Positions 1-32,000 of a stretch of DNA of 32,000 nucleotides are shown here, one piece after another (positions within the stretch are counted from its first letter, which is position 1; the number at the start of each line of letters is the position of its first letter). The translations under genes were made by a program, and so were the position numbers. The stretch lies in the NCBI RefSeq assembly GCF_003010495.1, contig NZ_CP027570.1, forward strand, positions 2,010,001-2,042,000. The letters are read 5' to 3'. The notes under the pieces are model-generated. The model was not told the origin of the DNA. It did not search any database and worked only from the letters and a program-made list of their open reading frames with translations. The stretch comes from Megasphaera elsdenii DSM 20460. GTDB lineage: Bacteria; Bacillota; Negativicutes; Veillonellales; Megasphaeraceae.

Positions 1-23
1 TATCTTATAAGTACGAAGACGGA

Positions 24-3000
24 ATGATAACTTCTTCTACCTCCGATATGGACGTTAAAATCCCTAACGGTGAAATTGAAGCATTCGGTGGAGATAAAGT
101 GAAGTTAAAAGATGCCGATAAGCAGGATATTGCAGATTATCTCTCAGACTATTATAATATAGATACAGAACCGGATAACATCAAGGTTACGAAGGAAAAT
201 GAAGTCCATGTCACAGATGCTTTCCGCTATTTCTTCCCGGACGATGTATCTAAAGATATTTTCAATCGCCTCGGCGAAGAAGACCAGAAGAAATTCCTTG
301 CAGACGGATACGAAGTGAAAGGAGAAGATAAAAATGTACAGACCGACGAAACTACCTCCGATGCCAGAGGGAGTAACGGACCCGAGCATTTGGAGGGGGA
401 TGTGGTGCAACGGAATTCTTACCCTCCCAGAAGGAATGACGCAGGAAGAAGTGGACAAGAAACTCTGGGAAGGAGACAAAGAGTTTCTGGACAAGTACAG
501 CAAGCCAGTAGGGGGCTTGGACCCGAATATCGATTAACCAAACTCGGTAACAAACTAAAGAAAGCCATCCATTTGGCAACTCCAGAAGGAGTAAGTATCG
601 ACGCACCCACTTTAAACAAATTAATAAATGACTCATTTGGAGATTTATCACCACGGTTGCAATCGAAAATTGCGGAAGCTCTTGACGATATGGCAACCGT
701 GTTTATTTATGATGGGGAAAAAGAAAAGACCGGAGCTCTCGGTAGAACCTATTCTGAATATAACGTAATCAGAATTTTCAAAGATGCATTATCCGGGGAT
801 AAAAGTACACCTACCGTACTCCATGAAACTATTCACTCTCTCCACGCCGCTATTGAACGTGGATTAGGGGATAAAGAATACGGGATTAATTACATCACGT
901 CTAATAATTTCGTTGATAAAGAAAAAGACCAGTTAGAGGATTATAGGATTGAATATACAAACAGATTGATTGAGCAACTCCGCGAAGGAGAAGGTTTTAC
1001 CAATAGCTGGAGAATCTTAGTATACGACCATACCATAAGGAACCCCAAAATAGTTGATTATGTATGCGATAAAATATCTAAGAGTAAAACTTTACAAGAA
1101 TCATTAAAAAAGAATAAGGAATTATACGACGAACTTTTTGTAGCTAAAACTTTATCTCAACTTCAATTAGCATCAAAATATCCTCAATACAAATCCCAGT
1201 TAAAAGGTGTGGAAGACAGAATCATTGATATGGCAAACAAAGCGGTCGACGGAGCTGGGACATTGAGCTCTGCTAGAGCCTCTATATTGGAAAAGGCGAA
1301 GGTTCTGAAACCATTCTCAAACGGTACTTTCACAGATAAGGCTGTTAAAGCTTTTCTGAACTTTGTAGAAAATAGAAATACCCCATCCGCTGATGCTATG
1401 TCTATTAAGGAGCGTATAGATAAACAACTACACAAGGTCGGTATTCCCACTCACGAAGAAACAGCTCAAAGAGCAGCCCTGTATGCCGCTGGTGTCCTTC
1501 CGGGTAAAGAACGTATGAGTATCCTTCAGCGCCAATTTGAAGACCCCCTTCATATCTTCAAAAAATACTTCCCTGATGGTATGCCTATCTACCGGTTAGC
1601 AGATGGAGCCCGCCGCAAGATGGAAAAGTTCGTTGGAGATTACTCCCAGAAATTCTTGGACGTATTCAAAGGCCTCGATAAAGATGAACGGAAGGTATTC
1701 GACTCCCTCGTTTTGAAAGCCAATGAAATGCACCGAGACCCTATGCAGGTCATTAACCTTGACGATGGGATTCACCTCGCAGTCCGTCATGACGCCTTTA
1801 TTGAACATTACGATAGCGCTCCTGAAGCTATTAAAAAGATTCAGGAAATCCGTAACTCTGGTAAATATCGTCTGTCCAAGATGATTCAGGAGTCGGAAGA
1901 AAACGAAAACGCTGGATTCGGCAAAGGCTTCACAGTATTTGCTCTCCCTAAAGGCAGTGCCGCTTTCAAGTCTGAAGATGCCGCCCAGAAGTACGCAAAA
2001 GCTCACGAAAAAGAAGCTTATATCTCAATGATTCGGTCTCTCTCGGACAAACCGATGAAGTCATCTCAGGTAGATAACGTCATGAGTTCCTTTATGAAAT
2101 ACCGAGACATGATGGATAAGGTCTACGAAACATCTGCGCAGGCCGCAAAAGAGTCCGGGGCTAACTATAAACTCCCAAAGAAACTCAACGGCTATTTCCC
2201 GCAAATCCACCTTCCCTACGTCGTTTGGGTAAAAGATAAGGACACCAAGACCTTTGTCCGCACCGCCAGCTTCTATAACGCCTCCGAAGCATCCAAGAGG
2301 GCAAAGGAACTGAACCAAGCCGGACAAGAAGCTTACTGGGCAGAAATTAATCCTATCAACGCCATGGCTCACGGAGATAGATTAGCTAAAGTTGATCGAA
2401 TGACAGAAGACCAGCTTAAACAACTGAATGACGAAGGGTTAATCTCCGTCAGCGAATCTAATAATGACACAGGCAATTATAATGAAGCTCTCAAACGGGT
2501 GTTTAATCCCTTGTTCAAGGAACATCATACGGTTGCCATTAAAGATGTTATGTCCCATATCGAAAAAGTGAACCGATACAGGAGCAATACAGGCAGTGCC
2601 GTTCATGACAACTACGTTAAGAAGCTCCAGTCCCAGATTCGGGTAACGGGATTGTATAAAAAGCTTCAAAAGATGAAGAAGGATGCTATCATTTCCCAAG
2701 ATGAACTGAATAATATCATTAATAGCGCCAACATGAAACAACAGTTCAATCCGTTCTTCCAGAAGCGTTCCGGAGCCAGCGGCTACAGCCAGAACGTAGC
2801 GGACTCTGTATATCGTTACCTTATCACGTCCGGGAACTTTATCAGTAAAGCAAAGTTCTACGCAGAAGCCACGGCCTATTACACGAGTAAATATCATAAA
2901 GACATTCGGGAAGAGGCTACAACGAACGAACAGAAATTCTTAAAGACGTATATCGAAGCTAACCACAGACCCACTTCCGTTACAGCCCTTGACCGGATGA

Positions 3001-4538
3001 TTAATGACTATATGAACCTGCTCGCAGAAAAAGACCCGACGGGTATTGGTTCCCTGCTCCGTAGACGGTACGGACATAACCTCTATACAGGGCTTGCTAA
3101 AGACACACTGTCCTTACAAAATCTTTTGAAACTCGGCTTGTTCCGCCCGGCTTCGTTGGCTGTTCAGGCTTTTCAGGTACTTAACGCCAATGCAAAACTT
3201 GGTGGTAACAAATATATCGGTATGTCTAAATACTTCCGGACGGGACTCAAGGAAGCAACCGGATCGAAAAACGATGCTAAATGGAAAGAGCTTTATGACT
3301 ATATCGGAATCAACGAAAGAAGCGTAGCTATCGATTCGGAAATCCTCGGTCGTCCTACCGGCGTCTTTGATAAGAAAATCCTGTTCGGCAAATCGGCAAA
3401 GGATTTGGCAGATAAGTCTATGTGGTTCTTTAATGTCGGCGATAAGTGGGCACGTAAAGCAACCGCAATCGGTGGTTATCTGAAAGCTATGGATGACTTT
3501 AAGGAACTCTCCCATGATGAAAAGAAAATGATGTTGGACGAAGCAATTACTTCATGGCAAACAAAGAAAGACCGAGCTAGACAGAACCACTATCCTTTTA
3601 AAGACCCTAAGCCCACGATGGCAAGTGTACGGAAAGAATACGTGTTCAATAAAACGAAAGACTTGGTCACAGAAACGAACTTCAACTATTCGGTAACAGA
3701 TTCTCCGTTAGCTATGACCGAAGCCGGGGTAACAGGCAAACTCCTCCTCCAATTCAAGAAATATCCACTGTTCACGTTGAACTTCATGCTCCACAATACA
3801 AAAGAAGAGAATATCCGGTTCCTCGTCCCCATGTTCATCATGGCTGGCGCCCTGGGTATGCCTTGTGCTAATCTAGTAGACGACATCTTCGATAAGACGA
3901 CGGGCCACAGCCCCGTCATGGCTTTGAAGAAAGGTATGATTAACTGGGCCGGTGGTTCCTCTGCGAAGAAAGCCTTGGTCAACGTAGCTCTGTATGGTGC
4001 TCCGTCATTGGCCGGCATCAACCTTTCCGGTAATATTGGCCTTGGCGACGCTATCCAGTTCGACCTCGGGCCTACTGTATCGACCGTATCCAATATCGCA
4101 CAGGGCAACGGAATCATTCGTTCTCTGGCCCCTAGATTGGGTGCTCTTGAAGAAGCTGTAACCGGCAAGAAAGAAAACAAATACGGACAAATCACAGCAA
4201 AATACACTCCCTACGACCAGCTCCTCAAGGTTTTCGGTTTCCGGACGATGGCAGAGACGAACTCTTCGGATGCTACTCGCGTCATGAAACTGGCTACTCA
4301 GAAATATAACGAATGTAAGTCCCAAGCTAAGAAGGAATATATCAAGAACCCGAACACAGATAATTACGAGGCATTAAAGATTTATGGTATGAGTGACGGT
4401 GATATTGCAAAGCTGCTGAAAACTAAAGATACAACAGCCATGGAAACTGCAATTAAGACGGTTCCAAAGAAGGCAAAGAGCCCGGAAGCGCAGGAAGTAC
4501 GTAACCTGTCCAAGGCGGCTCAGGAGTTCGTAAAGTAA
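24..4538 (+). CDS. Giant phage protein (at least 1504 aa) resembling polyvalent / ejected virion proteins: zincin-like HExxH motif, long helical middle, C-terminal hydrophobic segments. The 5' end may lie outside the window.
   Basis: Uninterrupted 4.5 kb ORF. There is no in-frame stop between nt 3 and the ATG at 24, so the frame is open to the window edge. HETIH (HExxH) at nt 822-836. GYFPQIHLPYVVWV (about nt 2187-2230) is reminiscent of the PLxRFG-type motif of large polyvalent proteins (unverified). Hydrophobic stretches FLVPMFIMAGALGMPCANLV and ALVNVALYGAPSLAGINLSGNIGLG lie near the C-terminus. Stop is TAA at 4536-4538. Confidence 0.7.
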   Translation: MITSSTSDMDVKIPNGEIEAFGGDKVKLKDADKQDIADYLSDYYNIDTEPDNIKVTKENEVHVTDAFRYFFPDDVSKDIFNRLGEEDQKKFLADGYEVKGEDKNVQTDETTSDARGSNGPEHLEGDVVQRNSYPPRRNDAGRSGQETLGRRQRVSGQVQQASRGLGPEYRLTKLGNKLKKAIHLATPEGVSIDAPTLNKLINDSFGDLSPRLQSKIAEALDDMATVFIYDGEKEKTGALGRTYSEYNVIRIFKDALSGDKSTPTVLHETIHSLHAAIERGLGDKEYGINYITSNNFVDKEKDQLEDYRIEYTNRLIEQLREGEGFTNSWRILVYDHTIRNPKIVDYVCDKISKSKTLQESLKKNKELYDELFVAKTLSQLQLASKYPQYKSQLKGVEDRIIDMANKAVDGAGTLSSARASILEKAKVLKPFSNGTFTDKAVKAFLNFVENRNTPSADAMSIKERIDKQLHKVGIPTHEETAQRAALYAAGVLPGKERMSILQRQFEDPLHIFKKYFPDGMPIYRLADGARRKMEKFVGDYSQKFLDVFKGLDKDERKVFDSLVLKANEMHRDPMQVINLDDGIHLAVRHDAFIEHYDSAPEAIKKIQEIRNSGKYRLSKMIQESEENENAGFGKGFTVFALPKGSAAFKSEDAAQKYAKAHEKEAYISMIRSLSDKPMKSSQVDNVMSSFMKYRDMMDKVYETSAQAAKESGANYKLPKKLNGYFPQIHLPYVVWVKDKDTKTFVRTASFYNASEASKRAKELNQAGQEAYWAEINPINAMAHGDRLAKVDRMTEDQLKQLNDEGLISVSESNNDTGNYNEALKRVFNPLFKEHHTVAIKDVMSHIEKVNRYRSNTGSAVHDNYVKKLQSQIRVTGLYKKLQKMKKDAIISQDELNNIINSANMKQQFNPFFQKRSGASGYSQNVADSVYRYLITSGNFISKAKFYAEATAYYTSKYHKDIREEATTNEQKFLKTYIEANHRPTSVTALDRMINDYMNLLAEKDPTGIGSLLRRRYGHNLYTGLAKDTLSLQNLLKLGLFRPASLAVQAFQVLNANAKLGGNKYIGMSKYFRTGLKEATGSKNDAKWKELYDYIGINERSVAIDSEILGRPTGVFDKKILFGKSAKDLADKSMWFFNVGDKWARKATAIGGYLKAMDDFKELSHDEKKMMLDEAITSWQTKKDRARQNHYPFKDPKPTMASVRKEYVFNKTKDLVTETNFNYSVTDSPLAMTEAGVTGKLLLQFKKYPLFTLNFMLHNTKEENIRFLVPMFIMAGALGMPCANLVDDIFDKTTGHSPVMALKKGMINWAGGSSAKKALVNVALYGAPSLAGINLSGNIGLGDAIQFDLGPTVSTVSNIAQGNGIIRSLAPRLGALEEAVTGKKENKYGQITAKYTPYDQLLKVFGFRTMAETNSSDATRVMKLATQKYNECKSQAKKEYIKNPNTDNYEALKIYGMSDGDIAKLLKTKDTTAMETAIKTVPKKAKSPEAQEVRNLSKAAQEFVK

Positions 4539-4547
4539 GGGGGATGA

Positions 4548-4919
4548 ATGGAGAATTTCACAACAGTTGTAGAGGCACTTATTTTAATTTGTACGGCATT
4601 GGGTGGCTTCCGAGAGGCCATCCTCAAGCCGTATTTTTCACACCGGGACAAGGAACGGGAATGGAAAGAAAAATATGACCAAGTTATTGAAGAAAGGGAG
4701 AATGAAAGGGAAGAACGTCAAAAAGAACGAGCTAAGATGCTGGGGGATAAGTACGACCAGCTCGTACAGAGCATCTCTAATCTAAGCAACTTAGTAAACC
4801 GTCTTGGTGCGGAACAGCAACAGATGGCCCTTGACGAGGCCCGGTTCCACGAACGTTTCGAGTCTGTAGAACGGAGGTTGGATGATATTCAAAAAAGGGT
4901 TGACTCGTATAGTCAGTAG
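4548..4919 (+). CDS. Membrane-anchored coiled-coil protein, first gene of the lysis cassette (i-spanin-like or holin-accessory architecture)
   Basis: SD-like AGGGGGA sits just upstream of the ATG at 4548, 10 nt after the giant ORF stop. N-terminal hydrophobic segment TTVVEALILICTALGGF is followed by a highly charged E/R/K-rich helical region. It lies directly upstream of the holin-like and muramidase genes. Confidence 0.6.
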   Translation: MENFTTVVEALILICTALGGFREAILKPYFSHRDKEREWKEKYDQVIEERENEREERQKERAKMLGDKYDQLVQSISNLSNLVNRLGAEQQQMALDEARFHERFESVERRLDDIQKRVDSYSQ

Positions 4920-5214
4920 TACTTTCGTAGCGATGAAGTCCAATATGTCGTACATCTGTATGGCATTTGGGCTTCTTGCCGCTTTTACAGTTCTTTTATC
5001 TTGGTTATATGGTTATTGGTCTAACGGCCTGTGGGGGACACATTTTGAGATTAACTCATGCTGGCAAGGAATTTCTGCTTGTGGCATGGGGCTGGTCGGT
5101 CTGTTTAAGTGGTTAGTAGATTCCACAAAGAATAGCCCGTCCGGTGAATATCCAATTCCTCCCCGGCCAGTAGATAATTCTAAGAATAGGAGTGATGTTG
5201 AATCAAAGGTGTAG
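4882..5214 (+). CDS. Two-TMD holin-like membrane protein (alternative starts at 4933 and 4945)
   Basis: Two hydrophobic helices (YICMAFGLLAAFTVLLSWLYGYW; GISACGMGLVGLFKWLV). GGAGG lies 4 nt upstream of the ATG at 4882. The internal MKSNM resembles a holin dual-start motif. The Pro-rich, charged C-terminal tail (PSGEYPIPPRPVDNSKNRSDVESKV) ends 10 nt past the first GH25-frame codon. Confidence 0.55.
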   Translation: MIFKKGLTRIVSSTFVAMKSNMSYICMAFGLLAAFTVLLSWLYGYWSNGLWGTHFEINSCWQGISACGMGLVGLFKWLVDSTKNSPSGEYPIPPRPVDNSKNRSDVESKV

Positions 5215-5768
5215 ATATTTCTGAAAATCAGAGTTTTATTGATTGGGACGCATTGCAAGAGGCTGGTGTTGAGTTTGTCATTGTTCGTGCTGGCTACGGT
5301 CAGGGACATGAAGATTCCAAGTTTAAGGAATATGCCACGGAAGCTCTTAACCGAGGCTTCAAAGTCGGAGCATATTGGTTCAGTTATGCACTGGACGTAG
5401 ACCAAGCTCGAAAGGAAGGGGAATACTGCCGTGACATTATCGGGAATTGGGGAGGCTTGCTTGAACTTCCTGTCTTCTTTGACCAAGAGTATAGTAGCTG
5501 GCGTGAAAATAATGGTTGGGATTCTGATTCTGCCACTGCTATGTGCGATGCTTTTGCTGATGCTCTCAATCTTAATACCGGTGTTTATGCTAACTATGAT
5601 TGGTTTACTAATGTCTTGGATTATGATTACTTGAAAGGGAAATATTCTATCTGGCTGGCTCAGTACGACAACTCCCCGTCCCTTGAATGTGATATCTGGC
5701 AGTACAGCGACTCGGAACAGTATGGGGCAAATCAGTTAGATTCCAATATTTCTTATATGGAGGCATGA
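5202..5768 (+). CDS. GH25-family muramidase (endolysin). Start codon unresolved: the homologous region begins at ATC 5202, and the first canonical start is TTG 5253.
   Basis: The frame translates as IKGVDISENQSFIDWDALQEAGVEFVIVRAGYG..., the classic GH25 N-terminus (GxDxS with the catalytic Asp, then FVIxRxGYG). This begins immediately after in-frame TGA 5199-5201. No ATG/GTG/TTG occurs before 5253. AGGAG at 5188-5192 lies 9 nt upstream of ATC 5202. Stop TGA 5766-5768 overlaps the next start (ATGA). Confidence 0.8.
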   Translation: MKGVDISENQSFIDWDALQEAGVEFVIVRAGYGQGHEDSKFKEYATEALNRGFKVGAYWFSYALDVDQARKEGEYCRDIIGNWGGLLELPVFFDQEYSSWRENNGWDSDSATAMCDAFADALNLNTGVYANYDWFTNVLDYDYLKGKYSIWLAQYDNSPSLECDIWQYSDSEQYGANQLDSNISYMEA

Positions 5769-6211
5769 TGTGGAATCCAATAAAAACCTTTTCCGTTGGG
5801 TTTTGCTTAGTATTGTTGCCGTTCTTTGTGTCATTCTCTTTTGCGTCTTCCACGACAGCCGAAGTGCCGCAGACTCAGACGGTGCAGATGTCACTCGAAC
5901 AATACAACAGGTTAAAGACGAAAGTAGCACAGCTCGAACTGAACTTGACAACACTCGAACAGAACTCCGAAACGGACAAGCAAGAGCTGACGACGCTAAA
6001 AAAACAACTGGAAGACTGCAAGACAGCAATGAGCAAAGCCGAGCAGTCATCGAAGACAGCCAGCGACTCCTTGGAGAAATTAGAGACGAATTTGCAGATA
6101 TTGACAGAACAAACGGAATCACTGAAACACAAACTGGAAATCAAGAACCGGCAGAATAAGATAGCTTGGATTGTAGCGGGAACAGCTATCCTGTGCGCTG
6201 CTTCAAAATAG
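5765..6211 (+). CDS. Signal/TM - leucine-heptad coiled coil - C-terminal TMD protein; spanin-equivalent candidate at the end of the lysis cassette
   Basis: Its ATG overlaps the endolysin stop (gcATGAtg), suggesting translational coupling. It has an N-terminal hydrophobic segment FSVGFCLVLLPFFVSFSFA, heptad-like leucines (LEQYNRLKTKVAQLELNLTTLEQ...LEKLETNLQILTEQTESLKHKLEI), and a C-terminal TMD IAWIVAGTAILCAA. The overlapping frame 5770-6159 is also open but is rich in CGA codons. Confidence 0.55.
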   Translation: MMWNPIKTFSVGFCLVLLPFFVSFSFASSTTAEVPQTQTVQMSLEQYNRLKTKVAQLELNLTTLEQNSETDKQELTTLKKQLEDCKTAMSKAEQSSKTASDSLEKLETNLQILTEQTESLKHKLEIKNRQNKIAWIVAGTAILCAASK

Positions 6212-6216
6212 CCCTG

Positions 6217-6238
6217 AGTGGCCCAAAATTGGGCCACT
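6217..6238. repeat. Perfect hairpin/palindrome AGTGGCCCAAAATTGGGCCACT directly after the lysis cassette stop (no U-tract)
   Basis: 9-bp arms with a 4-nt centre, 6 nt after TAG 6209-6211. It shares a CAAAATTG core with the palindrome at 10074-10097. Confidence 0.6.
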
Positions 6239-6282
6239 AAATTCTCCATGACAAATCATACCTAGACTTCCTATTATATGTT

Positions 6283-6304
6283 AAAAAGGCCCTTGAGAGG
6301 GCCT
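6283..6304 (-). terminator. GC hairpin (AGGCCCT-tgag-AGGGCCT) preceded by an A-run, so it reads as a terminator on the minus strand
   Basis: 7-bp GC-rich stem at 6287-6293 / 6298-6304. AAAAA at 6283-6287 becomes a U-tract only on the minus strand. No obvious minus-strand gene feeds into it. Confidence 0.35.
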
Positions 6305-6335
6305 CAAATGACAAAAAACAGCATTTTATGCTTAT

Positions 6336-6366
6336 GGCCACCCTCGTTTGGGTGGCCTTATTTTTG
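6336..6366 (+). terminator. Rho-independent terminator closing the late/lysis transcription unit
   Basis: GGCCACCC-tcgttt-GGGTGGCC (6336-6343 / 6350-6357) followed by TTATTTTT. Confidence 0.7.
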
Positions 6367-6372
6367 TCTCAG

Positions 6373-6401
6373 TTGAAAATACTCACTTTATGTGTTAAAA
6401 T
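6373..6401 (+). promoter_or_regulatory. Sigma-70-type promoter for the phage dnaE gene
   Basis: TTGAAA (6373-6378), 17-nt spacer, TAAAAT (6396-6401), with TG at 6393-6394 (extended -10, TGnTAAAAT). Confidence 0.6.
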
Positions 6402-6444
6402 ACTCATATATAGTAATTTTGACATAGGGAAAGGAGTCGTATAT

Positions 6445-9096
6445 ATGTTTTCTAACCTACATACTCATACCGACTATAGCCTGCATGATGGATATGCTAA
6501 GATTCCCGATTTAGTGAGCAGAGCTAAAGAGCTTGGGTATCCAGCACTGGCCATCACAGACCATGGGACTGTAACGGGCTTGATTGATTTCTATGAAGAG
6601 TGTAAGAAACAGGGTATCAAACCTATCCTCGGTTGCGAATTCTATTATACCAATGAAATCACCGTAAAGGAAGCTCCGACATACCACCTCTTGATTCTGG
6701 CCAAAGATAATGATGGATATAAGAACATGATGAAGATGGATACCTATGCTCACGAACATTTTTATCGGAAGCCAAGAATCGGAATCGAAGCCCTCAAACA
6801 GTATCATGAGGGGCTCATCTGCACCACAGCCTGCATCGCCGGTCCACTAAGTGCTTCAGAACCAGAATCCTTGTACAATAATTTATTAGAGATATTTGGT
6901 GACGATCTGTATGTAGAAATCCAGCCTCATGATTTCCAAGAACAGATTGAATACAACGAGAAGTGGAAGGACTATTTCCCCAGCTCGAAAACTATCGTTA
7001 CGTTAGACAGCCATTACATTGACAAGGAAGATATCCAAGCTCATAAGTTATGGCTCGGTCTTGGCGACGATTCCCAGTATTACGCCTCTGACGACTATTA
7101 CCTTCGGAGTGAGGACGAAGTACTGGACTGGTTCAAAAAATATGGTATTGACGCAAAGAGTTACATTGATAATGTACAAGAAATCGTTGATAAATGTAAT
7201 GTAGAAATTGAGTTTGGTGGACAGCATTACCCCGTATTCTGTGATGACCCAGCAACCTATGTAAAACAGAAATGCAATGAAGGATTCAAGGCTTTAGGGA
7301 TAAGCAAGTACCCGAACAAAGATAAGTACATCAAGCAGGTACGGCATGAATTCAAAATCCTGAGTGACCTTGGATATCTCAATTATTTCTGCATCATTGA
7401 TGATATGATTCGTCATTGTCGTGAAGTCGGTATTCCAACAGGCCTCGGTCGTGGTTCCGTAGTCGGTAGCCTGACAGCGTACCTCATGGGAATTACAAAG
7501 TTAGACCCCATTAAGTACAATCTCGTATTTGAAAGATTTGCAAACCCAGAACGTGTAACCCCAGCAGACATAGACACCGATGTGTCCACTCCGAGAAGAG
7601 GCGACGTTATCGAATATGTAAAAGAGAAATATGGGGAAGTATATCAGGTTCGTACCATCAGCTATGTTCAAGATAAATCGGCTGTACAAAGAGCCGCACA
7701 GGCGATAAACGGGAAACATTATCTGGATTTAATTAGCGAGTACAAAAAGACAGACTCGTACAAAAAGAAGGCGGAAGAAAATGAACGCCTTGCTGACCAC
7801 GATGCCTTCATAGCGTGTAGAAATAAAGAACTTATTAAACCTGTTGAATATACCAAAATGAGTAAAAACATCAACATAGTTGAAGACATGCCGGAGAAGA
7901 CTTCCCTACAAAAGAGATGGAAAGCTTTGGCTATGAAATTCCGTGGTCACATCATCTCCTATGGATGCCATGCGTCGGCGGTGTTGGTAAGTCCGGAAGA
8001 TGTATGTAACTGGACAGCAATCGAAAAACAAGGTGACAACATGGTTGTCTGCCACGATTTCCACCAGCTGGAAGCTCAGGGGTTATTGAAACTCGATATC
8101 CTTGGCCTTGAAACTTTGGATATCATCGAACAGACCAAGCACCGTGCCGGTATTGACATTGACGTAGCTAAGATTCCAGTAGATGACAAGACAACCGCCG
8201 CTATGCTCCGCAAGGGTGATACAACTGGTTGCTTCCAGATTGAATCAAATGTTATGACAAATATCATCATCAGGATGAATGTTAAGAATGTAGAAGACAT
8301 GTCAGCAGTTGTTGCGTTAGGAAGACCGGGTCCGTTAGACTCTGGAATGGCAGAAACTTTCCTCCGCCGCCGTAACCACCAAGAACCTACCGTGTATGAT
8401 ATTCCAGAACTCGAACCTATCCTTAGGGATACGGAAGGTGTCATTCTGTATCAGGAACAAATCATGCAGATTGCTCAGAAGATATGTGGATATTCCCTCG
8501 GTGAAGCAGATAATCTCCGTAGAATCATTGGCCGTAAGGTAGTAGATGAAATGAAACCGGCTGTAGATGATATGATTTCAAGAGGAGTAAAGAATGGATA
8601 CACAGAAGCTCAAATGAAAAGATTGACCGATAATATCATCACCTTTGCCTCCTATGGCTTCAATAGAGGCCATTCTGCGGCTTACGGTATGACAGCATGG
8701 GTTACTGCCTATTTAAAGGCTCATTATCCAGCGGCGTTCATGGCTTCTTTGTTGGATTCTAACTGTAAGGATAAACCGAAACTAGCCTCTTATATTCTTG
8801 AAGCAATGCATATGGGAATTAAGATTCTCCCTCCCCAGCTTTCCCATTATAACTGTTACTCGGACTACGACGAAGAAGGGGCCTATATTATTCTTGGGCT
8901 GAACTGTATCGCTGGAGTAGGCAACACACAGATTCCCAAAGATTCCCCAGAAGACTTCAAAACGTTTTTGGAAGCCAATATCAATATGAATAAGACAGTT
9001 TTGAGTAACTTAGTAAAAGCTGGTGTATTCAAAGGGAACAGAGACGAGATGCTACAATATATTGTGTGGGCAAAAGATAAAAGAAAATCGAAATGA
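6445..9096 (+). CDS. dnaE: Phage-encoded DNA polymerase III alpha subunit (DnaE-type, PHP domain plus polymerase core), 883 aa, ending at an in-frame TGA before the OB-fold region
   Basis: AAAGGAG SD upstream of ATG 6445. The ORF-track start at 6328 lies inside terminator 6336-6366 and is rejected. PHP motif HTHTDYSLHDGYAKI...AITDHGTVTG. Pol III alpha core motifs: PADIDTDV, HASAVLVS, KLDILGLETL, GCFQIES, ALGRPGPL, YQEQIMQIAQ...GEADNLRR, FNRGHSAAYG...AYLKAHYPAAFMASLL. Confidence 0.9.
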   Translation: MFSNLHTHTDYSLHDGYAKIPDLVSRAKELGYPALAITDHGTVTGLIDFYEECKKQGIKPILGCEFYYTNEITVKEAPTYHLLILAKDNDGYKNMMKMDTYAHEHFYRKPRIGIEALKQYHEGLICTTACIAGPLSASEPESLYNNLLEIFGDDLYVEIQPHDFQEQIEYNEKWKDYFPSSKTIVTLDSHYIDKEDIQAHKLWLGLGDDSQYYASDDYYLRSEDEVLDWFKKYGIDAKSYIDNVQEIVDKCNVEIEFGGQHYPVFCDDPATYVKQKCNEGFKALGISKYPNKDKYIKQVRHEFKILSDLGYLNYFCIIDDMIRHCREVGIPTGLGRGSVVGSLTAYLMGITKLDPIKYNLVFERFANPERVTPADIDTDVSTPRRGDVIEYVKEKYGEVYQVRTISYVQDKSAVQRAAQAINGKHYLDLISEYKKTDSYKKKAEENERLADHDAFIACRNKELIKPVEYTKMSKNINIVEDMPEKTSLQKRWKALAMKFRGHIISYGCHASAVLVSPEDVCNWTAIEKQGDNMVVCHDFHQLEAQGLLKLDILGLETLDIIEQTKHRAGIDIDVAKIPVDDKTTAAMLRKGDTTGCFQIESNVMTNIIIRMNVKNVEDMSAVVALGRPGPLDSGMAETFLRRRNHQEPTVYDIPELEPILRDTEGVILYQEQIMQIAQKICGYSLGEADNLRRIIGRKVVDEMKPAVDDMISRGVKNGYTEAQMKRLTDNIITFASYGFNRGHSAAYGMTAWVTAYLKAHYPAAFMASLLDSNCKDKPKLASYILEAMHMGIKILPPQLSHYNCYSDYDEEGAYIILGLNCIAGVGNTQIPKDSPEDFKTFLEANINMNKTVLSNLVKAGVFKGNRDEMLQYIVWAKDKRKSK

Positions 9097-9132
9097 GAGT
9101 TTAAATATACGCCCACTGCGTATAACGAACAG

Positions 9133-9420
9133 ATGGAAGAATCTAAGGTATTGGGTATGAGCTTTGGAGATATATTCTCAAAATACAAAATGGACTTAGT
9201 GAATAACGTGGATATCTTCGGATACGAAGTCTTGAATGTCAAAGGGAGAAAGACTAAAACTGGGAAGAACATGGCCTTCGTAAAAGTCCGGGATAATAAG
9301 TCTGTTCATGATTTGGTCATCTTTAATGACCGGTATAAAGACATCAAAGCCCATAACGTATATATCATGAAAGTACGCAACAATCGAATCTTTGATTTCA
9401 CCGAAGCCAAATTGGCATAA
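9133..9420 (+). CDS. OB-fold fragment corresponding to the C-terminal OB domain of DnaE. It is in the same frame as dnaE, separated from it only by TGA plus 12 sense codons.
   Basis: EESKVLGMSF... resembles the E-x-E-x-LG-x-Y-hS-GHP linker of DnaE. GRKTKTGKNMAFVKVRDNKSVHDLVIFNDRY resembles the DnaE OB core (K-x-G-x-x-MAF-hTL-x-D-x-x-G-x-h-E-hVhF). No SD precedes ATG 9133. A weak AAGG precedes the internal ATG at 9157. Confidence 0.6.
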   Translation: MEESKVLGMSFGDIFSKYKMDLVNNVDIFGYEVLNVKGRKTKTGKNMAFVKVRDNKSVHDLVIFNDRYKDIKAHNVYIMKVRNNRIFDFTEAKLA

Positions 9421-9425
9421 AGAAA

Positions 9426-9476
9426 AAGAACATCTGTTGGTTCTACTCAATTTTGAGTATATCCTAGGATGTTCTT
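9426..9476. terminator. Nested hairpins between convergent genes (bidirectional terminator candidate)
   Basis: Outer stem AAGAACATC (9426-9434) / GATGTTCTT (9468-9476), flanked by an A-run upstream and T-rich sequence downstream. Inner hairpin TACTCAA-tt-TTGAGTA at 9444-9459. Confidence 0.55.
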
Positions 9477-9495
9477 TCTTATTATAGAGAAACAT

Positions 9496-9663
9496 TTATC
9501 TTTTCTCCAAATCCTTATACGCTTTCTGATTTCTCTCAAACATAATTTGAGAAGCTTTACGTATCTTTTCTTTTATCTCTGGATTTACCTTGCTCGTGAT
9601 GACTTTATGTCTCACGGGCTTTTTTGTTGTTTCTGGATGGTTGGTATTATTCACAATGACCAT
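9496..9663 (-). CDS. Small basic protein (55 aa), not in the ORF track (below its size cut-off); possibly ribbon-helix-helix-like
   Basis: Hand translation of the minus strand gives MVIVNNTNHPETTKKPVRHKVITSKVNPEIKEKIRKASQIMFERNQKAYKDLEKR*. The ATG lies 3 nt after the stop of the XRE gene (TAA-gga-ATG), suggesting coupling. The coding strand is A-rich like the other phage genes. It ends just before terminator 9426-9476. Fold assignment is a guess. Confidence 0.35.
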   Translation of the reverse strand: MVIVNNTNHPETTKKPVRHKVITSKVNPEIKEKIRKASQIMFERNQKAYKDLEKR

Positions 9664-9666
9664 TCC

Positions 9667-9999
9667 TTACTTTATATTGTTTAATTGCCTTGCCGCTTCT
9701 TCTAACTTACACTTCTTATAAAAACCAATCACTTTTTCTCGGTTTTCTGGTCTATGAATCCATTCTTCGACTTCTCCTGGGAGATTACCAATATCTATCC
9801 CTGTGGCGATATAGGCTTCACTTACTCCATATAAGTTGGCAAGCTTTTGTACTTTATCTTGTCTGAGTCTTTTAATCTCTCCTGACTCCCACCTCCAAAT
9901 AAGGGATTGCCCTACACCTATCTTGTCTGCTACTTCTTGTTGTGTCATGTCATGTTCTTTTCTTAGTTTTACTAATCTCTGGGCTAATGTTAGTGGCAA
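9667..9999 (-). CDS. XRE-family helix-turn-helix transcriptional regulator (phage repressor-like). The longest ORF would start at ATG 10032.
   Basis: LAQRLVKLRKEHDMTQQEVADKIGVGQSLIWRWESGE is a textbook XRE/Cro-CI HTH. GAGGTG lies 6 nt upstream of TTG 9999, which gives the usual short N-terminus. ATG 10032 has no SD. Confidence 0.8.
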   Translation of the reverse strand: MPLTLAQRLVKLRKEHDMTQQEVADKIGVGQSLIWRWESGEIKRLRQDKVQKLANLYGVSEAYIATGIDIGNLPGEVEEWIHRPENREKVIGFYKKCKLEEAARQLNNIK

Positions 10000-10073
10000 A
10001 TTAATCACCTCTTTTTTAGTTAATAATAACATAAAGTGGATAGGAAAGGCAAATTTTAATCACCCAATCAGGG

Positions 10074-10097
10074 GGTGTGCTCAAAATTGAGCACACC
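10074..10097. repeat. Perfect 10-bp-arm palindrome GGTGTGCTCA-aaat-TGAGCACACC upstream of the XRE gene (operator or attachment-related site candidate)
   Basis: Read directly: 10074-10083 pairs with 10088-10097. No U-tract on either strand. Confidence 0.6.
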
Positions 10098-10112
10098 AAA
10101 CAAATATTCTAT

Positions 10113-10135
10113 TTTACTGCAACATTTACTGCAAC
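10113..10135. repeat. Tandem direct repeat TTTACTGCAAC x2 (12-nt phase), with a third partial copy GTTACTGTG at 10144-10152
   Basis: 10113-10123 and 10125-10135 are identical 11-mers. Confidence 0.7.
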
Positions 10136-10157
10136 GCGAATCACGTTACTGTGTTTA

Positions 10158-10175
10158 ATGTTGTATATGTTGTAT
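10158..10175. repeat. Perfect tandem 9-mer ATGTTGTAT x2
   Basis: 10158-10166 equals 10167-10175. Confidence 0.7.
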
Positions 10176-10204
10176 CTGAAAATAAAAAAAATAAACCAAA
10201 TCCA

Positions 10205-10233
10205 TTGGAAACTATTCCATATATGATTATAAT
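10205..10233 (+). promoter_or_regulatory. Sigma-70-type promoter for lepA-hemW
   Basis: TTGGAA (10205-10210), 17-nt spacer, TATAAT (10228-10233). Confidence 0.6.
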
Positions 10234-10289
10234 GTGTTAAAGTAACTTAGTTGTTGCTTAATATTCGGCATAAAAAGAGGAGGACTACC

Positions 10290-12092
10290 GTGTCTACAGA
10301 TCATATCAGAAACTTTTCAATTATCGCGCATATCGACCATGGCAAATCGACGTTGGCCGACCGGATGCTGGAAATGACCGGCACCGTGCCCAAACGGGAA
10401 ATGGAAGACCAGCTCCTCGATACGATGGATCTCGAACGGGAACGGGGCATCACCATCAAAGCCCAGTCAGCCCGTCTCATTTATGATGCCCAAGACGGCA
10501 AACAGTATACCCTGAATCTCATCGACACGCCGGGGCACGTCGACTTCAATTACGAAGTATCGCGCAGCCTGGCGGCCTGCGAAGGGGCCCTGCTCATCGT
10601 CGATGCCACGCAGGGCGTCGAAGCTCAGACCCTGGCCAATGTCTATTTAGCCTTGGAACACGATCTGGAAATCATTCCCATCATCAATAAGGTCGACCTG
10701 CCCAGTGCCGACCCCGACCGGGTCTGCAAGGAAATCGAAGACGTCATCGGCCTCGACGCGTCGGACGCCATCATGATCAGCGCCAAGACGGGCTACGGCG
10801 TCGACAAGGTCCTGGAAGCCATCGTCCAGCGCATCCCGGCACCGGCTGACGAAGGGGACAAACCCTTGCGGGCCCTCATCTTCGACTCTCATTTCGATGC
10901 CTACAAAGGGGCTATCGCCAACATCCGCATCATGGAAGGCAGCATCAAGCCGGGCCAGCGCATCCGCATGATGGCGTCGGGCAAGGAATTTGAAGTCATC
11001 GAAACGGGCGTCTTCCTGCCCCAGATGCATCCCGTCCCGTCCCTGGAATGTGGCAGCGTCGGTTATCTGGCGGCCAGCATGAAGAACGTCCGCGACTGCC
11101 GCGTCGGCGATACGGTCACCCTGGCCGACAATCCGGCCAAAGAAGCCCTGCCGGGCTACCGCAAGGCCGTGCCCATGGTCTATTGCGGCCTCTATCCGGT
11201 AGAAACGAATGACTACGACAATCTCCGCGATGCCCTGGAAAAGCTCCACCTCAATGATGCAGCCCTCCTCTTTGAACCGGAAACATCGTCGGCCCTGGGC
11301 TTTGGCTTCCGCTGCGGTTTCCTGGGCCTTTTGCACATGGATGTCGTCCGCGAACGGCTGGAACGGGAATACAACCTGTCCCTGATCACGACGGCACCGT
11401 CGGTTATTTACCACGTCTACTGCACGGACGGGACGATGGTCGAAGTGGACAATCCGTCGCAGATGCCGGATATGACCAAAATCGACCATATCGAAGAACC
11501 CCTGGTCAAGACGACGATCATCATCCCCAAGGACATGGTCGGCACGGTCATGGAAATCTCCCAGAACCGCCGCGGCCAGTACGTCACCATGGATTACCTC
11601 GACGATACGCGCGTCTCCTTGGTCTACAACCTGCCGCTGTGCGAAATCCTTTACGACTACTTCGACGTCCTCAAGTCGGCGACCCGCGGCTATGCATCCC
11701 TCGATTACGAGCTCAACGGGTATCAGGCTTCGCCCATGGTCAAAATGGACATCCTCATCAACGGCGACGTCGTCGATGCCTTGAGTATCATCGTCCACAA
11801 GGACTTTGCCGCCCGCCGCGGCCGCGCCCTGGTCGAAAAACTGCGCAGCCTCATCCCGCGCCAGCTCTTCCAGATCCCCATCCAGGCAGCCGTCGGCAAT
11901 AAGATCATTGCCCGCGAAAACGTGGCAGCCCTGCGCAAGGACGTCCTGGCCAAGTGCTATGGCGGCGATATTTCCCGTAAGCGCAAGCTCCTGGAAAAAC
12001 AGAAGGAAGGCAAGAAGCGCATGAAACAGTTCGGCACCGTCGAAATCCCGCAGGAAGCCTTCATGGCTGTCCTCAAAGTCGACGAAGAATGA
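10290..12092 (+). CDS. lepA: Elongation factor 4 (translational GTPase LepA)
   Basis: [25 protein letters not shown] (G1), DTPGHVDF (G3), NKVDL (G4); 600 aa. GGAGG lies 6 nt upstream of GTG 10290. The ORF-track TTG at 10251 is rejected. Confidence 0.95.
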
Positions 12093-13213
12093 CGCTGGGC
12101 CTGTACGTCCACATCCCTTTCTGTCGCCATAAATGCCTGTACTGCGACTTTCCGTCCTATGCCGGCCTGGAGCGCTATCGCGACGGCTACGTCCAGGCAC
12201 TGTGCCGGGACATCGCCGCGTCTCCTTATGCCGGGGAAGAAGCCGATACGATCTATATCGGCGGCGGCACGCCGTCCCTGCTGGCGGCCGGCGACATCGA
12301 TCGCATCCTGAAGGCCCTCCGGCAGACCTTCCGCATGACTAGCCATGCGGAAATCACAGTGGAAGCCAATCCGGACAGCCTCGATTATGATAAGGCTGCG
12401 GCCCTGGCCGATTGCGGCGTCAACCGCCTGAGTCTGGGCGTCCAGTCCTTTTCCGACGCCATGCTGTCCTTCCTGGGCCGGGTCCACACGGCAGCCCAGG
12501 GGGAAAGGGCCATCCAGGCGGCTTACGATGCCGGCATCCACAACCTGTCCCTGGACCTCATGTACGGCCTGCCGGGCCAGACCTTGGCCGATGTCCGCCG
12601 CGACGTGGAGCGCCTGTCTCAGCTGCCCGTCGTCCACGCGTCCATTTACAGCCTCATCGTCGAAGAGGGGACGCAGCTCAAAGCCGGCCTGGAGAAAGGG
12701 GATTGGCAGCTGCCACCAGACGAGGCGACGGAAGCCATGGCCCAGACGGTCCACGACGCCATGCACGGCTATGGTTTTCATCACTACGAGATTTCCAGTT
12801 ATGCCAAAGGCCCCTTCGAGTCGCGCCACAACAGCAAGTACTGGACCTATGAGCCCTACATCGGCTTCGGCGTGTCGGCCCATTCCTTCGACGGGAAGAT
12901 GCGCTGGGCCAACGTGGCCAACATCCCGGCCTATATCCAAAAGGCCGGGAAGGGGAGTGTCGTTTCCGAGTCCGTCGCCATCGACGCCGAGCGGGCCGTC
13001 GAAGATTACTGCTTCCTGGCCCTGCGCCGCCGCGCCGGCATCGACTACGGCGATTATGCCCGCCGCTTCGGGAAAGCCATTGAAGACGACTTCGGTCCCG
13101 TCATCGACCAGCTCGTCCGCCAGGGCCTTCTGGAACGCACGGCACAGGGCTGCTGCCTCAGTGAAGAAGGTTTAGGCTATGGCAATTATGTATTCAGTAA
13201 ATTTATACGATGA
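12089..13213 (+). CDS. hemW: Radical SAM heme chaperone HemW (HemN-like, oxygen-independent coproporphyrinogen oxidase family)
   Basis: [17 protein letters not shown] contains the CxxxCxxC radical-SAM motif. ATGA overlap with the lepA stop. The lepA-hemN/W pairing is conserved. Confidence 0.9.
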
Positions 13214-13226
13214 ACTTCAGAAATTG

Positions 13227-13255
13227 TTGACAAATGACGCCAATCTGAGTATAAT
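13227..13255 (+). promoter_or_regulatory. Consensus sigma-70 promoter for rpsU-yqeY
   Basis: TTGACA (13227-13232), 17-nt spacer, TATAAT (13250-13255). Confidence 0.7.
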
Positions 13256-13311
13256 TTCATTGTGTGCAGTAAAAGCACTCCCTATCATACCTTGGAGGGA
13301 GGGATAATAGA

Positions 13312-13491
13312 ATGGCAGAAATCAGAGTTGGTAAAAACGAAACGTTAGACAGCGCACTTCGCCGCTTCAAACGTTCTTGCCAAAAGGCAGGTGTTCTTTC
13401 CGAAGTACGGAAACGTGAACACTACGAAAAACCGAGTGTACGGAGAAAGAAAAAATCCGAAGCAGCACGGAAACGGAAGTACAGAGCATAA
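13312..13491 (+). CDS. rpsU: 30S ribosomal protein S21 (59 aa; absent from the ORF track because of its size)
   Basis: Hand translation gives [60 protein letters not shown] long SD, GGAGGGAGGG, lies upstream. Confidence 0.95.
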
Positions 13492-13517
13492 TCGTCAAAT
13501 GTAAGAAGGGTGATAGC

Positions 13518-13964
13518 ATGTCTCTTAAAGAAGAACTGCTTCAGGACATGAAAGCGGCTATGAAAGCCAAAGAAGCTGGTAAAACGGCTTTGTCCGTCAT
13601 CCGCATGGTCCGTTCGGCCATCCGCAACACGGAAATCGACGGCAAATGCGAACTCGATGACGCTGGCGTCGGCGCCGTCATTGCCAAAGAAATGAAACAG
13701 CGCAAGGAATCGTTGGCTGAGTTTGAAAAGGCAGGCCGCAGCGACCTCGTCGAAGAAACGAAGGCAGAAATGGCCGTACTGGAAAAGTACATGCCCAAAC
13801 AGCTCACAGCCGATGAAATCCGCCAGATCGTCAACGATGCCGTTGCCGGTCAGAGCGGTCTCAAGATGGGCGACGTCATGAAGCTCGTCATGCCGAAAGT
13901 CAAAGGTAAGGCTGACGGCAAGCTTGTTTCACAGATTGTTCGAGAAATTTTACAAAATAATTAG
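13518..13964 (+). CDS. yqeY: GatB/YqeY domain-containing protein
   Basis: MSLKEELLQDMKAAMKAKE...LSVIRMVRSAIRN...EMKQRKESLAEFEKAGR is typical of the YqeY family. The rpsU-yqeY pairing is conserved in Firmicutes. Confidence 0.9.
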   Translation: MSLKEELLQDMKAAMKAKEAGKTALSVIRMVRSAIRNTEIDGKCELDDAGVGAVIAKEMKQRKESLAEFEKAGRSDLVEETKAEMAVLEKYMPKQLTADEIRQIVNDAVAGQSGLKMGDVMKLVMPKVKGKADGKLVSQIVREILQNN

Positions 13965-13992
13965 TTTTGTTAGATTTTTATAAAAAATCTAT

Positions 13993-14020
13993 TGACAAAT
14001 AGACTGATTGATTGTATTAT
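13993..14020 (+). promoter_or_regulatory. Promoter of the glutamine synthetase gene
   Basis: TTGACA (13993-13998), 16-nt spacer, TATTAT (14015-14020). An AT palindrome, TAGATTTTTATAAAAAATCTA (13971-13991), abuts the -35. Confidence 0.55.
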
Positions 14021-14058
14021 TTTAACATGATTTGAAAATAAAATAAGTCATGAAACAA

Positions 14059-14108
14059 GAGTCAAAGAAGACTCCGAACCTTAACCACAGGGGCGGAGTC
14101 TTTTTTTT
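14059..14108 (+). promoter_or_regulatory. Leader attenuator: intrinsic terminator with a competing upstream hexaloop hairpin
   Basis: Terminator AGACTCCG (14069-14076) ... CGGAGTCT (14094-14101) followed by a T-run ending at 14108, 18 nt before the ATG. The alternative hairpin GAGTC (14059-14063) - AAAGAA - GACTC (14070-14074) uses the terminator's 5' arm. Confidence 0.6.
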
Positions 14109-14125
14109 CACCCAAAGGAGGAGTC

Positions 14126-16030
14126 ATGATGACTAAAGATGATTTAGTATATGTAATCCCTGCAGGTCAATATGGTAAAGAAGGTGTGCTGGCCTTACTC
14201 GAACAGCACCCGGAAATTAAATTTGTATCTCTCGTAGGCATCGACCTCGCCGGCAACGATACGGACGAAAAGATTCCTATTAGTGTATTCTTCGATGAAT
14301 ACGATAAATTCTTCAATGCAACGGCTTTCCAGACAGACGGTTCTTCCGTTGTCCTGCCGGGCATTGCTACCTTGTCCAATGCCCGTGTTGACATCAAAGC
14401 CGACCCGAGCGTCAACTGGTTCATCGACTACAATGACGGCAATATCGATCCAGAAACGGGCAAACCTGTCGGCACGCTCCGTATTCCGAGCTTCCTCCGC
14501 CATGCTACGGGCTTTATCGATTCTCGTTCCATCCTTCGCAATACCTGCGATTACGTAGGCGACCAGATTTTGGCTCTTGTTAAAAAATACGGCATTAAAG
14601 GCACGTCCATCAACTCGGACGATATCGAAAAGATTGTCTTCACGACGGCTACAGAATTGGAATTCTGGGTCAAGACGCCGAGCCAGGATGTCGCTACTCG
14701 TCTCCTTTCGGCATCCCAGAAGATGCAGGAACAGTATTGGCAGCGTACACACGGTGTCGTCCGTACGGCACTTGAACAGACCGTTGAACGCTTGGAAAAA
14801 TACGGCTTTGCTCCGGAAATGGGCCATAAAGAAGTCGGCGGCGTTAAAGCACAGATCGATGATTCCGGTAAATTGACCTTCGTCCTGGAACAGCTCGAAG
14901 TCGACTGGAAATATACGAGCGACCCTGTACAGACAGCAGATAACGAAATCGCTGCCCGTATCATCGTCCGCGAAGTCTTCCGTGAAAACGGTCTCGAAGT
15001 TACTTTCCAGGCTAAACCGATCCACGGTGTTGCCGGTTCTGGCGAACATACCCATTTTGGTATCGGTGCCATCATGAAGAACGGCAAATTCGTCAACCTC
15101 TTCAACCCGGACGACATGAAGAGCGAATTCCTTTCGGCTCTTGGTTATGGCGCTATCATGGGTATCCTCAAACACTACGAAGTCATCAACCCCTTCGTAT
15201 CGTCGACGACGGACTCCTTGAACCGTTTGAAACCGGGGTTTGAAGCTCCTGTTTGCATCGTAACGGCTCTCGGCGGGGAAACACCGGACGTTCCGACTCG
15301 TAACCGTTCCGTCCTGATCGGCCTCATTCGCGATATTGCCAGCCCGGCAGCTACGCGTTTCGAACTTCGTGCTCCGAACCCGTTCACCAATACGTTCATT
15401 GCCATTGCCATGTGCTATCTCGGCGCCTTGGATGGTATCAAATATGCACTCTCCAGTGGAAAATCGACGGCTGAACTCTTAGCTGAACTCTCTAAGAAAC
15501 CGGGCGAAGATGCCGATTATCTGGAAAAAGACCGCGCTTATCGTTCCGAAGTCGACGTCTTCGAAAACTTCAACGACGAAGAACGCAATGCCATGTTCGG
15601 CAAAGCTCCGCGCACGGTCTGGGAAAACTTCAAAGCCCTCTCGACGTATCCAGAAAAATTGGACGACCTCGCTTGCGATGCTTTCCAGAAACGCATCATG
15701 GAATCCTTCAAACTCGGCGCTCTCAGCCGCTGGGCTCTGGAACTCCAGTACCGCATCATTCCGGAAAACCTCTCGAAAGTCATCGCTGCCGAACAGCTCC
15801 ATGCTGACGGTGACAGCAATGCTCTCGAAGTCGAACGCTGGACCAAGATCAACGCTCTCCGTACGGAATTAGGCCGTGACACGGAAAAGAGCCTGTCCAT
15901 CTTCTCCAAGATCAAACAGGCCCTGGCTGCTGATGACTACGATACCGCTTCGAACCTCATGGTCGAAATGAGCGATAAAATGGATCAGCTCACTGACATG
16001 TATTACGAATATTCTCATAACGCTTTCTAA
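14126..16030 (+). CDS. Glutamine synthetase, large non-type-I form (type III-like), 634 aa
   Basis: GS family motifs: FQAKPIHGVAGSGEHTHFGI (KP..G..GSG.H.H), LKPGFEAPV (GYEAP-like), NRSVLIGL...RFELRAPNPFTNTFIA. AAAGGAGGAG SD. The length and N-terminus do not fit GS type I. The type assignment is unverified. Confidence 0.8.
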   Translation: MMTKDDLVYVIPAGQYGKEGVLALLEQHPEIKFVSLVGIDLAGNDTDEKIPISVFFDEYDKFFNATAFQTDGSSVVLPGIATLSNARVDIKADPSVNWFIDYNDGNIDPETGKPVGTLRIPSFLRHATGFIDSRSILRNTCDYVGDQILALVKKYGIKGTSINSDDIEKIVFTTATELEFWVKTPSQDVATRLLSASQKMQEQYWQRTHGVVRTALEQTVERLEKYGFAPEMGHKEVGGVKAQIDDSGKLTFVLEQLEVDWKYTSDPVQTADNEIAARIIVREVFRENGLEVTFQAKPIHGVAGSGEHTHFGIGAIMKNGKFVNLFNPDDMKSEFLSALGYGAIMGILKHYEVINPFVSSTTDSLNRLKPGFEAPVCIVTALGGETPDVPTRNRSVLIGLIRDIASPAATRFELRAPNPFTNTFIAIAMCYLGALDGIKYALSSGKSTAELLAELSKKPGEDADYLEKDRAYRSEVDVFENFNDEERNAMFGKAPRTVWENFKALSTYPEKLDDLACDAFQKRIMESFKLGALSRWALELQYRIIPENLSKVIAAEQLHADGDSNALEVERWTKINALRTELGRDTEKSLSIFSKIKQALAADDYDTASNLMVEMSDKMDQLTDMYYEYSHNAF

Positions 16031-16046
16031 TACATCGTTTGGATGT

Positions 16047-16083
16047 AAAAAGGAGCTGTCGCAATGCGACAGCTCCTTTTTTC
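16047..16083. terminator. Bidirectional rho-independent terminator shared by the GS gene (+) and the OMP gene (-)
   Basis: AAAA-AGGAGCTGTCGCA-a-TGCGACAGCTCCT-TTTTT: perfect arms of about 12 bp, flanked by an A-run and a T-run. Confidence 0.85.
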
Positions 16084-16114
16084 GGTCCCTTTGGACCGCG
16101 GCGGCCTGCGCCCT

Positions 16115-16618
16115 TTAGAAATGGAAGGTCACGCCGGCGCCGACGCCGTGTTCGTTGTCGCCGTCTTCAGGCATATAATTGTGGTAATTGATGTTCAATC
16201 CCCAGCCGAAGGCGATGTTGTAGTTGAGGCCGGCCTGGGTTTCGGCGAAATGCGAGCCTTTGACATAAGTCGCATAGGGCTGGAGACCCAGAATGTGGGG
16301 TGCAGCGACGCCGATGCCGCCGTAGAAGGATGTCGAGCTCGCTTGGTCGTCGATGTTGTTGCGCCAGCCACCTAGGAGCTGGACTTTCGAGCCGATGACG
16401 TTGTATTTGGCATAGATGTCGTTCTGGTTGCCGTACTGGTCGCGGTCGGCTCGTTTGTAGCCAATCGTCGTCCGCGGCAGGACTTTAGCTTCGGCGTACT
16501 GTTCTTTCGTGCCGACGCCGAGGCTGACACCGGCTTCGGGCAGGACGGATAAGGCAAAGGCCTGGGGCAGGGCGAAAGCCGTGCAGGCCAGCAGGGCTGT
16601 GGTCAATTTCTTTAACAT
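16115..16618 (-). CDS. Small beta-barrel outer-membrane protein (about 8-strand OMP class)
   Basis: Signal peptide MLKKLTTALLACTAFALPQAFA. Alternating aromatic/hydrophilic beta-strand pattern. Terminal GAGVTFHF ends in Phe, the OMP C-terminal signature. Confidence 0.75.
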   Translation of the reverse strand: MLKKLTTALLACTAFALPQAFALSVLPEAGVSLGVGTKEQYAEAKVLPRTTIGYKRADRDQYGNQNDIYAKYNVIGSKVQLLGGWRNNIDDQASSTSFYGGIGVAAPHILGLQPYATYVKGSHFAETQAGLNYNIAFGWGLNINYHNYMPEDGDNEHGVGAGVTFHF

Positions 16619-16645
16619 AACAATCTCTCCTTTCGGGTGGATGGA

Positions 16646-17401
16646 TTATTTCAATTCCAGGCCGACCGGGCAGTGGTCGCTGCCGGTGATGTCGGTATAG
16701 ATGGATGCTTTGGCCAGGCGGCTGTCCAGGTCTTTCGTGGTCAGGAAGTAGTCGATGCGCCACCCGGCATTGTTCTGACGGGCTTTGAAGCGGTAGCTCC
16801 ACCACGAATACACGCCGGTCACATCGGGGTAGAAGTAGCGCCACGTATCGGTGAAGCCCGCCGCCAATAGATCAGTCATCTTCTGCCGTTCTTCGTCAGA
16901 GAAGCCGGCATTCTTTCGGTTCGTCTTGGGGTTCTTGAGGTCGATTTCTTCATGGGCTACGTTGAGGTCGCCGCAGACGATGACCGGTTTTTCCTGGTGC
17001 AGGTCCAGCAGGTACTGGCGGAAATCGTCTTCCCATTTCATGCGGTACGGCAGGCGGGCCAGCTCGCTCTGGGAATTGGGGGTATAGCAGGTTACGAAGT
17101 AATAATCGGGAAATTCCAGGGTAATCAGGCGCCCTTCGTGGTCGTGTTCGTCGATGCCCATGCCGTAGCGGACGGACAGGGGGGCCAGGCGGGTGAAGAT
17201 GGCCGTGCCGCTGTAGCCTTTGCGGTCGGCGTAGTTCCAGTATTGTTCATACCCGGGCAGGTCCAGGTCGATCTGGCCGGCCTGGAGCTTCGTTTCCTGC
17301 AGGCAGAAGACGTCGGCGTCGAGGGCCTGGAAGATATCCAGGAAGCCTTTCTTCATGACGGCCCGCAGGCCGTTGACGTTCCAGGAAATAAATTTTGTCA
17401 T
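16646..17401 (-). CDS. xth: Exodeoxyribonuclease III (AP endonuclease)
   Basis: MTKFISWNVNGLRA..., FCLQETK, GDLNVAHEEIDL, SDHCPV are ExoIII/EEP family motifs. GGTGA lies 5 nt upstream of ATG 17401. GTG 17410 is itself part of that SD. Confidence 0.92.
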   Translation of the reverse strand: MTKFISWNVNGLRAVMKKGFLDIFQALDADVFCLQETKLQAGQIDLDLPGYEQYWNYADRKGYSGTAIFTRLAPLSVRYGMGIDEHDHEGRLITLEFPDYYFVTCYTPNSQSELARLPYRMKWEDDFRQYLLDLHQEKPVIVCGDLNVAHEEIDLKNPKTNRKNAGFSDEERQKMTDLLAAGFTDTWRYFYPDVTGVYSWWSYRFKARQNNAGWRIDYFLTTKDLDSRLAKASIYTDITGSDHCPVGLELK

Positions 17402-17579
17402 GCAAATCACCTTTCTTCCTTATATATCTAGGATATTGATACATTTTTTGTTATAATGAATGTAAACTATAACAATGATGACGTACAGCCATGGAATAGC
17501 GTGGCGTGGAACCGCGCATACTCGTCCTTATTGTATAAAATCGCTGTACGATTGTCAAAACAATGAAGCAGGTGATAGT

Positions 17580-19217
17580 ATGGCAGTACATGAATTGGCA
17601 GGTACTAAAGTAAGAAAAGAAGACTACATTGATTTGAACGCCATCGCTGCGGCATATCATTCGACGCATCCCGATGTGACGGATCCTCATCAGCAGGTCC
17701 GCTTCGGCACGTCAGGCCATCGCGGCCAGGCCGGCAACGGCAGCTTTACCGAGGACCACGTGGCGGCCATTACCCAGGCCGTCTGCAACTTCCGCAAACA
17801 GTTTGGCGCGGAAGGGCCCCTGTTCGTCGGCGAAGACACCCATTATTTATCGAAACTGGCTTATGAAACGGTCTTGTCCGTCCTGGCAGCCAACGGTGTC
17901 ACGGCTTACGTCGATAACGAAGGTGATTTCGTACCGACGCCGTCGGTATCGCGGGCCATCCTGCGCTACAACCGCCGTCGCGAAGAACGCCTGGCCGACG
18001 GCTTGATCATCACGCCATCCCATAATCCTCCGGAACACGGCGGTATCAAGTATAACCCCATTACCGGCGGGCCGGCCGGCTCGGACATCACCAAGGCCAT
18101 CGAAACGGAAGCCAACCGCCTCCTGGCAGGCCATAACCAGGACGTCAGGATGATGGCCTATGACCAGGCCAAAGACAGCGCGTTCGTCGTCCCTTACGAC
18201 TACAAGGGCCTTTACGTGGCGGAACTGGAATCCATCATCGACATGGACGCCATCCGCGATGCCAAGCTGCGCATCCTGGTCAATGCCCTGGGCGGGTCGG
18301 GCATGAATTACTGGCACCAGATTTCCGATGTGTATCGTCTCGACCTGGACTTCGTCAACGATACGTATGATCCGCAGTTCACGTTCATGAATTACGACCA
18401 CGACGGCAAGGTCCGCATGGACTGCTCATCGGCCTATGTCATGTCGGCCGTTACCGGCCAGGCCGCCGATTACAACCTCATCCTGGCCAATGACCCGGAC
18501 TACGACCGCTTCGGTATCGTTTCCGGCGCGGAAGGCATGATCTCGGCCAATGCCTTCCTGACCGTCGCCGCTCATTACCTCATGACCCACCGCAATTTCG
18601 AAGGCCTGGGCATCGCCAAGACCGTCGTCACGACGGATATGCTGGCCCGGGCAGCCAAGCTCCTCGATATCCCCCTCTATGAAGTACCGGTAGGCTTCAA
18701 GTATTTCGGCCCCCTCTACACGGAAGGCAAGATCGCCTTTTCCGGCGAAGAAAGTGCCGGCGGCTCCTTCATCGCTAAGGACCGCAGTGTCTGGACGACC
18801 GACAAGGACGGCATGATCATGTGCCTCTTGGCTGCGGAAATCCGCGCCGTTACGGGCAAGTCGCCCATCGAATATTACAACGACCTCTGCGAAAAACTGG
18901 GTCGGCCCTATACCATGCGCAGCGATGCGCCGGCAACGCTGGAAGAAAAAGATAAGATCAGCGCCCTTACGGAAGACGACGTCACGGAAAAGACCTTGTG
19001 CGGCAGCCCGATTACGGCGGTCCTCTCCAAGTCTCCCTACGGTGATTTCGCCATTGGCGGCGTCAAGATTACGACCGATGACGGCTGGGTCGCCGCCCGC
19101 CCGTCCGGCACGGAAGACCTGTACAAATTGTATGCCGAAAGCTTCGTCTCGCCAGACCAGGCCGGAAAGCTCCTGGAAGAAGGCAAGGCCCTCATCAGCA
19201 AGGCCCTGAATAAATAG
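17580..19217 (+). CDS. pgm: Phosphoglucomutase (alpha-D-glucose phosphate-specific)
   Basis: FGTSGHRG (active-site Ser loop), ITPSHNP, GGSG, GEESAGG, RPSGTE. AGGTGA lies 5 nt upstream of ATG 17580. The ORF-track start at 17475 is rejected (no SD, lies in the leader). Confidence 0.92.
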   Translation: MAVHELAGTKVRKEDYIDLNAIAAAYHSTHPDVTDPHQQVRFGTSGHRGQAGNGSFTEDHVAAITQAVCNFRKQFGAEGPLFVGEDTHYLSKLAYETVLSVLAANGVTAYVDNEGDFVPTPSVSRAILRYNRRREERLADGLIITPSHNPPEHGGIKYNPITGGPAGSDITKAIETEANRLLAGHNQDVRMMAYDQAKDSAFVVPYDYKGLYVAELESIIDMDAIRDAKLRILVNALGGSGMNYWHQISDVYRLDLDFVNDTYDPQFTFMNYDHDGKVRMDCSSAYVMSAVTGQAADYNLILANDPDYDRFGIVSGAEGMISANAFLTVAAHYLMTHRNFEGLGIAKTVVTTDMLARAAKLLDIPLYEVPVGFKYFGPLYTEGKIAFSGEESAGGSFIAKDRSVWTTDKDGMIMCLLAAEIRAVTGKSPIEYYNDLCEKLGRPYTMRSDAPATLEEKDKISALTEDDVTEKTLCGSPITAVLSKSPYGDFAIGGVKITTDDGWVAARPSGTEDLYKLYAESFVSPDQAGKLLEEGKALISKALNK

Positions 19218-19220
19218 TCT

Positions 19221-19305
19221 GTTTGGTGTTATATGTTTGACGTTTGATGTAGATGGAGTGAAATTAGAAACCGTCACATCAAACGTCAAGCTTCAAACAT
19301 CAAAC
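19221..19305. repeat. Compound palindromic intergenic repeat built from GTTTGATGT units (copy A)
   Basis: Outer stem GTTTGGTGTT (19221-19230) / AACATCAAAC (19296-19305) with one G-U. Inner perfect 14-bp stem TTGACGTTTGATGT (19237-19250) / ACATCAAACGTCAA (19276-19289). It starts 4 nt after the pgm stop. Confidence 0.75.
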
Positions 19306-19460
19306 TCGGCATGATGGCAGGAACCTTCGTTCGATAGGCCCCCATATATGGCAGTTTGTCGTCAATTCTATCATTTCGTATGCAGACAGTGGAAATCAGT
19401 ACGCTACCTGTGCTATAATAGGGAAGCATGGAATTTAATAACAAAAAGGAGTGGACAGCT

Positions 19461-19733
19461 GTGAAAGTTGTAATCACCGTAGTTGGCGTGGACCGTACCG
19501 GTATCATCGCCGCCGTCAGCCAGATCATGGCAGAAAATAAAGTCAATATCCTTACGATCAATCAGGTCATTTTGGATGGCATTTTTAACATGGCCATGAT
19601 CGTCGACATGGACAATTCCGACATCACCTTAGATACCTTGCAGGATTTGCTCAAACAGAAGGGCGATGCCCTGGGCGTTGAAATCCGGGCGCAGAACCAG
19701 GCTATTTTTGACGCAATGCATCGTGTAGGCTAA
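19461..19733 (+). CDS. ACT domain-containing protein (UPF0237 family), 90 aa
   Basis: [35 protein letters not shown] is an ACT-fold N-terminus. AGGAG lies 9 nt upstream of GTG 19461. An extended -10, TGcTATAAT, sits at 19411-19419, so ATG 19428 would be almost leaderless. Confidence 0.8.
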
Positions 19734-19744
19734 GGAGATATGAT

Positions 19745-21103
19745 ATGCTGACAATCCAAGACGTACTTGAAACGAATCAGATGATTCAGAAGAACAACCT
19801 TGACGTCCGCACCATCACCATGGGCATCAGCCTCCTCGACTGCTGCGCCAGCGACGGCAAGACCTTGTGCAACAATATTTACGATAAGATTACGAAATAC
19901 GGTGAACACTTAGTTGAGACGGGGGAAGCCATCTCCCGTGAATACGGCGTGCCCATCATCAATAAGCGCGTTTCCGTAACACCTATCAGCCTCGTCGCCG
20001 GGGCCAGCGACCTGACGAGTTACGTCGACGTCGCCCGGACCCTCGACAAAGCGGCCAAGGAAATCGGCATCAACTTCATCGGCGGTTTCTCGGCCCTCGT
20101 CGAACGGGGCATGAGCAAAGGCGACCGCATCCTCATCGACTCCATCGCCGAAAGCCTGGCTGTGACCGACCTCGTCTGCAGTTCCGTTGCCGTCGGCTCG
20201 ACGAAAGCCGGCATCAACATGGACGCTGTCGCTGAAATGGGACGCGTCTTCAAGGACCTGGCCGAACGGACGAAAGACCAGGATGCTTTAGGCTGCGCCA
20301 AACTCGTCGTCTTCTCCAATGCCGTCGAAGACAACCCCTTCATGGCCGGCGCCTTCCACGGCGTCACCAATGGCGATTCGTGCATCAGCGTCGGCGTCAG
20401 CGGCCCGGGCGTCGTCAAAGTTGCCCTGGAACAGGTCAAAGGCCAGCCCTTTGACGTCGTCGCCGAAACCATCAAGAAGACGGCCTTCAAGATCACCCGC
20501 GTCGGCCAGCTCGTCGCCATGGAAGCGTCGAAGCGCCTCAACATGCCTTTCGGCATCATCGACCTGTCCCTGGCTCCGACACCGGCTGTCGGCGACAGCG
20601 TCGCTTCCATCCTGGAAGAAATGGGCCTGGAAAGCTGTGGTGCCTGCGGTACGACGGCAGCTCTGGCCCTGCTCAACGACGCCGTCAAGAAAGGCGGTCT
20701 CATGGCTTCGTCCCGCGTCGGCGGCCTGTCCGGCGCTTTCATCCCGGTCAGTGAAGACAAGGGCATGCTCGAAGCCGTCGGCCGTGGCAGCCTGAGCTTG
20801 GAAAAACTGGAAGCCATGACCTGTGTCTGCTCGGTCGGCCTCGACATGATTGCCATCCCTGGCAATACGCCGGCCTCGACCATTTCGGCCATCATCGCCG
20901 ACGAATCGGCTATCGGCATGATCAATAATAAGACGACAGCCGTCCGCGTCATCCCCGTACCGGGCAAGGACGTAGGCGACAATGTTGAATTCGGCGGCCT
21001 CCTCGGCCATTGCCCGATCATCAACGTCAATAAATACAAGTCGGACGAATTCATTGCCCGCGGCGGCCGTATCCCGGCGCCCATGCGCAGTCTGACGAAC
21101 TGA
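19745..21103 (+). CDS. UPF0210 / DUF711 family protein (function unknown)
   Basis: 452 aa. [33 protein letters not shown]... matches my recollection of UPF0210 N-termini. It shows the conserved pairing with the preceding small ACT protein. Confidence 0.75.
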
Positions 21104-21130
21104 TAGATTAATGGAAAGTAGGCGTGTGTT

Positions 21131-22168
21131 GTGCTCCAATATGTTGTACCCTTTGTAATCGCATTAGTCGTTTCCTATGCTTTGACGCCGAGCGTCAAGA
21201 AATTGGCCATCAAGATCGGCGCCGTGGACCGGCCCAATGCAAGAAAGGTACATACTCATGTCATCCCGCGGCTCGGCGGGCTGGCAATCTATATCGGCTT
21301 CATGGCAGCTGTCCTGTTCTGCGTGCCCTTGCAGCATGAACTGGTCGGGATGCTCCTGGGCTGCACGGCCATCGTCGCCGTCGGCATCTGGGACGATATC
21401 TGCAATATCCCGGCCAAGGTCAAGCTCGTCGGTCAGATCCTGGCCGCCTGCATACCCATCGCCTTTGGCATCCAGATCGAATGGCTGACCAATCCTTTTG
21501 GTGATATCATCGTCTTACCGGAGCTCATTGCGATTCCCGTGACGATTTTCTGGATTATCGGCTTCACCAATACGGTGAACCTCATCGACGGCCTCGACGG
21601 CCTGGCAGCCGGCGTCGCTTTCATCGCATCCATTTCGATGTTCCTCTTGGCTTATAACCTGAACCAGTTCCTGCCGGCCCTGGTCATCGTCTCCATGGCA
21701 GGGGCAGCCCTGGGCTTTTTGCAGTACAATTTCAACCCGGCCAAGATCTTCATGGGCGATACGGGCAGTATGCTCCTCGGCTATACCCTGTCCGTAGCGG
21801 CTGTATTAGGGCTGGTCAAGACGGCGGCTACCGTAGCCCTCGTCGTGCCCATCATCGCCCTGGGCCTGCCGATCCTCGATACGACCTTTGCTATCATCCG
21901 CCGCAAGATGAGCGGTGTCCCCATTTTCCAGCCTGACAAGGGCCATCTGCATCATCGCCTGCTGGCCCTGGGCATGACACAAAAGCAAGCTGTATTAATA
22001 ATGTATTTTGTCAGCATGATTCTCGGCATCGTAGCCCTCTTTGTAGCCAACGTGAGCTATAAGACGGGTATCGTGACTGTCCTGGTCGTTCTTGCCGTCA
22101 TCATCTATTCGGCAAAACGCATTGGCATATTGCGCAAATCAACGACCGATTCTACCCACAAGCAGTAG
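21131..22168 (+). CDS. Undecaprenyl-phosphate N-acetylhexosamine-1-phosphate transferase (MraY/WecA/TagO glycosyltransferase family 4)
   Basis: Polytopic membrane protein. DRPNARKVHTHVIPRLGGLAIY, NLIDGLDGLA and FMGDTGS are family motifs. Confidence 0.85.
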   Translation: MLQYVVPFVIALVVSYALTPSVKKLAIKIGAVDRPNARKVHTHVIPRLGGLAIYIGFMAAVLFCVPLQHELVGMLLGCTAIVAVGIWDDICNIPAKVKLVGQILAACIPIAFGIQIEWLTNPFGDIIVLPELIAIPVTIFWIIGFTNTVNLIDGLDGLAAGVAFIASISMFLLAYNLNQFLPALVIVSMAGAALGFLQYNFNPAKIFMGDTGSMLLGYTLSVAAVLGLVKTAATVALVVPIIALGLPILDTTFAIIRRKMSGVPIFQPDKGHLHHRLLALGMTQKQAVLIMYFVSMILGIVALFVANVSYKTGIVTVLVVLAVIIYSAKRIGILRKSTTDSTHKQ

Positions 22169-22207
22169 TGGGTGGAATCGGTTGTCTTATAAGGAGGTTT
22201 TTTGATT

Positions 22208-23356
22208 ATGATCAAGGTAATGACTGTATTCGGTACGCGGCCGGAAGCCATCAAGATGGCGCCTGTCGTACTGGAATTACAGAAACATGCCGATAAGATC
22301 CAGACTATCGTCGCCGTTACGGCCCAGCATCGTCAGATGCTCGATCAGGTTTTGGATCTCTTCCAGATTACGCCGGACTATGACTTGGATATCATGTCCC
22401 AGGGGCAGACGCTGTACGACATTACGACCAAGTCCCTTATGGGCCTGAAGGATGTCCTGGCCAAGGAAAAACCGGACCTGGTCCTGGTCCACGGCGATAC
22501 GACGACGACCTTCGCCGGCGCCCTGGCTTCGTATTACCAGCAGGTCCCGGTAGGCCACGTCGAAGCCGGTCTGCGGACAGGGGACATCTATTCGCCGTTC
22601 CCGGAAGAAATGAACCGCAAGCTGACCGGTGCCATCGCGGCCATCCACTTTGCGCCGACGTCGACGGCCAAGGCCAACCTGCTCAAGGAAAACGTGAACC
22701 CTTCTCATATCTATGTGACGGGGAACACCGTCATCGACGCCTTGATGACGACCGTCGCCGGCGACTATGACTTCGGCGACGACTTGAAATCCGTCGACTT
22801 CCAGAACCACCGGGTCATCCTCTTGACGACGCACCGCCGGGAAAACCTGGGCGAACCGATGCGCCACATCTATAAGGCCCTGCGCCGCATCATCGAAGAG
22901 ATCCCCGATACGGAAATCGTCTTTCCTGTTCACCGCAATCCGCTGGTCCGCAAGGTCGTCGAAGAAGAACTGGCCGGTGTCGACCGCATCCATCTCATCG
23001 ACCCCATGGAATATGAACCTTTCGCCAACCTCATGAGCCTGAGCAGCCTCGTCCTCACAGACTCTGGCGGTATCCAGGAAGAAGCGCCGTCCCTTGGTAA
23101 GCCCGTCCTGGTCCTGCGCAATACGACGGAACGGCCGGAAGCCGTCGAAGCCGGTACGGTACGCCTCATTGGCACGGACAAAGACGTCGTCTATGCCGAA
23201 ACGAAACGCCTCCTGACCGACCAGGCCGCCTACGATGCCATGAGCAACGCCGTCAATCCCTATGGCGACGGCAAGGCTTCGCAGCGCATCGTCCAGGCCA
23301 TCCTCCACGATTTTGCCGGAGAAGAAGGCCTTCCCGACGATTTCAGCCGGTCTTGA
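22208..23356 (+). CDS. wecB: UDP-N-acetylglucosamine 2-epimerase (non-hydrolysing)
   Basis: IKVMTVFGTRPEAIKMAPV, VHGDTTTTFAGALA, HVEAGLRT, TDSGGIQEEAPSLGKPVLVLR. AAGGAGG upstream. TTG 22202 is an alternative start. Confidence 0.92.
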   Translation: MIKVMTVFGTRPEAIKMAPVVLELQKHADKIQTIVAVTAQHRQMLDQVLDLFQITPDYDLDIMSQGQTLYDITTKSLMGLKDVLAKEKPDLVLVHGDTTTTFAGALASYYQQVPVGHVEAGLRTGDIYSPFPEEMNRKLTGAIAAIHFAPTSTAKANLLKENVNPSHIYVTGNTVIDALMTTVAGDYDFGDDLKSVDFQNHRVILLTTHRRENLGEPMRHIYKALRRIIEEIPDTEIVFPVHRNPLVRKVVEEELAGVDRIHLIDPMEYEPFANLMSLSSLVLTDSGGIQEEAPSLGKPVLVLRNTTERPEAVEAGTVRLIGTDKDVVYAETKRLLTDQAAYDAMSNAVNPYGDGKASQRIVQAILHDFAGEEGLPDDFSRS

Positions 23357-23418
23357 TTATCTGTAGCTATACTGAGAATTGTTTTTAGCTATAACGTTTG
23401 ATTTTCTTGAAATTTATA

Positions 23419-23447
23419 TTGCTTTTCCCGATTTTCCGTGCTAAAAT
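23419..23447 (+). promoter_or_regulatory. Promoter of the atp operon
   Basis: TTGCTT (23419-23424), 17-nt spacer, TAAAAT (23442-23447), with TG at 23439-23440 (extended -10). Confidence 0.5.
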
Positions 23448-23535
23448 AAGCCAATAATCGTTGCAGGCAGTATATGCATACTATACCTGACGATTATGGG
23501 AAAACTGCCATCGCCCGAGCAGGAGTGTATGTAAT

Positions 23536-23811
23536 ATGAGACATCATGATGATTCTCACGATGACAAATTAAATCACATGAAGCTTTGGGATATTGTCGT
23601 CATTGCCGGTTCCCTGGGCTTGTCTCTCTTCGTCTGTATCTGTGTCGGCGTCGCCATGGGCCGCTTCATCGATGTCCATGCCGGGACGTCGCCGTGGGGA
23701 CTGATCCTCTTTTCCCTCATCGGTGCCGTGTCCGGGTTCTGGACCTTGTATAAGAAAGCCTTATCCTATCAGCAGGATGAGGACCGCCATGGCCGGCATC
23801 AGGGCAAATGA
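23536..23811 (+). CDS. atpZ: AtpZ/AtpI-family small membrane protein (putative F0F1-ATPase accessory subunit)
   Basis: Two TM helices. GRFIDVHAGTSPWGLILFSLIGAVSGFWTLYKKA matches the AtpZ-type motif (W..TSPW...G...G). First gene of the atp operon. Confidence 0.75.
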   Translation: MRHHDDSHDDKLNHMKLWDIVVIAGSLGLSLFVCICVGVAMGRFIDVHAGTSPWGLILFSLIGAVSGFWTLYKKALSYQQDEDRHGRHQGK

Positions 23812-23830
23812 GCATCACGGAGGATAGCCT

Positions 23831-24199
23831 ATGGAAGAGTTCTATGCATATGTAAAGGCAACAATATACAAACTCATTGGTTTTACATGTATCGTCGCAG
23901 CCGTCCTTTTTGCCGGCGGCTGGTGGCAGTACATGAGTGGCTGGTGTATCGGCAGCGGCTTGAACATCGTTTATTTCTTCATGCTCAGCAGCCGTTCGGT
24001 ACGAGCCTTAAAATTGCCGCCCCCGCAGGCGGCGTCATTCATCCGCGGCGGTGCCGTGTTCCGGCTGGTCTTCATCTGCCTGGCCGTCATCGTCATCCTG
24101 CAGTTCCCGTCCATCTCCCTGGGGGCTGCCGTGGCCGGTATCTTTTCGTACCGCGTCCTCGTCTTTGCAGATGTATTGACTGCACGTCTCAGACGGTAA
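23831..24199 (+). CDS. atpI: ATP synthase protein I
   Basis: 122-aa polytopic membrane protein immediately upstream of atpB. GGAGG SD. Confidence 0.75.
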   Translation: MEEFYAYVKATIYKLIGFTCIVAAVLFAGGWWQYMSGWCIGSGLNIVYFFMLSSRSVRALKLPPPQAASFIRGGAVFRLVFICLAVIVILQFPSISLGAAVAGIFSYRVLVFADVLTARLRR

Positions 24200-24218
24200 A
24201 GGAAAGGAGGTATTGCGT

Positions 24219-24890
24219 ATGGAATTACATGCAGGGCATCATATGGTCGTTCAGCTCCTGGGTCTGAATGTCAACCTGGATACGCTCATGATGACCTGGC
24301 TGGTCGCAGCTTTGGTCATCATCGTCACTGTCGCTGCGACAAGGGGCCGGTCCCTCGTCCCGTCAGGACTTCAGAACGCCATGGAAATCGTCATCGAAGC
24401 ATTGCTCGACCAGTTCAAGGAAACCTTAGGGCCGAAATACGGTCAGGTCGTCTCGGTCTTGCTGACGATGTTCCTGTTCATCCTCTTCGCTAACGAATTG
24501 GGCATGCTGCCGAATCCGCATGTCCTGGCTTCGCCGACGAATGACTTGAATACGACTGTCGCCCTGGCACTGGTTTCTTCCTTTATGGTCCATTTCATGG
24601 CCTTGAAGAACCAGGGGTTCAAAAAGCATTTCAAGCACTTCTTCAAGCCCTTTGCGCCGTTTGTCATCATCAATCTGATGGAAGAAATCACCAAGCCCTT
24701 GACCTTGGCCTTCCGTCTCTTTGGCAACATCCTGGCCGGGGAAATCCTCTTGGAAGTCCTGTACTTCCTCGTGCCTGTCGCCGTCCCGATGATCTGGCTC
24801 CTGTTCAGCTTCGTCATCGGCCTCATCCAGGCATTCATCTTCACCATTCTGACTACATCGTATCTGGCACCGTCCTTTACGGAAGAATAA
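24219..24890 (+). CDS. atpB: F0F1 ATP synthase subunit a
   Basis: LTLAFRLFGNILAGE contains the conserved Arg motif. GGAGG lies 8 nt upstream of ATG 24219. Confidence 0.93.
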   Translation: MELHAGHHMVVQLLGLNVNLDTLMMTWLVAALVIIVTVAATRGRSLVPSGLQNAMEIVIEALLDQFKETLGPKYGQVVSVLLTMFLFILFANELGMLPNPHVLASPTNDLNTTVALALVSSFMVHFMALKNQGFKKHFKHFFKPFAPFVIINLMEEITKPLTLAFRLFGNILAGEILLEVLYFLVPVAVPMIWLLFSFVIGLIQAFIFTILTTSYLAPSFTEE

Positions 24891-24932
24891 TGAAAGCTCA
24901 GATACTGGTTACAACTTAGGAGGTTATTTACT

Positions 24933-25190
24933 ATGGAAAAAGCTCTCGTATTGGCATTATCTGCATTTGGTGCATGCTTAGGTATTGGTTTGGCAGCCCT
25001 CGGCGCTGCTATCGGTGACGGCCACGCTGCTTCGAAGATGCTCGAAGGTACAGCCCGTCAGCCGGAAATGGGCGGCAAGCTCCTCGTAAACATGCTTATC
25101 TCCATCGGCCTGATCGAATCCATGCCGATTATCGCAGCTGTCATCGCTATCGTATTGGTCTTCGCCAATCCGTTCGTCAGCCTGCTCTAA
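24933..25190 (+). CDS. atpE: F0F1 ATP synthase subunit c
   Basis: Hairpin of two TM helices, ARQPE loop, conserved carboxylate in IGLIESMPI. Confidence 0.93.
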   Translation: MEKALVLALSAFGACLGIGLAALGAAIGDGHAASKMLEGTARQPEMGGKLLVNMLISIGLIESMPIIAAVIAIVLVFANPFVSLL

Positions 25191-25228
25191 TCCGAGGATT
25201 CTAATCTACAGCCGGGGAGGGAAGTACA

Positions 25229-25726
25229 TTGGTTAGTATTAATGGTACCTTGCTGTTCCAGTTCATCAACTTCTTCGTATTAGTTGCCATTTTGGCAAAG
25301 TTCGCCTATAAACCGCTGCTCAAAGTCCTGGAAGACCGCCGCAACAAGATTGCGTCGGACCTCGACAACGCAGCCAAAGCCCGGGAAACGGCTGAAAAGA
25401 TGAAAGCCGATTATGAAGCCCAGATCCGCGATGCCCGTGCAGAAGCCCAGGCCATTGTCGACAAAGCTGTCAAGCAGGCCGACAAGGAAGCCCAGGCCCA
25501 GCTGGAAGCCATCCGCGCCCAGATCGCCCGGGAAAAACAGATCGCCCAGACGGAAATCGCCAACGAACGGGAAGCGGCTATCCGGGAAATGCGTAATGAA
25601 GTAGTCACACTGTCTATGGCTGTGGCAGAAAAACTGCTCCAGAAAAACATGGATCCTGACATGAACGCAAAACTGGTAGCCGATTGTATCGACCAGCTCC
25701 AGACGCACCGCGTAAAGGGGAACTGA
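25229..25726 (+). CDS. atpF: F0F1 ATP synthase subunit b
   Basis: N-terminal TM followed by a long A/E/K/Q-rich helix; position in the operon. TTG start with a GGGGAGGG SD. Confidence 0.88.
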   Translation: MVSINGTLLFQFINFFVLVAILAKFAYKPLLKVLEDRRNKIASDLDNAAKARETAEKMKADYEAQIRDARAEAQAIVDKAVKQADKEAQAQLEAIRAQIAREKQIAQTEIANEREAAIREMRNEVVTLSMAVAEKLLQKNMDPDMNAKLVADCIDQLQTHRVKGN

Positions 25727-25730
25727 TCTT

Positions 25731-26297
25731 ATGATACCCGAAACGATCTACAGCAAATACAGCCAGGCGATGTTCGACATCGCCAGCGAACAGAAGAAGC
25801 TTACTGAGTTCGGAACAGAACTGAAAGGCGTGCGGGACACGTTCCAGGAAAATCCCGATTTGTGGAAATTCCTGAATCATCCCCTCGTACCGCCGCAGTC
25901 TAAAAAAGACACACTTGCAAAGATTTTCAAAGACAGCCTGTCGCCGATCGTCCTGCAGTTCATGTACGTCATGATCGACCGGCGCCGCGAAGCGGCCCTG
26001 TTGCTTGCCATCGACGGGTTCATCGATTTGGCCCGCAAGGCCCAGCACATCGAAGTGGCCAAGATCCGCGTCGTCAAACCGCTGTCCAAGAAAGAAGAAA
26101 CAAAATTAGTTGCCAGCCTGGAAGCCATGACGGGGCAGCACATCGAACCGCTGTACTACGTCGACCCGTCGCTCATCGGCGGCATGGTCATCCAGATCGG
26201 CGACAAATTAATAGACGGCAGCCTCCGGCGGCAGCTGCGCGATATGCAGCATAAACTGCTCCAGGCTGACGTGACGAATGGGGTGACGGACGAATAA
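25731..26297 (+). CDS. atpH: F0F1 ATP synthase subunit delta
   Basis: Operon position. C-terminal [25 protein letters not shown] is an OSCP/delta motif. Confidence 0.9.
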
Positions 26298-27832
26298 TGA
26301 AAATGAAGCCAGAAGAAATAACGGCTATAATCAAGAAACAAATCGAAGATTATAATGTGGAAATGAACGTCGACGATGTCGGCACCGTTCTGGAAGTCGG
26401 GGACGGCATTGCCCACATTTACGGTTTGGACAAAGCCATGTCCGGGGAACTGCTGGAACTGCCGCACGGCGTTTACGGCATGGCCCTGAACCTGGAAGAA
26501 GACAACGTCGGCGCCGTATTGCTCGGCGATGACGCCCTCATCAAGGAAGGCGACACGGTCCGCCGTACAGGCCGCGTCATGCGTGTCCCTGTTGGTGAAG
26601 CCATGATCGGCCGCGTTGTCAACCCCTTGGGTATGCCTATCGACGGCAAAGGGGAAATCAAGACCAAAGAATCGCGCCTGATTGAAGTCAAGGCCTTCGG
26701 CATCGCTGACCGCCAGCCGGTCAAGGTACCGCTCCAGACAGGCCTCAAGGCTATCGACTCCATGGTCCCTATCGGCCGTGGCCAGCGTGAACTCATCATC
26801 GGTGACCGTGGTACCGGCAAGACGGCCATCGCCATCGATACGATTCTGAACCAGAAGGATACGGGCGTCATCTGCGTCTACGTCGCTATCGGCCAGAAAG
26901 CTTCGACCGTAGCCCGTGTCGTCCGCACGTTGGAAGAAAACGGCGCCATGGCCTATACCATCGTCGTCGCCGCTACGGCTTCCGACGGCGCACCGCTCCA
27001 GTACCTGGCTCCGTATTCCGGCGTTTCCATGGCCGAATACTTCATGCTCCAGGGCAAGGACTGCCTCTGCGTCTACGATGACTTGTCCAAACACGCTCAG
27101 GCTTACCGTGCCATGAGTCTGCTCCTCCGTCGTCCGCCAGGACGTGAAGCTTATCCGGGCGACGTATTCTACTTACATTCCCGTCTCCTCGAACGAGCTG
27201 CTAAATTGTCGGATGAACTCGGCGGCGGTTCGATTACGGCCTTGCCGATCATCGAAACCCTGGCCGGTGACTTGTCGGCTTATATCCCGACCAACGTCAT
27301 TTCCATCACAGACGGCCAGATCTTCTTGGAAACAGAAGCCTTCAACTCCGGGATCCGCCCGGCTATCAACGTCGGCCTCTCCGTATCCCGTGTCGGCGGG
27401 TCTGCCCAGATCAAGGCCATGAAGAAGATTGCCGGTACGCTCCGCCTGAGCCTGGCTCAGTACCGTGAACTGGCTGCTTTCGCTCAGTTCGGTTCCGACT
27501 TGGATAAGAGCACGAAAGCCCAGATCGACGCCGGTGAACGGACGATGCAGCTCCTCATTCAGCCGCAGTACCATCCCATGCCTGTCGAAGACCAGGTCAT
27601 GCAGATTTATTTGGCCGTCAAGAACTACCTCATGCCCGTCCAGGTTGAGGAAGTCTCGCAGTTTGCAGACGGTTTCATTAAATTCATGCACAGCAACTAT
27701 CCCGAAGTCGGCGAAAGCATCAAGTCGACGAAGGAACTCGGCAAAGATGCAGAAGCAACGCTTCAGAAAGCCATCGCTGAATACACTAAGCAGTACGGCG
27801 CTTCTCACGAACTGATCAAAGAGGAGGAATAA
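26297..27832 (+). CDS. atpA: F0F1 ATP synthase subunit alpha
   Basis: Walker A GDRGTGKT; RELIIGDR; [26 protein letters not shown] overlap with atpH. Confidence 0.97.
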
Positions 27833-27835
27833 GCT

Positions 27836-28699
27836 ATGCCGAGTGCACGCGAAATAAACAGACGTATTAAATCCGTCACCAATACCCAGCAGATCACTAA
27901 GGCCATGAAGATGGTTTCTTCCGTGCGACTGCGCCGTGCACAGGATCGGGCACTGGCTACCGCCCCGTATACCGAAAAGATGGAAGGCATGCTGCAGCGT
28001 CTGTCTGCGGCTTCGCCTGACGCTGGCAATCCCTTGTTCACGCCGCATGACGAAGTCAAGAAGACTTGCTACATCGTCATCGGTTCCGACAAAGGCCTGG
28101 CTGGCGCCTTCAATTCCAATGTCAACAAGGCCATGGTCTCGGTCCTCAAGGACAAGCCCCGCGACGCATCGATGCTTCTCGTCGCCGGCCGCAAGCCCAT
28201 TGAGTACCTCAAGCACTTGCACCTGGTGCCGGAAAAGAAGTGGTCCGGTTTTTCGGATAAGCCCCAGTTCAGCCACGCCCAGCAGATTGCCCACTTGGCG
28301 ACGCAGAAATTCCTGGCTGGCGAAGTCGATGAAGTCTACGTCATTTATACGCACTTCAAATCGGCCTTGTCCCAGGACACGAAAATCGTCAAGATGCTGC
28401 CCATTTCCCAGCAGGAAGGCCAGCAAGAATCCGGCCCGCGGGAAGAATATCTCTTCGCGCCAGATGCCAAGCTCGTCCTCGATGCCCTGCTGCCGCAGTA
28501 TCTGGATCTGTTCATTTACAACAGCCTCCTTCAGTCCGCTGCCAGTGAACTCGGTGCCCGCATGACGGCCATGACGTCGGCTACGGACAACGCAGGCGAA
28601 CTGATCGATAAACTGACTGTTACGTACAATAAAGTCCGTCAGGCTGGTATCACCAACGAATTGACGGAAATTGTCAGCGGCGCCAACGCATTGCAGTAA
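27836..28699 (+). CDS. atpG: F0F1 ATP synthase subunit gamma
   Basis: REINRRIKSVTNTQQITKAMKMVS at the N-terminus. ARMTAMTSATDNAGELI...NKVRQAGITNELTEIVSGA at the C-terminus. Confidence 0.96.
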   Translation: MPSAREINRRIKSVTNTQQITKAMKMVSSVRLRRAQDRALATAPYTEKMEGMLQRLSAASPDAGNPLFTPHDEVKKTCYIVIGSDKGLAGAFNSNVNKAMVSVLKDKPRDASMLLVAGRKPIEYLKHLHLVPEKKWSGFSDKPQFSHAQQIAHLATQKFLAGEVDEVYVIYTHFKSALSQDTKIVKMLPISQQEGQQESGPREEYLFAPDAKLVLDALLPQYLDLFIYNSLLQSAASELGARMTAMTSATDNAGELIDKLTVTYNKVRQAGITNELTEIVSGANALQ

Positions 28700-30160
<1,461 letters not shown>

Positions 30161-30163
30161 TCT

Positions 30164-30586
30164 ATGGCAGAAGCAGGAAAGACACTCCATCTGGAAGTCA
30201 TTACACCCGATGCTGCCGTACTCCATGAAGACGTGGATTTCGTCCTCGTCCGCGCCCTGGACGGTGACCTGGGCATCATGCCCAACCATGCGCCGCTCAT
30301 CGCGTCCCTGTCGATCTGGCCCTTGTGCTATGACAAAGGCGGAAAGCGCCAGTACGTCACCGTAGCGTCGGGATTCCTGGAAGTCCATGACAATACGGTC
30401 ACGGTCATCACGCCGGCTTCGGAAAAACCGGAGGACATCGACGTAGACCGTGCCAAATCGGCGGAAAAACGCGCCGAAGACCGCCTGGCTGCACACGCTG
30501 CCGACATCGACACGGCCCGCGCCGAAGCGGCCCTGCAAAGAGCCCTGCGCCGCCTGGATGTCGCCGAAAAATACGGCAAGCAATAA
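30164..30586 (+). CDS. atpC: F0F1 ATP synthase subunit epsilon
   Basis: LHLEVITPD...GDLGIMPNHAPLI is an epsilon N-terminal beta-sandwich motif; last gene of the operon. Confidence 0.93.
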   Translation: MAEAGKTLHLEVITPDAAVLHEDVDFVLVRALDGDLGIMPNHAPLIASLSIWPLCYDKGGKRQYVTVASGFLEVHDNTVTVITPASEKPEDIDVDRAKSAEKRAEDRLAAHAADIDTARAEAALQRALRRLDVAEKYGKQ

Positions 30587-30591
30587 AGTCA

Positions 30592-30672
30592 GGTTTGATG
30601 TTGAAAGTTTGATGTTTGATGAAGAATGTTTTAAATTTAAAAGCCCTCACGTCAAACATCATACATCAAACC
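30592..30672. repeat. Compound palindromic intergenic repeat built from GTTTGATGT units (copy B)
   Basis: Outer perfect 10-bp stem GGTTTGATGT (30592-30601) / ACATCAAACC (30663-30672). Inner perfect 10-bp stem TGATGTTTGA (30610-30619) / TCAAACATCA (30652-30661). It starts 6 nt after the atpC stop. Confidence 0.75.
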
Positions 30673-30673
30673 T

Positions 30674-30707
30674 AAAAAGGAGCTGTCTCTTAAGACGGCT
30701 CCTTTTT
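30674..30707 (+). terminator. Rho-independent terminator of the atp operon
   Basis: AAAAA-AGGAGCTGTCT-ctta-AGACGGCTCCT-TTTTT (one G-U). The 5' half is almost identical to the terminator at 16047-16083. Confidence 0.85.
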
Positions 30708-30708
30708 A

Positions 30709-30737
30709 TTGACTTTTTCCTCTATCTCTGCTATGAT
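30709..30737 (+). promoter_or_regulatory. Promoter of the glyQS leader
   Basis: TTGACT (30709-30714), 17-nt spacer, TATGAT (30732-30737), with TG at 30729-30730 (extended -10). Confidence 0.65.
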
Positions 30738-30744
30738 AGGGGAC

Positions 30745-30968
30745 GTACAAATACATAGGCGATGCAGGAGAGTAAGTACGTATCATCCTCAGCGAAGCAG
30801 GGACAGTGTGAGCCTGCTGCCGATGCGGAAGGCGCTCTGAAGGCCGCGGCCGGAAGTCTTTTGATGTGTATGGCCGGTGAATCAAGCGGGTCTTTCGACC
30901 AACCAGGGTGGAACCGCGGGTAAGTATACTCGTCCCTGTAACATGTCATGTGTTACAGGGACTTTTTT
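30745..30968 (+). promoter_or_regulatory. T-box riboswitch leader (glycine specifier GGC) controlling glyQS
   Basis: Stem I elements GCGATGCAGGAGAGTAAGTA, AGCGA and GTGTGAGCC. GAAGGCG carries GGC at 30831-30833. T-box sequence AACCAGGGTGGAACCGCGGG at 30901-30920. Terminator CCCTGTAACA (30934-30943) / TGTTACAGGG (30951-30960) followed by T6. Confidence 0.9.
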
Positions 30969-30987
30969 GTATTTAGGAGGGAACAAG

Positions 30988-31866
30988 ATGAATTTTCAAG
31001 ACATGATATTTGCATTGAAGAGCTTTTGGTCTTCTCAGGGCTGTATCATCTATGAACCGTATGATGTAGAAAAAGGGGCAGGGACCATGAACCCGGCTAC
31101 GTTCCTGCGCACGCTCGGACCGGAACCGTGGCATGTCGCTTACGTCGAACCGTCGCGCCGCCCGGCTGACGGCCGTTATGGTGACAACCCGAACCGCCTG
31201 TACCAGCATCATCAGTTCCAGGTCATTTGCAAACCGTCGCCGGACAACATCCAGGAACTCTATTTGAAGAGTTTGGAAACACTGGGCATCAACCCGGCCG
31301 AACACGACATCCGCTTCGTCGAAGATAACTGGGAATCGCCGACCCTCGGCGCCTGGGGCCTGGGCTGGGAAGTCTGGCTCGACGGCATGGAAGTCACGCA
31401 GTTCACCTATTTCCAGCAGGTCGGCGGCATCGACGTCGCTCCGGTCTCGTCGGAAATCACATACGGCATGGAACGCCTGGCTATGTACATCCAGGGCGTC
31501 GAAAATGTCTATGACCTCAAATGGAATGAAGACGTCACCTACGGCGATATCTTCCATCAGAACGAAGTCGAACAGTCGACGTATGCTTTTGAATTGAGCA
31601 ATGCCGACCTCTTGTTCCACCTCTTCGATGAATACGAAAAAGAAGCGATGCGGGTCATCAAAGCCGGCTTCGTCCTTCCGGCTTATGACTACGTATTGAA
31701 ATGCTCGCACACGTTCAACCTCCTCGACGCCCGCGGCGCCATCAGCGTCAGCGAACGAGCTGCTTTCATCGGCCGCGTCCGCAACATGGCCCGGGCCTGC
31801 GCCAAAGCGTACTTGGAACAGCGTGAAAAATTAGGCTTCCCGATGCTTAACAAGGAGGAAAAATAA
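30988..31866 (+). CDS. glyQ: Glycine--tRNA ligase alpha subunit
   Basis: [41 protein letters not shown]... is highly characteristic. GGAGGG SD. The ORF-track start at 30877 lies inside the T-box leader and is rejected. Confidence 0.96.
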
Positions 31867-31867
31867 G

Positions 31868-32000
31868 ATGAGCAAAGATTTGTTACTTGAAATCGGTACT
31901 GAAGAAATCCCGGCTCATTATATGCCGAGTATCCTGTCCCAGGTCAAGGACCTGGCCGGGAAATCCTTTGGCGAAGCCCATATCGCCTACGAATCGATCC
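31868..32000 (+). CDS. glyS: Glycine--tRNA ligase beta subunit (5' fragment, continues beyond the window)
   Basis: MSKDLLLEIGTEEIPAHYMPS... is the typical GlyS N-terminus. The ATG lies 1 nt after the glyQ stop. Confidence 0.9.
   Translation, partial: MSKDLLLEIGTEEIPAHYMPSILSQVKDLAGKSFGEAHIAYESI

Follow-up and report, generated by a model that had tools for sequence, protein, structure and literature searches.

A two-frame, spanin-like gene pair at the end of a Megasphaera prophage lysis cassette

The lysis cassette and its gene products

We analysed a 32,000-nt stretch of Megasphaera elsdenii DSM 20460 (contig NZ_CP027570.1, positions 2,010,001 to 2,042,000; hereafter the window), in which a prophage carries a lysis operon consisting of a small membrane coiled-coil gene (orf4548), a holin candidate, a GH25 (glycoside hydrolase family 25) endolysin and two overlapping reading frames, A and B, followed by a terminator-like hairpin (Table 1). 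The three ORFs described in the first-pass annotation, at 4548-4919, 5765-6211 (148 aa) and 5770-6159, are present with the topologies given there, so its observation is confirmed. Three corrections are required, however. The muramidase is not directly flanked by orf4548, because the holin candidate, which had been missed, lies between them; frame A most likely starts at ATG 5768 and not at 5765; and the doubly open frame is far beyond chance.

Table 1. Features of the lysis operon (window coordinates)
Feature	Position	Strand	Product	Description
orf4548	4548..4919	+	123 aa	Weak N-terminal TM segment and charged coiled coil; probably an accessory lysis protein (positional analogue of XhlA)
Holin candidate	4882..5214	+	110 aa	Two hydrophobic segments; overlaps the end of orf4548 by 38 nt; GGAGG at 4871-4875, 6 nt before the ATG
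GH25 muramidase (endolysin)	5202..5768	+		Conserved N-terminus IKGVDIS lies upstream of the first canonical start (TTG 5253)
Shine-Dalgarno site	5758..5762	+		GGAGG shared by A and B, 5 nt before ATG 5768 and 7 nt before GTG 5770
Frame A	5768..6211	+	147 aa	SPase-I-type signal peptide (…SFSFA↓SSTT), conserved TVQMSLEQYNxLK, ~85-residue heptad-Leu helix, RQ(N/R)(K/D)xxW, 15-residue Gly/Ala-rich C-terminal hydrophobic anchor; inferred to replace the o-spanin or to act as a u-spanin-like partner
Frame B	5770..6159	+	129 aa	GTG start; wholly embedded in A in the -1 frame; N-terminal TM helix and charged periplasmic helix ending in …DIDRTNG; i-spanin-like
Terminator-like hairpin	6336..6367	+		Intrinsic-terminator-like; 8-bp stem with 7 GC pairs, tail TTATTTTTGT; closes the lysis operon

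The endolysin was identified by a match to PF01183 well above the gathering score (84.3 bits against a cut-off of 27, E 1.7e-23) and to the endolysin family phrog_291 (E 8e-28). The holin candidate matches phrog_28789 (E 1.2e-11) and carries a motif, LSWL(Y/F)GYWSN...THFE, that is conserved directly upstream of the endolysin in relatives. A and B start at the GH25 stop codon. In relatives the pair always directly follows a peptidoglycan hydrolase, drawn from four unrelated families: GH25, VgrG3-like_C, Amidase_2 and Amidase_3. Searches of GenBank phages returned no DNA or protein match for the region, for A or for B, and in the ESM Atlas the nearest clusters are unnamed Bacillota or phage proteins.

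In a hydropathy scan, orf4548 has one weak N-terminal hydrophobic segment followed by a charged heptad region, B has one strong N-terminal segment (residues 10-28, KD 2.77), and A has an N-terminal hydrophobic segment ending in SFA↓SS and the C-terminal hydrophobic stretch IAWIVAGTAILCAAS. AlphaFold2 predicts one long helix for A (residues 43-146) and helices 5-34 and 38-114 for B, although both are low-confidence single-helix models (pLDDT 60 and 69, pTM < 0.3). PDB profile searches returned only generic coiled coils, including viral fusion heptad repeats, at E 0.003-0.1, which is not significant.

Conservation and coding in two frames

The first-pass annotation had attributed the second open frame to T-poor composition and, because of its CGA codons, favoured the 5765 frame alone. 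The codon remark itself is true, as 7 of the 11 Arg codons in B are CGA, the rarest Arg codon in the phage reference genes, but T-poverty is only moderate (21% T in the overlap). Codon adaptation as a way to choose the real frame was rejected, since both frames fall below the reference genes and B is at least as good as A in 6 of 7 lineages. Gene callers in fact chose B more often than A: B is called as a gene in 43 protein clusters (59-98% identity, nearly all 129 aa), against 7 for A.

All 98 distinct complete A-family ORFs fetched, from Megasphaera genomes, gut metagenomes, IMG/VR and divergent Negativicutes, keep the -1 frame open for at least 112 codons (median 140), whereas the +1 frame is closed (median 13 codons, maximum 59); interruption of the second frame by stops in relatives, which had been named beforehand as a refuting outcome, was thus not seen. 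In each of ten DNA lineages at 48-80% mutual identity, resampling synonymous codons of one frame left the other open with P <= 0.002, in both directions, with 5-10 stops expected. The observed third forward frame has 12-20 stops in these lineages and the reverse frames have 1-17 (2-7 in the four lineages just over 50% identical to each other), so composition does not keep frames open in general, even though in the window two reverse-strand frames carry only one stop each. A profile HMM of B finds the -1 frame at E 1e-7 to 1e-57 in 19 of 20 loci of a first batch, with weaker hits (E up to 5e-3) in 15 of 16 more divergent ones.

Both wobble classes are 2- to 6-fold less variable than in flanking genes, and the non-synonymous sites of B are constrained. 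Pooled segregating sites amount to 6.7%, 10.6% and 15.5% in the three overlap classes, against 41.9% at third positions of the A-only tail (Fisher 6e-22 and 2e-14); the tail after the stop of B shows a single-coding substitution pattern, but as a baseline it is short and may lie on a recombination junction. In the window's own clade, 6/119 and 15/119 overlap sites vary, against 115/402 third positions of orf4548, the holin and GH25 (p = 5e-9 and 3e-4). These within-clade tests rest on IMG/VR, metagenome and genome loci and leave out the DNA of the 59-90% identical relatives of B. A holin-based diversity baseline in the large cluster was rejected because that alignment was mosaic, with pi high at all three codon positions.

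Translation signals were found for each frame. Six lineages have two perfect AGGAGGT sites, each 7-8 nt before a TTG, and four have a single shared Shine-Dalgarno (SD) site with starts 2-4 nt apart; the shared arrangement of the window also occurs in the relatives L033, L067 (ATGtATG) and L080 (ATGTGG). The choice of ATG 5768 for A rests on its spacing from the SD, 5 nt against 2 nt for 5765, and on a relative (L030) that has ATA in place of the first ATG. The B-only head and A-only tail regions each encode a conserved membrane segment. A is +1 relative to B in every locus examined, and no separated, non-overlapping variant of the pair was found among about 35 lineages inspected in a non-exhaustive search. 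A is the more conserved protein, with 22 invariant columns against 3 for B. The A family comprises 419 clusters at 50% identity and is present in 81 of 401 Negativicutes genomes and 32 of 110 genera, a count that leaves out phages of monoderm Firmicutes.

Relation to known spanins

No canonical Rz/Rz1 lipoprotein pair is present in the cassette. B shares with i-spanins an N-terminal TM domain and a mostly helical predicted periplasmic domain. Its family hits several Rz-like spanin profiles, phrog_89 in 15 of 21 members and phrog_214 in 11 of 21, with phrog_739, phrog_312 and phrog_13 also hit, but these matches are weak (best E 1.1e-6) and could reflect the shared TM-plus-coiled-coil build; the similarly built orf4548 hits none. 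No relationship to lambda Rz was detected when the A and B profiles were compared by hhalign (probability 9.5%, covering the TM region only).

A lacks the lipobox and acylated Cys of an o-spanin. The window's protein has no Cys at the signal-peptide end, and its cleavage site is signal-peptidase-I type. Relatives have G-[F/Y/W/Q/L/I]-C, or S or A in place of the Cys, and distant relatives have AXA sites; the cleavage motifs of A are of AXA type (SFA↓S, CSA↓Q, AEA↓A and THA↓S). We considered and rejected a lipobox reading of the conserved Cys, because the residue at -1 is bulky and the Cys is replaced by S or A in several lineages, including the window's. The window clade has the shared-SD, fully embedded layout and has lost this Cys. 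LolA is absent from this 99.99%-complete genome while LspA is present, and no LolA or LolB was found in any Negativicute (PMC5007114).

As with lambda Rz/Rz1 and P2 LysB/LysC (Kongari et al. 2018, PMC6139136), the pair is the last unit of the lysis cassette, one partner is a type-II inner membrane (IM) protein with a helical periplasmic domain, the second gene is in the +1 frame of the first and shares its DNA, and both staggered and embedded layouts occur. However, A is not a small (~60 aa) Pro-rich outer membrane (OM) lipoprotein but a 147-aa predicted helical protein with 3 Pro; the overlap covers all of B (390 nt) and not a ~180-nt inset as in lambda; and in the window clade the i-spanin-like gene is the embedded one. 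Like the unimolecular spanin T1 gp11, A has an N-terminal export signal and a C-terminal hydrophobic anchor on a single chain of similar size, encoded at the end of a lysis cassette, but it has no lipobox or lipidated Cys, its periplasmic part is predicted to be one long alpha-helix instead of mainly beta, and it is always co-encoded with a second protein.

Interpretation and alternatives

The first-pass interpretation is partly supported: this is the lysis cassette of a prophage of a diderm Firmicute, without a canonical Rz/Rz1 pair, and the products after the muramidase are spanin-like in position and topology, but its choice of a single frame and its proposal of orf4548 as the i-spanin-like member are not supported. 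We regard as shown, by comparative sequence evidence and without direct proof of translation, that bases 5770-6159 code in two frames for an IM protein (B, with a ~77-residue charged periplasmic helix) and a Sec-exported protein (A), that both starts sit behind one GGAGG, so that one mRNA and one ribosome-binding site would deliver both products, that the pair ends the lysis operon of an M. elsdenii prophage, and that it is conserved in prophages across the class Negativicutes. The function is inferred. In our reading, to which we assign a probability of about 0.6, A and B together carry out the OM step of lysis performed by Rz/Rz1 spanins in Proteobacteria, as a lipoprotein-independent equivalent. 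B would be the IM arm, and A would stand in for the OM lipoprotein arm, which this host could not place because it has no LolA/LolB. After the endolysin removes the wall, the helical pair would link or collapse the two membranes, or detach the OmpM-tethered OM, with A possibly engaging the OM through its free, conserved N-terminal tip or its weakly hydrophobic C-terminal tail. No route to the OM is evident for A, and both proteins may simply sit in the IM.

That only one frame is a gene, the other staying open through composition, is already contradicted by the evidence above and is very unlikely. It is also possible, although we consider it unlikely, that both proteins are real but regulate or assist IM steps of lysis (holin timing or antiholin, endolysin release) or serve another envelope function such as superinfection exclusion. 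Both are predicted to be anchored in the IM, no OM targeting signal is present, homology to lambda Rz was not found, and Firmicute phages commonly carry small membrane coiled-coil lysis accessories such as XhlA. On the other hand, the pair always lies 3' of the endolysin, where spanins lie; a different accessory slot already exists upstream of the holin; association with four unrelated hydrolase families indicates that the pair is not a partner of one particular enzyme; B matches Rz-like profiles, if only weakly; and these phages need some OM step, for which no other candidate is present in the cassette.

A further alternative is that A alone is a lipid-free unimolecular spanin, with an uncleaved N-terminal segment in the IM and a C-terminal segment that leaves the IM and inserts into the OM like a fusion peptide, B being a modulator. 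A has hydrophobic segments at both ends of one long predicted helix, as T1 gp11 does (PMC6139136); the C-terminal segment is short (13-17 residues), Gly/Ala-rich and preceded by R-Q-R, which goes against the positive-inside rule for a stop-transfer anchor; and A is more conserved than B. However, clean AXA motifs in nearly all lineages argue that the N-terminal segment is removed, B is as universally retained as A, and no pathway is known for moving a hydrophobic tail across the periplasm; we consider this alternative quite unlikely. A more speculative and tentative extension of the main reading is that the two long helices, their hydrophobic seams sharing the same TT dinucleotides of one ~400-nt stretch, assemble into an envelope-spanning rod needing no lipoprotein and no Lol pathway, in which A engages or fuses the OM through its N-terminal tip or C-terminal tail. 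In topology this would resemble a class-I viral fusion protein, and it would constitute a third kind of spanin alongside the two-component and unimolecular lipoprotein types.

The published work we could search does not say how phages escape from Firmicutes that have an OM, and we found no paper describing this arrangement. The main spanin survey contains no such hosts (PMC6139136), and a Negativicute prophage survey only notes that two membranes must be crossed (bioRxiv 10.1101/606087). Since Negativicutes lack LolA/LolB, a classical lipoprotein o-spanin should not work in them, and the pair provides a concrete candidate, conserved across the class and amenable to genetics. It is also an unusually long and old case of dual coding, in which a whole 129-codon gene lies inside another and the arrangement persists where lineages share only about 50% of their DNA and, by profile score only, in far more divergent relatives. 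Annotation pipelines call only one of the two frames, which makes the pair useful for studying how two amphipathic helices can be encoded at once and as a test case for gene finders.

As for orf4548, frame B and not this protein is the i-spanin-like member. It lies upstream of the holin, in the slot that XhlA-like or other small membrane coiled-coil proteins occupy in relatives, an arrangement shared with the XhlA-XhlB-XlyA type lysis modules of Firmicute phages. It has its hydrophobic segment at the N-terminus, matches no Pfam or PHROG family of known function, including XhlA (no PF10779 hit at E <= 0.1), has only close, unnamed homologues, and shows no similarity to its positional analogue in the relative L003. 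In one other relative, L019, the protein in the same slot weakly matches PF10779, at E 2.6e-5 and below the cut-off.

Genomic context and anatomy of the lysis cassette

The window joins a phage-like segment (1 to ~9100, GC 0.41-0.46) to host DNA of higher GC content (~0.55), and the host segment carries lepA, the ATP synthase operon and glyQ. The assembly is a single 2.48-Mb contig and is 99.99% complete. Megasphaera belongs to the Negativicutes, which are Firmicutes with an outer membrane (OM), and relatives of the locus were found in Megasphaera hexanoica, M. elsdenii and M. intestinihominis genomes. The first-pass annotation had referred to a beta-barrel OM protein on the host side, and this is probably the small host ORF listed in the table, which has a signal peptide and a C-terminal GVTFHF but no Pfam family.

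Features of the phage lysis cassette and neighboring DNA
Feature	Position in the window	Strand	Description
Giant virion-type ORF	ends at 4538	+	
orf4548	4548-4919	+	
Holin candidate	4882-5214	+	110 aa; phrog_28789, E 1e-11
GH25 muramidase	conserved N-terminus from 5202	+	PF01183, E 2e-23
GH25 start region	5186-5256	+	conserved IKGVDIS begins at ATC 5202, directly after an in-frame TGA; AGGAG 10 nt upstream; first canonical start TTG 5253
Shine-Dalgarno (SD) site	5758-5762	+	GGAGG; 5 nt before ATG 5768 (A) and 7 nt before GTG 5770 (B)
Frame A	5765/5768-6211	+	
Frame B	5770-6159	+	
Antisense ORF	5736-6122	-	128 aa
Antisense ORF	5875-6249	-	124 aa
Palindromes	6217-6330		two, GC-rich (GTGGCCCAAAATTGGGCCAC and AGGCCCTTGAGAGGGCCT), between the stop of A and the terminator
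Terminator	6336-6357	+	
DnaE-type polymerase gene	after the terminator	+	
Host ORF	16115-16618	-	167 aa; probably a small beta-barrel OM protein

The holin candidate had been missed in the first-pass annotation. The conserved N-terminus of the GH25 muramidase lies upstream of any canonical start codon, and initiation at the first such codon would remove the region of the catalytic Asp. In many Megasphaera relatives the endolysin is instead a VgrG3-like C-terminal domain (T6SS spike lysozyme-type; PF21277, E 3e-37) used as a stand-alone phage endolysin, as at 3249-3887 in relative L003 and 2824-3456 in relative L031 (here and below, L numbers denote relatives of the locus).

Coding and constraint in the two overlapping frames

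The observation that two overlapping frames are open over the same stretch held up. To ask whether the second frame is open by chance, relatives were collected from four sources: IMG/VR, GTDB genomes, metagenomes and a sample of 401 genomes of the class. Every complete locus keeps both frames open, always with B one base behind A. Over 98 distinct complete A-family ORFs, the -1 frame is open for 112 or more codons in all 98 (median 140), whereas the +1 frame has a median of 13 codons and never reaches 60. A few relatives (L047, L072, L077, L097 (G092) and G290) show a frameshift, a short indel or a single in-frame stop in one of the two frames; L047 has a coverage of 1.03, so that assembly error is likely there, and the genome copies may be decaying prophages.

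The loci closest to the window fall into ten DNA lineages that are 48-80% identical to each other. For each lineage, one protein was held fixed and its synonymous codons were resampled from the codon usage of that phage. The other frame stayed open in at most 0.2% of trials, in both directions, with 5-10 stops expected, while the real third frame carries 12-20 stops and the reverse frames 1-17. The two antisense ORFs that cross the overlap in the window are not conserved, since those reverse frames carry 2-7 stops in the other nine lineages. T content is 18-23%, and the proposal in the first-pass annotation that base composition keeps the second frame open therefore fails. The extreme shortage of T at the third positions of A (6% against 29% in reference genes) and of G at the third positions of B (5% against 20%) looks like a consequence of avoiding stops in the partner frame.

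Constraint was found in both frames. The third codon position of B is the second of A, and the third position of A is the first of B. Within clusters, the fraction of segregating sites is 6.7% at A1/B2, 10.6% at A2/B3 and 15.5% at A3/B1, against 41.9% at third positions of the stretch after the stop of B, where A is read alone and the normal 3 > 1 > 2 pattern is seen (Fisher tests, 6e-22 and 2e-14). In these tests, and in those that follow for the clade of the window, related sequences are not independent, and the A-only tail is short. In the clade of the window itself (the window sequence, L001 and L030), the flanking orf4548, holin and GH25 genes have a third-position diversity of 0.19-0.20, with 115 of 402 sites variable, whereas the overlap classes vary at 6 of 119 and 15 of 119 sites (p = 5e-9 and 3e-4).

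Translation signals were identified for both frames. In the window the single GGAGG precedes both starts; the ATG at 5765 is only 2 nt from the SD and is ATA in relative L030. The shared-SD layout recurs in L033 and L067 (ATGtATG) and in L080 (ATGTGG). Six other lineages have two perfect AGGAGGT sites, each 7-8 nt before a TTG. There B starts about 37 nt before A, and the SD of A is written inside the conserved K-E-E-V codons of B (L003:3880-3940, L004, L013, L076, L078 and L031), so that this B motif may be conserved for translation of A rather than for the function of B itself. Gene callers picked B in 43 protein clusters and A in 7, and a profile search found 419 A-family clusters at 50% identity.

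The hydrophobic seams of the two predicted helices are also co-encoded, as seen over 5870-6160 in the window and in L003, L004, L033, L037, L067, L080 and L031. The Leu codons of A are mostly TTR, and their TT forms positions 2-3 of B codons NTT (I/V/L/F). Hydrophobic positions of A and of the B codon that shares those bases correlate at r = 0.17-0.45 at zero shift in 8 of 8 lineages.

Predicted proteins and inferred relationship to spanins

B has one strong N-terminal TM segment followed by a charged helix (AF2 helices 5-34 and 38-114, pLDDT 69), and ends in the conserved DIDR(A/T)N(Q/G). A has, in order, a signal peptide, a conserved T-V-x-M-x-L-x-Q-Y-N-x-L-K motif close to the mature N-terminus, invariant heptad leucines modelled as one helix (43-146, pLDDT 60), R-Q-(R/N)-(D/K)-x-W, and a Gly/Ala-rich hydrophobic C-terminus of 13-17 residues. 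A is the more conserved of the two, with 22 invariant columns against 3. By motif inspection, the residue before the predicted cleavage point of A is A, S or C and the residue at -3 is small, and distant relatives show textbook AXA sites (SQA↓EE, CSA↓Q, AEA↓A and THA↓S, the arrow marking cleavage). The Cys found in many Megasphaera relatives is preceded by F, Y, W, Q, L or I, and is replaced by S or A in the window and in three other lineages. A is therefore not a lipoprotein by the usual rule, as judged from these motifs.

Four observations point to the OM step of lysis as the role of the pair. The pair always directly follows a cell-wall hydrolase, which comes from four unrelated families (GH25, VgrG3-like_C, Amidase_2 and Amidase_3). 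B-family members match several "Rz-like spanin" PHROGs, although weakly (phrog_89 in 15 of 21, best E 1e-6), while A gives mostly generic coiled-coil hits and the similarly built orf4548 gives no Rz-like hit. A is in the +1 frame of B, as Rz1 is in Rz. Furthermore, the family is spread through the class, being present in 81 of the 401 genomes sampled and in 32 of 110 genera.

Other results speak against membership in the known spanin families: hhalign found no relation to lambda Rz, A lacks the lipobox that defines o-spanins and u-spanins, and no PDB relative was found. The host has LspA but no LolA, and Negativicutes as a group lack LolA and LolB (PMC5007114), so that a lipoprotein o-spanin would have no known route to the OM, which is a plausible reason for a different partner. 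Searches of open-access papers and bioRxiv found nothing on spanins in Negativicutes. The sequence analysis shows that the overlap is dual coding and that the pair is conserved across the class; that the two products act in lysis, and at the OM, is inferred from sequence alone. We conclude that the pair works like a spanin (an inference to which we assign a probability of about 0.6) but is not a member of the described spanin families. The interpretation offered in the first-pass annotation was supported only in part.

The topology of orf4548 is as described in the first-pass annotation, which had proposed it as an i-spanin-like protein. With low confidence, we read it as an accessory lysis protein rather than a spanin, as it lies upstream of the holin candidate and has only close, unnamed homologues. 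The same slot in relatives holds unrelated small membrane coiled-coil proteins, one of them weakly XhlA-like.

Follow-up and report, generated by a model that had tools for sequence, protein, structure and literature searches.

Conserved AUC/AUU codons at the probable start of an endolysin gene in a Megasphaera prophage lysis cassette

Results

Organization of the lysis cassette

The window analyzed here is a 32,000-nucleotide stretch of the complete genome (2.48 Mb, 52.8% G+C) of Megasphaera elsdenii DSM 20460. A prophage lysis cassette of four parts spans positions 4548-6211 of the window. The first part (4548-4919) encodes a protein with a transmembrane domain (TMD) and a coiled coil. It is followed by a holin-like membrane protein of 110 amino acids (4882..5214, plus strand), a GH25 muramidase that is the predicted endolysin (5202..5768, plus strand; 188 codons and a stop), and a gene on the same strand (5765..6211) whose product has a signal-like N-terminal end, a coiled coil and a C-terminal TMD. 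The start of this last gene overlaps the lysin stop as ATGA. RNA-seq data from cultures contain almost no reads on the cassette, too few to describe the transcript.

The holin-like protein was recognized from its open reading frame, hydropathy, charges and homologues. TMD1 is strong, TMD2 is weak and rich in Gly and Ala, and the tail is charged and rich in Pro. The KD19 value of TMD1 is 2.05, that of TMD2 is below 1.2 in the window and 1.38 in a related locus (L022), and the N-terminal tail carries a charge of +4. A class II holin would have two TMDs in an N-in/C-in topology and adjoin the endolysin gene. The protein matches PHROG 28789, a family annotated as of unknown function, and a search against Pfam families gave no match; more than 100 of its homologues adjoin lysins. 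The +4 N-terminal tail argues for an N-in orientation, in which two TMDs would leave the C-terminus in the cytoplasm and a single TMD would place it outside. The holin frame ends with GAA TCA AAG GTG TAG, and the GH25 frame is -1 relative to it. The last four holin codons overlap the start of the lysin; the TAG stop (5212..5214, plus strand) lies 8 nt past the ATC codon that opens the lysin frame, giving an overlap of 13 nt.

The assignment of the lysin is supported by profile, family and structure matches. Residues 4-173 align with positions 1-176 of the 180 in Pfam PF01183 (E 1.3e-28), which is a match to the catalytic domain across its full length. The protein also matches PHROG endolysin families, and GH25 chains in the PDB align with it from residue 1. 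In an alignment of 14 sequences Gly3, Asp5, Ser7, Asp94 and Glu96 are invariant, so that both the N-terminal Asp of the G-x-D-x-S motif and the D-x-E acid pair are present. From what is known of Cellosyl and Cpl-1, we take Asp5 and Asp94/Glu96 to be the catalytic residues.

The lysin frame lacks a canonical start codon

Upstream of the lysin, its frame is closed by three in-frame stops, TAG 5187-5189, TGA 5193-5195 and TGA 5199-5201. The frame reads TAG(5187) GAG TGA(5193) TGT TGA(5199) ATC(5202) AAA GGT GTA GAT, and translation that opens with the ATC directly past the last stop gives IKGVDISENQSFIDWDA... The first ATG, GTG or TTG of the frame is TTG 5253. A start at this codon would remove Asp5 of the G-x-D-x-S motif and with it the catalytic N-terminus. 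A sequence-only reading of the window had described this situation, and every coordinate was confirmed by the sequence. Its survey of start codons held for the lysin frame but overlooked ATG 5195 and TTG 5198 in the third frame. The former opens a mini-ORF of 9 codons (5195..5224, plus strand; ATG TTG AAT CAA ... TGA), which translates as MLNQRCRYF*. In the L022 lineage the mini-ORF has only 3 codons, and it does not form a conserved coding unit.

The candidate near-cognate initiation codon, ATC 5202..5204 (plus strand), is preceded by a Shine-Dalgarno (SD) sequence. AGGAG (5188-5192) lies 9 nt before the ATC, as the earlier reading had noted, and can be extended as AGGAG-TGAT (5188..5196, plus strand). 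The stretch AGGAGTGAT is unchanged in the two lineages compared below and is complementary to the 3' end of the host 16S rRNA, ...GGAUCACCUCCUUUCU. AGGAG pairs directly with the 16S rRNA, and pairing of TGAT would need one bulged rRNA base. In the holin frame, the SD region codes for the conserved R-S-D of the tail. It is identical in both lineages despite saturated synonymous divergence.

A start at ATT, in surroundings closely resembling the AGGAG-9 nt-ATC of the lysin, is demonstrably present in an essential gene of the host itself. The infC frame opens straight past a TGA with AAG ACG ATT AGT AAG GAA and has no canonical start. The sequence upstream is GGAGGTGA, with 9 nt separating GGAGG from the ATT.

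Conservation of the junction

The same junction is found in five independent assemblies. The codon is ATC in the window, in L021 (96% amino acid identity) and in L025 (98%). It is ATT in L022 (72%), L023 (71%) and L026 (70%), where it is preceded by TGA TGA CGA. In the DNA of all five relatives, no ATG, GTG or TTG separates the conserved N-terminus from the in-frame stop upstream of it. Three metagenome contigs from different studies span the whole cassette with 24-45 substitutions and no indels; among the differences listed for them none falls at 5202-5204, with 37 differences unlisted. At the DNA level the arrangement is confirmed for two lineages. Holins in the protein database also end in ...ELKG (87-89% identity to the window holin), ...SQLKV (76%) or ...EVLKV (65%). 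Read from the protein tails only, these endings point to the same layout in three or more additional lineages, in which the start codon would be ATT.

The lysin is under purifying selection over its 188 codons. Within the close lineage its dN/dS is 0.036-0.039; between lineages it is 0.08-0.12, over saturated dS (1.9-3.3). Codons 2-17, which lie upstream of TTG 5253, differ between the window and L021 by 4 synonymous and 0 non-synonymous changes. The Lys codon at position 2 is AAA in every lineage, which fits initiation and frameshift models alike. Within the 890-bp holin-lysin region, positions 5189-5238 rank with the best-conserved stretches between the two lineages (27/30), and the holin tail beside them is the least conserved part (12/30). 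Because the loss of the start codon is common to independent assemblies and to a lineage with 72% identity, it is not a product of chance or error. Judged from these comparisons, the missing start is an evolutionarily stable, real state, and the lysin is intact.

Start codons of related lysins

Homologues of the lysin at 45-66% identity start with MKGIDIS, MRGIDIS or MLGIDVS, and their Met1 aligns with Ile1 of the lysin. A screen also covered 188 distinct GH25 junctions, taken from collections of viruses, metagenomes and genomes. In 77 of the 188, the commonest case, the start is an ATG that precedes the Gly of GxD by two codons, exactly where the ATC lies. Four junctions have no ATG, GTG or TTG between the upstream stop and GxD, and all four come from this clade. 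The codon at 5202 is in this sense ATG elsewhere, as the earlier reading had asked, and its suggestion of an ATG-to-ATC start mutation is supported by the modal position of the ATG, the conserved SD and the host infC, as well as by the ATGA cassettes described next.

Two sets of loci with a homologous holin and a GH25 lysin retain an ATGA overlap of stop and start. In L289-L296 (CGATGAGATACGGTATTGAT) the holin ends and the lysin begins as ...GTA CGA TGA / ATG AGA TAC GGT ATT GAT. In L340 (AAAATGAAAGGTATTGAT) the two read TTA AAA TGA / ATG AAA GGT ATT GAT ATA TCA. The window reads GAA TCA AAG / ATC AAA GGT GTA GAT at the same point. These cassettes resemble that of the window in gene order, holin family, lysin family and an SD within the holin tail. 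They differ in the G of ATGA, which is replaced here by C or T, so that the lysin ATG and the holin TGA are both lost and the holin ends 10 nt later. Close relatives were not found in the phage GenBank set by nucleotide search (distant mode) or by protein search (at most 40% identity), among GTDB species representatives, or by an order-wide holin search.

Discussion

Initiation at AUC/AUU

On the sequence evidence, we think it probable that the lysin is initiated at AUC or AUU with the help of the SD and of coupling to holin translation. The ATGA overlap in the relatives suggests that a single G-to-Y change removed the lysin ATG and the holin TGA together. In the ancestor, the holin stop and the lysin start would have overlapped in this way, with the SD embedded in the holin tail. 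A change of the third base of the start codon from G to T or C would have destroyed both signals at once, and the holin would then have extended by three codons, to TAG 5212. The lysin would still begin with fMet, as MKGVDIS..., from an AUY codon. The near-cognate codon kept at the Met1 position and the SD at functional spacing are what is seen in genes with non-AUG starts.

Initiation at AUY is expected to be weak, from a few per cent to about 10% of that at AUG. In E. coli, initiation at AUA, AUC and AUU reaches 1-2% of that at AUG, and the N-terminal Met has been confirmed for AUC (10.1101/063800). Conserved AUU and AUA starts with extended SDs in S. aureus reach about 10% of AUG (PMC13009471). 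Three features may assist the lysin start: the conserved AGGAG(TGAT) lying 9 nt before it, a start region that is unstructured and rich in A/U, and ribosomes that finish the holin and terminate 8 nt downstream, where TAG 5212 is the proposed site of termination-coupled re-initiation. Translational coupling operates at negative stop-start spacing, phage lysis genes included (PMC12548453). A minor -1 slip product at A_AAG may also arise as a by-product.

Genes known to start at AUU, AUA or AUC include infC and pcnB in E. coli and infC, cvfC1 and ccpN in S. aureus. Like them, the lysin has no canonical start before its conserved N-terminus, keeps AUY across relatives, has a strong or extended SD at normal spacing and would be expected to start with low efficiency. 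Unlike them, it serves phage lysis and is neither a regulator nor a housekeeping gene. It also differs from them in that its start lies inside the upstream ORF, with the 13-nt overlap, and coupling therefore probably contributes.

Frameshifting from the holin

Alternatively, a programmed -1 slip on A_AAG (5205..5208, plus strand) in the holin frame, stimulated by AGGAG, would produce a holin-GH25 fusion of ~297 amino acids as the functional, membrane-anchored muramidase, alone or beside the free enzyme. We consider this unlikely, although the site proposed in the sequence-only reading and its geometry were confirmed. A_AAG, a minimal bacterial -1 site (PMC5009743), is present in the holin frame of both DNA-confirmed lineages and is implied by all five types of holin tail (xSKV, xLKV, xLKG). 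AGGAG ends 12 nt before it, within the stimulatory distance of about 10-14 nt. Positive support from a heptamer, a downstream structure or a fused homologue was absent. The site is only a tetramer, and neither A_TCA_AAG nor A_TTA_AAG makes an X_XXY_YYZ heptamer. The downstream region folds no better than shuffled sequences (z of 0.07, 0.91, -1.2 and -1.3), and 1 of 32 predicted downstream pairs covaries. An in-frame fusion of holin and lysin, for which the earlier reading had suggested looking, was found neither among close lysin relatives of up to 329 amino acids nor, as weaker evidence, among holin relatives of 194-2000 amino acids.

Other properties of the locus also bear on the slip. The host has two tRNA-Lys(CUU) genes and three UUU genes, and the presence of tRNA-Lys(CUU) has been linked to lower shiftiness of AAG (PMC5009743). 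The weak hydrophobicity of the holin TMD2 makes a C-out topology possible, but the charge distribution predicts N-in/C-in, in which case the fused lysin would stay in the cytoplasm. The resemblance to SAR endolysins that had been proposed does not extend to the lysin itself, since the 188-residue frame begins with the catalytic barrel and a TMD would be present only in the hypothetical fusion. The ATY stands exactly at the Met1 position of the relatives, which a frameshift does not need. The third base of the codon is solely C or T in all lineages, keeping the holin frame open; this suits frameshifting slightly better, but few independent changes are involved and the preference is not significant.

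Precedents for parts of such a route exist. In B. subtilis cdd, as cited in PMC5009743, incidental -1 slippage at CGA_AAG is stimulated by the SD of the downstream gene (Mejlhede et al. 1999). As that case is described there, it shares with the locus studied here an A_AAG near the end of the upstream gene, preceded at a dozen bases by the SD of the next gene. The cdd slip yields a short extension and no enzyme fusion, unlike the hypothetical frameshift at the lysin. The Megasphaera host has tRNA-Lys(CUU), and none is shown here for B. subtilis. A natural holin-endolysin fusion in C. sporogenes (TpeE family; PMC9527704) joins the holin C-terminus to the endolysin, as a -1 slip would do here. 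It differs in being encoded in one frame and in having a different holin family, with one TMD and an amphipathic helix.

A more doubtful form of this idea takes the loss of the ATG as a recoding device, in which an AGGAG-driven -1 slip would supply a membrane-anchored holin-endolysin in fixed ratio to the free holin. On this view, G or A at the third base would be avoided for closing the holin frame, and C or T retained for that very reason.

The inverted repeat TCTGA-aaa-TCAGA at 5220..5232 (plus strand), which the earlier reading had pointed out, is present in the window but peculiar to the strain. It is broken by 5228 T>C in the relatives and in all three metagenome contigs, and its hairpin is no more stable than shuffled sequence. 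We rejected it as a frameshift stimulator.

Other starts and existing gene models

The NCBI record of this genome starts the lysin at ATT 5217..5219 (plus strand; 183-residue product), and most gene calls start it at TTG 5253..5255 (plus strand; 171-residue product). At 90% identity the lysin belongs to a protein cluster of 114 members, drawn from many assemblies, and almost every one is annotated as 171 amino acids from the TTG. Initiation at one of these codons, giving an N-terminally shortened protein, would match the existing database models, and AAAGG lies 7 nt before ATT 5217. We find it very unlikely, as both options remove Asp5 of the invariant G-x-D-x-S and purifying selection acts on codons 2-17. 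Nor are the two database starts conserved: ATT 5217 is GTT in L026 and TTG 5253 is CTG in the L022/L026 lineage. The public gene models examined for the lysin (171, 183 and 103 amino acids) are all truncated.

Less probable still is initiation in the third frame at ATG 5195 or TTG 5198, followed by a +1 shift near AAT-CAA (AAT-TAA in L022). AGGAGTGATG is kept in both lineages, and the mini-ORF of L022 terminates in a TAA exactly over ATT AAA. Against this, ATG 5195 is just 2 nt from AGGAG, TTG 5198 is ACG in L022, and tRNA-Asn would be unable to re-pair on AUC or AUU. The codons at the shift site also differ (TTG AAT CAA versus ACG AAT TAA), and we rejected the proposal for want of a conserved shift site. 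A sequencing or assembly error, or a decaying pseudogene in a defective prophage, is the least credible explanation: the cassette is nearly silent in culture RNA-seq, but these two outcomes, on which the earlier reading would have been abandoned, are refuted by the identical, indel-free junction in many independent assemblies and by a dN/dS of 0.04-0.12 over saturated dS, N-terminal codons included.

Implications

In our literature searches, no endolysin turned up with an ATT or other non-canonical start, and no case of frameshifting that joins a holin to an endolysin. Initiation at the AUY codon would make this a natural, conserved AUC/AUU start on a phage lysis gene, created by one substitution that extended the holin as well. 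An adaptive weak start would suggest that the ratio of endolysin to holin is tuned at translation, and such tuning might respond to IF3 as infC does. If the -1 route is used, the product would be, to our knowledge, the first holin-endolysin fusion made by frameshifting. Gene callers, the NCBI record included, systematically truncate the endolysin and drop its catalytic Asp, which is relevant to searches for lysins in Megasphaera phages of the gut and rumen.

Neither a reversion to ATG nor a change to ATA is seen in any lineage, though simple initiation would allow or favor both. Either codon would close the holin frame, and their avoidance is what a read-through or frameshift model predicts.

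A different origin of the junction was also considered, in which a 5-nt deletion acted on a locus where a holin ending in HESN* was followed by ATG AAT CAA ATT AAA GGT (MNQIKGVD), leaving the TTG AAT CAA of the window as a relic. It is refuted by the loci with HESN-type holins (L327-L330), which read C ATG AAA GTA ATT GAC and encode a different lysin (MKVIDISYWQ).

Lysin gene models and the host infC start

The prophage GH25 endolysin is truncated in public gene models. The NCBI record of the host genome starts it at ATT 5217 (5217-5768, 183 aa), and other gene callers start it at TTG 5253 (5253-5768, 171 aa). Both models lack Asp5, the catalytic residue of the G-x-D-x-S motif. The host infC gene (locus L299, G000:C1:1448589-1449104) opens with AAG ACG ATT directly after a TGA and has no canonical start, with GGAGGTGA upstream of the ATT. 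Host IF3 therefore uses an AUU start.

Organization and expression of the lysis cassette

In the holin, hydrophobic segment 2, CWQGISACGMGLVGLFKWLV (5060-5120, residues 60-79), is rich in Gly, Ala and Ser and has only weak hydrophobicity. After this segment comes the motif DS.KNSP.G, which is kept in >100 holin homologues, including some from Pectinatus. The database homologue P0054 is 93% identical to the window holin and ends in ...NRSDVHESN, a tail resembling those of HESN holins such as the ones at L329/L330:1760-1830. The lysin in the DNA of these loci is a different one, beginning MKVIDISYWQ at a canonical ATG. Lysin modules appear to have been exchanged behind the same RSD/AGGAGTGAT holin tail.

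The gene 3' of the lysin (5765-6211) has ATGs at 5765 and 5768, and its start overlaps the lysin stop as ATGA. Because of the signal-like N-terminal end, coiled coil and C-terminal transmembrane domain of its product, we consider the latter a spanin-like candidate in a diderm Firmicute host.

Transcription of the lysis genes in the lysogen is close to nil: across the cassette (4548-6211), an RNA-seq run on a culture of the species (X17) gave only 17 reads, most of them at 4548-4603.
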